Shown piece by piece: positions 1 to 64,000 of a DNA stretch of 64,000 nucleotides. Source of the DNA: Dehalococcoidia bacterium (lineage in GTDB: Bacteria > Chloroflexota > Dehalococcoidia > Dehalococcoidales > BS750m-G39); NCBI GenBank assembly GCA_050123275.1, contig JASFHK010000001.1:142684-206683 (forward strand), written 5' to 3'. The notes under the pieces were generated by a model. It searched no databases. It saw nothing but the letters and a program-made list of their open reading frames with translations, and was not told the DNA's origin. A program made the translations under genes and the position numbers. The stretch's first letter is position 1, and every line of letters begins with the position of its first letter.

Positions 1-303
1 AAAGACCATGTTTTCCAGCGAGGAGAGGTCTTCGTAGAGGGCCAGTTCCTGGGGGCAGACCCCGATGAGGGCGCGCACGGCTTCGGCTTCGCGCTTGATG
101 GAGTGCCCGCCCACGGTGACGTCGCCCTGGTCTGGTTCCAGAACGGTGGAAAGCATGCGGATGGTGGTCGTCTTGCCGGCGCCGTTGGGCCCCAGCAGCC
201 CGAAGATTTCCCCTTTATGGATGGTGAAGGAAACGCCGTTGACGGCTTTGTGCTCGTTAAAGCTCTTCTGCAGGTCGGTAGCTACCAGGAACTCTTCAGC
301 CAT
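1..303 (-). CDS. ABC transporter ATP-binding protein, N-terminal part (gene continues past the left window edge)
   Basis: Own translation of the minus strand from the ATG at 303: MAEEFLVATDLQKSF..GEIFGLLGPNGAGKTTTIRML. Walker A GPNGAGKT. Not in the ORF track because it has no stop inside the window. Confidence 0.85.
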   Translation of the reverse strand, partial: MAEEFLVATDLQKSFNEHKAVNGVSFTIHKGEIFGLLGPNGAGKTTTIRMLSTVLEPDQGDVTVGGHSIKREAEAVRALIGVCPQELALYEDLSSLENMVF

Positions 304-391
304 AGTCTTCCCCCTCGTCGGCGGGTTATAGCGGGAATCGCTTTTGCCCGATTATATATCGTAATTCTAGGGTTATCAAGCCTGCCTGCGC

Positions 392-1519
392 CTAGATAAA
401 GCGTTCCATGAGGGAGTAGATTATCTCTTCGTCAACCTTGCCGTCCTTGGCCACCCGGGCTACGGCCTGTGCCACCAGCCCGTGTTTGCCGGCGTCGTTG
501 AGGTCGTCCAGCGTGGCATAAACGCCCATCCTTCTCCCCAGCCGGAAGTTCTGTCTCTCCTCGTCGGCAAGGCTCTGGTAGCGGGCGATGACGGCCAGCA
601 TGTCGTCTTTGGCTTCGGGCAACTGCCCCTCGATTTCCTGGAGCAGGTTGGTGATGTGGTCGCTGACAAAATAGGATTTACAGTTCAGGTTCTCGATTAA
701 GAGCTTTTCCTCGGCGACAATCTCCTCGTCGGTGGCGCGGACGAACTTGCCCTCTTTGACCTCTTCGTAGAGGGGCATGCCCTCTTTTATGGTCAGCGTG
801 CGCACCCGGATGAAGTCGGCGTTTATTTGGCTCAAGACCTTGCCCGTCTCGGTGGCGTGCTCCCGCCACCGCTGGTGTCCCCCCATCCCCTGAAGCACGT
901 ATTCCGAGAGCGAAATGCCCGAGGCGACCACGTTCTTACCCCCGGCGATGTGGTCGGCGGCGGTCACCCCCTTGTCCATGTAGGCCAGTATGGGGTCGTA
1001 GCCCGATTCCAGGCCGATGTGCAGCCGGTCCAGCCCGGCCTCATGCAGCGCCTTGAGCTCGTCCAGCTTCTTCTTGGCGGCGGTCTTGGAACGGCCGTAG
1101 CTGGTGATGCGGGTAATGCTGGGCAGTGTTTCCTTGAGGAATTTGATGACCTCGACCAGGTCTTTGGTGGGCATAATCAGGGTGTTGGCGTCCTGGAGGA
1201 AGGCGCTGGTGCCCCCGTGGTAGAGCCAGAGAGCGACGTTGAAGTGGGTCTCGCTCAAGGGGTTGTTTAATATCGAAACGGCGGCGGCTTCCAGTCCCCC
1301 CGCGCGCCCCGCCGCCTCCAGCAGCTGGTCCTGAATGGCCTTGACGTTGAGGATTTCCTGCTTGATATCGGCTACCGGCCTCAGCTCGAACCTCTGGCCT
1401 TTGTAAATGTGGCAGAACTTGCAGCGGTTCCAGGAGCAGTTGCGGGTCACCCGGAGCAGCAAAGAGGTCGCCTCGCTGGGCGGCCTGATGGGCCCCAGTT
1501 CGAGAGCGTCAATGGTCAC
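392..1519 (-). CDS. radical SAM domain protein (Cys triad spaced CX4CX2C)
   Basis: 375-aa ORF. N-terminal GPIRPPSEA..RNCSWNRCKFCHIYKG checked against the DNA. Lies 9 nt downstream of the MBL gene on the same strand. Confidence 0.8.
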   Translation of the reverse strand: MTIDALELGPIRPPSEATSLLLRVTRNCSWNRCKFCHIYKGQRFELRPVADIKQEILNVKAIQDQLLEAAGRAGGLEAAAVSILNNPLSETHFNVALWLYHGGTSAFLQDANTLIMPTKDLVEVIKFLKETLPSITRITSYGRSKTAAKKKLDELKALHEAGLDRLHIGLESGYDPILAYMDKGVTAADHIAGGKNVVASGISLSEYVLQGMGGHQRWREHATETGKVLSQINADFIRVRTLTIKEGMPLYEEVKEGKFVRATDEEIVAEEKLLIENLNCKSYFVSDHITNLLQEIEGQLPEAKDDMLAVIARYQSLADEERQNFRLGRRMGVYATLDDLNDAGKHGLVAQAVARVAKDGKVDEEIIYSLMERFI

Positions 1520-1528
1520 GGGCGCCCC

Positions 1529-2191
1529 CTAAAGATAGCCGAAGACATACTTTTTGATGAATTCAAAGTTATTCTGTACGTTTTGCTTGCCGACGACGAT
1601 GTTCATGTGCCCCGGCAGCAGGTACTCGACGTCGAGCTGGGACAGCCTCTCGATGGAGGCCTTGAGCTGGTCGGCGCTGCCCCCGGGCAGGTCCACCCGA
1701 CCCGTGTTCTGGTTGAAGATAACGTCGCCGCAGATGAGCGCCTTTTCCGAGGGGATATAAAAACAGACGCTGTCCAGCGAGTGACCCGGGGAGGGGATAA
1801 GCTCGATTTCGGTCTCGCCCAGCTTGAATTTGGCGCTGTCCATCAGCCTGTCCTCGGTGAACTCGGAGGCTTCGACGCCGAAGAACTGCGCCGTCTGGAC
1901 GGCGGCGACTTGCCCCTGCTCCTTTTGCACCGGGTGGAGCAATATCTCCGCCTCGGAGAGGTTCTTGAAGGGCTCGTTGGCCCAGCAATGGTCGCCGTGG
2001 AGGTGGGTGTTGGCGATGAAATCTATATCCTTGGGGTCGATGCCGTCGCGGTTCATTTCCTCGACCAGCGCCGGCAGGAATTGCGTCAGGCCCGGGTCGA
2101 TGAGAAGGCATTGATTATCCTTAACCACGTAGGTGTTGCAGTCCATCATCCCTTTTTCCGAAAAAAAGTATAATTTTTTGGTTAGCTCCAT
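1529..2191 (-). CDS. MBL-fold metallo-hydrolase
   Basis: 220-aa ORF with the HLHGDH zinc motif and a later PGH motif. Confidence 0.85.
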   Translation of the reverse strand: MELTKKLYFFSEKGMMDCNTYVVKDNQCLLIDPGLTQFLPALVEEMNRDGIDPKDIDFIANTHLHGDHCWANEPFKNLSEAEILLHPVQKEQGQVAAVQTAQFFGVEASEFTEDRLMDSAKFKLGETEIELIPSPGHSLDSVCFYIPSEKALICGDVIFNQNTGRVDLPGGSADQLKASIERLSQLDVEYLLPGHMNIVVGKQNVQNNFEFIKKYVFGYL

Positions 2192-2303
2192 AGAATTTCT
2201 ACCTCTAATCTATTGACTTGGTCTATTCGTCGCCTTATTATATAGCAATCACGACGGGTTCTTCAACGAGCCCCGTGGCTCACAGAAAGGAGGTTATCAA
2301 GGT

Positions 2304-2477
2304 ATGCTTTGCGCTATTATTAACATCCTGGCTGGGCTGTGTGGCGTGATGGGTATCCTCACTGCCGCCGACGTTTTGGAGCCGCTGATGACGCAGATGG
2401 GCTATCTGTTCTGGTTCGTGCTCGCTGCCCTTCTCTTCCTGGCCACTATCGCCATTAACGTTGGTCGTAACGAATAA
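2304..2477 (+). CDS. small hydrophobic membrane protein (57 aa)
   Basis: Below the ORF-track size cutoff. ATG at 2304 preceded by GAAAGGAGG. Translation MLCAIINILAGLCGVMGILTAADV..FWFVLAALLFLATIAINVGRNE has two hydrophobic helices. Confidence 0.45.
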   Translation: MLCAIINILAGLCGVMGILTAADVLEPLMTQMGYLFWFVLAALLFLATIAINVGRNE

Positions 2478-2495
2478 GCTGATCTAAAGATTATC

Positions 2496-2777
2496 GTGTC
2501 TCTTTCGGAAAGCGGGGTCGAGCTTCAACTACGCGTCTCCCCCAACGCCGCCAGAAACGAACTGGCCGGCTGTGTTGAGGGGGTATGGTGGGTGAAGGTG
2601 GCGGCTCCGCCGGTAAGGGGCAAAGCCAACCAAGAGTTAATCGCCTTTCTCGCCCGCAAACTGGGCCTGAGCAAAGGCGATTTAACTATTCTCAAGGGCC
2701 ACACCTCGCGCAGCAAGGTGGTGGCGGTCAGAGGCCTGACACGGGAAGAGCTTAGCCGTCGGCTCTCAACCGGCTAA
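2496..2777 (+). CDS. DUF167 (YggU-like) family protein
   Basis: 93 aa with a GTG start. LRVSPNAARNEL..VKVAAPPVRGKANQELIAFLARKLG pattern typical of UPF0235/DUF167. Confidence 0.75.
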   Translation: MSLSESGVELQLRVSPNAARNELAGCVEGVWWVKVAAPPVRGKANQELIAFLARKLGLSKGDLTILKGHTSRSKVVAVRGLTREELSRRLSTG

Positions 2778-2811
2778 GCCCTTCCCGATATCTTTTCTTT
2801 GGTTTCCTTAG

Positions 2812-3750
2812 TTATTTATTGGCTTGCTTGCGCTTGTGGCGCCGCCAGAGGAAAATTCCTAAAGCTGTGCCCCAGATGGGGATGAAGATCAAAATCCAGA
2901 TGAGGATGGTGCCCAGCACCTGTCCCGCCGTAACCAGCCCCCGCGCCGCCGACTTGAGCACTTCCAGCGCGCTCCAGCCGACGCGTACCAGCGGCTTGTC
3001 CGTGGTCTCGGGCTCCAGGTAGACCGAAATCATACTGGTCGAGGTGGTCTGCTCCAGATACTGTATCCGGCCCTTGAGTTGCTCTATCTCCTCGCGTATC
3101 CGCGTCAGGTAGCTATAGATGCTTAAGGTATCTTCCACGTCTTCGGCCTTGTCCAGCAGCACCAGGTATTGCTGCTCGGTGGCTTCGGCGTTTTCCAGCC
3201 TGGCCTGAAGGTCGATATACTCCTCGGTGACGTCATATGCGGAGGTCTGCTCCGATTCCACCCTCACCGCCAGGTCGTGCAGTTGCTCCAGCGCCGTGTC
3301 GAACTTGTCTTCGGGCACGCGGAAGGTAATCCAGCCCCTTGTCTCCTCTTCTTCCCCGGAGATATAAGACGATACCACCCAGCCGCCGAAGGCCGACGCC
3401 ATCTGGGTTATGCTCTCCAGTGACTGCTCGATGTCCTCCACTACCAGCGAAATATCGCCGTTGCGGACTATCATCCGCTCCACGGAGTCTATGTCCACCA
3501 GCGAGCTGGGAGTGGTTTCTTCGTCGTAGTATTCGACACCCCCGTCGTAGCTCTTGCTTTCGCCGCTCCCCGGCGTCGAGGGCTCTGTCGGCGGCATCGG
3601 CACCGACGGGCTGCTAACGTATTCCTCCGTGGCCTGGTCGCCGTTCCAGCCCGGGCTGGCGTGGTTGGCGTCTTCCCCCGCGCAGGCGGCGAGCGGCACC
3701 AGCACCAGAACCGCGGCTAACAGACCGATTATCAGCTTTTTCATAAGCAA
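2812..3750 (-). CDS. lipoprotein with coiled-coil region and C-terminal TM segment (DUF4349-like)
   Basis: 312 aa. Signal peptide plus lipobox LAACAG, Glu-rich coiled-coil centre, C-terminal hydrophobic segment then RRHKRK. Start could be TTG 3750 or ATG 3744. Confidence 0.6.
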   Translation of the reverse strand: MLMKKLIIGLLAAVLVLVPLAACAGEDANHASPGWNGDQATEEYVSSPSVPMPPTEPSTPGSGESKSYDGGVEYYDEETTPSSLVDIDSVERMIVRNGDISLVVEDIEQSLESITQMASAFGGWVVSSYISGEEEETRGWITFRVPEDKFDTALEQLHDLAVRVESEQTSAYDVTEEYIDLQARLENAEATEQQYLVLLDKAEDVEDTLSIYSYLTRIREEIEQLKGRIQYLEQTTSTSMISVYLEPETTDKPLVRVGWSALEVLKSAARGLVTAGQVLGTILIWILIFIPIWGTALGIFLWRRHKRKQANK

Positions 3751-3821
3751 GGTACCCCTTTCGCTATCTCTCTCTTTACTATACTATAACGCAGAGCCGA
3801 CTAAAAGGTTAGGGGTTGGGG

Positions 3822-3867
3822 TGAAAATAAAATAACAGAAAGCGGCTGGCGGTTAACCGCCAGCCGC
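3822..3867 (-). terminator. intrinsic terminator after the comEA-comEC operon
   Basis: Perfect 11-bp stem GCGGCTGGCGG/CCGCCAGCCGC (3842-3852 / 3857-3867) with loop TTAA. On the minus strand it is followed by TTTCTGTTATTTTATTTTC. Confidence 0.55.
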
Positions 3868-3890
3868 CCCTTTATGCAACCCTTTACCCT

Positions 3891-4046
3891 TTAGGGCTCG
3901 GTAACGACCACGTTGTCGTAACCGACCTCGGTGTACGAGCCCGAGAGCGCATTGGCGGCAAGGGTGATATCGCCGCCGCTGAAGGTGCTGTCGTAGACGG
4001 TGTCCAGCAGGTGCCCGTTGACGTAAAGACTAAGACCCGTCCGCCC
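3891..4046 (-). pseudogene. start-less C-terminal remnant of a LamG/concanavalin-like domain gene
   Basis: Own translation: ..LYVNGHLLDTVYDSTFSGGDITLAANALSGSYTEVGYDNVVVTEP*. The frame is open only from 4046. No ATG/GTG/TTG before the last few codons. Overlaps the comEC 3' end. Confidence 0.35.
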
Positions 4047-6438
4047 TTACCCACAGCCTCTCCCCGTCGGTGATGAACTCTATGGTGCCCAGCTCGTCGG
4101 TGCGATAGACATTGGCTGCTCCCAGGCTCTCTTCCAGGCTGGCCACCACCCCGCCGTGAGGGTGGCCGTAGGGGTTGGGCCCCACCGAGATAACCGCCAC
4201 CTCGGGGGCAGCCGCCGCCAGGAAATCCTGGCTGGTGGAGGTGAGTGAGCCGCTGTGCCCCACCTTGAGCACGGTGCTGCCCAGCCCGGCGCCGCGGGCG
4301 ATGAGCCCCAGCTCGGCCTCCAGCTCAATATCCCCGGTGAGCAAAAAGCTGACCTCTCCCATGACGAGCCGCAAGACGGCGCTGTTATTGTTCAGGTCGG
4401 AGTTGGTGCCCTCGAGCAATGTCGCCGGCGGGTTGAGCACGGCCATGGTCGCCCCGTCTCCCAGCACCACCCCCTGCCCGGCCCGGGCTACGGTGATGGG
4501 TATGTCGTTGGCCTCGATCAGGGCTTGCCATTCGTCGTAAAGGGCCGAGCCGTATTCCAGGTCGGGGTGGAGCACCCGTTCCACCTCATAGCGCTCCAGC
4601 ACCTCGACCAGCCCGCCGAGGTGGTCTTCGTGGGGGTGGGTCAGCACCACCAGCTCTATGGTGCGGTCCCAGAAGGGCATCCGCTCGCCCAGCTCCAGCG
4701 CCAGCGCCCGCGGGTTGGGGCCGCCATCGATGAGCACCTGCTGGTGGCCCCGCTGCACCAGTATGGCGTCGCCCTGCCCGACATCCAGAAAGCTGACGTG
4801 AAGCTTGTCGTCGGGCATAGCTACCGCCGCCGCCGTTACCAGCACGGCCAGTACGGCCAGCGGCGGTACCACCCATTTCCAGGGCAGGCGGCAAAAGCCC
4901 CTCGCCCCCGCCCCCAGCCAACTTTTGACCTTTTCCCGCCAGTCCCGCCGGCGGATAAGCCCGATGGCGATAGCCAGGGCGACGTAATAGACGACGATGA
5001 AAGCGGGGCTTATCGAGGCGACCTCTACCGAGGAGAAGGGCAGGGCGGCGAAGCCGCCGGCGATAACGAGCATGTAAGAGCTAAAGACCCAGCTGACCCA
5101 GCCGATGGCCTGGGCCACGGGCACCAGTAACAGCCCCAAAATACCCGCCGCCGCCCCGAGGACGATGATAAAAGGCAGCGCCGGAGCCGCCAGCAGCGTG
5201 GCCAGCGGCCCCACCAGCGAGACGACGCCGAAATAATAGGCAATCAGGGGCCAGACGGCGATGACGGCGGCCAGAGTCACCGCCAGCCCGTCGCTGACTA
5301 TATTGGCTATGTTGGCTATACTCCTCTCCTTCAGCCCGGCTTTGACCACCCTCTGTCCCAGCCCTATCAGCGGCGGCGCGATGAAAATCAGTCCGGCCAT
5401 GGCGGCGAAGCTAAGCTGGAAGGCGGCGTCGAAGACGATGGGCGGGTCTAGCCCCACCATCACCGCCGCGGCCAGCGCCAGCGAGGTGACGGCGGTGCGC
5501 TGTCTCCCCATTAGCTCGGCGCTCAAGAAGAGGCTGGCCATAATCGCCCCTCTGACCACGGGCGGGTTGAAGCCGGTGATGATGGCGTAGAGCCAGATGA
5601 CGCCCAGCGCCAGCCATATGTAGATGAAACGCCTCCTGCCGAAAAGCCAGATGCCGACGCTGAGCAGAATGCCGGCCATGATGCTCAAATGCAGCCCGGA
5701 GATAGCCAGCAAATGGGCGGTGCCGGTGCGGGCGAAATCGTCCTTAACGTCCTGGGGGATGTTCTCCCGTATGCCGAGCAGGACGCCCTGAGTCAGCGAC
5801 GCCTGCGGCTCGGGCATGACACGCTCCAGGCTGTCGGCGAGGCTGTGCCGGAAAGAATAAATCCACTCCAGCGGTTTGGCCCCCTGTCCTGTCTCCAAAA
5901 CCTCGATATCCGCCGAACGATAAAAACGCATGGTGGCGTAGATACCCTGGTGCTCCAGGTAGCCCGTGTAATCGAAATCGCCGAAAGATTGCGGCGCTTC
6001 CAGCTCCCCCGTTACCGCCAGCACATCGCCATACTGGTATTCGGGGTAGCGGGGGAGGAAGAGCAGGACATCGCCTTCCACCGCCCGCCGTTCCCCGTTT
6101 TCCGGCTCTATAGCGCTCAGCGAAAGCCTGACCTGGGTGGCGCTGTCCCCGACCTCGGGGTCGGCGCTGACCATCCCCTCGATAACGACTTCCTGCCCGT
6201 TATAAGACTTTACGTGGCTGCCGTCTTCGGGGGGCAGGTTGGACTGGTAGCACATGGCCCCGCCCAGAAAGGCAATCAGGCAGGCGGCGCCGACGATTAT
6301 CGGCTTGCGCCAGCGGGGAAGGAAAAAGAGGCAGAGAAGGGGAGCCAGACCGATAAAGATAAGGGCGGAGTGGGGGGCGAATAGCGACCCCAGGAGGATA
6401 CCGGCTATCCAGGCAGCGCTGATGTAGATAAGCGCCAA
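4030..6438 (-). CDS. comEC: DNA internalization-related competence protein ComEC/Rec2
   Basis: 802 aa. Polytopic membrane core plus a C-terminal MBL domain (HPHEDH, VGHSGS). Sits immediately downstream of comEA. Confidence 0.9.
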   Translation of the reverse strand: MALIYISAAWIAGILLGSLFAPHSALIFIGLAPLLCLFFLPRWRKPIIVGAACLIAFLGGAMCYQSNLPPEDGSHVKSYNGQEVVIEGMVSADPEVGDSATQVRLSLSAIEPENGERRAVEGDVLLFLPRYPEYQYGDVLAVTGELEAPQSFGDFDYTGYLEHQGIYATMRFYRSADIEVLETGQGAKPLEWIYSFRHSLADSLERVMPEPQASLTQGVLLGIRENIPQDVKDDFARTGTAHLLAISGLHLSIMAGILLSVGIWLFGRRRFIYIWLALGVIWLYAIITGFNPPVVRGAIMASLFLSAELMGRQRTAVTSLALAAAVMVGLDPPIVFDAAFQLSFAAMAGLIFIAPPLIGLGQRVVKAGLKERSIANIANIVSDGLAVTLAAVIAVWPLIAYYFGVVSLVGPLATLLAAPALPFIIVLGAAAGILGLLLVPVAQAIGWVSWVFSSYMLVIAGGFAALPFSSVEVASISPAFIVVYYVALAIAIGLIRRRDWREKVKSWLGAGARGFCRLPWKWVVPPLAVLAVLVTAAAVAMPDDKLHVSFLDVGQGDAILVQRGHQQVLIDGGPNPRALALELGERMPFWDRTIELVVLTHPHEDHLGGLVEVLERYEVERVLHPDLEYGSALYDEWQALIEANDIPITVARAGQGVVLGDGATMAVLNPPATLLEGTNSDLNNNSAVLRLVMGEVSFLLTGDIELEAELGLIARGAGLGSTVLKVGHSGSLTSTSQDFLAAAAPEVAVISVGPNPYGHPHGGVVASLEESLGAANVYRTDELGTIEFITDGERLWVRADGS

Positions 6439-6456
6439 CGGCCTTCCCTTCGCTTT

Positions 6457-6828
6457 TTAATCGCTTACGGTAAGCATGTCCTTAAAGTTCTGGTACATGG
6501 ACGTGCTGATGCCGGGGACGTTGGTTATCTCGTAGGTGTTGCTGAAATAGCCGTGCTGCTGCCGGTAATCGATGATGGCCTGCGCCTTGGAGGGGCCGAT
6601 GCCGGGCAGCGCCTCCAGCAGCCAGGCTTCGGCGCGGTTGATGTCTATCTTTTGGGAGTCGGCTTCGCTGACGGTGCCCCCGGCGTCGGGCGACGCCTCC
6701 GCCAGAATAATCTCTACGGGATCGGCGGGGCGGTAGTGTTGCCAGACGATGACCCCCCCGATAACGATGACGACGATAAGCGAGAGGGTAACCAGCGCCC
6801 AGAATTTGTCGCGCCCGCCTGTAGCCAC
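6457..6828 (-). CDS. comEA: ComEA family helix-hairpin-helix DNA-binding protein
   Basis: 123 aa. N-terminal TM anchor and C-terminal HhH (INRAEAWLLEALPGIGPSKAQAIIDYR). Confidence 0.85.
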   Translation of the reverse strand: MATGGRDKFWALVTLSLIVVIVIGGVIVWQHYRPADPVEIILAEASPDAGGTVSEADSQKIDINRAEAWLLEALPGIGPSKAQAIIDYRQQHGYFSNTYEITNVPGISTSMYQNFKDMLTVSD

Positions 6829-6867
6829 GGGAAGCCTCCTGGTGTTAGCTTCACCGGGTATGACTTA

Positions 6868-7530
6868 TTAAGAGCCCCTGAGGGCGGTCCCCAACGCTTC
6901 TTCCGTCTCGCGGGTGGTGATGGCGATGATGTGGTCTTCCGCCTCGAGTACGGTATCCTCGTCGGGGACGAAAGGCTTTTGCTGTCCGCGAATAACCAGC
7001 GACAGGCTGTTCCCCACCGGCAGCGGCAGCTCCTTCACCGTCTTGCCGATGGTGGTGGCGTGTTGCGGAACTTTTATCTCCACTATCTCCAGCCCTTGCT
7101 CCGGGACGTCCGAGAGGTGGGTGATGGGGTGGGTGGGCACCTCTTCCTCGATGTTTTCCAGGATAATCTTGGTGCTGCTGATGGTGACGTTGATGCCCAG
7201 CGTCTTGAAGATACCCTCGTTTTTGGGGTTGTTGATGCGGGCCACGGTGTGGGCCACGTTGAATTTATGCTTGGCGGCCTGGCAGGAAATCAGGTTGTCC
7301 TCGTCGTCGCCGGTGACGGCGACGAACATATCGGCCCGCGCCGCTCCGGCTTCTTCCAGCGTGGTCACCTCGCAGCCGTCGCCGCGGACGCAGACGCTGC
7401 CCAGGTCGTTGCAGATAAAATTGGTGCGGGCGGCGTCCTTTTCCAGGACCAGTATCTCGTGGCCCTCGTCGAGCAACGCCTTGGCCAGGTAATAGCCCAC
7501 CTGCCCCCCGCCGACAACAATGATATACAT
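6868..7530 (-). CDS. trkA: Trk-type K+ transport regulatory protein TrkA (TrkA-N + TrkA-C)
   Basis: 220 aa. Rossmann motif VVGGGQVG and a C-terminal RCK_C-like part. Confidence 0.85.
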   Translation of the reverse strand: MYIIVVGGGQVGYYLAKALLDEGHEILVLEKDAARTNFICNDLGSVCVRGDGCEVTTLEEAGAARADMFVAVTGDDEDNLISCQAAKHKFNVAHTVARINNPKNEGIFKTLGINVTISSTKIILENIEEEVPTHPITHLSDVPEQGLEIVEIKVPQHATTIGKTVKELPLPVGNSLSLVIRGQQKPFVPDEDTVLEAEDHIIAITTRETEEALGTALRGS

Positions 7531-7964
7531 TACTTAGTCTTCTTGGCTCCTTCCCCTTTTTCTTCGAGTAGCTTTACTTTAAGCATCTCGGCGAAGATAG
7601 TGGTCGGGCTGAAGGTCTCGAGGCCCAGCGAGCTGAAAAGCTCCTGCCGCAGGGGGTCGTAGGTGCGGCAGAGCACCCGGGGCACGTTAAAAATGTGCTT
7701 GGCAATCTGGCAGGCCATGATGTTGCGGTTGTCCCCCTGGGTGAGGGCGATAAAAATGTCGGCTTTCTCGATGCCGGCTTTTTTGAGCGACTCCTCGTCG
7801 ATACCGTTACCCACCAGTGCCGTGCCGCCGAAATCGGACGGCAGGCGGCGGAAGCTGTATTCTTCGACATCGAGGATGCTGACGCCGTGACCCTCGCTGT
7901 CGAGGAGACCGGCCAGCCTGCCTCCCACCCGTCCGCAGCCCATAATTACTATTTTCATCTTCAT
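7530..7964 (-). CDS. TrkA-N (RCK N-terminal) domain protein
   Basis: 144 aa with IMGCGRVGGRLA Rossmann motif. Its stop overlaps the start of the downstream trkA. Confidence 0.8.
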   Translation of the reverse strand: MKMKIVIMGCGRVGGRLAGLLDSEGHGVSILDVEEYSFRRLPSDFGGTALVGNGIDEESLKKAGIEKADIFIALTQGDNRNIMACQIAKHIFNVPRVLCRTYDPLRQELFSSLGLETFSPTTIFAEMLKVKLLEEKGEGAKKTK

Positions 7965-7979
7965 AACCTTTAACCCGGG

Positions 7980-8402
7980 TTAGCGGGTGTATTTGTGGTA
8001 CAGTATAACCGGACAGGGCGCGTTTTGCAGCACGTAGGGCACCACCTTGCCCATGTAAAACTGCCCGAACCGCTTTTTGTGGATGACGCCCATCAAAATC
8101 AGGTCGGCGCCTCTTTCGGCGGCCTCGTCGACGATGGTCGGCCCCGCCTCGCGGGCCTGGAGCAGGTCGGTCTCTACCTCCCGCCCCTCGTCCTCGGCGA
8201 CGGTGGCGATGCGGTCCAGCACCTCCTCGGCTTTATTGACCTCGCGCTTGATTTCAGCGTCCAGCGGCAACGTGCGCTGCACGGTGAGCACGTAGATCAC
8301 CCATATTTTAGCCTTGCTCTTGGCCAGCTGGCAGGCCAGCTTCATTATCTCGTCGTCGATGGCGCTGCCGCTTATCGGCACCAGTATCTTAGAAAACTCC
8401 AT
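7980..8402 (-). CDS. universal stress protein (UspA family)
   Basis: 140 aa. ILVPISGS .. GADLILMG .. G(x)V pattern. Confidence 0.8.
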   Translation of the reverse strand: MEFSKILVPISGSAIDDEIMKLACQLAKSKAKIWVIYVLTVQRTLPLDAEIKREVNKAEEVLDRIATVAEDEGREVETDLLQAREAGPTIVDEAAERGADLILMGVIHKKRFGQFYMGKVVPYVLQNAPCPVILYHKYTR

Positions 8403-8461
8403 CAGTTCCCGTTACGGCCCTGCTTAGAGATTACCCGTATTATAATCCCCTGCGGGCGACT

Positions 8462-9922
8462 CTACAATCCCCCCTCTTTCGGCTCCTTGTGCGTTCGGAA
8501 TATGGGCAGCTTCGACTTCCAGCGGTAGATACAATAGATGATAAAGCCCACCGCCATCCATATCAAACCCACCGAACGGCAGTAGGGCTGTGTAATCAGG
8601 ATAATAATCCAGATGCCGAAGGTGGCCAGCAGCCCCAGTATTGAAGTCAGGGGCAGCTCTCTTCTGGCTATCTTTATGTTCCAGCCCAGCTTGAAGGGGC
8701 GCTCCAGGTCGGGCTTTCTTATCCTCAAGCTTATTATGGAGGCGTGGGCGAACATGAAGGCCAGCAGCGAGCCGAAGGCGTAAAGCGCCCCCATGTCCTC
8801 GAAGACCTGGCCGCCGAAGAACCCCGGAATCAGAATGATAATCGCCACCAGGCTGAACAGGATGATAGAAATGTAGGGCGTCTTAAAGCGCGGGTGTATC
8901 TTGCTCAATGCGGAGGGCTGCAGTTTGTGGGTGCCCAGCGAGAAAGCCAGCCGCGAGATGCCGATAAGCCCGGCGTTGGTGGCGATGAGCAAAATAGAGC
9001 CGGCCAGCACGGCGATGAGCGGCTTGAGCACGTCCGATATCAACGTTATGGGGATATGGGCGGCGATGCCGGCCACCGGGTCGCGCGCCCACTCCGAGGC
9101 GAGCTCCTGCGGCGTCATCGCCGAGAGCGATACCAGCGAAATACCGGCGAAGATAACCAATACGGCCACAATCATCATCACCAGCGCCCGGGGGACCTTT
9201 CTTTCCGGCTTACGCGTCTCCTCCGCCATCTGGGACATGGTTTCTATGCCTGTGTAGGCGATAGAGGCCAGGGCGATGCCGAAGACCAGGTTTTCGGTGG
9301 TGGGCCAGTTATCTATCATGCGGTGGAAGAGCGTCACCGGGTCGAAGAGCAATATAAAGCCGATAACCACCAGCGCTATCTGGGTGGTTATATCCAGTAT
9401 GGCGGCGCCGATGTTCACCAGCGAGGTCTCTTTGATGCCGATGACGTTCATCGACATCAGGAAGAAGACGATGCCCATCGAGGTGGCCGTGCCCAGCGCC
9501 GGCGAGGTCTTGAAGGGTTCGAAGAAAAAGCCTAAGTAAGGCGGGATAGTGTAAGCCGAGATGGAGATGGTGACGATATAGCTCAGCATCAGCGCCCAGC
9601 CGGCGACAAAGCCGGCCATATCGTTAAAGCCGTGGCGGGCGAAGCTGGCCGAGCCGCCGGCTTCGGGCAGCAGGGCGGTGCCCTCGGCGTAGGTCAGAGC
9701 GGTGAAAATAAAGAGAATGCCGGCGATGCCCAGCGCGATGGGGGTGGCCCCCATGGCGATAACAGCCACGATGCCCAGCGCGTAGTAAATAGACGAGCCG
9801 ACATTGCCGTAGCCGGCGCTGAACAAAGCGGGAATTCCCAGCACGCGTCTTAAGCGGTTACGTTTTATGCGGCGGGGACGAAAAATCCGGTCGCCGGGTT
9901 TGGGACGGTAGTTATCTTGCAT
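8462..9922 (-). CDS. APC superfamily permease
   Basis: 486 aa with about 12 hydrophobic segments. N-terminal GYGNVGSSIYYALG motif typical of the APC family. Confidence 0.8.
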   Translation of the reverse strand: MQDNYRPKPGDRIFRPRRIKRNRLRRVLGIPALFSAGYGNVGSSIYYALGIVAVIAMGATPIALGIAGILFIFTALTYAEGTALLPEAGGSASFARHGFNDMAGFVAGWALMLSYIVTISISAYTIPPYLGFFFEPFKTSPALGTATSMGIVFFLMSMNVIGIKETSLVNIGAAILDITTQIALVVIGFILLFDPVTLFHRMIDNWPTTENLVFGIALASIAYTGIETMSQMAEETRKPERKVPRALVMMIVAVLVIFAGISLVSLSAMTPQELASEWARDPVAGIAAHIPITLISDVLKPLIAVLAGSILLIATNAGLIGISRLAFSLGTHKLQPSALSKIHPRFKTPYISIILFSLVAIIILIPGFFGGQVFEDMGALYAFGSLLAFMFAHASIISLRIRKPDLERPFKLGWNIKIARRELPLTSILGLLATFGIWIIILITQPYCRSVGLIWMAVGFIIYCIYRWKSKLPIFRTHKEPKEGGL

Positions 9923-10159
9923 GGTATATCAGTTTACTAACTATCCGCTTCTAGTCATATTCAAATGTGCCTGAAACCTTTCAGACTCTGGTAAAGTTTA
10001 TGCCCCCGAAGCGTTATCTGTCAACAACTTCTCCTGCTTGACAATTATTTGAGCCTCAACTAAACTCACCATGGTGTTAGTACTTCCTTCGGCTGTACCC
10101 CCAGTTTCTCCGGGACGGCCATTTAGATATCGGCTATAGGTCAAAGGAGGTTTAAAAGC

Positions 10160-10786
10160 GTGAAGTTCCCCTTTCTACCCCGTGAAGAAAAGTTCTTCGA
10201 TCTTTTTCAGGCCAGCGCCCAGAATGTGGTCGAGTCGGCCCGGCGGCTTAAGGAAATGGTGGACGACTGGGAAAACATCGAGGGTAGCCTGGACGAGATA
10301 ACCGCGCTGGAGCACAAGGGGGATACCATCACCCACGAAATTATGGCGCGGCTGCACCGTACCTTTATCACCCCTTTCGACCGCGAGGACATCGTCCAGC
10401 TGGCGCATTCACTGGACGACATTATCGACTTCATTCACGCCGCCGCCGACTCCATGATTTTATACCGGGTGAGCCGTCCCGGCGCCCGGGCCAAAGAGCT
10501 GGCCGAGATTATCGTCCAGGCGGCGGAAGAGGTGGAGAGGGTGATGCCCAACCTTCGGAAGCGCATCGTTTTAAGCCAGGTGCTCAAGCGCTGTGTCGAG
10601 ATTAACCGCCTGGAAAACGTCGCCGACCGGGTCTATCGCTCGGCGATGGCGGAGCTCTTTTCCGATTCGGCCGATATGGCCGACGTTATCAAGTGGCGCG
10701 AGATTTACGCCCATATGGAGAGCGCCACCGACCGCTGCGAAGATGTGGCTAACGTCCTCGAAGGGGTAGCCATCAAGCATGCCTGA
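10160..10786 (+). CDS. DUF47 (PhoU-like, YkaA-type) phosphate transport regulator
   Basis: 208 aa. Helical, EHKGDTITHEI motif. Translationally coupled to the PiT gene. Confidence 0.8.
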   Translation: MKFPFLPREEKFFDLFQASAQNVVESARRLKEMVDDWENIEGSLDEITALEHKGDTITHEIMARLHRTFITPFDREDIVQLAHSLDDIIDFIHAAADSMILYRVSRPGARAKELAEIIVQAAEEVERVMPNLRKRIVLSQVLKRCVEINRLENVADRVYRSAMAELFSDSADMADVIKWREIYAHMESATDRCEDVANVLEGVAIKHA

Positions 10787-11780
10787 TTTTGCCCTCGGTT
10801 ACCTGATAATAATTATCGTCTTTGCCGTCGGCTTCGGCCTGGTCAACGGCTTTAACGACGCCGCCAACGCCATCGCCGCCGCCATCGGCACCCGTTCTAT
10901 CTCCCCCCGCAATGCCGTCATCATGGCGGCTGTTCTCAACTGCGTCGGCGCCGCTACCGGCCTGGCGGTGGCCCGCACCATCGGTAAGGGTATTCTGATC
11001 CCCGAGGCGACGACCAACATCACGGTGCTGGCGGGGCTGGCTACCGTCATCGTCTGGGGCAGCCTGGCCACCTACTGGGGGCTGCCCATCAGCGTTACCC
11101 ACAGCTTTGTCAGCGGCCTGGCCGCCGCCGGCGCGGCTACGGTGGGGTTGGGGGCGATACAGTGGGGCGTCATGGCCCGCGTGCTTTCCTCGGTGGCGAT
11201 AGCGCCCGTCCTCGGCTTCGTGGTCGGCTTCGCCATCATGATTGCCCTCTTCTGGATATTCCGTCACAGCGCCCCCGCCTGGATGCGGGTGCTTTTCAGC
11301 CGTTTGCAGTGGGTGACGACCGCCTTTCTGGCCTACAGCCACGGCAAGAACGACGGCCAGATGCCCATCGGCGTCATCACCATGGCGCTGGTCATCTATA
11401 CCGGCCAGGCCACGCTCTGGGACAGCGTCCCCTGGTGGGTAATCGCTATCTCGGCGCTGGCCATAAGCTCGGGGACGGCTATCGGCGGCTGGCGGGTGAT
11501 TAAAACGCTGGGGATGAGAGTGACCAACATGCAGCCGGTGCAAGGCTTCGCCGTCAACCTCTCGGCGGCGGTGGTTATCGAAGGCGCTTCGATTTTGGGT
11601 ATTCCGGTGAGCACTACCCACTGCGTCAGCACTTCCATTATGGGCGTAGGGGCGACGCGGAGGTTTTCGGCGGTGCGCTGGGGGTTGGCGGGCAACATCG
11701 TGGCCGCCTGGATACTGACCTTTCCTATCTGCGGAGGGTTGGGTTATCTCTTCGGCTGGCTGCTGAAGATGATAGTCTAG
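10779..11780 (+). CDS. inorganic phosphate transporter, PiT family
   Basis: 333 aa. GFNDAANAIA and later GKNDGQ signature repeats. Confidence 0.9.
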   Translation: MPDFALGYLIIIIVFAVGFGLVNGFNDAANAIAAAIGTRSISPRNAVIMAAVLNCVGAATGLAVARTIGKGILIPEATTNITVLAGLATVIVWGSLATYWGLPISVTHSFVSGLAAAGAATVGLGAIQWGVMARVLSSVAIAPVLGFVVGFAIMIALFWIFRHSAPAWMRVLFSRLQWVTTAFLAYSHGKNDGQMPIGVITMALVIYTGQATLWDSVPWWVIAISALAISSGTAIGGWRVIKTLGMRVTNMQPVQGFAVNLSAAVVIEGASILGIPVSTTHCVSTSIMGVGATRRFSAVRWGLAGNIVAAWILTFPICGGLGYLFGWLLKMIV

Positions 11781-11785
11781 CCGAT

Positions 11786-12406
11786 TTAGAGGCTGATTTT
11801 ACGCGGCGAGCGGCGGCACTTCTCGGCGGTGATAATGGCGGCGATGGTCTCGGCGGCGCGCTCGATTTCATCTCTCTCGTTAAAAACGACGTAGTCGAAG
11901 AGGTGTAGCTGTTTCATCTCCTCGGTGACGGTCTTCAACCTCAAATCGCAATCGACCTCGGACTCGGTCTTGCGCTCGCGGAGCCGGCTCTCCAGCTCCT
12001 CCTCGGTGGGGCAGGTGAGGAAGATAAAGACCGCCTCGGGCACTATTTTCTTAATCGTGGCCGCCCCCTGGACGTCCACCTTGACGATGGTATCCATTCC
12101 CGCCGCCAGGGCTTCCCTTACCGGCGCCTTGGGCACGCCGTACCAGTTGCCGTAGACGTTGGCGTATTCCAGCAACTCGTTGTCTTCCAGCATCTTGCGG
12201 AAATCTGTTTCGGGGACGAATTTATAGTCCACGTTGTCTTTCTCGTTGGCCCGCTTGGGGCGGGTGGTGTTGGTAATGATAAACCGTGCCGGATAGCCCG
12301 TTCGCTTCATCTGGTTCAAAACGGCATCCTTGCCCGCTCCGGAGGGGCCGGAGAGGACGATGAGCAGCGGGCTGGTGGGGATATTATTAAGGTTCGTCTT
12401 TTTCAT
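11786..12406 (-). CDS. gmk: guanylate kinase
   Basis: 206 aa. P-loop [17 protein letters not shown] motifs. Confidence 0.9.
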
Positions 12407-12680
12407 CGGCTGGGTCTGGCTTTATCAATGAGCCGCCCCGGCTGGCCTGGAGCCGGCCGGCAATGGTTTCCGGGGCAAGTGCGCCCAGTATAATATGGCC
12501 GCTATCGGTAAAGATAACGGCTTTGGTTCTACGGCCGCTGGTCATGTCAATCAGCAACCCCTTGTTTTTGCTTTGCTGGATGGTCCGTTTGGTCGGCGCG
12601 GAATTTGGCGAAGCGATGGCGATGACTCTGTTTACGGAAAGTATGTTACCAAATCCGATATGAATAAGCTCGGTGACCAT
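12387..12680 (-). CDS. remA: RemA/DUF370 family regulator
   Basis: [49 protein letters not shown]. Start moved to ATG 12680, which has GAGGTG 6 nt upstream. Confidence 0.85.
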
Positions 12681-12840
12681 GTTTAACACCTCGGCAGATT
12701 ACTTTTTGTGATGTCGGGGTTTTTTTACGATAGTTCAACAATCGGTGATAACGACCACCCCTTCCTCTGTAGAAAATGGGATGCTTAATATAATATACCT
12801 TTAACATTGTTTAGGCAACGGCTTTCAGGCACAGGACAAC

Positions 12841-12869
12841 TTGAATTTTTTCGGATTAGCTGCTATTCT
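12841..12869 (+). promoter_or_regulatory. candidate sigma-70 promoter for the nfnAB-like operon
   Basis: TTGAAT (12841-12846), 17-nt spacer, then TGcTATTCT extended -10 (12861-12869). Confidence 0.35.
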
Positions 12870-12906
12870 TTCTGGGGTTTAATCGTTCATGAGAGACTAT
12901 CTAGGG

Positions 12907-12946
12907 GGCTATCTCCCATCACCGCTACGGAGGTAGCCTTTTTATT
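12907..12946 (+). terminator. terminator-like hairpin inside the 5' leader of the nfnAB-like operon (attenuator candidate)
   Basis: GGCTATCTCC (12907-12916) pairs with GGAGGTAGCC (12929-12938) with 1 mismatch, followed by TTTTTATT. Lies 12 nt before the SD of the TTG start at 12972. Confidence 0.4.
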
Positions 12947-12971
12947 CAAACTTTTTTCGAGGTGAGCCGCT

Positions 12972-13802
12972 TTGTATAAGATTTTAGCTAAAGAAGACCT
13001 GGTGCCCCAGATTCACCTGTTCAAGATGGAGGCGCCGGCCGTGGCCAAAAAGGCGCGGGCGGGCCAGTTCGTCGTGGTCAGGATTGACGAAAAGGGCGAG
13101 CGCATTCCGCTGACCATCGCCGACTACGACCAGAAAGAAGGCACCGTCACCATCGTCTTTATGGAGGTGGGGGCCACCACCGCCCGCCTGGCTAAGCTCA
13201 ATGCCGGCGACAGCGTCGCCGACTTCGTGGGGCCGCTGGGCGTGCCCGCCGAAATCGAGAACTACGGCACCGTCGTCTGCGTGGCCGGCGGCGTGGGCGC
13301 CGCTCCGGTAGCGCCCATCGCCCGCGCTTTAAAGCAGGCGGGCAACAAGATAATCACCATTTTGGGGGCGCGCTCCAAAGAGCTGCTCTTCTGGGAAGAC
13401 GTGCTTAAAGCCAGCAGCGACCGCATGATTGTCACCACCGACGACGGCACCTACGGGCTTAAGGGCGTCGTCACCGAGCCGCTCAAGGAGCTTCTGGAAA
13501 GCGAAAAGATCGACCGCGTCGTCGCCATCGGCCCCGTGGTCATGATGAAGTTCTGCTCGCTGACCACCCAGCCCTTCGGGGTCAAGACCATCGTTAGCCT
13601 CAACCCCATCATGGTGGACGGCACCGGGATGTGCGGCTGCTGCCGCGTCGCCGTCGGCGGCGAGACCAAGTTCGCCTGCGTCGACGGCCCCGATTTCGAC
13701 GGTCACCAGGTCGACTGGGACCTGATGGGCGCCCGCCAGCAAATCTACGTCGAAGAAGAAAGATGTGCTTTTGAGGAGTGGCAAAAAAGCCACTCGTCCT
13801 GA
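12972..13802 (+). CDS. sulfide/dihydroorotate dehydrogenase-like FAD/NAD-binding subunit (NfnA-like)
   Basis: 276 aa. Ferredoxin-reductase-type fold and C-terminal 2Fe-2S Cys cluster GTGMCGCCRV..FACVDGP. Confidence 0.8.
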   Translation: MYKILAKEDLVPQIHLFKMEAPAVAKKARAGQFVVVRIDEKGERIPLTIADYDQKEGTVTIVFMEVGATTARLAKLNAGDSVADFVGPLGVPAEIENYGTVVCVAGGVGAAPVAPIARALKQAGNKIITILGARSKELLFWEDVLKASSDRMIVTTDDGTYGLKGVVTEPLKELLESEKIDRVVAIGPVVMMKFCSLTTQPFGVKTIVSLNPIMVDGTGMCGCCRVAVGGETKFACVDGPDFDGHQVDWDLMGARQQIYVEEERCAFEEWQKSHSS

Positions 13803-13813
13803 GGAGTTAGTCA

Positions 13814-15205
13814 ATGGCCAAACTGAATCTTAACCGTGTGCCCATGCCCCGCCAGGAGCCCCGGGAAAGGGCCCAAAACTTTAAGGAAGTCGCCCTGGGC
13901 TACAGCCTGGAGCAGGCTAAAGAGGAAGCCTCCCGCTGCATCCAGTGCCCCAAGCGCAACTGCGTCGCGGGCTGCCCGGTGAACGTCGACATCCCCGATT
14001 TCATCAAGGCCATCCGCGAGGGCGATATGCCCGAAGCGGTCAGGGTCTTAAAGAGCAAGAACGCGCTGCCCGGCATCTGCGGGCGCGTTTGCCCCCAGGA
14101 GTCACAGTGCGAGTCCAAGTGCACCCTGGCGGCCAAGGACGCCCCCATCGCCATCGGGCGGCTGGAGCGCTTTGTCGCCGACTGGGAGCGGGAAAACAAG
14201 GCGAGCCAGGCTCCCGAGCTGCCTAAAGCTACCGGCAAAAAAGTGGCCGTGGTCGGCTCGGGCCCGGCGGGCTTAACCGCCGCCGCCGACCTGGCCAAGC
14301 TGGGCCACAGCGTCACCATCTTCGAGGCATTGCACGTGGCCGGCGGCGTTTTGATGTACGGCATCCCCGAGTTCCGTTTGCCCAAGGCAATCGTCCAGGC
14401 CGAGGTGGACTATGTCGCCTCTTTGGGCGTTAAAATCGAGCTGGACGCGGTGATCGGCAAGCTGGATACCGTGGACGAGCTTTTGGCCGACGGCTTCGAC
14501 GCCGTTTTTCTGGGCACGGGCGCCGGTCTGCCCATGTTTTTGGGCTATCCCAGCGAGAACCTGAACGGCATCTACTCGGCCAACGAGTTTTTGACCCGCG
14601 TCAACCTGATGAAGGCCTATCTCTTCCCCAACTACGACACGCCGGTCAAGATAGGCAAGCGGGTGGCCGTCATCGGCGGCGGCAACGTGGCCATGGACTC
14701 GGCGCGCTGTGCGTTGCGTTTGGGCGCCGACAAGGTCTACATCATCTACCGCCGCTCCGAAGTGGAGCTTCCCGCCCGTAAGGAAGAGGTGGAGAACGCC
14801 CAGGAAGAGGGCATCGAGTTCAAGTACCTGACCAACCCCAAGCGCTTTATCGGCGACGATAAGAACTGGGTGGTGGGCATGGAGTGCCACCAGATGGAGC
14901 TGGGCGAGCCCGACGACAGCGGGCGGCGCCGCCCCGTGGTTAAAGAGGGCAGCGAGTTCGTTATCGATGTCGACGAGGTCATCATCGCGCTGGGCACCCG
15001 CCCCAACCCGCTTATCGCTTCCACTACCGAGGGTCTGGAAACGACCAAATGGGGCACCGTGGTGGCTAATGAGGAGACGTTGAAGACGGTGAAGGACAAG
15101 GTCTGGGCGGGCGGCGATATCGTTACCGGTGCGGCCACGGTGATTAGCGCCATGGGCGCGGGCAAGATTGCCTCGGCGGACATGGACAAGTTTTTGAGGG
15201 GCTAA
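13814..15205 (+). CDS. NADPH-dependent glutamate synthase small-chain homologue (NfnB/GltD-like)
   Basis: 463 aa. CIQCPKRNCVAGCP and CGRVCP Fe-S motifs. VAVVGSGPAGL and VIGGGNVAMD dinucleotide folds. Confidence 0.85.
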   Translation: MAKLNLNRVPMPRQEPRERAQNFKEVALGYSLEQAKEEASRCIQCPKRNCVAGCPVNVDIPDFIKAIREGDMPEAVRVLKSKNALPGICGRVCPQESQCESKCTLAAKDAPIAIGRLERFVADWERENKASQAPELPKATGKKVAVVGSGPAGLTAAADLAKLGHSVTIFEALHVAGGVLMYGIPEFRLPKAIVQAEVDYVASLGVKIELDAVIGKLDTVDELLADGFDAVFLGTGAGLPMFLGYPSENLNGIYSANEFLTRVNLMKAYLFPNYDTPVKIGKRVAVIGGGNVAMDSARCALRLGADKVYIIYRRSEVELPARKEEVENAQEEGIEFKYLTNPKRFIGDDKNWVVGMECHQMELGEPDDSGRRRPVVKEGSEFVIDVDEVIIALGTRPNPLIASTTEGLETTKWGTVVANEETLKTVKDKVWAGGDIVTGAATVISAMGAGKIASADMDKFLRG

Positions 15206-15256
15206 GAGTTAGTTGGGGGGTAGGGTATAATAACCTAGCGGCGTAAGAATTAGCAG

Positions 15257-15451
15257 CTAACTGTCTCCGATATGCCTTGAGCCAACTACTTGATGGGCCA
15301 AAGCATTCCAGTTGTCGGCTTGCTTTGGAATAACTTGGAGTGTCTCAGACTCTTCCTTGAGTATTTGGGCAGTGACTTCTTTGTAAATGGCATCCTCCTC
15401 CCCCTTCCCAAGTAGCTCTTCGATTGGTGGTAATGCTTCTTTTTTCATCAC
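15257..15451 (-). CDS. hypothetical acidic 64-aa protein (AT-rich islet 1)
   Basis: Its start ATG overlaps the stop of the upstream 498-aa ORF (ATGA at 15448-15451). Composition matches the islet. Confidence 0.5.
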   Translation of the reverse strand: MMKKEALPPIEELLGKGEEDAIYKEVTAQILKEESETLQVIPKQADNWNALAHQVVGSRHIGDS

Positions 15452-16944
15452 ATTTCCCCCAAGTTGTGGGTATATTGGTTAAATTCCTCGGGTGCATCAT
15501 GAATTTTATGGGACCGTCCTTCGACTGTCAAGGTATTTTGTAACCGTATATATATGTTGGCGTCTTCGTTCGGGTTGGCGGTCGAGTCCATTACAATTTC
15601 TGCAGTACATTTACCTTGCCGATAAAGACTAACGGGGCCAGCCTCCATAACCCATATGAAGTGAGGTAACTCCATTCGAGTCACAATGTAGTTTAACATA
15701 TCGGGTTTCCTGCGATCAATTGCTTGGACTTTCCGCCGCTGGAACGAAGTGTTTGTTGTCAAGAATAATCTGAGTACGATTGGTTCATCTTTGGCGCTTA
15801 TTTTTTGTTTATAAGCTAAGAGATACCTCCTTGCTTTTTTTCGCACTCGATTGGCAGGGAGGAATACTTTCTCGGGGAGGGGGCAAACTGCTGTGATCAT
15901 TGATTTCATACTGATGCCTTGGGGCTCTGTGACCTCCGGATTTGTTGCGTAGGCTCTGCCATAGTTCTGCTCATCATTGAAATCACCAAGCAATTGGTAG
16001 GGCGGGAAATTATCGTCCACTACAATAAATCGGTCATGAAAAGAAGAACTATCAACGAAACCGTCTACGTCTGCATCGGGGGATTTAGCATAATCAATCG
16101 TATGACCGATTATTGTTATGACATGCCCAAGAAAGCTAGTCAACGCTGGAAAACCCGATTCGAGATAAGCACATAAATCCAGATATTCCTCATTGTTGAA
16201 AACCAAGCTACCTAAAGGATTGGTGCCAAACCTGCGAATTCTCATTATACAAGGGTGAACTCCAAACTCAGATAATATACGAGAGTAATCTGAATATGTC
16301 ATACCTCGGTAGGGGAACGTTCTGCCTTGACTTGGTTCAGTCAGGTTTATCAAATCAAATGGGTACGTCTCCCCATACATGGAATATTTTTCTGATAAAT
16401 ACCTACATACCCCCCATAAAGCAGTGTGCGCGCAGACGGTAACGTCTACATCTTGAGACATATAGGGATAACCGCTAGCTATGAAATGCTGCCCTCCGAT
16501 GTGAGTCTTGAAGTCGGCTGTTAAGCAATAAGGTTTTGCTGATTTGAATTTCGCCAGTTTTTGAGGGTTTATAACTGTGCGACCGATACATCTTTCAGCG
16601 ACTGGTCGTATTACGCTATAGCCGATATAGCTTTTTCTATAGGATTGCGGGTTTAAAACCAAGTCATCCACGTTCACATCGGGGACATCAAAGAAATGAA
16701 GGCGGTTGGTGTACTTAGGAATTCGCTCGTGTTTCTTTGAGTAAAAGTGGGAATATAAGTTTCGATGATCTTTGCAAACATAATTTGGCTCAAATACGAT
16801 ACTTCGTACTGTGTCAGCTAGTAGCGAGGTGAGCATTCTCCTCCCCCAAGGGGAGAGGTTCGTACAGGTAGACTGTAGCTTATTCCAGTCTTCACTCCTG
16901 TGCGTGTCTCTGATATTGAATGTTTGTCGTTCAGAAAGAAACAT
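15448..16944 (-). CDS. hypothetical protein with papain-fold-like Gln/Cys..His..Asp motif order (candidate thiol peptidase)
   Basis: 498 aa. SQDVDVTVCAHTALWGVCRYL (Cys codon 16432-16434), GHVITIIGH, FIVVDDN. AT-rich. An alternative start at Met37 is possible. Confidence 0.6.
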   Translation of the reverse strand: MFLSERQTFNIRDTHRSEDWNKLQSTCTNLSPWGRRMLTSLLADTVRSIVFEPNYVCKDHRNLYSHFYSKKHERIPKYTNRLHFFDVPDVNVDDLVLNPQSYRKSYIGYSVIRPVAERCIGRTVINPQKLAKFKSAKPYCLTADFKTHIGGQHFIASGYPYMSQDVDVTVCAHTALWGVCRYLSEKYSMYGETYPFDLINLTEPSQGRTFPYRGMTYSDYSRILSEFGVHPCIMRIRRFGTNPLGSLVFNNEEYLDLCAYLESGFPALTSFLGHVITIIGHTIDYAKSPDADVDGFVDSSSFHDRFIVVDDNFPPYQLLGDFNDEQNYGRAYATNPEVTEPQGISMKSMITAVCPLPEKVFLPANRVRKKARRYLLAYKQKISAKDEPIVLRLFLTTNTSFQRRKVQAIDRRKPDMLNYIVTRMELPHFIWVMEAGPVSLYRQGKCTAEIVMDSTANPNEDANIYIRLQNTLTVEGRSHKIHDAPEEFNQYTHNLGEM

Positions 16945-17154
16945 CGGCTACAACTTCTGAATTGTGCCGATGCAATTATTCCAGAGAATTCTTCCCGTGT
17001 CAACCCTTTGCGGACATATTTTGTTCCCCAAAGGGGAAAACTCTAAATACTAATCTCTAAATTCCAAATTTTTAGGATTTCGGATTTCGTGCTTCGAATT
17101 TCACTTTAGGTGTTTTTTCTAGTAAAATTGTCTCTGATTCTGTGAGGTGAAAAA

Positions 17155-18048
17155 ATAGCCGTTACACTGGAAAACGTCGCCCCCGAAACCTACCGCCTGG
17201 AAAAGAAAATCCCCGGCGCTAACGCCCCCTTCGCCGTTTACTTCATCGAGGACGGCGGTGGCGCCATCATCGAGCCGGGCCCGGCTACCATTTTCCCCGA
17301 AATAAAACAGGCCGCCGCGCAGCTGGGCATCACCGAGCCCGAATACATCATCCCCACCCACATCCACCTCGACCACGCCGGTGGGCTGGGCAAGCTGGCG
17401 CAGGCCTTCCCCGGAGCCAGAATCGTGCTCAACCGCCAGGGGGCGAAGCACATGGTGGAGCCGACGCGGCTGATTAACAGCACCAAGATGGCTTTCGGCG
17501 ACGACTTCGAAAGAATCTACGGCGCCATCATACCGCTGGAAGAATCGCGGCTGAAGCTGGTCGAGGACGGCGATAGGCTAAAGCTGGGCGGGCGTGAATT
17601 ACTTATCGTCCATACCCCCGGCCACGCCGGCCACCACATCGCCATCTTCGACGAAAAGACGCGGGGGCTTTTCTGCGGCGAGTCGCTGGGCCTGATTTAC
17701 AGCCCCGGCTATCCGCCCCTCCCCGCCGTGGCCCCGCCCAGCTTCGATTTGGAGCTTTACCTCAAGGACATGGAAAAACTGAAAGGCTTAAAGCCCGAAC
17801 TGCTCTTTTACTCTCACGGCGGCGCCGCCACCGGGCCGGACAGGCTCATCGACACGGCCATGGAGAACTCGAAGCTGGTCGGCGACTTGATACTAAAGAA
17901 ACTGAAGGCGGGCGAGAGCGACGAGGCCATCGTCAAATACATCGGCGACTACCTCATCGAGCGTTTCAACGCCCCGCTGGACGAATACGAGCTGTTGAGC
18001 AACGTCAGCGGCTATATCTTCTACTTTCGTAAAAAAGGACTGGTTTAA
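17155..18048 (+). CDS. MBL-fold metallo-hydrolase (no canonical start codon; ATA 17155 proposed)
   Basis: The frame is open from 17146. Translation (I)AVTLENVAPETYRL..IIPTHIHLDHAGGL..HTPGHAGHH. The ORF track begins only at the internal GTG 17425. GAGGTG lies 5 nt before the ATA. Confidence 0.7.
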   Translation: MAVTLENVAPETYRLEKKIPGANAPFAVYFIEDGGGAIIEPGPATIFPEIKQAAAQLGITEPEYIIPTHIHLDHAGGLGKLAQAFPGARIVLNRQGAKHMVEPTRLINSTKMAFGDDFERIYGAIIPLEESRLKLVEDGDRLKLGGRELLIVHTPGHAGHHIAIFDEKTRGLFCGESLGLIYSPGYPPLPAVAPPSFDLELYLKDMEKLKGLKPELLFYSHGGAATGPDRLIDTAMENSKLVGDLILKKLKAGESDEAIVKYIGDYLIERFNAPLDEYELLSNVSGYIFYFRKKGLV

Positions 18049-18057
18049 GGAGGCAAT

Positions 18058-18534
18058 ATGGTAATCATCAGCATTATCGCCGTCATCATACTCCTGTTAA
18101 GTCTGGGCAACGGCTTCCGCGAGGGGGCGCTCAAGCAGGCCGTCTCCCTTATCTCGCTGCTGGCGGCGATACCCCTGACCGGGCTTTGCTACAACTGGCT
18201 GGCCAGCCTGTTCTCCTTCCTGCCCGGGACGAACTGGGAGAACTTCGTCGGCTTTTTCGTCACCATGGGCATCATCATGGTCCTCATCCAGCTGTTGCTG
18301 CTGCTGCCGCGGCGCCACTTCGATAAGAGGTGGAAGGGTGGTCTCCTTTTCCGCTCCATCGGCGCGGTGATTAGCTTTTTCGGCGCCGCTATCGGCATGG
18401 TCGTTTTCGCGCTGGTGCTCAACGCCTACCCCATCTTTGACTGGCTGCAGAGCGCGGTGAGCGGCTCCTGCGTCATCAGCTGGCTGGGTTCCTGGCTGGG
18501 CTTCGTCGGGCACATGCTGCCCTCGGTTTTTTAA
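18058..18534 (+). CDS. CvpA family membrane protein
   Basis: 158 aa with 4 hydrophobic helices. N-terminal LSLGNGFREG pattern typical of CvpA. Confidence 0.7.
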   Translation: MVIISIIAVIILLLSLGNGFREGALKQAVSLISLLAAIPLTGLCYNWLASLFSFLPGTNWENFVGFFVTMGIIMVLIQLLLLLPRRHFDKRWKGGLLFRSIGAVISFFGAAIGMVVFALVLNAYPIFDWLQSAVSGSCVISWLGSWLGFVGHMLPSVF

Positions 18535-18548
18535 TATCTCACTGACGT

Positions 18549-18573
18549 CAAGAGGGGGCATAGCCCCCTCTTG
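18549..18573. repeat. hairpin repeat, AGAGGGG-loop-CCCCTCT family (copy 1)
   Basis: CAAGAGGGGGCATAGCCCCCTCTTG. Related copies at 38261-38283 and 56734-56757. Confidence 0.7.
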
Positions 18574-18641
18574 AAACTCCCCCGAATTGCCCCCGATTTC
18601 CCATTCCCTTAAACCGCAAATTCCTGTAGAATAAACTTGTC

Positions 18642-21194
18642 ATGAAAGAGGCCTCGACCCCCATCCGCCGCCAGTATCTCAAAATCAAACAGCAATACCC
18701 CAAGGCCATCGTGCTTTTCCGTTTGGGCGACTTCTACGAGACCTTCGACGAGGACGCCAAGCTGGCGGCGCGCGAGCTGGAAATCGTGCTCACCGCCCGC
18801 AGCATGGGCAAGGGGCTGCGCGTGCCTATGGCCGGCATTCCCTACCACGCCCTGGACAACTACCTGGCCAAGCTCATCGGCCGCGGCTACAAAGTCGCCA
18901 TCTGCGAGCAGGTAACCAAACCGGGCGAAACCAAAGGCCTGGTGCAGCGCGAGGTGGTGAGACTGGTGACGCCGGGGACGGTGGTCGAGCCGGGGCTGCT
19001 CGACAGCAAGAGCAACAACTACCTGGTCGCCCTGTCTTTCGGTGAAGAAGAGGTGGGGTTGGCCTACGTCGATATCACCACCAGCGAGTTCGCCACTGCC
19101 CAGATGCCGGCCCACCGCCTTGTCACCGAGCTGGAGAGGCTCAAGCCCTCGGAAATCATTGCCGCCGAGAGCGCCGGGCTGCCCGAATTGAATCTAAAGG
19201 CCTCGCTGACCCGTTTGGAGGACTACTGGTTCGAGAGCGAGGTGGCGCGCGAGACCATCCTCGACCACTTCGGCGCCGCCACGCTGGACGGCTACGGCTG
19301 CTCCCAGTTGCCACTGGCGGTGAGCGCCGCCGGCGCCGTCGTCCACTACGTCCAGGAGACGCAAAAAGGGGTGCTGGGACAGCTGACCCAGCTTGCTACC
19401 TATTCCACGGAAAACTTCATGGCGCTGGACGTCCAGACCCAGCGTAATCTGGAGATTTTTGTCAGCGGCCGCACCGGAAACGTAAGCGGCTCGCTTTTAT
19501 CCGTTATCGATTCGACCCGCACGGCGATGGGGGGGCGGTTGCTAAGGCGCTGGCTGGGCCAGCCCCTGCTCGACATAAAAGAGCTGAATAAACGCCAGGA
19601 CGCCATCGCCTGGTTCGCCGAAAACACCCTGCCCCGCCACTCCGTAATCTCTTTGCTGGGCGAGGTCGCCGACGTCGAGCGCCTCATCAACCGCATCAAG
19701 AGCGCCATCGCCCTCCCCCGCGAGCTCAGCGCCCTGCGCCGCAGCCTGGAGGTCATCCCCGAAATACAGAAAGCGCTGTCCGGCTGGCTCAAAGAGACCA
19801 TCAAGCCCTGCCCCGAGGTCGTCGAGCTCATCACGCAGAGTATCGCCGATTCGCCGGGCACCCTCGACGAGGGCGGTGTCATCAAGCCCGGTTTCTCCGA
19901 AGAGCTGGACAAGCTGCGCCAATCTTCCAAAAACGCCAGGCAATACCTGGCCGACCTGGAAAAAACCGAGAAAGAAAAGACGGGCATCAAGTCGCTCAAG
20001 GTCGGCTTCAACAAGGTCTTCGGCTACTACATCGAGGTTTCCAACGCCAACCTGGCCCAGGTGCCCGAAAACTATATCCGCAAGCAGACTTTAGTTAACG
20101 GCGAGCGCTTTTTTACCCCGGAGCTGAAGGAGTACGAGTCCCTGATTCTCAACGCCCAGGACCGCATCGCCGGGCTGGAAAGGCAGCTTTTCCGCCAGGT
20201 CTGCGCCCAGATCGGCGCCTACGCCGAAGCCATCTCGGCCTCGGCGGTGGCCCTGGCCGCCATCGACGCCTTCGCCGCTTTGGCCGAGGTCGCCGTCCGC
20301 CACGGCTATGTCCGCCCCGTTTTGACTGAAGAAAATACCATCGACATCGGCGGCGGGCGCCATCCCGTCGTGGAAAGAACATTGCCCGAAGGCAGCTTCG
20401 TGCCCAACGATACTATACTCTCCAACGACGACGCCCAGCTTATCATCCTTACCGGCCCCAACATGTCGGGCAAGTCCACCTATCTGCGTCAGGTCGCCCT
20501 CATCGTGCTGCTGGCGCAAACGGGCAGCTTCGTCCCCGCCAGCGCCGCCACCATCGGGCTGGTGGACAGGATTTTTACCCGCATCGGCGCCCGCGAGGAC
20601 TTGCCCGCCGGTCAGTCCACCTTCATGGTGGAGATGGTGGAGACGGCCAACATACTCAACAACGCCACCCCCCGCTCCCTCATCATCCTCGACGAAATCG
20701 GGCGCGGCACTTCGACTTACGACGGGCTTTCCATCGCCCGCGCCGTCGCCGAGTACATCCACTCCTACCCTAAGTTAGGCGCCAAGACGCTCTTCGCCAC
20801 CCACTACCACGAGTTAGTCGAATTAGCCAACTTCCTGCCCCGCGTCAAGAACTTCAACATCGCCGTCGCCGAGGACAAGGGCGAGGTCATCTTCCTCTAC
20901 AAAATCGTCCCCGGCGGCGTGGACAAGAGCTACGGCATCCACGTGGCCAAGCTGGCCGGGCTGCCCCGTTCGGTGGTGCACCGCGCCCAGGAGGTATTGA
21001 CCGACCTGGAAGACGGCAGCAAGCAGGCTACCGTCAAGCGCCGCCGTAAAGAAGCGGCTTCCCAGCAGTTACCGCTGCTGGGGTCGAAGTCGCCCCTCTT
21101 CGAAGAACTGGAGAAGCTGGACATAAACTCCCTGACCCCTCTCGAAGCCATCAACAAGCTCTACGAGCTGCAAAAGAAGGTGCGGGAAGGGTAG
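18642..21194 (+). CDS. mutS: DNA mismatch repair protein MutS
   Basis: 850 aa. N-terminal PIRRQYLKIK..FRLGDFYE and Walker A GPNMSGKSTYLRQ. Confidence 0.95.
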   Translation: MKEASTPIRRQYLKIKQQYPKAIVLFRLGDFYETFDEDAKLAARELEIVLTARSMGKGLRVPMAGIPYHALDNYLAKLIGRGYKVAICEQVTKPGETKGLVQREVVRLVTPGTVVEPGLLDSKSNNYLVALSFGEEEVGLAYVDITTSEFATAQMPAHRLVTELERLKPSEIIAAESAGLPELNLKASLTRLEDYWFESEVARETILDHFGAATLDGYGCSQLPLAVSAAGAVVHYVQETQKGVLGQLTQLATYSTENFMALDVQTQRNLEIFVSGRTGNVSGSLLSVIDSTRTAMGGRLLRRWLGQPLLDIKELNKRQDAIAWFAENTLPRHSVISLLGEVADVERLINRIKSAIALPRELSALRRSLEVIPEIQKALSGWLKETIKPCPEVVELITQSIADSPGTLDEGGVIKPGFSEELDKLRQSSKNARQYLADLEKTEKEKTGIKSLKVGFNKVFGYYIEVSNANLAQVPENYIRKQTLVNGERFFTPELKEYESLILNAQDRIAGLERQLFRQVCAQIGAYAEAISASAVALAAIDAFAALAEVAVRHGYVRPVLTEENTIDIGGGRHPVVERTLPEGSFVPNDTILSNDDAQLIILTGPNMSGKSTYLRQVALIVLLAQTGSFVPASAATIGLVDRIFTRIGAREDLPAGQSTFMVEMVETANILNNATPRSLIILDEIGRGTSTYDGLSIARAVAEYIHSYPKLGAKTLFATHYHELVELANFLPRVKNFNIAVAEDKGEVIFLYKIVPGGVDKSYGIHVAKLAGLPRSVVHRAQEVLTDLEDGSKQATVKRRRKEAASQQLPLLGSKSPLFEELEKLDINSLTPLEAINKLYELQKKVREG

Positions 21195-21214
21195 GGCGAT
21201 AAAGGAGGTCCGAA

Positions 21215-21724
21215 ATGGCGAAAAAAGTGCTGGTGGCCTACGCCTCCAAGTACGGCGCCACCGCCGGAATCGCCGAGAAAATCGGCGAGGTGCTGAGCGA
21301 GGCCGGGCTGACGGTTGACGTGGCGCCCGCCGACAAGACGGAAGACCCGGCGTCCTACGCGGGGGTGGTGCTGGGCAGCGCCGTCTATATCGGCGGCTGG
21401 CGCAAGGAGGCGGTCAAGTTCCTCAAGAAAAACCGGAAGAAGCTGGCGGAGCGCCCCGTCTGGATTTTTTCCAGCGGTCCCACGGGCGAGGGCGACCCGG
21501 TGGAACTGGTCAAGGGCTGGCGCTATCCCAAGAAGCTCGGCGACGCTCTCGAAGAGGTCGAGCCGGTGGATATCACCGTTTTCCACGGCGCCATCGATAG
21601 CGAAAAGCTGAACGCCCTGGAGAGGTTCGCCATTAAGAACGTCAAGGCCGAGCCGGGCGACTTCCGCGACTGGGAGGCTATCACCGCCTGGGCCAAGAAG
21701 ATAGCCGCTAAGCTTAAAAAATAG
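21215..21724 (+). CDS. flavodoxin domain protein (HemG-like)
   Basis: 169 aa with KVLVAYASKYGATAGIAEKI N-terminus. Confidence 0.75.
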   Translation: MAKKVLVAYASKYGATAGIAEKIGEVLSEAGLTVDVAPADKTEDPASYAGVVLGSAVYIGGWRKEAVKFLKKNRKKLAERPVWIFSSGPTGEGDPVELVKGWRYPKKLGDALEEVEPVDITVFHGAIDSEKLNALERFAIKNVKAEPGDFRDWEAITAWAKKIAAKLKK

Positions 21725-21743
21725 ACGGGAAAGGGAAAAAGCG

Positions 21744-22349
21744 ATGAAGATTCTGGCCGTTTCCGGCAGCCCGCGCAAAGGGGGCAACACCGATATTTTA
21801 CTGGGGGAAGCGCTCGAAGGCGCCAAAACCGAAGGCGCCGAGGTCGAGCTTTACCGGCTGTCGGGCAAGGACATCAAGCCCTGCGACGGCTGCTGGACCT
21901 GTATGAAAAAGGGCAAGTGCCACATCAAGGACGATATGCAGGAGTTATACGAAAAGTTCTTCGCCACCGACGGTATCATCATCGGCACGCCCATCTACTA
22001 CTACGCCATGACCGCCCAGACCAAGACGATGATAGACCGTTCCATGCCGATGGGCCACTCCAAGCGTAATCTGGCCGGTAAAATCGGCGGCGTTATCGTC
22101 GTCGGCGGCAGCCTCGGCCTCGTCGACGCCCTCAAGGATATCTATTTCTACTACGTCACCCAGCGTATAGTTCCGGCCAACTACGTGGCGGCTTACGGCG
22201 GGGCTAAGGGCGACGTCAACAAGCTGGAAAAGGGGAAGCAGGCGGCGCGCGACCAGGGACGGCAGATAGTGCGCATGGCGCGGCAGGGCTTTGAGTACCC
22301 CGCCGGGATAGAAGCCCCCCACTTCGCCTACGGCACGCACACTTTTTAG
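21744..22349 (+). CDS. iron-sulfur flavoprotein / NADPH-dependent FMN reductase family
   Basis: 201 aa. MKILAVSGSPRKGGNT and compact Cys motif CDGCWTCMKKGKC. Confidence 0.8.
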   Translation: MKILAVSGSPRKGGNTDILLGEALEGAKTEGAEVELYRLSGKDIKPCDGCWTCMKKGKCHIKDDMQELYEKFFATDGIIIGTPIYYYAMTAQTKTMIDRSMPMGHSKRNLAGKIGGVIVVGGSLGLVDALKDIYFYYVTQRIVPANYVAAYGGAKGDVNKLEKGKQAARDQGRQIVRMARQGFEYPAGIEAPHFAYGTHTF

Positions 22350-22708
22350 GATTTGATTTCGAGGTTTTCGATTTTTACCTTGGTGCCGCCTTCGCAGTTG
22401 ACGGTCTCACTCTTACCTTCGGCTATAGTGACTGTCTGCGTTGAGCCGTCGGGACAGGTGACGGTAACCGTTACCGACTCTTCATCCTTGTCTATCTCGT
22501 CAGCGTGAACGCTGGCGCTATTATCGCCGACAGTGATAGAACCGGTGGTGCATACCTGAAACCATAAGTGACCGTCTATGGTGCCTCCGGTGCCGCCGGG
22601 AAAGGTGATGTCTATCTTCAGTCTGGCTTGCGGTTCACCGTTACAGCCGACCATAATCAGCGCTGCCGTCAGTAACAGGACTATAAAAATCAATACCTTC
22701 CGCTTCAT
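22346..22708 (-). CDS. hypothetical lipoprotein
   Basis: 120 aa with signal peptide and lipobox MVGC. Confidence 0.55.
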   Translation of the reverse strand: MKRKVLIFIVLLLTAALIMVGCNGEPQARLKIDITFPGGTGGTIDGHLWFQVCTTGSITVGDNSASVHADEIDKDEESVTVTVTCPDGSTQTVTIAEGKSETVNCEGGTKVKIENLEIKS

Positions 22709-22874
22709 TTTGCCGCTACCTCCCTTAACTCTAATTTTGGCTCTCTTTGCCTATCGGGGAGTTACTGCCGAAGCGATAGGCTTCCGGTTTTAGCAATGAC
22801 AAATCGGCCGTGTCGTATTAAGGTGGAATCAAAGACACACCATCTCCCTCACCGCCATCTCCGCACCGCCGAAG

Positions 22875-23075
22875 CTATTTCATGCTCAATTTCTTGGTGG
22901 GGGTAGGGATGCCGAGCACGCATTGGCTCTGGCTCACCATCTTGGTGCAGGCGTCGCAAAGCGTGGCTTGCCGGGGTTGACCCTCGCGCAGGTTGCGGGC
23001 AGCGATGCTCTTACCGTCCGGGCAGTTCTTACAAACGTGGTAGATTTCCGGCTTTAACCCAGAATAGTAAGCCAT
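22875..23075 (-). CDS. small zinc-ribbon-like protein (66 aa)
   Basis: Start moved to ATG 23075, which has AAGGAGG 7 nt upstream. MAYYSGLKPEIYHVCKNCPDG..LCDACTK carries two CxxC pairs. Confidence 0.55.
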   Translation of the reverse strand: MAYYSGLKPEIYHVCKNCPDGKSIAARNLREGQPRQATLCDACTKMVSQSQCVLGIPTPTKKLSMK

Positions 23076-23214
23076 CTCGGCGCCTCCTTTTTTCAAGTCA
23101 TTTGTCTGTATAAATGCCTGAAAAATCGGTTCCTCGAAGCCGCCTCTCTTTATATTATAACCCAATTGTCAATCTCTTTGAACACAAAAGTGTTCTTATC
23201 GGCACGGTATTTTA

Positions 23215-23246
23215 CACAAAAAAACAACCCCCTCCGAAGGAGGGGG
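23215..23246 (-). terminator. intrinsic terminator downstream of the 23272-23835 gene
   Basis: 9-bp stem ACCCCCTCC/GGAGGGGGT with GAA loop (23226-23246). On the minus strand it is followed by a TTGTTTTTTTGT run. Confidence 0.6.
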
Positions 23247-23271
23247 TCTTTACGCGTGGCGGAGCCGGAGC

Positions 23272-23835
23272 TTATAGCCGCGGCTTGCACATTATCTCTT
23301 TAATCCTGATGTCGAAGAAGGTGTGGGTGTTGGCCGGTCTCATCACCACGGCGGTGTCGGCGCCGTGACCGCTGCCGGCGACGGCGATGATGTCCTCGTC
23401 GGTGCGCACCAGTCCCGCGTCGGCGGCCATGGCGGCGATTTCAAAGACTACCTTGGTACCCTGCCCGAAGGTGCGCAGGACGTCGGCGATGACCTCGCCC
23501 AGGACGAAGGTGTCGTACTTGCTGCGCATAGCGCGGCTCAAGCCCCCCAGGGCGTGGGCGGTGGTCAGAATAATGCCCCCCGCGGCCTCGACGGCTTTTC
23601 TATTCTCCTCGGTAAACTCCTGGGCGTTGGGCTGGCGCAGGCCGGTGACGTGTGTCACCACGATAACCTTTAGCCCCTGGAACGCCTCCATGGCTTTGAC
23701 GGCGGTCTCACCCACCGTCGAAGCGACCACTATCGTCCTTATGCCCAGCTCTTCGGCCCGCTTACGGGCGATTTTAAGCGTCTCCTTGGTGTTCTCTCTG
23801 CCCAGTTTGTCGAAATAGACCGTCTTGGTTTCCAT
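23272..23835 (-). CDS. pyruvate kinase alpha/beta (C-terminal-like) domain protein
   Basis: 187 aa. TVYFDKLGRENT..IRTIVVASTVGETA pattern recalled from this family. Confidence 0.65.
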   Translation of the reverse strand: METKTVYFDKLGRENTKETLKIARKRAEELGIRTIVVASTVGETAVKAMEAFQGLKVIVVTHVTGLRQPNAQEFTEENRKAVEAAGGIILTTAHALGGLSRAMRSKYDTFVLGEVIADVLRTFGQGTKVVFEIAAMAADAGLVRTDEDIIAVAGSGHGADTAVVMRPANTHTFFDIRIKEIMCKPRL

Positions 23836-23880
23836 CTATCCCCCTCTTAGTTTCAGTGGCTGCCCTTATTATATACTACA

Positions 23881-23909
23881 TTGCCTGCCCATAGGTAGTG
23901 TGGTATAGT
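23881..23909 (+). promoter_or_regulatory. candidate promoter of the arg operon (would give a leaderless argJ mRNA)
   Basis: TTGCCT (23881-23886), 17-nt spacer, then TGgTATAGT (23901-23909). The ATG at 23917 lies 7 nt after the -10 and no SD is visible. Confidence 0.4.
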
Positions 23910-23916
23910 TTGGATA

Positions 23917-25116
23917 ATGACCGCCGAAATTGAATTTCTTCCCGGGGGCACGGTTAGCTCGCCCCGAGGTTTTTTCGCCGGCGCCACCCGTGCCGGCATA
24001 AACGAGAGAGCCAACGATAAGCCCGATCTGGCCATTCTCTTTTCCGAGTCGCCCTGCGCGGCGGCGGCGGTCTTTACCAACAGCCGCCTCAAGGCGGCCC
24101 CCGTTTTGCTTTCCCAGAAGAGGCTGGAGCAGCCGGACAAAATCGGGGCGGTGGTGGTCAACAGCGGCTGCGCCAACGCCTATCTCGGCGAGCAGGGGCT
24201 TGTCGACGCCGCCGAGATGGCGGCGCTGGTCGGCGAGGGCGTGGGCGTCGAGCCCGAAGACGTGCTGGTTTCGAGCACGGGCGTTATCGGCGTGCCTTTA
24301 CCCATGGAGAAGATAAGAGCCAGCGTCGAGAAAATCGTCCTCGAAAACGACGGCGGCCACCAGCTGGCCCGGGCCATCATGACCACCGACACCCACCCCA
24401 AGGAGGCGGCGGTCAAAGTCAGGGCCGGTGACATCGAGTTCACCGTCGGCGGCGCCGCCAAGGGCTCGGGCATGATTCACCCCGACCTGGCCACGCTGCT
24501 CGGCTTTATCACCACCGACGCCGATGTCGATAAAGGCGTCCTGCAAAAAGCCCTCAAGAAAGCGGCGGACGTCTCCTTCAACATGGTCTCGGTGGACGGC
24601 GACACCAGCCCCAACGACATGATACTGGTAATGGCTAACGGGCTGGCGGGCAAGGTCCCCGCCGATGTTTTCGAACCGGCGCTGGAAAAGCTTTGCATTC
24701 ACCTGGCCCGGCTCATCGCCGCCGACGGCGAGGGCGCCACCAAGCTCATCGAGGTCATTGTCAGCGGCGCCGCCAACGCAATCGAAGCCAGAAAGGCGGC
24801 GCGGGCGGTAGCCAGCTCGGCCCTGGTCAAGGCGGCGGTTCATGGCGCCGACCCCAACTGGGGGCGCGTCATGGCGGCGGTGGGGCGGAGCGGGGTCGAG
24901 GTCAAAGAGGTCAAGTTCGACCTCTCTATCGGCGCTATAGCCATGGTCAGGGCGGGTAAAGCCCTGTCTTTTGACGAATCCGCGGTGGTCGAGCTGCTCA
25001 AGGATAAAGAGGTGGTCTTCAACGTCGACCTCAACCTCGGTCCGGGGCAGGCCACCGCCTGGGGTTGCGACCTGTCCCCGGAATATGTCACTATTAATAG
25101 TCAGTATATGACATAA
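23917..25116 (+). CDS. argJ: bifunctional glutamate N-acetyltransferase / amino-acid acetyltransferase
   Basis: 399 aa with autoprocessing site region HPDLATLLGFITTDA. Confidence 0.95.
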   Translation: MTAEIEFLPGGTVSSPRGFFAGATRAGINERANDKPDLAILFSESPCAAAAVFTNSRLKAAPVLLSQKRLEQPDKIGAVVVNSGCANAYLGEQGLVDAAEMAALVGEGVGVEPEDVLVSSTGVIGVPLPMEKIRASVEKIVLENDGGHQLARAIMTTDTHPKEAAVKVRAGDIEFTVGGAAKGSGMIHPDLATLLGFITTDADVDKGVLQKALKKAADVSFNMVSVDGDTSPNDMILVMANGLAGKVPADVFEPALEKLCIHLARLIAADGEGATKLIEVIVSGAANAIEARKAARAVASSALVKAAVHGADPNWGRVMAAVGRSGVEVKEVKFDLSIGAIAMVRAGKALSFDESAVVELLKDKEVVFNVDLNLGPGQATAWGCDLSPEYVTINSQYMT

Positions 25117-25128
25117 ACAGGCACGAAA

Positions 25129-25914
25129 ATGAGCAAGGTAATCGTAATCAAGCTCGGCGGCGCCACCCTGGGTAACCACGACACCACGCTGGAAGACATC
25201 GTCTCCCTGCAGCAGCAGGGCAGGCAGGTGGTCGTCGTCCACGGCGGCGGCAAGACGATAACCAGCTGGCTGGAGCAGCGCGGCGTCGCCACCGAGTTCA
25301 TCGACGGCGAGCGCGTCACCGACGAAGCCACCCTTGAAGTCGTCGTCTCGGTGCTGGCCGGCATCGTCAACAAGGAAATCGTGGCCGACATCAACGCCCT
25401 GGGCGGTTTTGCCGTGGGCATCAGCGGCGTCGACGGCGCTTTTATCCAGGGCAAGGTAAAGCATAAAAAGCTGGGCTACATCGGCGAGGTGGTCAAGGTC
25501 AACCCCGCCCCCCTCCGGGCTTTGCTCGAAGCGGGCTTCGTGCCGGTGGTGGCTCCGGTGAGCTTCAATGCCGGTGAAAAGGAGCCCGGCGAGCGCGGCC
25601 TGCTCAACATCAACGCCGACCTCGTCGCCGGCGAGATCGCCGCCGCTATCGGCGCCGAAAAGCTCATCTTCCTCACCGACGTCACCGGTATCAGCGACGA
25701 GCAGGGCAAACTCCTGCCCGGCTTATCCACCGCCGAGGCCGAGGCGCTGATGGCGGCGGGTACGGCTTCGGGAGGCATGATTCCCAAGGTCAAGGCCTGT
25801 CTTAGAGCCTTGTCGGGCGCGGCCTCGGAGTGTATTATCATAGATGGCAGGCAATCGCACGCCCTGCTCAACGAAATCGAGGGCAAGGGCGGCGGCACTG
25901 TCATACGGAAATAA
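25129..25914 (+). CDS. argB: acetylglutamate kinase
   Basis: 261 aa. IKLGGA, VVVHGGG, NINAD motifs. Confidence 0.95.
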   Translation: MSKVIVIKLGGATLGNHDTTLEDIVSLQQQGRQVVVVHGGGKTITSWLEQRGVATEFIDGERVTDEATLEVVVSVLAGIVNKEIVADINALGGFAVGISGVDGAFIQGKVKHKKLGYIGEVVKVNPAPLRALLEAGFVPVVAPVSFNAGEKEPGERGLLNINADLVAGEIAAAIGAEKLIFLTDVTGISDEQGKLLPGLSTAEAEALMAAGTASGGMIPKVKACLRALSGAASECIIIDGRQSHALLNEIEGKGGGTVIRK

Positions 25915-25920
25915 ACTTAC

Positions 25921-25989
25921 TGTCATTCTGAGTCCTGCGGAGCAGGGCGAAGAATATCAAGAGACCCTTCGCTCCGCTCAGGGTGACAA
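25921..25989. repeat. inverted pair of TGTCAyyCTGAG..GCGAAGrrT-type hairpin repeats
   Basis: TGTCATTCTGAGTCCTGCGGAGCAGGGCGAAGAATATC, then the reverse complement of TGTCACCCTGAGCGGAGCGAAGGGTCTC. A third copy is at 56591-56623. Confidence 0.75.
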
Positions 25990-26054
25990 GTTAGCTATTG
26001 CATCGGGCTGACGATGTTGTATAATAGGGCTTTCTCAAAACAGGAGATAAAGAT

Positions 26055-27242
26055 ATGACCAACTGGCCGGCTATGGAAGCCAAATACATCATGAACGTCA
26101 CCGAGCGCCTGCCCCTGACCATTGTCCGTGGCCAGGGCGCCCGCGCCTGGGACGAAGACGGCAAGGAATACCTTGACTTCGTCGGCGGCTGGGCGGTCAA
26201 CAGCCTGGGGCACTGCCACCCGGCGGTGGTCAAGGCCATCACCGAGCAGGCGCAGTTGCTCATCCATACCTCCAACCAGTTCTACACCGTCCCCCAGCTG
26301 CGGCTGGCCCAGCTTCTGGTCGAGAACAGCTGCCTGGACAAGGTCTTTTTCGGCAACAGCGGCGCCGAGGCTAACGAGGCGGCCATCAAGCTGGCCCGAC
26401 GCTACGGGCAGCTTAAACTGGGCGGCGCCTACGAGATTATCACCACATTAGGCTCTTTCCACGGCCGCACGCTGGCTACGGTGGCGGCCACGGGACAGGA
26501 AAAGTTCCAGAAGCCGTTTCCGCCTCTCCCCACCGGCTTCGTCAACGTGAAGTACAACAGCATCGGCGCCATCAAGTCGGCGACCACCCAGCGCACCTGC
26601 GCCGTCATGATTGAGCCGTTACAGGGTGAAGGCGGGGTCAACCTGCCCGCCGACGGCTATCTGGCCGAGGTGCGCGCCTGGTGCGACCAGAAGGGCATCC
26701 TGCTCATCTTGGACGAGGTCCAGACGGGCATGGGACGGACGGGCAGCCTTTTCGCCTACGAGCAGTACGGCGTTGAACCTGATATAATGACACTGGCCAA
26801 GGGACTGGGCAGCGGGGTGGCTATCGGCGCCATCATGGCCAAGGAGAAGGCGGCGGTTTTCGTCCCCGGCGAGCACGGCTCCACCTTCGGCGGCAACCCG
26901 TTGGCCTGCGCCGCGGGCTACGCCACGCTCAAGTTCGTCATCGGTAACGATATACCGGGCCGGGCCGGTGCGGTGGGCGACTACCTGCTAAAAAAGCTGG
27001 CCGAATTGAAGCGGAAACACCCTCTGATTACCGGAATCCGCGGCAAGGGGCTGCTGGTGGCGGTGGAGCTCGATAAAGATGTCGCCGCGACGCTGACGGT
27101 GGACTGCCTGAAGAAAGGCTTACTGGTCAACCAGCTTAAAGCCAACACCATCCGCTTCATGCCGCCCCTCATTATCGGCAACGAAGAAGTCGACGAGGCG
27201 CTGGGTATTTTCGAGGGCGTCCTCGCCGCGCTGGATAACTAA
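26055..27242 (+). CDS. argD: acetylornithine aminotransferase
   Basis: 395 aa class-III aminotransferase. DEVQTGMGRTG and PLP-Lys context TLAKGLG. Confidence 0.9.
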   Translation: MTNWPAMEAKYIMNVTERLPLTIVRGQGARAWDEDGKEYLDFVGGWAVNSLGHCHPAVVKAITEQAQLLIHTSNQFYTVPQLRLAQLLVENSCLDKVFFGNSGAEANEAAIKLARRYGQLKLGGAYEIITTLGSFHGRTLATVAATGQEKFQKPFPPLPTGFVNVKYNSIGAIKSATTQRTCAVMIEPLQGEGGVNLPADGYLAEVRAWCDQKGILLILDEVQTGMGRTGSLFAYEQYGVEPDIMTLAKGLGSGVAIGAIMAKEKAAVFVPGEHGSTFGGNPLACAAGYATLKFVIGNDIPGRAGAVGDYLLKKLAELKRKHPLITGIRGKGLLVAVELDKDVAATLTVDCLKKGLLVNQLKANTIRFMPPLIIGNEEVDEALGIFEGVLAALDN

Positions 27243-27259
27243 AAAAATTAGGGTTTACC

Positions 27260-27487
27260 TTGAGGAAGCTTTACTGGCTGGGTATAGCCCTGGGCCTGGT
27301 AGCGGTGCTGGTGGTCATTATGGCAGTGATAATCGCTAGTTATGTTGATGGCGGCGTAACCTCCGAAATCGGCACCGAGCCCCACATCGTAGTCGCCCCG
27401 GGGCACGACTACTGGTGGCAGTACCCCGAGGTTCGCTCTCAAATAACGCAGTTTCTGAGAGCCAACTTCGCCCCGGAGAATAACTGA
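27260..27487 (+). CDS. small membrane-anchored hypothetical protein
   Basis: 75 aa with a TTG start and one N-terminal TM helix (LGIALGLVAVLVVIMAVIIA). Confidence 0.45.
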   Translation: MRKLYWLGIALGLVAVLVVIMAVIIASYVDGGVTSEIGTEPHIVVAPGHDYWWQYPEVRSQITQFLRANFAPENN

Positions 27488-27508
27488 CTAGAATAACGGA
27501 GGTGAGGA

Positions 27509-28717
27509 GTGGCTGAAAAAGTAGTGCTCGCCTATAGCGGCGGCGTGGATACATCGGTAGCCATCAAGTGGCTGCAGGAAAAGTACAACGTGGACGTGAT
27601 TGCCTTCAGCGTGGATGTCGGCAACGAGCCCGACTTCCCCGCTATCAAGGAAAAGGCGCTCAAGATGGGGGCCATTAAGGCGGTGGTCTTCGACGCCAAA
27701 AAGGAGTTTATCGAGGACTTCGTTTTCCCCGCCCTCAAGGCTAACGCCATGTACGAGGGCTATTACCCCCTGGCGACGGCCCTGGCCCGCCCCCTGATGG
27801 GACAACTGCTGGTGGAAACGGCGCTAAAAGAAGGCGCTAAGGCGGTGGCTCACGGCTGCACGGGCAAGGGCAACGACCAGGTACGTTTCGACGTCAGCGT
27901 GGCCGGGCTGGCCCCGGAGCTTAAGATAATGGCTCCCGCCCGCGACTGGGAGATGACCCGCGACGAGACCATCGACTACGCCAAGCGCCACGGCATCCCC
28001 CTGCCCGTTACCGCCGAAAGCCCCTATTCCATAGACCAGAACCTCTGGGGGCGCAGCATCGAGTGCGGCGTCATGGAAGACCCCTGGGCCGAGCCCCCCG
28101 ACGACGTCTTTATCTGGGTCAAGCCCATCGGCCAGACCCCGGATAAGGCCGAGTACGTCGAAATCGAGTTCAAGCAGGGCGTGCCCGTGGCCGTCAACGG
28201 CAAGAAGATGGACGGCATCTCTTTAGTCCAACTGGTCAACGACATCGCCGGCAAGCACGGCGTGGGCAGAATCGACCATATCGAGGACAGGGTGGTCGGC
28301 ATCAAGTCCCGCGAGGTCTACGAAGCCCCCGCCGCCCTGCTTCTCATCCAGGCGCACAAGGCCCTGGAGTCGCTTTGCCTGTCCCGGGAGCAGTTACGCT
28401 TCAAGGAGCTAGTCTCCGCCGAGTACGCCGACCTGGTTTACGACGGCCTCTGGTTTACCGGCTACCGCGAAAACCTGACAGCCTATATTGAATCCTCCCA
28501 GCGCTACGTCACCGGCATGGTCCGGGTGAAATTGCATAAAGGCAGTTGCGAGGTGGTGGGGCGTAAGTCGCCCTACGCGCTCTACATCCACGAGCTGGCT
28601 ACCTACGACCAGGGTGACGTTTTCGACCAGAGCGCCTCCGCCGGTTTTATTCACCTCTGGGGGCTGCCCGCCCGCATACAGGCGCGGGTGCAGGGCAAAA
28701 AAACAAAGGAAGGCTAA
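27509..28717 (+). CDS. argG: argininosuccinate synthase
   Basis: 402 aa. AYSGGVDTS and GCTGKGNDQVRF. Confidence 0.95.
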   Translation: MAEKVVLAYSGGVDTSVAIKWLQEKYNVDVIAFSVDVGNEPDFPAIKEKALKMGAIKAVVFDAKKEFIEDFVFPALKANAMYEGYYPLATALARPLMGQLLVETALKEGAKAVAHGCTGKGNDQVRFDVSVAGLAPELKIMAPARDWEMTRDETIDYAKRHGIPLPVTAESPYSIDQNLWGRSIECGVMEDPWAEPPDDVFIWVKPIGQTPDKAEYVEIEFKQGVPVAVNGKKMDGISLVQLVNDIAGKHGVGRIDHIEDRVVGIKSREVYEAPAALLLIQAHKALESLCLSREQLRFKELVSAEYADLVYDGLWFTGYRENLTAYIESSQRYVTGMVRVKLHKGSCEVVGRKSPYALYIHELATYDQGDVFDQSASAGFIHLWGLPARIQARVQGKKTKEG

Positions 28718-28718
28718 G

Positions 28719-30098
28719 ATGAGCCAAATAAGGGGTCGCTTTAAGAAACAGGCGGACAAAATGGTGGACGCCTATACCACCTCCATTCCCTACGACTGGC
28801 GTCTCTATCCCTATGACATCGCCGGCAGCATCGCCCACGCTCACATGCTGGCCAGGCAGGGCATTATCGCCGACAAGGACGCTGAGACCATCGTCAACGG
28901 CCTGACGGCGATTCAGCGCGAGATAGAGGGCGGCGAGTTCCAGTTCAAGGTGGAACTGGAAGACATTCACATGAACATCGAGGCCCGCCTCATCGAGCTG
29001 GTGGGGGAGGTGGGGGGCAAGCTCCACACCGCCCGTTCCCGCAACGACCAGGTGGCTTTAGACCTGCGCCTCTTCTGCCGCGACGCTATCGATTCCACCC
29101 TGTCCCAGGTAGAAAAGCTGCAGCGGACGCTTATCGCCCTGGCCGAGGCTAACAAAAAAGTGGTCGTCCCCGGCTACACCCACCTGCAGACGGCGCAGCC
29201 CGTGCTGCTGGCGCACCACCTCCTGGCCTATTTCGAGATGCTCAAGCGCGATAGCTCCCGCTTCGGCGATTGCCTCCAGCGCACCGACGTCATGCCGCTG
29301 GGCAGCGGCGCCCTGGCCGGCGTCGCCCACGACATCGACCGCGCCTTCGTGGCTAAAGAGCTGGACTTCGCCGGAATCAGCGCCAACAGCCTTGACGCCG
29401 TCTCCGATAGGGACTTCGTCATCGAATACCTGGCGGCGGCCTCTGTCTGTATGATGCACTTATCCAGGCTGGCCGAGGAGATGATTATCTGGTCTTCCGC
29501 CGAGTTCGCCTTCATCGAGCTGGACGAGGCTTACGCCACCGGCTCCAGCATCATGCCCCAGAAAAAGAACCCCGACGTCGCCGAGCTGGCGCGGGGCAAG
29601 ACGGGCCGGGTCTACGGCGACCTGATGGCGCTGCTGACCACGATGAAGGCGCTGCCGCTGGCCTATAACCGCGATTTACAGGAAGACAAGGAAGCCCTCT
29701 TCGACGGCGTGGAAACGCTGCTCTCCACTCTCGAAGTTTTCACCGGCATGCTCAAGACCCTTAAAATAAACGAGGCCAACGCCCGAAAGTCGCTGGAAAA
29801 GGGCTATATTCTGGCCACCGACCTGGCCGACTACCTGGTCAAAAAGGGCCGGGCTTTTCGCGTCGCCCACGAGATAGTGGGCAACCTGGTGAGCTACGCC
29901 GTCGAAAAGGACAAGCCGCTGGCCGAGCTGACCCTGGCCGAATACAAGCAGTTCTGCGCCCTCTTCGAGGACGACGTTTTCGAAATAACAATAGAGTCCT
30001 CTCTGGCCGCCCGCGACGTTCCCGGCGGCACCGCCCCCAGACAGGTGGGAAAAGCGTTATCTGCCGCCAAGAAATCACTGGGGGCCAAGAGTGGCTAG
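28719..30098 (+). CDS. argH: argininosuccinate lyase
   Basis: Start moved to ATG 28719 (MSQIRGRFKK), 1 nt after the argG stop. GSSIMPQKKNPD signature. Confidence 0.95.
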   Translation: MSQIRGRFKKQADKMVDAYTTSIPYDWRLYPYDIAGSIAHAHMLARQGIIADKDAETIVNGLTAIQREIEGGEFQFKVELEDIHMNIEARLIELVGEVGGKLHTARSRNDQVALDLRLFCRDAIDSTLSQVEKLQRTLIALAEANKKVVVPGYTHLQTAQPVLLAHHLLAYFEMLKRDSSRFGDCLQRTDVMPLGSGALAGVAHDIDRAFVAKELDFAGISANSLDAVSDRDFVIEYLAAASVCMMHLSRLAEEMIIWSSAEFAFIELDEAYATGSSIMPQKKNPDVAELARGKTGRVYGDLMALLTTMKALPLAYNRDLQEDKEALFDGVETLLSTLEVFTGMLKTLKINEANARKSLEKGYILATDLADYLVKKGRAFRVAHEIVGNLVSYAVEKDKPLAELTLAEYKQFCALFEDDVFEITIESSLAARDVPGGTAPRQVGKALSAAKKSLGAKSG

Positions 30099-30756
30099 TC
30101 CCGGCATAAAGCTGGCCCCCTCCATTCTCTCCGCCGACTTCGCCCGCCTGGGCGAGCAGGTCGCCGAAGCCACCGGGGCCGGCGCCGACTACATCCACGT
30201 TGATGTCATGGACGGGCAGTTCGTGCCCCCCATCACCATCGGCGCGCCGGTGGTGGCGGCCATCCGCAACTGGACGAAATTACCTCTGGACGTCCACCTC
30301 ATGATTAAAGACCCGGAAAATCAGATTCAACAGTTCGCCGAGGCCGGCGCCGACATCATCACCGTCCACATCGAGGCCTGCCCCGACGCGGCCGGGCTGG
30401 TGGCAAAGATTAAAAAGCTGGGGGTAAAGGCGGGCGTCTCGCTCAACCCGGAGACGCCTTTAAGCGCCATAAGCGGAATACTGCCCGAATTGGACCTGGC
30501 GCTGGTGATGACGGTCAATCCCGGCTACGGGGGGCAACCCTTCATCGAATCCACTCTGGAAAAGATAGCGCAACTGCGCTCCGAGCTGGATACAAAAGGT
30601 CTGGCTGCCGAACTGGAGGTGGACGGGGGCATCAACGCCCGAACGGCGCCGAAGGTGATTAAAGCGGGGGCGAGGGTGCTGGTGGCGGGGGCGGCGGTAT
30701 TCGCCTCGGGGCGGACGGTTAAGGAGTCTCTGGCTGCGCTTCGGCCTTCGTCTTAG
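30091..30756 (+). CDS. rpe: ribulose-phosphate 3-epimerase
   Basis: 221 aa with a GTG start overlapping the argH end. PSILSADF, HVDVMDG, MTVNPGYGGQ. Confidence 0.9.
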   Translation: MASPGIKLAPSILSADFARLGEQVAEATGAGADYIHVDVMDGQFVPPITIGAPVVAAIRNWTKLPLDVHLMIKDPENQIQQFAEAGADIITVHIEACPDAAGLVAKIKKLGVKAGVSLNPETPLSAISGILPELDLALVMTVNPGYGGQPFIESTLEKIAQLRSELDTKGLAAELEVDGGINARTAPKVIKAGARVLVAGAAVFASGRTVKESLAALRPSS

Positions 30757-30931
30757 CCAGCTTGTGCTGGGTGCGCAGGCAGCGCGTGCAGAGGTTCATC
30801 TTCTTCTTTTTGCCGTCAACGGTTAAGGTAACCGGGTGAATGTTGGGCGTCCACTGCCGGTTGGTGTGGCGTTTGGAATGGCTTATGTTATGGCCGAACA
30901 TCGGCGTTTTGCCGCAGATATCGCACTTCAA
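30719..30931 (-). CDS. rpmB: 50S ribosomal protein L28
   Basis: 70 aa. MKCDICGKTPMFGHNISHSKRHTNRQW. Confidence 0.9.
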   Translation of the reverse strand: MKCDICGKTPMFGHNISHSKRHTNRQWTPNIHPVTLTVDGKKKKMNLCTRCLRTQHKLAKTKAEAQPETP

Positions 30932-30945
30932 GGCGTGTTTCTCCT

Positions 30946-30974
30946 TTGACTATTGCCCCGATTTAGGGTAGAAT
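30946..30974 (+). promoter_or_regulatory. candidate promoter for the DAK2/DegV/recG gene string
   Basis: TTGACT (30946-30951), 17-nt spacer, then TAGAAT (30969-30974). Confidence 0.4.
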
Positions 30975-31051
30975 TTCGCAGTAAATCGCAATACAATATA
31001 CTATCACAGCCAGGTAATTCTGGCAAGGACGGAGAAAGGGACTTTTAAGAG

Positions 31052-32686
31052 ATGACGCCAACCAAGTCCATCAACGGGCGGGACCTCAAGGAAATGTTCT
31101 CCGCCGCTGCGAGCTGGCTGGAAAAAAGCTCCGCCGACATAGACGCCCTTAACGTTTTCCCCGTGCCCGACGGCGACACCGGCACCAACATGCTGCTTAC
31201 CATGCGCTCTACCGTCGAAGAGTCGCAGATAGCGACCGACTCCAGCGTTTCCGGCGTGGCCAAGGCGATGGCCAAGGGCGCGCTGGTGGGGGCGAGGGGC
31301 AACAGCGGCGTAATTCTTTCCCAGATTTTCAGCGGCCTGTCCCAGTCGCTGGACGGCAAAGATTCCATCACCGGCAAGGAGCTGGCCGAAGCCCTGGCCA
31401 AGGCTTCCTCGGTGGCTTACGCCGGTTTGAGCAACCCCGTGGAGGGCACCATTCTCACCGTGATGCGGGAGGCGGCGGAGGCCGCCCAGTCGCACGCCGA
31501 CACCGTCAGCGACGACGCCGTCTCGGTGGTGGAGGCGGCGGCCAACGCCGCCAAGGAATCGGTGGCCAGGACGCCCACCCTCCTCCCCGTTCTCATGGAG
31601 GCGGGCGTGGTCGACGCCGGCGGGCAGGGGCTTTACACCATACTGGAGGGCGTTCTCCACTACCTCAAGGGCGAGGTGGAACAGCTGAAATTGCGCCGCC
31701 CCTGGATGGTGGCCAGCAGCGTTCCTCTCACCGCCAAGGTCCCCCAGACGACCGGCGTGGACGAGGTCCCCTACGGCTATTGCACCAACTTCGTCATCCA
31801 GGGCGACGGGCTGGAGCCCGAAAAGCTGCGCAAGCGGCTGGAAAAGCGGGGGCAATCGGTCATCGTCGTCGGCGATAAATCCGCGGTCAGGGTGCATATT
31901 CATACCCTCGACCCCGGCGACATCATCAGCTACGTCGTCCCCCTGGGCACGCTGCACGAGATAAACATCCGCAATATGGACGAGCAGTACCGCGACTTCA
32001 TCGAGATGCAAAAAGATAGGATGCCCGTCGTCGAGGTGGCCATCGTCACCGTGGTCGTCGGCGACGGTCTGGCTAACGTTTTCACCAGTCTGGGCGCCAC
32101 CTTTATCGTCCCCGGCGGCCAGACGATGAACCCCAGCACCAAAGACCTGCTCCAGGCCGTCGAGGCGGTGTCCTCGGAAAAGGTCATCATCCTGCCCAAC
32201 AACAAGAACATCGTGCTCACCGCGGGGCAGGTGCAATCGCTTACCGAAAAAACCGTCGTCGTCGTTCCCACCACCACCATTCCCCAAGGGGTGGCGGCGC
32301 TGCTGGCTTTCGACTACGAAGCCGACATGGATACCAACGCCCAGAACATGGAAAAGGCGCGGGAGGTGGTAAAGTCCGTCGAGGTGACGCGGGCGGTGCG
32401 CTCGACGACGCTGGGCGGGCTGGAAATCAAGAAGAAACAGGCCATCGGCTTTCTCGACGGCGACCTGGTAGCGGTGGGCAACAACCCCGACGATGTCGTC
32501 CAGGAAGCGCTGTCCAAGGCCGAACTGGACAAGGCCGAGGTCATCACCATCTATTTCGGTGACGACACCACCTCGGAAGAAGCGGAAGCGGTCGGCGACG
32601 CCCTCGACAAAAAGCACTCCCATCTTCAGGTGGAGGTAGTCCAGGGCGGCCAGCCTCACTATAACTATATTGTCTCCGTGGAATAA
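31052..32686 (+). CDS. DAK2 domain protein (YloV / fatty-acid kinase FakA-like)
   Basis: 544 aa. VPDGDTGTNM DhaL-type motif and the conserved position upstream of recG. Confidence 0.85.
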   Translation: MTPTKSINGRDLKEMFSAAASWLEKSSADIDALNVFPVPDGDTGTNMLLTMRSTVEESQIATDSSVSGVAKAMAKGALVGARGNSGVILSQIFSGLSQSLDGKDSITGKELAEALAKASSVAYAGLSNPVEGTILTVMREAAEAAQSHADTVSDDAVSVVEAAANAAKESVARTPTLLPVLMEAGVVDAGGQGLYTILEGVLHYLKGEVEQLKLRRPWMVASSVPLTAKVPQTTGVDEVPYGYCTNFVIQGDGLEPEKLRKRLEKRGQSVIVVGDKSAVRVHIHTLDPGDIISYVVPLGTLHEINIRNMDEQYRDFIEMQKDRMPVVEVAIVTVVVGDGLANVFTSLGATFIVPGGQTMNPSTKDLLQAVEAVSSEKVIILPNNKNIVLTAGQVQSLTEKTVVVVPTTTIPQGVAALLAFDYEADMDTNAQNMEKAREVVKSVEVTRAVRSTTLGGLEIKKKQAIGFLDGDLVAVGNNPDDVVQEALSKAELDKAEVITIYFGDDTTSEEAEAVGDALDKKHSHLQVEVVQGGQPHYNYIVSVE

Positions 32687-32698
32687 AGGGAGAGTTAG

Positions 32699-33541
32699 AT
32701 GACGGTAAAGATTATTACCGACAGCCTGGGTGACCTACCCGCCGAGCTGGTCAAGGAGCTGGGCATCACCATCATACCGCTCACCGTTCACTTCGGCGAC
32801 GAGGTCTATCGCGACGGCGTCGATATCGACACGGCCAGGTTCTACGAGAAGCTGCTCAAGAGCCGGGTGGCGCCCACCACCCGGATATCCAGCCTGGGCG
32901 TTTACGTCCAGACCTTCGACAAGCTGGCCGAGGAAACCGACCAGATTCTGGTCATCACCAACTCCCAGAAGATGAGCGCCAGCTACGAGGCCATGGTCGA
33001 AGCCGTGGACGAAATGACCCGCTCCTGCCGCGTCGAGGTCATCGACTCCCAGTGGGCGGTCATGGCGCAGGGCTTAATCGTCCTCGCCGCCGCCAGGGCG
33101 GCCAAAGAGGGCGCCGGTCTCGACGAGCTGGTGTCTTTGACCAGAAAGAACATCCCCCGCGCCGATATCCGCATGGCTTTCGATACATTACAGTATCTGG
33201 AGGAGGGCGGCCGTATCGGCAAGGCGCGCGCCTTCCTGGGCTCTAAACTGAAGGTAACCCCCATACTGGGGATAAGAGAGGGCGAGGCTTTCCCCTTCTC
33301 CCGGGAGCACTCCCGCGCCCGGGCTATCGACCACCTCTACTACTTCGCCACCAGCTTCTCCCACATCGAGGAAATGGCGGTGGAGGATGCCACCACTTCC
33401 AGGGAAGCCGACGCTCTGACCAAGCGGCTCAAGACACAGTTTCCCAAAACGACCATTCACCGTACCGTGGTTAGCCCGGTAATCGGGGCTCACGTGGGCC
33501 CCCGCGTTATCGGGGTAGCCGTGCTCGGGGACAGGGGGTAA
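32699..33541 (+). CDS. DegV family (FakB-like fatty-acid binding) protein, paralogue 1
   Basis: 280 aa. MTVKIITDSLGDLP..IIPLTVHFGDEVYRDG. Confidence 0.9.
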   Translation: MTVKIITDSLGDLPAELVKELGITIIPLTVHFGDEVYRDGVDIDTARFYEKLLKSRVAPTTRISSLGVYVQTFDKLAEETDQILVITNSQKMSASYEAMVEAVDEMTRSCRVEVIDSQWAVMAQGLIVLAAARAAKEGAGLDELVSLTRKNIPRADIRMAFDTLQYLEEGGRIGKARAFLGSKLKVTPILGIREGEAFPFSREHSRARAIDHLYYFATSFSHIEEMAVEDATTSREADALTKRLKTQFPKTTIHRTVVSPVIGAHVGPRVIGVAVLGDRG

Positions 33542-33545
33542 GAGA

Positions 33546-34391
33546 ATGACGGTTAAGATTGTTACCGACAGCACTTCGGACCTATCCAAGGAAACCGCCA
33601 AGGAGCTGGGTATCACGGTGGTGCCCCTCTACGTCAACTTCGGCAGCGAGGCCTACCGCGACGGCATCGAGCTCACCACCGACGAGTTCTATCCCAAGAT
33701 GGTGTCCAACACCGATATAATACCCACCACCTCGGTGCCGGCGCCGCTCGACTTCTCCAAAGAATACGACCGACTGGCCGATGAGGCCGACGGTATTCTG
33801 GTGCTGACCATCTCCCGCAAGCTAAGCGCCACCTACGATTCGGCCAAGCAGGGCATCGAGGAGAGAAAGACCAAGTGCCCTATCGAGCTGCTCGATTCGC
33901 GGCTGTCGCTGATGGGCTTGGGCTTAATCGCCATCGCCGCCGCCAAGGCGGCCAAACAGGGTGCCAGCCTCGAAGAGCTGGTGGCGCTGACTAAAGAGAA
34001 CATCCCCCGCCTCGATATGCGCATCGCCTTCGATACGCTGGAGTATTTAAGGCGCGGCGGCCGTATCGGTAAGGCGCAGGCTTTCTTCGGCTCGCTGCTC
34101 AAGGTCAACCCTATCCTCACCCTCAAAGACGGTGAGATTTATCCCGCGGCCCGGGAGCGCTCCCGCGCCAAGGCCATCGACTATCTGGTCAACTTCGCCG
34201 CCGGCTATAAAAATATCGAGGAGATGGCGGTGGAGGACGCCACCACTCCCGATGAAGCCGACGACCTGGTGGAGCGTCTGGGGGCCAGTTTTTCCAAGGA
34301 GGCAATCTATCGCTCTAAGGTAAGCCCGGTAATCGGCGCTCACGTCGGTCCCAGGGTCCTTAGCGTGATGGTACTCGGGGAGGTAATCTAG
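33546..34391 (+). CDS. DegV family protein, paralogue 2
   Basis: 281 aa. MTVKIVTDSTSDLS..VVPLYVNFGSEAYRDG. Confidence 0.9.
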   Translation: MTVKIVTDSTSDLSKETAKELGITVVPLYVNFGSEAYRDGIELTTDEFYPKMVSNTDIIPTTSVPAPLDFSKEYDRLADEADGILVLTISRKLSATYDSAKQGIEERKTKCPIELLDSRLSLMGLGLIAIAAAKAAKQGASLEELVALTKENIPRLDMRIAFDTLEYLRRGGRIGKAQAFFGSLLKVNPILTLKDGEIYPAARERSRAKAIDYLVNFAAGYKNIEEMAVEDATTPDEADDLVERLGASFSKEAIYRSKVSPVIGAHVGPRVLSVMVLGEVI

Positions 34392-34392
34392 A

Positions 34393-35235
34393 GTGACCGT
34401 CGGTATCGTCACCGACACTGTGGCCGACCTTTCCCCACAAATGGTCAAAGAGCTGGACGTCTCGGTAGTGCCGTTGAGCGTCCGCTTCGGCGAGAATGTT
34501 TACCGCGACGGTATCGACCTCACCCCCGACCAGTTCTACGCCAAGCTCAAGACGAGCAAGGTGTTCCCCAATTCCTCGGTGCCCTCGCCCGGCGACTTTC
34601 TTAGTGTCTATAACGAGCTGGCCGAAAAGACCGACGAAATCGTGGTAATCACGGTCACCTCGCGTCTGAGCGCCACCTGCGAGGTGGCCCGCCAGAGCAT
34701 CGCCCTGATGAAGCGCAAGTGCCGCGTCGAGATAGTCGACTCGCGCACGGCGACCATGGCCGAGGGCTTTATCGTCATGGCGGCGGCCAAGGCAGCCCAA
34801 GAGGGCGCCACTATCGACGAAGTGATAGCAGTCGCCCGGCGCAACATCCCCCGCGTTGACTTCTTGGCTGCCTTCGATACTCTGGAATACCTGCGGCGGG
34901 GCGGGCGCATCGGGCGGGCGCAGGCTTTACTGGGCTCGCTGCTCAGGATCAACCCCCTCATCAACCTCCGCGAAGGCGTCGTCGAGCCGGCGGGGCGCAC
35001 CCGCTCCCGCGTTAAAGCCATCGACCGCCTCTACGCGTTCGCCGCCGCCTACAAAAACATCGAGGAAATGGCGGTGGAAGACACCGCCTGCCCCGAAGAG
35101 GCCGAGGCGTTGCGGGAAAGGCTGGGCGCCATTTATCCCAAGGAGCGCATCTACCGCTCGCGGATGACGCCTGTCATCGGTACTCACACCGGCCCCGGCC
35201 TGCTCGTGGTGGTGGTGCTGGGGGACAGGGACTAG
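34393..35235 (+). CDS. DegV family protein, paralogue 3
   Basis: 280 aa with a GTG start. MTVGIVTDTVADLS..VVPLSVRFGENVYRDG. Confidence 0.9.
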   Translation: MTVGIVTDTVADLSPQMVKELDVSVVPLSVRFGENVYRDGIDLTPDQFYAKLKTSKVFPNSSVPSPGDFLSVYNELAEKTDEIVVITVTSRLSATCEVARQSIALMKRKCRVEIVDSRTATMAEGFIVMAAAKAAQEGATIDEVIAVARRNIPRVDFLAAFDTLEYLRRGGRIGRAQALLGSLLRINPLINLREGVVEPAGRTRSRVKAIDRLYAFAAAYKNIEEMAVEDTACPEEAEALRERLGAIYPKERIYRSRMTPVIGTHTGPGLLVVVVLGDRD

Positions 35236-35239
35236 ACCG

Positions 35240-43705: not shown

Positions 43706-43725
43706 TTCCAAGTAGGTGTCAAAAC

Positions 43726-45300
43726 ATGCCTGGATTAGATCAAGCACTTGTCGAAGAGATAGATTTCACTCTGGCACTAGGCAGAGTGAAAACAGACGTT
43801 TTGAGCGATTTCCTTTTAGCTCCTCACTATTCAGCAGTATATACATATGCAGCAGATGATTTGATTGACCGCACGAAGACTTTGTTGCGTAATGGAGAAT
43901 ATCACCCAGAATTACCAATTTTCGTCGATATCCCAAAACGAAGTGGTCTTTCTAGGCCTGGTGCAATCCTGCTTCCTATAGACAGGCTTGTATATCAACT
44001 GCTTGTAGATATGGTCAGCGTGCAGGCAGAAGCACAGTTAGACAGGTCTTGTGTATTTAGCCATGTTTTGCTCTCTGAGGACCCCGATTTTAAAATGTTT
44101 GAACCAGCGGATGAGTGTTGGCAAAGCATGCAAAGAGCCTTGAAAGCGCGGTGTCAAGATACCGGATTCTCGCATGTTGTTAAGGCAGATGTCGCATCTT
44201 TTTTTGAGAGGATCTACCGGCACAATTTAATGAATTTGCTTCATTCATCCGGCTGTGATTCAAGAGTCGTTAATCTATTAGAAAAAGTCACGTCGGAATT
44301 TATGGAGAATGATTCGCATGGGATATTACAGGGGATGTTTCCCTCAGATTTTTTAGGGAATTTCTATTTAGCCAGTCTTGACAATGATCTTAAAGTTAAG
44401 GACGTTCCGTCCATTCGTTATGTAGATGACTTATATCTTTTTTATCCTTCCTTAATTGAAGCAAAGAAGGGGCTATTTGCTTTGTGTAGGATTCTTCGTG
44501 ACGAAGGATTGAACCTGAATGAAAGTAAAACAGATATACTGCAAACTCATGATCTTTTAGCAGAAGAAACTGAAATAGACAGGTTATTCAGTAGAGCGAA
44601 AAAGGAAGTTCGCGAGATTGGCGCGGAGGTAGAGCTGGAAACACCATATGGTTTTCAAAGCGTGTGGCTTACTGCGGAAGAGGGTTTGCCAGAAGAAAAA
44701 GTAGAATTAGTTGCCATGGAGGAATTATATTACAAGGTTTCAGATACAGAGGTAGATTCAGACAAGATTGAAAAATTTTGTCTGCCCTACTTAGCAAAAA
44801 CACTTAATGACGTAGCTGTAGGGAGGTCGCTAGAAGGAATATTATTGCGGCCATATCTATCTAAAATGTATTGTTCTTATCTAATGCCTTTTGCTCGAGA
44901 AGACATTGATGTATCCAAGCGACTAGAATCAATTATTACAGATGACGAATTACCATACGATTGGTCGCTAATATGGCCAATGGCAGTTTTAATTGATGTG
45001 GATTCTATCGAGAACGGAACTGTGACAAAGGCCTTAAGAATAATGGAAGATAGTCGTAGGTTGGATGGTTTAAGAGCTTTAGCAGCGCATTTAGTTGCAA
45101 AACATGGCAATGCTGGTCAACGACGACTACTCAGGCATTGGTATGACCAAGAGCCATCTCCATATGTGAGAGCGGCCATTTTATTTTCTACTAGGCACTT
45201 GCCAACGAATGAACGTAATAGTTGTCTAACGGCTTGGGGGAGTCACTCAATAACTAATTCTCTTATTACGAGCGCTATTCGTAACTCAGCTGGTCCTTAG
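43726..45300 (+). CDS. reverse transcriptase, stand-alone UG/Abi-like type with helical-repeat C-terminal region
   Basis: 524 aa. IPKRSGLSRPGAILLPIDRLVYQLL, ADVASFFERI, GILQGMFPSDFLGNFYL, RYVDDLYLF (YVDD codons 44419-44430), GLNLNESKTDIL. About 40% GC on hand-counted lines. Confidence 0.85.
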   Translation: MPGLDQALVEEIDFTLALGRVKTDVLSDFLLAPHYSAVYTYAADDLIDRTKTLLRNGEYHPELPIFVDIPKRSGLSRPGAILLPIDRLVYQLLVDMVSVQAEAQLDRSCVFSHVLLSEDPDFKMFEPADECWQSMQRALKARCQDTGFSHVVKADVASFFERIYRHNLMNLLHSSGCDSRVVNLLEKVTSEFMENDSHGILQGMFPSDFLGNFYLASLDNDLKVKDVPSIRYVDDLYLFYPSLIEAKKGLFALCRILRDEGLNLNESKTDILQTHDLLAEETEIDRLFSRAKKEVREIGAEVELETPYGFQSVWLTAEEGLPEEKVELVAMEELYYKVSDTEVDSDKIEKFCLPYLAKTLNDVAVGRSLEGILLRPYLSKMYCSYLMPFAREDIDVSKRLESIITDDELPYDWSLIWPMAVLIDVDSIENGTVTKALRIMEDSRRLDGLRALAAHLVAKHGNAGQRRLLRHWYDQEPSPYVRAAILFSTRHLPTNERNSCLTAWGSHSITNSLITSAIRNSAGP

Positions 45301-45333
45301 TTATATAACTTGCGTAAAGGTTTTTGAAAATCC

Positions 45334-46509
45334 CTATTTCTTACACCTCTCCACAAACCGCCCCATCCGGCTAAGCGCTTCCTCGATTTCAGCCAAAGAC
45401 GTGGCGTAGCAGCAGCGCACGTAGCCCTCGCCGCATTGGCCGAAGGCGTCTCCGGGGACGACGGCGACCTTTTCCTCGATGAGTAGCTTTTCGGCGAATT
45501 CCTCGGAGGTCAGGCCCGTGCTCTTTATCGAGGGGAAGGCGTAAAAGGCGCCCTTAGGCTCGAAGCAATGCAGCCCGATTTTGTTGAGGCCCTTGACCAT
45601 GACCAGCCGCCGGCGGTTGTAGTCCTCGACCATGGCGCTGATGTCTTCGTCGCCCGACTGAAGCGCCTCGATGGCGGCGACCTGGGCCATGGTGGGCGCG
45701 CACATGATGGTGTACTGGTGAATCTTGAACATGGCGTTGACCAGCTCTTTGCTGGCGGCGACGTAGCCCAAACGCCAGCCGGTCATGGCGTAGGCCTTGG
45801 AAAAGCCGCCCAAGAGAACGGTGCTGTCCTTCATTTTGGGCAGGGTGGCGATGCAGGTGTGCTCCACGCCGTAGGTCAGGCTGCCGTAAATCTCGTCGGA
45901 GATGACAAGCAGGTTATGGCGGCGGGCGACCTCGGCGACTTGTTCCAGCTTGGCGCGGGGCATGACGGCGCCGGTGGGATTGGCCGGATAGCCGAGCATG
46001 ACGGCCTTGGTCTTGTCGTTGATGTTGGCCGCGATGTCGGCGGCGCTGATTTCAAAGTTGTTCTTCTCGCTGGTGGGCACGGTGACGGCCTTGCCCCCGG
46101 CCAGTACGGCGCAGGAGTCGTAGGCGACATAGTGCGGGTCGGGCATGATTACCTCGTCGCCGGGGTCCAAGATGGCGCGGCAGGCCAGGTCCAGCCCCTC
46201 GCTCACCCCCACCGTAATCAAGAGCTCGCTGTCGGGGTCGTAGTCCAGCCCGTGAGTTGCTTTCAAATGACGTGAAAGCTCGCGGCGCAGCTCGGGCATG
46301 CCCATGTTCGAGGTGTACATGGTGTAGCCCTTCTCCAGCGAGTAGATAGCCGCCTCGCGGATGTGCCAGGGCGTGGCGAAGTCGGGCTCGCCCACGCCCA
46401 GCGAGATAGCCCCCTCGGTGGAGGCGACCAAATCGAAGAAGCGCCTGATTCCCGAAGGCGTTATCTTGTTGACTATCTGCGAGGTGACTCCCTTTACCCT
46501 TGTCGACAT
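45334..46509 (-). CDS. pyridoxal-phosphate-dependent aminotransferase, class I/II (aspartate aminotransferase-like)
   Basis: 391 aa with FSKAYAMTGWRLGY PLP-Lys context. Confidence 0.9.
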   Translation of the reverse strand: MSTRVKGVTSQIVNKITPSGIRRFFDLVASTEGAISLGVGEPDFATPWHIREAAIYSLEKGYTMYTSNMGMPELRRELSRHLKATHGLDYDPDSELLITVGVSEGLDLACRAILDPGDEVIMPDPHYVAYDSCAVLAGGKAVTVPTSEKNNFEISAADIAANINDKTKAVMLGYPANPTGAVMPRAKLEQVAEVARRHNLLVISDEIYGSLTYGVEHTCIATLPKMKDSTVLLGGFSKAYAMTGWRLGYVAASKELVNAMFKIHQYTIMCAPTMAQVAAIEALQSGDEDISAMVEDYNRRRLVMVKGLNKIGLHCFEPKGAFYAFPSIKSTGLTSEEFAEKLLIEEKVAVVPGDAFGQCGEGYVRCCYATSLAEIEEALSRMGRFVERCKK

Positions 46510-46519
46510 CTAAATTCCT

Positions 46520-47002
46520 CTAGAGGATTACCGGCTGGCGCTTGACCTCTTCACCGTCGCCCAGTATCTCGCCGTCCTCCTTGTATCTTTTGAGCATGAA
46601 GTGAGTGGTGGTGCCGTTGATGCCCTCGATGGGCGCCAGCTTCTTGGTGACGAATTCGGCGACCTCGTGCATGGTCTTGCCGGTGACGATGACCAGCAAA
46701 TCATAGGTGCCCGAGAGCAGGTATACCGACCGCGCCTGGGGAAAGCGGTAGATGCGCTCGGCGATGGAGTCGAAGCCGACGTCGCGCTGCGGTGAAAGCC
46801 TGACCTCGATGAGGGCGCTTACCTCTTCGTTGCCCGCCTTGTCCCAGTTGACGATGGTCTTGTACTTGACGATGGTCTTGTCGGCCTCCGCCTTCTTGAT
46901 GAGCTTGCTCACCTCATCGGCGCTGCCGCCGGTCATGGTGGCGATCTGTTTGGGCGGCGTCCGGGCGTCGTTTTCCAGGATCTTTAAGATTTCCTTCAGC
47001 AT
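46520..47002 (-). CDS. Lrp/AsnC family transcriptional regulator
   Basis: Start moved to ATG 47002 (MLKEILKILENDART), which has GGAG 6 nt upstream. HTH plus a C-terminal RAM-like domain. Confidence 0.8.
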   Translation of the reverse strand: MLKEILKILENDARTPPKQIATMTGGSADEVSKLIKKAEADKTIVKYKTIVNWDKAGNEEVSALIEVRLSPQRDVGFDSIAERIYRFPQARSVYLLSGTYDLLVIVTGKTMHEVAEFVTKKLAPIEGINGTTTHFMLKRYKEDGEILGDGEEVKRQPVIL

Positions 47003-47013
47003 GGCTAACTCCT

Positions 47014-47271
47014 TCAGTCGGTTAGCGACCATTTATCTTGGGACTCATTATAGCATAGCTGGAAAAGTTTGTTGTCTTTTGTCCTGACCCGGAAGTTACG
47101 TGTGCCCGGCCCCCGCCACTCCGCCTCCACCTCGGCTACCCGGTACTCTTTGCCTTCCAGGGTGAAAGACAGGGGCCTTTCCGCGTAGCTTTGCCCCGAG
47201 TAGCACTTGACTTCGAGGCTATCGGCTCTTGACCTTCTTGAAGATGACCCCTTCCCGTTGCATGTCGACAT
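47014..47271 (-). CDS. small conserved-looking hypothetical protein (85 aa; DUF6504-like by memory)
   Basis: RPLSFTLEGKEYRVAEVEAEWRGPGTRNFRVRTKDNKLFQLCYNESQDKWSL. The only in-frame start is ATG 47271, giving a 53-nt overlap with the upstream gene. Confidence 0.5.
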   Translation of the reverse strand: MSTCNGKGSSSRRSRADSLEVKCYSGQSYAERPLSFTLEGKEYRVAEVEAEWRGPGTRNFRVRTKDNKLFQLCYNESQDKWSLTD

Positions 47272-47701
47272 CGGTCACCTCCCAACCGGCTTCCAGCCAG
47301 GACATCGCCTGCGGGTGCTTGCGGTCGTTGGCCCACCAGTCCTTGAAGGTATAGGCGGCCGTTTCCAGCTCGAACTTGAGGATGGTCTCGATGTAGCCGA
47401 AGGTGAGGTTGAGCTGGCTGGCTCTATAGCTGGCCAGAAAGTCCCTTAATGGGTTGTAGCGGGCGACGCTCTCCACATCCACCATGTCCTCCCCGACGCG
47501 ATAGAGGGGGTTGCTGCTGGCACCGGCGGGGCTTTCGGCTCCCCGCTGCACCACCTCGTAGTTCCTCAGCTTGGAGTCGTAGAGCCTTACCTTCAACAGC
47601 GACTTGCACGCCGGGCAGCTTATCTGGCCGTCGTAGTTATCGGTGTCGATAAAAGACGGTACCTCGATGACTTTATCGCAAACCAGACAGTTTATCTCCA
47701 T
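47219..47701 (-). CDS. zinc-ribbon protein with conserved C-terminal WWAND..QA..WL.AGW domain
   Basis: Start set to ATG 47701, which has GGAG 6 nt upstream. CLVCDK..CPACK ribbon. C-terminal LTFGYIETILKFELETAAYTFKDWWANDRKHPQAMSWLEAGWEV. Confidence 0.6.
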   Translation of the reverse strand: MEINCLVCDKVIEVPSFIDTDNYDGQISCPACKSLLKVRLYDSKLRNYEVVQRGAESPAGASSNPLYRVGEDMVDVESVARYNPLRDFLASYRASQLNLTFGYIETILKFELETAAYTFKDWWANDRKHPQAMSWLEAGWEVTDVDMQREGVIFKKVKSR

Positions 47702-48539
47702 TGCTCGCTCCGTTTTCCCCAAATTCTTGTTTAAATTTTTCGAAATCTTCTTTAGACGGTGGCATCCAGTATATAACGTATCGAAAACCTACTAGAGGGT
47801 TTTCAATCTTAAAATAACCTCCTCGCTGTGTCCGCGTAAAGCAATTTTTCTTATCCTTAAGCTCTACGGCGTTTATAAACTCTGTTGCTCCAGCGAACAC
47901 GGCAAAGTACGTTTCAACTTGGTATCCTTCAGGGAATTCTATTTCTGCTTCAATAGTATCTGTTGGAAAAGTAACATCGTGAAAGTAGTACTCCGCTTTG
48001 AATATCTTTTCTTTGCTTAATTCTTCCAATTCCTCTCGTGTCATAGAGAACATCTTTGAGAAAGCAATTTCGTACTCGTAGTCTATTTCACCTTCATTAG
48101 GTGATAACCCACCGCCCATAATATCAATAGAGAACTCACATGTTTGTCGAGTTTTACCAACGTCGCGTACGTGCAACTCAATGTCTCGGGGATTGCTTGG
48201 AGATTTAGATATTATTCTTGGCTCCTGCACTATTGTTCCTTGCGGATGGTCTGTTGAGACTTTTCCCGGAATATGGAGTAATTGAACATTTTGGGCCTTT
48301 GCACCTCGCCTCTCCGCTCTTATGTATGTTAGACCATCAGGATTCTTAATTGTTACCTTTGTTTTAGCGATTTTTTCTGTGAAACCCCATCGGTCTCTTA
48401 TTAGGTCGTGAATCGCTCTAGCTGCTGATTCCGCTCTATGGACTTGCTGGTTTTTTCTATTATTTAGTATAGCTACAAATATGCCGCCAGCTATAATCGC
48501 TACCCCTTCTATAATTGCAGCTATTATTGCTGGATCCAT
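47673..48539 (-). CDS. hypothetical N-terminally membrane-anchored protein, AT-rich insertion after gatA
   Basis: 288 aa. TM helix MDPAIIAAIIEGVAIIAGGIFVAIL followed by an unassigned domain of about 250 aa. Starts 19 nt after the gatA stop. Its 3' end overlaps the next gene by 29 nt. Confidence 0.6.
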   Translation of the reverse strand: MDPAIIAAIIEGVAIIAGGIFVAILNNRKNQQVHRAESAARAIHDLIRDRWGFTEKIAKTKVTIKNPDGLTYIRAERRGAKAQNVQLLHIPGKVSTDHPQGTIVQEPRIISKSPSNPRDIELHVRDVGKTRQTCEFSIDIMGGGLSPNEGEIDYEYEIAFSKMFSMTREELEELSKEKIFKAEYYFHDVTFPTDTIEAEIEFPEGYQVETYFAVFAGATEFINAVELKDKKNCFTRTQRGGYFKIENPLVGFRYVIYWMPPSKEDFEKFKQEFGENGASNGDKLSGLR

Positions 48540-48558
48540 AACCCCGACTCCCCTGGAG

Positions 48559-50010
48559 TTACACTTTAGCCCTCATCTTGTGCCACTCGGTGGCCTGCTC
48601 GTAGGCGTAGGCGACCTTCAAAATGGCCTCCTCGCCGAAGGGCTTGCCGATAATCTGCATCCCGATGGGCAGCCCGTTGCCGAAGCCGGCGGGGATGGAA
48701 ACACCGGGCACACCGGCGATGTTTATGGGCAAAGTGCAAACGTCGCTTAAATACATCTGCACCGGGTCGTCGAGCTTTTCCCCGATTTTGAAGGGGACGG
48801 TGGGGGAGGTGGGAGTAATCAGGGCGTCGTATTTGGTGAAAGCCTGGTCGAACTCTCTTCTTATCAAAGTGCGCACCTTCTGGGCTTTGAGGTAATAAGC
48901 GTCGTAGTAGCCCGCCGAGAGCGCGTAGGTGCCCAGCATAATGCGCCGCTTGACCTCGTCGCCGAAGCCGTACTGGCGCGTTTTTTCCATGGCCTCCCAC
49001 ATGCTGTCGGTGTCGCGGAAGGCGAAGCCGTACTTGACGCCGTCATAGCGGGCCAGGTTGGCCGAGGCCTCCGAGGGGGCGATGATGTAATAGACGGACA
49101 GGGCGTAGGGAGTGCTGGGCAGCGAGGTTTCCTCCACTTTAGCTCCCAGCCCCTCCAGCTTGGTTATAGCGTCTTTTAAGGCTTTTTCTACCTCGGGCTG
49201 CATCCCCTTGACGAAATACTCCTGGGGCACGCCCAGCTTCATCCCTTTCAGGTCGCCGTCCAGGCATTTTGTGTAGTCGGGCACGGGCTGGGGCACCGAG
49301 GTCGAGTCTCTATCGTCGAAGCCGGCGATGGCGTTTAAGACCAGCGCGCAGTCGGTAACGTCCTTGGTCAGTGGCCCGATCTGGTCGAGCGAGCTGGCGA
49401 AGGCGACCAGACCGAAGCGGCTCACCCGCCCGTAGGTCGGCTTCATGCCCACCACGCTGCAAAAGCCGGCTGGCTGCCGGATGCTGCCCCCCGTGTCCGA
49501 GCCCAGAGCGAAAACGCATTCATCGGCGGCTACCGACACCGCCGAGCCGCCGCTGGAGCCGCCGGGAACCCGGTCCAGGTCCCAGGGGTTGTGGGTGGGG
49601 AAAAAGGCCGAGTGCTCGGTGGAAGAGCCCATGGCGAACTCGTCCATGTTGGCCTTGCCCAGCGTCACCGCCCCGCATTGGTTCAGCTTCTCGACGACGG
49701 TGGCGTCGTAGGGCGGCACGAAGTTCTCCAGCATTTTGGAAGAGCAGGTCGTTTTTATTCCCTGGGTGCAGAGCACGTCCTTGAGCACTACGGGGACGCC
49801 CGTCAGCGGCGCGATGTCGCCTTTAGCGATGCGCTCGTCGGCGTCCTTGGCCTGCTTCAGGGCCAGCTCGCCGGTGACGCTCACCAGCGCCTTGAGGCTG
49901 GGCTCTAGCTTCGCAATGCGCTCCAGGAAAGCTTTGGTCAGCTCCGCCGAGGAAATCTTTTTGGCTTTAAGCTGCTCGTGCGCTTCGTGGATGGTAAGGC
50001 CGGTATTCAT
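48559..50010 (-). CDS. gatA: Asp-tRNA(Asn)/Glu-tRNA(Gln) amidotransferase subunit A
   Basis: 483 aa with amidase signature GGSSGGSA. Confidence 0.95.
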
Positions 50011-50294
50011 TCCAGCACCGCCTTTACCCGGAAATACTCCCCCTCTTTACGCGGCGCGTTGGCCAAAGTCTCCTCCTGGGGCAGTGACGGTTTTGTCTTG
50101 TCGTCCTTGGTCACGTTCTGCAGGGGGATGGACTGGGCGGTGGGGGGAACGCCGGTGGTGTCTACCTGCTGCAAAGCTTCGAAGTGCTCCAGGATATTGG
50201 AGAGCTGCTCCCGCAGGCGGTCGACGTCTTCGTCGGTCAGGCCCACCCGCGCCAGGCGGGCGATGTGCAATACTTCTTCGCGGCTCAGCTTCAT
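50007..50294 (-). CDS. gatC: Asp-tRNA(Asn)/Glu-tRNA(Gln) amidotransferase subunit C
   Basis: Start moved to ATG 50294 ([17 protein letters not shown]). Overlaps the gatA start. Confidence 0.9.
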
Positions 50295-50388
50295 AATGGG
50301 GTCATTATAGCACTCATATTTGAGAGCGGGCAACAGAGATGATTTTACCCGCCCCGGCCCTGTTTTCAGCGCCTCTTGACAACCTTGA

Positions 50389-50417
50389 TTGTAAAACTGT
50401 GGACTTTATGCTATAGT
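50389..50417 (+). promoter_or_regulatory. candidate promoter with extended -10 for the zinc-ribbon/RRM/DEAD-box gene string
   Basis: TTGTAA (50389-50394), 17-nt spacer counted including the TGC, then TGCTATAGT (50409-50417). Confidence 0.35.
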
Positions 50418-50486
50418 TAACATAAGTTCCAGTTTAGGTTGTAACAAGCTTCTCGGAAGCTTCTTTAGATAGAGCCTTCTTAAGTA

Positions 50487-50532
50487 TTGGATGACCCGAA
50501 CTCTAACTAACTAAAGAGAGGAGGTCATCCAA
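50487..50532 (+). promoter_or_regulatory. 10-bp leader hairpin occluding the SD / abutting the start codon of the zinc-ribbon gene
   Basis: TTGGATGACC (50487-50496) is perfectly complementary to GGTCATCCAA (50523-50532). The SD AGAGAGGAGG spans the loop/stem junction. The TTG start is at 50533. Confidence 0.45.
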
Positions 50533-50829
50533 TTGAGTTTTGAAGACAAGCAACTCCAGTGCTCCGATTGCGGAGCCGAGTTCACCTTCAGTGCTGAAGA
50601 GCAGGAGCTCTTCCAGTCCCGAGGCTACACCAACGAGCCGAAGCGATGTCCGGAGTGCCGTCAGGCACGGAAATCGGAACGCAACGGCAGCAGCTACGGA
50701 GCCCCGCGCCAGATGTTCCCCGCTACCTGTGCTGAGTGCGGCCAGGCCACCGAAGTCCCATTTCAACCTCGCGGCGACAGGCCGGTTTACTGCAGCGATT
50801 GCTACCGTAAAATCAGACCCAGCCGATAG
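50533..50829 (+). CDS. zinc-ribbon protein (zf-trcl-like N-terminal and CxxC-x17-CxxC C-terminal modules)
   Basis: 98 aa. CSDCGAEFTFSAEEQELF..CPEC then CAECGQATEVPFQPRGDRPVYCSDC. Confidence 0.7.
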   Translation: MSFEDKQLQCSDCGAEFTFSAEEQELFQSRGYTNEPKRCPECRQARKSERNGSSYGAPRQMFPATCAECGQATEVPFQPRGDRPVYCSDCYRKIRPSR

Positions 50830-50931
50830 TTGACTAAAGCCGTAAGTCGCATCCGGGCCGGGTGACCGGCACGGGTGCAGCCCGGCTTAACAGGGAGAAC
50901 CGGGAACAAAATCCGATATAAGGGGGCATTT

Positions 50932-51267
50932 ATGAAACTCTATGTAGGCAATCTATCCTACGATGTCAGCGAGGACGAGCTGGCGGCGGAATTCGGCAGC
51001 TACGGCGAGGTGTCATCCATCGCCATTCCCTCTGACAGAGTCAGCGGGCGGCCCCGGGGCTTTGCCTTCGTGGAAATGGCCTCGAAAGCCGAAGCCGAAG
51101 CCGCTATCGAGGGGCTTAACGGCAAGACTTTTAAAGACCGGACCATCGTGGTCAACGAGTCCCGGCCCCGTTCCGATAACAGGGGCGGCGGCTATGGCAA
51201 CCGGGGTGGTGGCTATAACCGGGGTGGCGGTGGTCGCTCGGGCGGTGGCCGGCCGCGAAGATACTAG
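50932..51267 (+). CDS. RRM-type RNA-binding protein with Gly/Arg-rich tail
   Basis: Start moved to ATG 50932. MKLYVGNLSYDV (RNP2), RGFAFVEM (RNP1), C-terminal RGGGYGNRGGGYNRGGGGRSGGGR. Confidence 0.85.
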   Translation: MKLYVGNLSYDVSEDELAAEFGSYGEVSSIAIPSDRVSGRPRGFAFVEMASKAEAEAAIEGLNGKTFKDRTIVVNESRPRSDNRGGGYGNRGGGYNRGGGGRSGGGRPRRY

Positions 51268-51368
51268 GCAACGCGGCTGATTAAATCGGCGACGATGCCG
51301 CCCGAAGCCTCGGGCTGGCTTGCCCGTGACCATCGGGGCTAACCCGGTTTGGCAAAATAGGGGGTACC

Positions 51369-51698
51369 ATGATTATATACGTGGGCAACCTGGCGCTGGA
51401 AACGACCGCGGACGAGCTGCGCCGGGAGTTCGCTGAATTCGGAGAGGTGCTGTCGGTAAGTGTGACCAACGATAGCTATATCGGCAGCGGCCAGCCGAGA
51501 GGCTACGGCTACGTCGAGATGGCCTCGAAAGCCGAAGGCAGCGCCGCTGTTGCCCGCCTCGAAGGCAAAAGGTTGCGGCAACGGGCGATAACCGTTGTCG
51601 AAGCCCTGCCCCTATCGGATAGACCCAAAACTGATTCACCCAATATCAGGAAAAATAAAAGAAATCAAAAAAGAGAAAGAAAATACCAGATGATTTGA
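51369..51698 (+). CDS. RRM-type RNA-binding protein with Lys/Arg-rich tail
   Basis: 109 aa. IYVGNLALE (RNP2), RGYGYVEM (RNP1). Confidence 0.8.
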   Translation: MIIYVGNLALETTADELRREFAEFGEVLSVSVTNDSYIGSGQPRGYGYVEMASKAEGSAAVARLEGKRLRQRAITVVEALPLSDRPKTDSPNIRKNKRNQKRERKYQMI

Positions 51699-51752
51699 GC
51701 CACCCGACCTGCTACTCAGGCTCTTGACTCATATTTCATACCAAGGAGTTAA

Positions 51753-52979
<1,227 letters not shown>

Positions 52980-53002
52980 GAAACATCTCCGGCGCTAAAA
53001 CA

Positions 53003-53036
53003 AAGCCTCCCGTTCGGGGGAGGCTTTTCTTTTTGG
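53003..53036. terminator. bidirectional intrinsic terminator between convergent genes
   Basis: AAGCCTCCC (53003-53011) pairs with GGGAGGCTT (53018-53026). It is flanked by CTAAAACAAA upstream and TTTTCTTTTT downstream. Confidence 0.7.
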
Positions 53037-53050
53037 TTTCTCTTGCTTCC

Positions 53051-53845
53051 CTATTCCGCTGGCATTGGCGCTATCGGGGTTATCTTGGCCACGCGGTTTT
53101 CCTCGAGGAGAACGCTGATAAGAACGCCCTCCACCTCACCGCTGACATGTTGCGGCTCGCTCTGATAGCGGGGCAGTTCCATATCAATGACGTATATTTC
53201 AGCGAACTCGATTTCGAAAGCCATGCCCAGCTTGGTGCTGCCGCTGTGCCAGACGCCGATTTTGTCGTCGGGGGCGATTTCGTATTCCTTCCCGGCCAGC
53301 AGCTGCTGCACGGTGGGGTCGGCCAGGGCAATGGCTACGGCGCGCTCTTTATCTTCGGGCGTGGCTTCGGGGATTCCCGCCTGCCCCGCTTCGTAGGTCA
53401 TTTCGGCGACCAGGTTTTCTTCTCGGTCGATGGTGAGGTAGTACTTGTCGCCGTAGCCGATATTCAGGACGCCCAAGTACTCCTCGATGAGGCTCGAATC
53501 TTGGCGCCCGCCATCCAACCAGGCGCTGAATTCACCCGGCGTCATCTCGTCTTTAAGACGCACGCCCACTGCTAGGTTAAAGTCCTGGTTTTCAACAGTG
53601 TGCCCATCCACGGTGAAGCTGTAGTCTTTACCCTCAAGCAGCGCCTGCACTTTAGGGTCGGCTAGCACGATTTGCTCTAGCTCGGCTTCCAGTTCCGGGC
53701 AGACCCCGTAGAAATCTCCGGAGGGGGAGCTCGGGTTCGGCGGTGCCTCCGCCGCTTCTTCCGCGCTGCAGCCCGGCAGCATTATGCCGAGCGTTAACAA
53801 TCCTACCAAGGCTATCGGAATGGTGAATCTCATAATTCGCCCCAT
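53051..53845 (-). CDS. hypothetical lipoprotein with an internal duplication of about 90 aa
   Basis: 264 aa with lipobox LPGC. Modules begin ADPKVQALLEGKDY and ADPTVQQLLAGKEY. Confidence 0.55.
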   Translation of the reverse strand: MGRIMRFTIPIALVGLLTLGIMLPGCSAEEAAEAPPNPSSPSGDFYGVCPELEAELEQIVLADPKVQALLEGKDYSFTVDGHTVENQDFNLAVGVRLKDEMTPGEFSAWLDGGRQDSSLIEEYLGVLNIGYGDKYYLTIDREENLVAEMTYEAGQAGIPEATPEDKERAVAIALADPTVQQLLAGKEYEIAPDDKIGVWHSGSTKLGMAFEIEFAEIYVIDMELPRYQSEPQHVSGEVEGVLISVLLEENRVAKITPIAPMPAE

Positions 53846-53863
53846 TCTATCACCCCTATGGAA

Positions 53864-54367
53864 CTAGTATAACCATTTTTCGTATTCAGGCAAATGCTTC
53901 ATGTCTTCGTAGAGCCAGACCATTCTGTCCAGATACCAGCTCTTGCCTAAATATGTAAGAGCTACTCCCAGTATGGCCGGCCACATTAAAAGGGCGACTA
54001 TGCCCCAGATTGTCAGCACCACCCCAATAAACGAAATACCGTTGAGAATATTGGGCATGGTCTTGTGATGCGCGGGGACATCTATTTTATCCCGGTTCGC
54101 CCACACCCTTTCTCCCAGCACCGATTTCGACGCCCAGTTGTTGGTCGATTTGGCTTTGGGAAACACTAGCGGGTTGAAGAACGTCCAGGCCAGCGAAATT
54201 ACCGCCGGTATCAGGCACCACCAGCCTATCCAGACCCGGCTCCAGAACGCCAGGACGATTATAGGTAAGACCGAATATCTGGTCCATACGCTCCATGGGT
54301 TGGCGTGCTTCATCCAGTTTTCGTCGTTAAGCCGGAATACACCGGCTATGTTCTTTTCAAGCGACAT
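53864..54367 (-). CDS. hypothetical membrane protein
   Basis: 167 aa with 4 hydrophobic segments. Confidence 0.55.
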   Translation of the reverse strand: MSLEKNIAGVFRLNDENWMKHANPWSVWTRYSVLPIIVLAFWSRVWIGWWCLIPAVISLAWTFFNPLVFPKAKSTNNWASKSVLGERVWANRDKIDVPAHHKTMPNILNGISFIGVVLTIWGIVALLMWPAILGVALTYLGKSWYLDRMVWLYEDMKHLPEYEKWLY

Positions 54368-54451
54368 GTCTTGCCTCTTTCCTGATTAGCTATGACGTAT
54401 ATTACAGCGGGAAATAACGATTATCAATAATCCTGCTATAATAATACCGCC

Positions 54452-54853
54452 ATGATGACCACTCGCCTTATCATCGCTATCATTACCACCGCTTTGGAAG
54501 AGGCCGCCATCGCCGCTATCGGCATCTGGCTGCTGCCCAAAGTCGACATTCACATACCCCTGTTCGCGGTCATTCTCATCATGTTTGCCTGGCTGGCCTT
54601 CGCCGTTTTTTCCTACCAGATGGGCACCCGCGCGCTTATGAGGAAGCCGCACGTCGGCCTGTCCGACATGGTGGGCAGCCGGGGGGAGGTGGTCAAGCCC
54701 CTCGACCCCGAGGGCATGGTTAGAATCAAGGGCGAGACCTGGAAGGCGAAGGCGGCGGGCCGTAAGATAGAAAGCGGCGTGGTCGTGGTTGTGGTCGGGC
54801 AAAAGGGCTTGAAGCTCATCGTGGAGCGGGACAGGCCTTCCTCAAGGCCCTGA
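54452..54853 (+). CDS. NfeD family membrane protein
   Basis: 133 aa. Two TM helices then an OB-like tail GEVVKPLDPEGMVRIKGETWKAKA. Confidence 0.7.
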   Translation: MMTTRLIIAIITTALEEAAIAAIGIWLLPKVDIHIPLFAVILIMFAWLAFAVFSYQMGTRALMRKPHVGLSDMVGSRGEVVKPLDPEGMVRIKGETWKAKAAGRKIESGVVVVVVGQKGLKLIVERDRPSSRP

Positions 54854-54854
54854 T

Positions 54855-55769
54855 TTAATAGCTGTCCATGTATTCGTCCCGCTTGTAGAAGAAGGAGACG
54901 ATGACCATGGCTATCCCCACCGCGGTCAGGGCGGCGCTGTAAATATAGAGCGACATGAACACGTCGGTGACGGTGTGCGACGCCCAGGCCTGGATGGTGG
55001 CGGGCAGGTCCATATCGGCATTGGCCAGTGCGCTGACGGCAAAGCTGCGGGCGACGAAGGCGCCCACCAGGCTGACCACGCCCACGCCGAGGAAGGTAAA
55101 GCCTATCTGGCGGCAGCTGCCCCGGACTTCGCGGTAGACCAGTATCATGAGCAGGATGAGCAGCAGGATAAAAGCGATGAGCAGGATAAAGCCCAGGTTA
55201 AAGTAGCCGACGTACTGCTTGGCGCGCTCGATTTGCTCCACGGCCTCGGCGCCGAGCAGGCTTTCATCCAGCTCCAACTCCGACGGGATTTCCTCTTCTA
55301 TCATGTCGTAGTATTTGTTGAACTCGACCTCGATCTCTTCGGCATTCAGCCCGAGGAGTTCCACCGGCGGCGAGTCAATGACAGCGTCGAGCAGGTTGTC
55401 GCGGAAGCTTTCCATCATTGTCTCCAGCGAGATTATTACGCCTAAGGTCTGGCTCCGCCCCTCGATGTAGTCGTAGAAGATATGGATGCCGTGGCGCGTT
55501 TGCTCCTTGAGCCAGGGCTCGATTTCGCCGACGGTGTGTTGCAGGACGGGACGGAGAAGGTCGCCCAGGAAGTCCGCCGCCTCTTCGGGAACGTGCTCGA
55601 TAATCAGCTCGTCGGTCACCTCGACCAGGTCGATTTCATCGATACGGTCGGCGATAAAGTCGGCGCTGAGGGCGCTCTGGTTCACCGTCAGCGCCACGCC
55701 GAAGACGAGCAGCGACAGAGAGAGAAAAATCCCCAGAAAGACCAGCGCGACGATCTTAAAGGCTTTCAT
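54855..55769 (-). CDS. hypothetical membrane protein
   Basis: Start moved to ATG 55769 (MKAFKIVALVFLGIF). N-terminal TM segment plus a C-terminal TM cluster. Confidence 0.55.
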   Translation of the reverse strand: MKAFKIVALVFLGIFLSLSLLVFGVALTVNQSALSADFIADRIDEIDLVEVTDELIIEHVPEEAADFLGDLLRPVLQHTVGEIEPWLKEQTRHGIHIFYDYIEGRSQTLGVIISLETMMESFRDNLLDAVIDSPPVELLGLNAEEIEVEFNKYYDMIEEEIPSELELDESLLGAEAVEQIERAKQYVGYFNLGFILLIAFILLLILLMILVYREVRGSCRQIGFTFLGVGVVSLVGAFVARSFAVSALANADMDLPATIQAWASHTVTDVFMSLYIYSAALTAVGIAMVIVSFFYKRDEYMDSY

Positions 55770-55810
55770 TGGGGGGCATTGTAGCACTGGATTGCCGCCA
55801 GCGCAAGAGG

Positions 55811-56527
55811 TTAGCTGCCCAGGGGGCAAAAACGCTGCAGGCCCTCGAGCTCGGCGGCGCCGGCGATGGTGACGCCGTAGAAGACGACCGGCTTGCCGAC
55901 TAGGAACTGGTCGATGGTGTCGTTGACGATGGTGGTACCGGTGACCAGCACTATGTCGCCCCAGTCCAGGTTCTCTTTAGTGCGGGCGGGGTCGTCGATA
56001 ACAACCCCGAACTTTTCCTGGCCGATGTTCTTGGCGTCCATATCGGTCACCCTCATCTCGAAGTGCGGGGCCAGCGCCTCCACCATGCGGGGCTGGAAGC
56101 CGACCATGGCTATCTTGGGCTGGCCGTAGTTTTCCCGGATGTATTCCACCAGCTCGGTAGCGCACTGGCGCGGCTGGGCGTCCCTGCAGTGCACCGTCCG
56201 CCCGGCCATGCCCAGGTAGTTGAGCACGGCGTTGAGGGTGGCGATGAATACCGCCCGGCGGAAGTTGTTGGTCAGCTCCATCTGGGCGATATCCAGCAGC
56301 TGCCCGCTGAAGTTGCCGTAGCGGTCGGTGAAGGCGTGTCCTTTAGACCCCCGGAACTCGGCCTGCATCAGCCGTTCCTCTCCCGCTATCAGGGGGTAGT
56401 CCTTGTCATCGGGGTTGCCGATGGCCTGCTCCGGGGTCAGCGCCGCCGCGGTGACGATGACCTTTTCTCCCTCCAGGCCGCGTTCTTTTATCAGCTTGAT
56501 GAACTTTTCGCGTAAGGTGTCGTGCAT
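55811..56527 (-). CDS. DUF364/DUF4213-like Rossmann-type protein
   Basis: Start moved to ATG 56527 (MHDTLREKF). The track ORF N-terminus would run into an intergenic repeat. Family assignment is from memory of the sequence pattern. Confidence 0.55.
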   Translation of the reverse strand: MHDTLREKFIKLIKERGLEGEKVIVTAAALTPEQAIGNPDDKDYPLIAGEERLMQAEFRGSKGHAFTDRYGNFSGQLLDIAQMELTNNFRRAVFIATLNAVLNYLGMAGRTVHCRDAQPRQCATELVEYIRENYGQPKIAMVGFQPRMVEALAPHFEMRVTDMDAKNIGQEKFGVVIDDPARTKENLDWGDIVLVTGTTIVNDTIDQFLVGKPVVFYGVTIAGAAELEGLQRFCPLGS

Positions 56528-56590
56528 GGTTTTCTCCCGCCCTAATGTTACTAGATAGGGGACTACGATGTCTAATCGTGCTATCTTTTC

Positions 56591-56623
56591 TGTCATTGCG
56601 AGCGGAGCGAAGCAATCTCCTCC
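56591..56623. repeat. TGTCATTGCGAGCGGAGCGAAGCAATCTC hairpin repeat (third copy of the 25921 family)
   Basis: Same flanks (TGTCA..GAG..GCGAAG) as the copies at 25921-25989. The stem is ATTGC/GCAAT here, versus ATTCT/AGAAT and ACCCT/AGGGT there. Confidence 0.7.
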
Positions 56624-56699
56624 CCACTCTGTCAGCCAACGTTATTTCTTGCCCACCCCGTACCCACCCTACAAAGGTTAAACCTCTATAAACTTCTTA
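56619..56699 (+). repeat. composite intergenic repeat, copy 2
   Basis: CTCCCCACTCTGTCAGCCAACGTTATTTCTTGCCCACCCCGTACCCACCCTACAAAGGTTAAACCTCTATAAACTTCTTA. Confidence 0.75.
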
Positions 56700-56733
56700 T
56701 TGGGTTATGCCTCTTTCCTCCGTATGGGGAGTT

Positions 56734-56757
56734 TAAGAGGGGCGTAGCCCCTCTTTA
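56734..56757. repeat. hairpin repeat, AGAGGGG-loop-CCCCTCT family (copy 3)
   Basis: TAAGAGGGGCGTAGCCCCTCTTTA. Confidence 0.65.
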
Positions 56758-56839
56758 TACCTTAAAAGGGTGGAGGGTGGGAATAGATAAAATGGGGGGG
56801 GCAGAAATCCATTCTTGCTTTCTCCCTTGCCCGCTTGCT

Positions 56840-57577
56840 ATGATAACCAGCGTGGTTAAGCGCAGAATCGACGGCCTGATAGTGGAACGGGGCCTGGCCG
56901 AAAGCCGGGCCAAGGCCCAGGCTTTGATTATGGCCGGTGAGGTGAAGGTGGCGGGCAAGGCTGGTCTCAAGCCGGGGACGCTGGTGCCCGAAGACGCCGA
57001 AATCACTTTGCTCAAACCGCCTCCCTTCGTCGGGCGCGGCGGCATCAAGCTGGAACACGCCCTCGACCATTTCCGGCTCGACGTTGCGGATAAAACAGCC
57101 GCCGACATCGGCGCCTCGACGGGGGGCTTTACCGACTGCCTTTTGCAAAGGGGAGCCGGCCGCGTTTACGCCGTAGACGTCGGCTACGGGCAGCTGGACT
57201 ACAAATTGCGCCGGGACGAACGGGTGGTGGTCATGGAAAGGGTCAACGCCCGCTACCCGATAGCTTTGCCGGAAAAAGTTGATTTGGCCACCATCGACCT
57301 TTCCTTTATCTCGGTGCAAAAAGTGATACCCTCGGTATCCAAACTGCTCAAGGACGGCGGCTACCTGCTGGTGCTGCTCAAGCCGCAGTTCGAGGCGAAG
57401 CGGGAGGAGGTGGGGAAGGGGGGTATCGTCAAAAATCCACTGGTCCACGCCCGCGTTATCGGGCGTTTCGTCGCCTGGGCGGTGCAAAACGGCTTTAGAC
57501 TGGGCGGGCTGACGGCTTCGCCCATCCTGGGCGCCGAGGGAAATAGAGAGTTCTTTAGTCTGTTGAGGTTGACATAA
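56840..57577 (+). CDS. tlyA: TlyA family rRNA 2'-O-methyltransferase
   Basis: Start moved to ATG 56840 (MITSVVKRRIDGLIVERGLAESRAKAQ, S4-like). DIGASTGGFTD SAM motif. Confidence 0.85.
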   Translation: MITSVVKRRIDGLIVERGLAESRAKAQALIMAGEVKVAGKAGLKPGTLVPEDAEITLLKPPPFVGRGGIKLEHALDHFRLDVADKTAADIGASTGGFTDCLLQRGAGRVYAVDVGYGQLDYKLRRDERVVVMERVNARYPIALPEKVDLATIDLSFISVQKVIPSVSKLLKDGGYLLVLLKPQFEAKREEVGKGGIVKNPLVHARVIGRFVAWAVQNGFRLGGLTASPILGAEGNREFFSLLRLT

Positions 57578-58326
57578 TGCAAATTGAAACAGTGAATCTG
57601 AAAGCGGAAAACATTGATATCGTCGGCCAGCTTTACCTGCCCGCGGGCAAAGCGCCTTACCCCACAGTATGCGCCTGTCACGGCATCCCCGCCGGTGCTC
57701 CCGAACCCAACGACAGGGGCTACACCTCCTTAGCGGAGTACCTCTGCGCCGAGGGCCTGGCCGCGTTCATCTTCAACTTCCGGGGGACGGGCGCCAGCGG
57801 CGGCAATATCGATATGCCCGGCTGGGCCGTTGACCTCGAAGCTGCGCTCGACTACCTTTCCGCTTCGGATAAAGTGGACAAGTCGCGCCTCTGGCTGCTC
57901 GGCTTCAGCGGTGGGGCGGCGGTTTCCGTTTATGTGGCGGCTAAAGACAGCCGGGTGAAGGCGGTAGTCGGCGGCGCCTGCCCCGCCGCGTTCGGCGACT
58001 GGACCAGCAGCGACCCGCTGCCACTTATCGAGCGCTTCCGCGACATCGGCGCCATTCGCGACAGCGCTTTTCCCGCTTCACCTCAAGATTGGCTCGACGG
58101 CTTCCGCCGCATTAAGCCGCTGGAATATGTCGGCCTTATCTCCCCCCGCCCCCTGCTCCTCGTCCACGGTGACCGGGACGACGTCGTTTCCCTCGATGAC
58201 GCCTACAGGCTCTACGCCGGGGCCGGCGAGCCCAAAGAGCTGGCCGTCATCGAGGGCGCCGGGCACCGTCTGCGCCACGATGAAAAAGCGATGAAAACAA
58301 TCCTGGACTGGCTCAAAGCGCTGTAG
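57577..58326 (+). CDS. alpha/beta hydrolase (dienelactone hydrolase-like)
   Basis: 249 aa with GFSGGA nucleophile elbow and C-terminal GAGH. Confidence 0.75.
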   Translation: MQIETVNLKAENIDIVGQLYLPAGKAPYPTVCACHGIPAGAPEPNDRGYTSLAEYLCAEGLAAFIFNFRGTGASGGNIDMPGWAVDLEAALDYLSASDKVDKSRLWLLGFSGGAAVSVYVAAKDSRVKAVVGGACPAAFGDWTSSDPLPLIERFRDIGAIRDSAFPASPQDWLDGFRRIKPLEYVGLISPRPLLLVHGDRDDVVSLDDAYRLYAGAGEPKELAVIEGAGHRLRHDEKAMKTILDWLKAL

Positions 58327-58330
58327 TTTT

Positions 58331-58483
58331 TCTTCCCACCCTACAGAGGTGTAACCTCTATATACTTCTCTTTCCCCACCCCACTCTGTTAGCGAACGGC
58401 CTTCTGTCCCACCCAGCCCGCCCTTAGAGGGGATTCTCCCTCTAGAATTCCTTCCGGGTTACGCCGCCCCAGCCCGCCCTGTG
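58331..58483 (+). repeat. composite intergenic repeat, copies 3 and 4 in tandem
   Basis: TCTTCCCACCCTACAGAGGTGTAACCTCTATATACTTCTC, then CCCCACCCCACTCTGTTAGCGAACGGCCTTCTGTCCCACCCAGCCCGCCCTTAGAGGGGATTCTCCCTCTAGAATTCC, plus a further CCCAGCCCGCCC. Confidence 0.7.
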
Positions 58484-58546
58484 GATTTCTTTCCTGGTAC
58501 TATTGGCGTTACACATTTCTTTGCACTTTGTCAGGCGTAAGAAAAA

Positions 58547-58575
58547 TTGACCTGTCCCTATGGATTAGGTATAAT
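58547..58575 (+). promoter_or_regulatory. candidate promoter for the pur operon
   Basis: TTGACC (58547-58552), 17-nt spacer, then TATAAT (58570-58575). Confidence 0.45.
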
Positions 58576-58618
58576 TTTAGGGGTGGGGTTAGCTAGGGTG
58601 GATTGAGAGGCGAGTAGC

Positions 58619-60046
58619 TTGCAAGAAAGTTGCGGCGTTTTTGGGGTTTATTCACCCGGAGAAGATGTAGCCCGACTTACCTTTTTTGCTTTATTTGCTC
58701 TTCAACACCGCGGTCAGGAAAGCACCGGCATTGCTACCTCTAACGGTAAGCGGCTACAGGTTTGCGCCGAGCTGGGTCTGGTATCCCAGGTCTTCACCGA
58801 GGATTCTTTGAGCCAGCTGAGCGGCGATTTTGCTATAGGCCATAACCGCTATTCCACCCGCGGCTCCAACCGCATCACCAACGTCCAGCCTCTGGTGGCC
58901 GGTAAGGGCGCCAACACCATCGCCGTCGCCCATAACGGCAATATCGTTAACGCCGAGCACCTTTACCAGGAGCTTTGCGAGCAGGGTTACAGCTTCCGCG
59001 GCTCCACCGATACCGAGGTACTGGCCAACCTTGTCCTCTCCGCGCCGGCCAAAGACTGGGTGGAAAAGATACGCTATGCTATGCACCGGCTCCAGGGAGC
59101 CTACTCCCTGACCATGCTCACCAATAACAGCCTTTTCGGTGTCCGCGATCCGCTGGGCGTGCGCCCCTTGTGCCTGGGTAAGCTTAACGGCGGCTACGTC
59201 ATTGCCTCGGAGAGCTGCGCCCTGGACCACCTCGGCGCCAAGTTCGTGCGTGAAATTGAGCCCGGCGAGATAGTGGCCATCAACGGCGACGGAATTAAAA
59301 GCTATAAAGAGAAAACGGAGCGCAAGGCCCTTTGTGTCTTCGAGTATATCTACTTCGCCCGACCCGATTCGGTGATTAACGGGCGGCTGCTCTACCCGGC
59401 GCGGGAGGCGATGGGCGAGGTCCTCGCCGAGGAGCACCCCGTCGAGGCCGACCTGGTTTTGGGCGTGCCCGACTCGGCTACCGCCGCCGCCATCGGCTAC
59501 TCGCGCGCCTCGGGCATACCCCTTTGCGAGGGGCTGCTCAAGAACCGTTACGTGGGGCGCACCTTCATCGAGCCCGACCAGCGCATCCGCGACCTCGGCG
59601 TCCAGCTTAAATTCAACCCGTTGCCCCAGATGCTGGACGGCCAGCGGCTGGTGGTCATCGACGACAGCATCGTCCGCGGCACCACCACCCCCAAGGTGGT
59701 CAAGCTGCTCAAGCGGGCGGGGGCTAAAGAGGTTCACATGCGCATCTGCGCGCCGCCCATCCGCTACCCCTGTTTCTTCGGGGTCGATATGGCCAGCCGC
59801 TGGGAGCTGATTGCGGCCCAGAAGACCATCCCCGAGGTCAGGGACTTTATCGGCGCCGACTCGCTGGGTTACTTGAGCATTGACGGACTGATTAAGGCGA
59901 TAGGTTTGCCCAAGGATATGTTCTGCCTGGCCTGCTTCACCGGCGACTATCCCATACCCGTACAGATTGAGATGGATAAGCTGGCTCTGGAGACCGGCCT
60001 GCCGGCCGAGGAATACAGCAGCCCCTTTGGCATAAAGCAGGGTTAA
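58619..60046 (+). CDS. purF: amidophosphoribosyltransferase
   Basis: 475 aa. N-terminal CGVFGV nucleophile context and DDSIVRGTT PRPP loop. Confidence 0.95.
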   Translation: MQESCGVFGVYSPGEDVARLTFFALFALQHRGQESTGIATSNGKRLQVCAELGLVSQVFTEDSLSQLSGDFAIGHNRYSTRGSNRITNVQPLVAGKGANTIAVAHNGNIVNAEHLYQELCEQGYSFRGSTDTEVLANLVLSAPAKDWVEKIRYAMHRLQGAYSLTMLTNNSLFGVRDPLGVRPLCLGKLNGGYVIASESCALDHLGAKFVREIEPGEIVAINGDGIKSYKEKTERKALCVFEYIYFARPDSVINGRLLYPAREAMGEVLAEEHPVEADLVLGVPDSATAAAIGYSRASGIPLCEGLLKNRYVGRTFIEPDQRIRDLGVQLKFNPLPQMLDGQRLVVIDDSIVRGTTTPKVVKLLKRAGAKEVHMRICAPPIRYPCFFGVDMASRWELIAAQKTIPEVRDFIGADSLGYLSIDGLIKAIGLPKDMFCLACFTGDYPIPVQIEMDKLALETGLPAEEYSSPFGIKQG

Positions 60047-60132
60047 AGCGCGGCTTTAGCCCTCTTGACACTAGGACTTGAATCCATTATTAATAGCTGG
60101 TATCCGACTACTTATTCAGGGAGGTAGGGCCG

Positions 60133-61137
60133 ATTAAGGAAAGCTACGCTAAAGCCGGCGTCGATATCGACGCCAAGAACGTTTCCAACCGTCTGGTCGG
60201 CGAGCTGGTCAGCGCCACCCACCGCCCCGAGGTGCTCAGCGACGCCGGATTTTTCAGCGGCATGTTCGAGTTCAAGGGCTACAAAAAGCCCGTGCTCGCT
60301 TCCAGCACCGACTCGGTGGGCACCAAAATCAAGCTGGCCGTGGCGATGGGTGTTTACGACAGCGTCGGTGCGGATATCGTCAACCACTGCGTCAACGATA
60401 TCTTCACCTGCGGCGCCAAACCGCTGTTCTTCCTCGACTACATCGGCATCGGCAAGCTTCAGCCGGAAAGGGTGACGGCTATCGTGGGCGGTGTGGCCAA
60501 GGCCTGCCGCGATATCGGTTGCTCGCTCGTCGGTGGGGAAACGGCGGAGATGCCCGACATCTACGGCGGCGACGACTTCGACCTGGCCGGTTTCATCGTC
60601 GGAGTGGTGGAAAAGGATAAGATAATCGCGGGCAAGAACATTGCCGCCGGCGACGCTATTATCGGGCTGCCCTCCAACGGGCTGCATACCAACGGCTACA
60701 CGCTGGCGCGCAAGATTTTCGGCGACACTAAGGCCACCCTTGAGAAGAAGTACCCGGGGCTGGACAAGCCCGTCGGCGCCGCCTTGCTGGAGACTCATAT
60801 CTGTTACTACAATCAGCTATCACCGCTGCTGCCTTTAATCAGGGGCATGGCCCACATCACCGGCGGCGGCTTAATCGATAACGTGCCCCGCGTCTTGCCC
60901 GAAGGGCTGGCGGCGAAATTCGATAGCAAAAGCTGGTCGGTGCCGCCCATCTTCGAGCTTATCCAGAAGCAGGGCAATGTCGACCGCGAGGAAATGTACC
61001 ACGTCTTTAACATGGGTATCGGCATGGTCGTCATCTGCGCCGCCGATAGCGTTGGCAAAATCACCAAAGCATTGCCCGAAGCCAGCGTTATCGGCGAGAT
61101 TATAAAGCAAAAAGAGTCGAAGGTTATTATAGACTAG
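60133..61137 (+). CDS. purM: phosphoribosylformylglycinamidine cyclo-ligase (AIR synthetase); ATT start proposed
   Basis: The frame is open from 60097. (I)KESYAKAGVDIDAKN..DSVGTK..GGETAEMP. No ATG/GTG/TTG before the internal GTG 60232 used by the ORF track. AGGGAGG lies 8 nt upstream of ATT 60133. Confidence 0.85.
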   Translation: MKESYAKAGVDIDAKNVSNRLVGELVSATHRPEVLSDAGFFSGMFEFKGYKKPVLASSTDSVGTKIKLAVAMGVYDSVGADIVNHCVNDIFTCGAKPLFFLDYIGIGKLQPERVTAIVGGVAKACRDIGCSLVGGETAEMPDIYGGDDFDLAGFIVGVVEKDKIIAGKNIAAGDAIIGLPSNGLHTNGYTLARKIFGDTKATLEKKYPGLDKPVGAALLETHICYYNQLSPLLPLIRGMAHITGGGLIDNVPRVLPEGLAAKFDSKSWSVPPIFELIQKQGNVDREEMYHVFNMGIGMVVICAADSVGKITKALPEASVIGEIIKQKESKVIID

Positions 61138-61152
61138 GAGGTAAGTGTAAAA

Positions 61153-62256
61153 ATGGCTGTACCCAAGGAAATGAAGGTAACGTTTAAATTCGATGACGGG
61201 ACTAGCAAGGAGGTCGCCTACAAGCTCAACCCGCTCCGCAGCGGCGATAATCCCCACCAGGCGGGCTTCGTCGGCGAGCCGGGCGATTCTTATCGGGAAC
61301 TAATCGAGGGGCGCGGTATGGGTTTTACCAACCACCTCGACCTTAGCAGTTACGCGGTGGCTGACGAAATCAGCCGGACGATGAAATTCCTGAAAGACCC
61401 GCGCACCGAAGTGGTGGTAATCAACAAGCACACCAACCCGGCCGTCTTTGCGGCGCGTACCAGCCAGGTCGACGCCCTCGCTGCCGCCATCCCCAGCGAC
61501 CCCAAATCCCCCTTCGGCGGCATCATGGCCACGTCGACCAAGCTTACCGCCGCCACCGCCGACTACCTCGTCGAGAAGAACAAGGCGGAGAGGTTCGTGC
61601 TCGATGTCCTTTGCGCCCCCGGTTTCGAGGCCGGTTGCGTCGAAAAGCTGGGTGGGGTGATGAAAAACCTGCGCGTTATTGACGTTTCCCCGCTGGACAG
61701 CTTCGATAAAATCAACGCCGGCGTCTTCGGATACAACATGAAATGGACCATCGGCAACAAGCCGGTTATCACCGGAGTGGACGGCCTGTCGTTCTTCAAC
61801 ACCAAGTACGGTATGGAGGTCTTGAGCAAACGCCAGCCTACCGACGACGAGATGAAGGACGCCTATATTTCCTGGATCGGCACCAAGGCGGTTCAGTCCA
61901 ACTCCTTCGCCTTCGTCAACGACGCCGTGTTGCTGGCGCAGTGCGGGGGACAGACCAACCGTGAAGACTCGGCCAAGTTCGCCGCGGAACGCGCCGCCGA
62001 ATTCAAGGTGTCGCTGAAAGGCTCGGCGGCGGCCACCGATTCGTTTATTTTCAACCGTCAGGCCATCGATTTGCTGCACGAAGTGGGCGTGACCACGGTG
62101 GTGCACCCCACCCGCAAGCTGCTCACCACCGGCAGCCTGAAACCGGACGAGGAAATTATCCGGGCGGTGGACGAGTTCGACATGATAATGATTCGCCCCT
62201 ACCTGGTGGGCGACGACGGGCAGCAAAAAGCCTGGCGCGTTTTCCGGCATCTGTAA
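61153..62256 (+). CDS. purH: AICAR formyltransferase-domain protein (PurH lacking the N-terminal IMP cyclohydrolase/MGS domain)
   Basis: 367 aa. This is too short for bifunctional PurH, and the sequence pattern is AICARFT-like. Sits in the pur operon next to a PurO-like gene. Confidence 0.75.
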   Translation: MAVPKEMKVTFKFDDGTSKEVAYKLNPLRSGDNPHQAGFVGEPGDSYRELIEGRGMGFTNHLDLSSYAVADEISRTMKFLKDPRTEVVVINKHTNPAVFAARTSQVDALAAAIPSDPKSPFGGIMATSTKLTAATADYLVEKNKAERFVLDVLCAPGFEAGCVEKLGGVMKNLRVIDVSPLDSFDKINAGVFGYNMKWTIGNKPVITGVDGLSFFNTKYGMEVLSKRQPTDDEMKDAYISWIGTKAVQSNSFAFVNDAVLLAQCGGQTNREDSAKFAAERAAEFKVSLKGSAAATDSFIFNRQAIDLLHEVGVTTVVHPTRKLLTTGSLKPDEEIIRAVDEFDMIMIRPYLVGDDGQQKAWRVFRHL

Positions 62257-62280
62257 TCCAGCATCGAGGAAGGAGAATTA

Positions 62281-64000: not shown

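What the first reader, a model, noticed from the sequence alone, without database searches (positions are those of the whole stretch)
15206..17146. AT-rich islet 1: a 498-aa protein with papain-fold-like catalytic motif order, wedged between nfnB and an MBL gene
Seen: an AT-rich segment of about 1.9 kb sits between the nfnB-like stop (15205) and the MBL gene. It carries two translationally overlapping minus-strand ORFs (ATGA at 15448-15451).

The 498-aa protein has three motifs in order:
- Gln164-x6-Cys171 in SQDVDVTVCAHTALWGVCRYL (Cys codon 16432-16434)
- GHVITIIGH (residues 273-281)
- FIVVDDN (306-312)

That is the Gln/Cys..His..Asp order and spacing typical of papain-fold thiol peptidases (C39-like or transglutaminase-like). 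It is flanked by an N-terminal region of about 160 aa and a C-terminal region of about 180 aa that I cannot assign. There is no signal peptide or TM segment. I saw no mobility gene and no flanking direct repeats.

Inference: this is a laterally acquired two-gene module, such as peptidase plus substrate or inhibitor, toxin plus immunity, or a defence effector. I do not recognise the family.
Basis: partly seen in the sequence, partly recalled or inferred. Interest (0 to 1): 0.7.

Follow-up and report, generated by a model that had tools for sequence, protein, structure and literature searches.

The report
Orphan cysteine protease with tiny partner
A foreign, AT-rich two-gene cassette in a Dehalococcoidia genome encodes an uncharacterised papain-type cysteine protease and a tiny helical partner protein; the pair is widespread, mobile and unnamed, and looks like a toxin–antitoxin or anti-phage type module whose function nobody has tested.

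Summary
Window 15206-17146 is an AT-rich islet (GC 0.43 against 0.61 in the flanks). It carries a 498-aa and a 64-aa minus-strand ORF that overlap, plus its own sigma70-like promoter.

- **Fold:** the large protein has a papain-fold (clan CA, C39-like) core. Gln164, Cys171, His274 and Asp310 are invariant down to 23% identity. The AF2 model (pLDDT 88) matches only papain-fold peptidases with high probability. Weak Pfam C39_2/C10/C39/C70 hits occur in relatives.
- **No family assignment:** Pfam, NCBIfam, PADLOC, PHROGs and PDB sequences do not recognise the window protein. The N- and C-terminal regions remain unassigned.
- **Family size:** at least 1,555 clusters at 50% identity (E<=1e-10), spread across many bacterial phyla and one MAG labelled only 'archaeon'.
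- **Partner:** a 52-76-aa partner (longer in a few loci) accompanies the large gene in about 45 of 46 loci. It lies downstream or, in distant clades, upstream. Its sequence family and charge change between clades and complement the charge of the large protein.
- **Mobility:** the cassette is AT-richer than its flanks in 29 of 30 loci. In close relatives the same nfnB-MBL slot holds different cargo.
- **Context:** neighbours include integrases, plasmids and defence genes. Ubiquitin-like/E1 (Bil-type) operons are adjacent on four separate branches. One relative is fused to TIR.

Function is inferred, not shown. My best reading is a toxin-antitoxin-like or defence module in which the partner restrains the protease.

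The parts
15206..17146 (.). AT-rich foreign islet filling the nfnB-MBL intergenic slot. The cargo proper spans about 15206-17090. The last ~55 nt are the conserved MBL promoter and Shine-Dalgarno block.
   Evidence: GC is 0.43 against 0.61 in the flanks. Relatives L063, L065, L066, L067, L071 and L101 keep the nfnA-nfnB-MBL-membrane gene synteny but hold different AT-rich cargo in this slot. The right border block is conserved in the alignment.
16975..17003 (-). Sigma70-like promoter of the cassette: TTGACA, 17-nt spacer, AATAAT, with an extended-10 TG.
   Evidence: It matches 11 of 12 consensus positions, the joint-best site in the scan. It lies 31 nt upstream of the ATG at 16944. This is a consensus match only; transcription has not been shown.
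15448..16944 (-). The 498-aa cytoplasmic protein. It has an unassigned N-terminal alpha/beta region, a papain-fold cysteine peptidase core and an unassigned C-terminal alpha/beta region.
   Evidence: ORF. Homologues: 498 hits, and 1,555 clusters at E<=1e-10. AF2 model has pLDDT 88 and pTM 0.90. No Pfam, NCBIfam, PADLOC, PHROGs or PDB-sequence match.
15910..16497 (-). Peptidase core, about residues 150-345. Gln164 is at 16453-16455, Cys171 at 16432-16434, His274 at 16123-16125 and Asp310 at 16015-16017.
   Evidence: All four residues are invariant in 59 sequences. In the model Cys171 opens helix 171-186, His274 opens strand 274-283, and Asp310 follows strand 303-309. Foldseek matches ZUP1 and staphopain. 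Relatives give Pfam C39_2, C10, C39 and C70 hits.
16498..16944 (-). N-terminal region, about residues 1-149. It carries conserved motifs E52-x2-Y55-x-CKD(57-59), FYSKK(66-70), R81-L-H83-FF and IGRT(120-123). Its fold is unassigned.
   Evidence: It shows no relation to the C-terminal or central region by hhalign. No credible Foldseek hit covers it.
15451..15909 (-). C-terminal region, about residues 346-498. It contains R392, the LPHFIWVME motif (426-434), D453 and the terminal NLGE. Its fold is unassigned.
   Evidence: Invariant columns. No credible structural or sequence match.
15257..15451 (-). Small partner of 64 aa from the GTG start, or 63 aa from the ATG at 15448. It is acidic and predicted all-helical. 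Its conserved C-terminal motif is W48-x2-LA-x-QVVG57, followed by a short floppy tail. It is translationally coupled to the large gene.
   Evidence: ORF and overlap. It is conserved across phyla; V56 and G57 are invariant and W48 is near-invariant. The AF2 single-sequence model gives helices 9-15 and 18-56, pLDDT 74. A partner is present in about 45 of 46 loci.

Best explanation
The islet is a horizontally acquired two-gene cassette that carries its own promoter.

**Shown.**
- Gene 1 encodes a cytoplasmic ~500-aa enzyme. Its core is a papain-fold (clan CA, C39-like) cysteine peptidase with a complete catalytic set: Gln164 for the oxyanion hole, Cys171, His274 and Asp310. Two family-specific regions of unknown fold flank the core.
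- Gene 2 encodes a ~60-aa helical protein that is almost always encoded beside gene 1.
- The cassette moves between very distant lineages. It lands in variable slots, islands and plasmids.

**Inferred.**
- The small protein binds the peptidase. The likely contact is its conserved C-terminal tail lying in the substrate cleft, with hydrophobic Val56 at P2 and Gly57 at P1. This keeps the peptidase inactive. The pair would then behave like a toxin-antitoxin or abortive-infection module.
- Loss, titration or degradation of the labile partner would free the protease to cleave cellular or phage proteins. Triggers could be phage infection or loss of the mobile element.
For: **Peptidase identity.**
- The residues sit on the canonical secondary-structure elements in a model with pLDDT 88 and pTM 0.90.
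- The only high-probability Foldseek hits are papain-fold enzymes: ZUP1 at 0.97 and staphopain at 0.96, 0.92 and 0.87.
- 20 of 59 relatives hit Peptidase_C39_2. Others hit C10, C39, C70 and phytochelatin synthase.

**Obligate pairing.**
- A small ORF lies next to the large gene.
- A recognisable partner is present in about 45 of 46 loci.
- A permissive ORF test found a small ORF in 41 of 42 loci, against 14 expected from shuffles.
- Gene order flips to upstream in distant plasmid relatives.
- Start and stop codons overlap.

**Physical interaction (indirect evidence).**
- The partner family is swapped between clades. hhalign probability between the two partner types is 0.1%.
- Charges are complementary. 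Clade A has acidic partners (pI 4.5) with net-basic large proteins (+3.7). Clade B and deeper branches have basic partners (pI 9.9-11) with net-acidic large proteins (-5.0). Mann-Whitney p = 4.5e-5.
- Conservation in the partner is concentrated in its C-terminal tail.

**Mobility and conflict context.**
- The cassette is AT-richer than its flanks in 29 of 30 loci.
- The nfnB-MBL slot is hypervariable among close relatives.
- It has its own promoter.
- Integrases and resolvases are adjacent.
- It occurs on conjugative and mobilisable plasmids.
- Neighbours include BilBCD, MADS, CapH/CapP, type I and III restriction enzymes, AbiEi, HEPN and a caspase-family gene.
- One relative carries an N-terminal TIR_2 domain, E = 5e-28.
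- The distribution is patchy but spans many phyla, in MAGs only, including a CPR bacterium and one MAG labelled only 'archaeon'.
- It also occurs as a stand-alone pair among housekeeping genes, as toxin-antitoxin modules typically do.
Against: - No experiment or complex model links the partner to inhibition. The tools cannot model the heterodimer.
- PADLOC, Pfam and PHROGs do not list the family. The literature searches found no description.
- The defence-gene neighbourhood was not compared with a background rate. About half of the annotated contexts are plain housekeeping genes.
- A 500-aa toxin with a downstream antitoxin that lacks a DNA-binding domain is atypical for type II toxin-antitoxin systems.
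- The conserved Val-Gly in the tail fits a cleavage site just as well. The partner could be a substrate rather than an inhibitor.
- The charge-complementarity statistic ignores phylogenetic non-independence.
- The TIR-fused relative shows no partner within its short flanks. The partner is therefore not needed in every architecture.
Confidence: 0.5

Rival explanations
1. The small protein is the substrate, not the inhibitor. The peptidase cleaves it after Val56-Gly57 in clade A. This would mature it into an active effector or into a Pup-like tag ending in Gly. The thioester intermediate could even transfer the tag to targets by transpeptidation.
For: Val-Gly is invariant at the end of the partner's long helix and is followed by a short, variable tail. 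A hydrophobic P2 with a small P1 suits papain-type S2 specificity (general knowledge of clan CA). The top fold hit is a deubiquitinase. Ubiquitin-like/E1 operons are repeatedly adjacent.
Against: Clade B and deeper partners end directly in ...KYLD...IRVS or ...IVLK, with no Gly and nothing to trim. The partner is predicted helical, not beta-grasp. Partner families are not homologous between clades. That fits a fast-evolving inhibitor better than a conserved modifier.
Confidence: 0.15
2. The cassette is an accessory of bacterial ubiquitin-like conjugation systems (Bil-type BilABCD, or Multi_ubiq-E2-E1). It would act as a papain-type deconjugase or processing enzyme, or as a regulator of those operons. 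Stand-alone copies such as the window's would then be remnants, or would act in trans.
For: Adjacency to ubiquitin-like/E1 operons occurs on four well-separated branches of the family tree: L001/L017/L026/L119, L028/L035, L116/L117 and L060. The best structural match is the deubiquitinase ZUP1.
Against: Most loci have no ubiquitin-like or E1 gene within 5-10 kb, and the window has none adjacent to the islet. Two stand-alone copies lie among housekeeping genes. In L001, L017 and L026 the adjacent Bil operon already has its own JAB peptidase, BilC. The E1 similarities do not mirror the protease tree: L116 and L060 share 45% E1 identity, yet L116 groups with clade B for the protease. That points to repeated co-location in defence islands rather than co-evolution. 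An Xre-type HTH gene always lies next to the ubiquitin-like/E1 operon, between it and the cassette in L001, L017, L026, L028, L116 and L119, and on the far side of the operon in L060. By similarity it belongs to the ubiquitin-like operon.
Confidence: 0.12
3. The catalytic domain is not a protease in vivo. It would be a papain-fold acyltransferase, amidase or transpeptidase acting on a small molecule or a carrier protein, in the manner of BtrH, arylamine N-acetyltransferase or phytochelatin synthase. The small protein would serve as carrier or adaptor.
For: Clan CA contains many non-protease enzymes with the same Cys-His-Asp set (general knowledge). One relative weakly hits phytochelatin synthase. 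The large conserved N- and C-terminal regions carry many invariant charged residues and could bind a non-protein ligand.
Against: No biosynthetic genes are consistently nearby. The small partner has no conserved Ser, Cys or Lys attachment site outside its tail. The sporadic, mobile distribution is unlike a metabolic gene.
Confidence: 0.1
4. This is a bacteriocin or RiPP-type system. A C39-like leader peptidase would process the small ORF as a precursor peptide.
For: The closest Pfam families are C39-like. The small adjacent ORF carries a Gly-containing motif.
Against: No ABC transporter is fused or consistently adjacent. Neither protein has a TM segment. There is no double-glycine leader at the N-terminus. 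Conservation lies in the C-terminal tail, and the 'core' would be a 57-residue acidic helix. No modifying enzymes are conserved nearby; the one radical SAM neighbour that could be traced (L121) is a UPF0004/TRAM (MiaB-type) gene.
Confidence: 0.04

Closest known systems
Peptidase C39 and C39-like families (Pfam PF03412 and PF13529, clan CA): double-glycine leader peptidases of bacteriocin ABC exporters, and their stand-alone relatives
   Same: Both have a papain fold with Gln...Cys...His...Asp in the same order. They are the nearest sequence families: 20 of 59 relatives hit PF13529 (best E = 8.5e-6) and 2 hit PF03412. A small neighbouring protein carries a Gly-containing motif.
   Different: The window protein scores nothing against either model, even at E<=1. 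It is not fused or adjacent to an ABC transporter. The partner has no N-terminal double-glycine leader. The ~150-aa N- and C-terminal regions have no counterpart. The protein is cytoplasmic and the cassette is mobile.
Staphopain-staphostatin pairs (peptidase C47 with a co-transcribed downstream inhibitor; PDB 1pxv, 1y4h)
   Same: A papain-fold protease gene is followed in the same operon by a small, specific partner. Staphopain is among the best structural matches (probability 0.96, TM about 0.53 over the staphopain chain). From my own knowledge of the staphostatin literature, the inhibitor lies in the cleft in the substrate direction with a critical Gly at P1. That parallels the invariant Val-Gly here. 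This is a lead, not a test.
   Different: Staphopain is a secreted ~175-aa mature enzyme made with a signal peptide and a propeptide. Staphostatins are ~105-aa beta-barrels, whereas this partner is a ~60-aa helix. There is no sequence similarity. This family has two extra regions and a very broad phyletic spread.
ZUP1/ZUFSP-type deubiquitinases (PDB 7oje)
   Same: This is the top Foldseek hit (E = 6e-3, probability 0.97, 268 aligned columns). The cassette repeatedly neighbours bacterial ubiquitin-like/E1 operons.
   Different: The TM-score is only 0.25-0.33 and identity is 14%. No ubiquitin-binding modules are present. Most copies, including the window's, have no ubiquitin-like system nearby.
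Type II/IV toxin-antitoxin and two-gene abortive-infection modules (for example AbiE)
   Same: Shared features are a two-gene, translationally coupled and self-promoted cassette, and a small labile-looking partner. Partner swapping and order flipping also occur. So do a patchy distribution, plasmid or island or stand-alone chromosomal locations, and lower GC than the host.
   Different: I know of no described toxin-antitoxin toxin that is a papain-fold peptidase of this architecture. The partner has no recognisable DNA-binding domain. Toxicity and neutralisation are untested. No PADLOC model matches.

Membership tests
Clan CA (papain-fold) cysteine peptidases | Catalytic Cys at the N-terminus of an alpha-helix, with an oxyanion-hole Gln a few residues upstream. 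| tested here: met
   Cys171 opens helix 171-186 in the model. Gln164 lies 7 residues upstream. Both are invariant in 59 sequences.
Clan CA (papain-fold) cysteine peptidases | Catalytic His on a beta-strand, followed by Asp or Asn on the next strand, in the order Cys...His...Asp. | tested here: met
   His274 begins strand 274-283 and Asp310 follows strand 303-309. Both are invariant.
Clan CA (papain-fold) cysteine peptidases | Overall structural similarity to solved papain-fold enzymes. | tested here: met
   The only Foldseek PDB hits with probability >=0.87 are ZUP1 and staphopain. E-values are weak (6e-3 to 7e-2), and TM is 0.52-0.54 over the staphopain chain. No atomic check of catalytic geometry was possible.
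Clan CA (papain-fold) cysteine peptidases | Cys-dependent peptide-bond hydrolysis. | not testable with these tools
   This needs enzymology with a Cys171Ala control.
Pfam Peptidase_C39_2 (PF13529) / Peptidase_C39 (PF03412) | Score at or above the curated gathering threshold. | tested here: not met
   The window protein gives no hit at E<=1. Relatives reach only sub-threshold or marginal scores; for example P0133 scores 16.9 bits against a cut-off of 24, and the best E-value is 8.5e-6.
C39 bacteriocin-processing peptidase systems | Peptidase fused to, or encoded with, an ABC exporter, with a substrate carrying an N-terminal double-glycine leader. | tested here: not met
   No transporter is fused or recurrent among 148 neighbouring ORFs. 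The partner's conserved motif is C-terminal and reads Val-Gly.
Staphopain/staphostatin (C47 with inhibitor) | Secreted pro-enzyme with signal peptide and propeptide; the inhibitor is an eight-stranded beta-barrel of about 105 aa. | tested here: not met
   No hydrophobic N-terminus or TM segment. The partner is predicted all-helical at 63 aa, from a single-sequence model with pLDDT 74.
Type II toxin-antitoxin modules | Bicistronic, co-transcribed pair with tightly coupled genes, spread by horizontal transfer. | tested here: met
   Stop and start codons overlap. The pair is conserved in about 45 of 46 loci. It is AT-richer than its flanks in 29 of 30 loci and sits in a variable slot.
Type II toxin-antitoxin modules | Toxin arrests growth, antitoxin neutralises by direct binding, and the antitoxin usually has a DNA-binding domain for autoregulation. 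| not testable with these tools
The partner has no Pfam domain. Charge complementarity is only indirect support for binding.
Known anti-phage defence systems (PADLOC-DB 2.0) | Match to a model of a described or candidate defence protein. | tested here: not met
   No PADLOC hit for either protein at E<=1.
Bil-type / Multi_ubiq bacterial ubiquitin-like systems (as an extra component) | Consistent co-occurrence with ubiquitin-like, E2 and E1 genes. | tested here: not met
   Ubiquitin-like/E1 genes are adjacent in only about 9 of roughly 50 loci, on four branches. They are absent next to the window's cassette.

The most novel reading that the evidence does not exclude
The family is a previously unrecognised protease-based immune or conflict system that is functionally wired to bacterial ubiquitin-like (Bil/Multi_ubiq) pathways. 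One version: the papain-type enzyme senses or reverses ubiquitin-like conjugation. Another version: it uses its small helical partner as an E1/E2-independent, Pup-like tag, processed at the invariant Val-Gly and transferred through the Cys171 thioester. Stand-alone cassettes such as the window's would be the minimal form.
Probability: 0.12. Interest if true: 0.85.

Novelty: new variant of a known kind. Interest (0 to 1): 0.62.

Why it matters
The family is large. It has at least 1,555 clusters at 50% identity (3,153 at E<=1e-3). It occurs in many bacterial phyla, including a candidate-phyla-radiation (CPR) bacterium, and in one MAG labelled only 'archaeon'. It has no Pfam, NCBIfam, PADLOC or PHROGs model, and the literature searches found no description.

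It combines a clearly active-looking papain-type catalytic core with two unknown regions and a near-obligate, fast-evolving small partner. It travels as a minimal two-gene mobile cassette.

If it is a toxin-antitoxin or anti-phage module, it would add a cysteine-protease effector class with a new control logic. Its repeated placement beside bacterial ubiquitin-like systems, and a TIR fusion, give concrete and testable hypotheses.

The nfnB-MBL slot in these Dehalococcoidia is also a clean natural example of a cargo-swapping hotspot.

Tried and rejected
1. **Direct family assignment.** Pfam, NCBIfam, PADLOC, PHROGs and PDB sequence searches (single sequence and profile) gave nothing for either protein.
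2. **Phage origin.** No tblastn hit in 50,697 phage records, and no relative in IMG/VR. The first IMG/VR scan with the deep alignment failed for lack of a conserved stretch.
3. **Internal duplication of the N- and C-terminal regions.** hhalign probability is below 1%.
4. **One partner family across clades.** hhalign probability is 0.1%, so the partners are swapped or diverged beyond recognition.
5. **Partner as a beta-grasp ubiquitin-like protein.** It is predicted all-helical.
6. **Modelling the partner with its alignment.** A database search with the 64-aa partner found only itself.
7. **Flanking repeats, tRNA, att sites or an RNA element at the islet borders.** Only chance-level 12-15-nt repeats and no Rfam hit.
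8. **Identity of the alternative cargos in the same slot.** They are mostly orphans. One is a dCTP-deaminase-like fragment and one a weak DUF5677 match. There were no significant PADLOC hits; the only one was a marginal Csx1 match at E = 0.0077.
9. **Literature.** Three full-text searches and one paper read found no description of this family.
10. **Domain-wise fold search of the unassigned regions.** Not attempted. Sub-sequences of database proteins cannot be submitted, and Foldseek is already a local aligner.
11. **Model coordinates.** They are not exposed, so catalytic geometry and cleft accessibility could not be measured.
Full report
**1. The observation**

The six-frame ORF list shows a 498-aa ORF at 15448..16944 (-) and a 64-aa ORF at 15257..15451 (-). 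They lie between an NfnB/GltD-like gene (13814..15205, +) and an MBL-fold gene.

GC falls from about 0.62 to 0.41-0.45 across 15200-17200. The gap itself is 0.43, against 0.61 for the flanking genes.

The quoted motifs and the Cys171 codon (16432-16434) are correct. Three corrections apply.
- The junction reads ...GAA ATG TGA TG AAA... on the minus strand. The overlap is therefore GTGA (GTG start) or TGATG (ATG start at 15448), not ATGA.
- GenBank annotates the large gene from Met37 (462 aa, P0001). Residues 20-36 are conserved and Trp33 is invariant, which favours the 498-aa start.
- His281 is not conserved in the wider family.

A sigma70-like promoter lies at 17003-16975 on the minus strand, 31 nt upstream of the ATG. 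It reads TTGACA, 17-nt spacer, AATAAT, with a TG, and matches 11 of 12 positions. No Rfam family and no meaningful direct or inverted repeats mark the borders.

**2. What the large protein is**

Neither protein matches Pfam, NCBIfam, PADLOC, PHROGs or PDB sequences. A 59-sequence profile also finds nothing in PDB sequences.

The protein still has many relatives.
- 498 hits came from the word-indexed search, all labelled 'hypothetical' and none with a Pfam domain.
- An exhaustive HMMER search of 50%-identity representatives gave 3,153 hits at E<=1e-3, 1,555 at E<=1e-10 and 223 at E<=1e-30.

In 28 homologues (43-65% identity), Gln164, Cys171, His274, His281, Asp310, Asp311 and Asn312 are invariant. 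In 59 homologues down to 23% identity, the invariant set in the core narrows to Gln164, Cys171, Trp177, Ser263, Pro266, His274, Gly280 and Asp310.

An AlphaFold2 model built on the 28-sequence alignment is confident (pLDDT 88, pTM 0.90). It places the residues as follows:
- Cys171 at the start of helix 171-186;
- His274 at the start of strand 274-283;
- Asp310 just after strand 303-309.

This is the canonical papain arrangement.

Foldseek against the PDB gives high probability only to papain-fold enzymes. These are ZUP1 deubiquitinase 7oje (probability 0.97) and staphopain 1pxv, 1cv8 and 1y4h (0.96, 0.92, 0.87). Everything else is noise, with probability <=0.12. E-values are weak (>=6e-3), and the match covers only the central ~200-270 residues. 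BFVD gives only weak papain-like hits: an endolysin and a Josephin-domain protein.

Independent support comes from Pfam scans of the 59 relatives. 20 weakly hit Peptidase_C39_2 (best 8.5e-6), 5 hit C10, 2 hit C39, 1 hits C70 and 1 hits phytochelatin synthase. All these families are clan CA by my own knowledge of Pfam's clans; the tool output does not give clans.

The core (about residues 150-345) is therefore a new, divergent clan-CA family nearest to C39-like peptidases.

The N-terminal (~1-150) and C-terminal (~346-498) regions carry many invariant polar residues, including R81, R392, W431 and D453 and several conserved motifs. They are unrelated to each other and to the core. They have no credible structural neighbour. 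There is no TM segment (maximum KD19 of 1.34).

**3. The small partner**

Four distant neighbourhoods all showed a 60-73-aa ORF right after the large gene. Further contexts showed the same.

Across 52 genome loci from GTDB species representatives, a scripted scan and tblastn found a recognisable partner in about 45 of 46 loci with enough flank. The exception is next to a truncated large gene (L047). A deliberately permissive ORF test gave 41 of 42 loci, against 14 expected from shuffles.

The partners fall into clade-specific types.
- **Clade A** (39-74% identity to the window protein): partners are acidic (median pI 4.5). They end in W-x2-LA-x-QVVG-x-E, with Val-Gly invariant.
- **Clade B and deeper branches** (~23-33% identity): partners are basic (pI 9.9-11). 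They end in ...AHLKYLD...AYRIRVS...RRIVLK or similar.

The two types are not detectably homologous (hhalign probability 0.1%).

In three distant plasmid-borne relatives the small ORF lies immediately upstream instead.

The net charge of the large protein is complementary to its partner. The median is +3.7 in clade A and -5.0 in clade B and deeper, with Mann-Whitney p = 4.5e-5. This test is not corrected for phylogeny.

A single-sequence AF2 model of the window partner is all-helical, with helices 9-15 and 18-56 and a floppy tail after Val-Gly (pLDDT 74). It is not a beta-grasp fold.

The following together argue for a direct, co-evolving physical interaction centred on the partner's C-terminal tail:
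- near-obligate pairing;
- translational coupling;
- order flips;
- partner replacement;
- charge complementarity.

This interaction is inferred, not shown.

**4. Mobility and context**

All 52 genome-collection loci are MAGs. They come from Nitrospirota, Spirochaetia, Verrucomicrobiota, Lentisphaerota, Planctomycetota, Myxococcota, Binatia, Omnitrophota, Desulfobacterota, Pseudomonadota, Campylobacterota, a CPR bacterium and one MAG labelled only 'archaeon'.

The cassette is AT-richer than its flanks in 29 of 30 loci (mean -6 points, and -15 in the window).

Metagenomic relatives of the window's host keep the synteny nfnA-nfnB-[gap]-MBL-membrane protein, at 70-88% amino-acid identity across the flanking genes. 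None has the cassette. The 1.09-1.45-kb gap holds different AT-rich, minus-strand cargo in each lineage:
- two unrelated 278-aa proteins;
- a 321-aa protein;
- a 214-aa protein with a 174-aa membrane protein;
- a dCTP-deaminase-like fragment with a membrane protein.

The right border is the conserved MBL promoter and Shine-Dalgarno block. The slot is therefore a cargo-swapping hotspot, and the cassette is one of its alternative cargos.

No phage or IMG/VR relative exists. Distant relatives sit on plasmids of Mesorhizobium and Shewanella (conjugative) and Hymenobacter (non-mobilisable). Another sits on a gut Mob_Pre/CAT element.

I made a census of 148 ORFs within ~2.4 kb of the cassette in 32 loci. 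It shows no fixed third gene.
- **Pfam**: HTH_3 (6), ResIII (4), Radical_SAM (4), BilB-like (3), integrase (2), resolvase (2), HEPN (2). The one radical SAM neighbour I could trace to a locus (L121) is a UPF0004/TRAM (MiaB-type) gene.
- **PADLOC**: BilB, BilC and BilD (3 each), MADS components, CapH/CapP, type I, III and IIG restriction enzymes, RmrA, AbiEi and a dGTPase.

About half of the individually annotated contexts are plain housekeeping genes with the cassette inserted alone: the window, L006, L120 and L121. One relative (P0195) carries an N-terminal TIR_2 domain (E = 5e-28). It shows no partner within its short flanks.

**5. The ubiquitin-like connection**

Ubiquitin-like/E1 operons lie beside the cassette on four well-separated branches of a neighbour-joining tree of the large proteins.
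- L001/L017/L026/L119: BilABCD.
- L028/L035 (Omnitrophota): a ThiF-type E1.
- L116/L117: Multi_ubiq, a 128-aa protein, ThiF and Clp.
- L060 (Mesorhizobium plasmid): ThiF, a 130-aa protein and a multiubiquitin protein.

An Xre-type HTH gene always lies next to the ubiquitin-like operon. It sits between the operon and the cassette in every case except L060, where it lies on the far side of the operon. It is homologous within each type of ubiquitin-like system.

E1 relatedness does not mirror the protease tree. Most loci, including the window, lack any ubiquitin-like or E1 gene. I therefore read this as repeated co-location in defence islands. A functional link is a live minority hypothesis, and it is made more interesting by the ZUP1 fold hit.

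**6. Mechanism**

*Shown.* The catalytic set is intact and under strong purifying selection. The partner is near-obligate. The cassette is horizontally mobile, carries its own promoter, and occupies variable slots, islands and plasmids.

*Inferred, in three steps.*
- The partner binds the peptidase.
- Its conserved tail occupies the substrate cleft as a pseudo-substrate and keeps the enzyme off. Val56 would sit at P2 and Gly57 at P1. Clan-CA S2 pockets favour hydrophobic P2 residues (general knowledge).
- Loss or displacement of the partner releases proteolysis. This gives toxin-antitoxin or abortive-infection behaviour.

Staphopain-staphostatin is the closest mechanistic analogue. It also has a protease followed by a downstream small inhibitor. 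From my own knowledge, that inhibitor binds in the substrate direction with a key Gly at P1. It fails the membership tests, however: the enzyme is secreted and the inhibitor is a beta-barrel.

Rival readings are these: the partner is a substrate or tag, the cassette is an accessory of ubiquitin-like systems, the enzyme is a non-protease acyltransferase, or the pair is a bacteriocin/RiPP peptidase system. The last is the least likely. No transporter is present, there is no leader-type motif, and both proteins are cytoplasmic.

**7. Novelty and verdict**

The fold class is known. The family, its three-part architecture and the two-gene system are undescribed in every library and in the literature I could search.

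I classify it as a new variant of a known kind: a papain-fold peptidase with a cognate small partner in a mobile two-gene cassette. The function remains inferred.

Noticed in passing
window 17143-17170 (MBL-fold gene start): The MBL-fold gene has no ATG, GTG or TTG in frame before 17425, although the conserved N-terminus with the HxHxDH motif lies upstream. ATA at 17155, 4 nt after a GAGGTGA Shine-Dalgarno, aligns exactly with the GTG or ATG start of orthologues (L065, L066, L071). The ATA is shared by L063 and L067, so an ATA start codon is likely.
   Followed up: partly
L063:1588-2424, L065:2918-3896, L066:2932-3897, L067:372-1766, L071:887-1723 (the slot equivalent to window 15206-17146): The nfnB-MBL intergenic slot of related Dehalococcoidia is a hypervariable hotspot. 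Each lineage carries a different AT-rich minus-strand cargo, mostly orphan proteins. One is a dCTP-deaminase-like fragment and one a weak DUF5677 match. None is known to PADLOC.
   Followed up: partly
L001:9905-13180, L119:9011-12301, L017:11896-15142, L026:11920-15171, L116:3287-7345, L060:6548-9170, L028:12610-15484: Ubiquitin-like/E1 operons (BilABCD or Multi_ubiq-E2-like-ThiF), each with an Xre-type HTH gene, lie next to the cassette on four separate branches of the family tree. In L116 a 437-aa ClpP-family gene follows the E1.
   Followed up: partly
P0195 / L112:161-2077: One family member has an N-terminal TIR_2 domain fused to the full three-part body. No small partner ORF is visible within its short flanks (160 nt upstream, 208 nt downstream).
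   Followed up: partly
L113:2762-6933 (human gut metagenome contig): A 556-aa distant relative sits on a small element with a Mob_Pre relaxase and a chloramphenicol acetyltransferase. A 195-aa ORF overlaps its start and a basic 59-aa partner lies downstream. This lineage may have a third component.
   Followed up: no
window 16837-16944 (5' end of the large ORF): The GenBank/PGAP annotation (P0001, PVJ61_00860) starts the gene at Met37, behind a strong GGAGG. Residues 20-36 are conserved across phyla, so the deposited protein is probably N-terminally truncated by 36 residues.
   Followed up: yes
window 12400-13000 and 22400-23400: Two further GC dips, to 0.42 and to about 0.51, stand against a background of about 0.6. 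The first lies in the intergenic region upstream of nfnA. Neither was examined.
   Followed up: no
P0039 (644 aa) and P0158 (708 aa): Some relatives carry ~150-250-residue insertions inside the peptidase core, between the Cys helix and the His strand. The core tolerates large insertions at that point.
   Followed up: no
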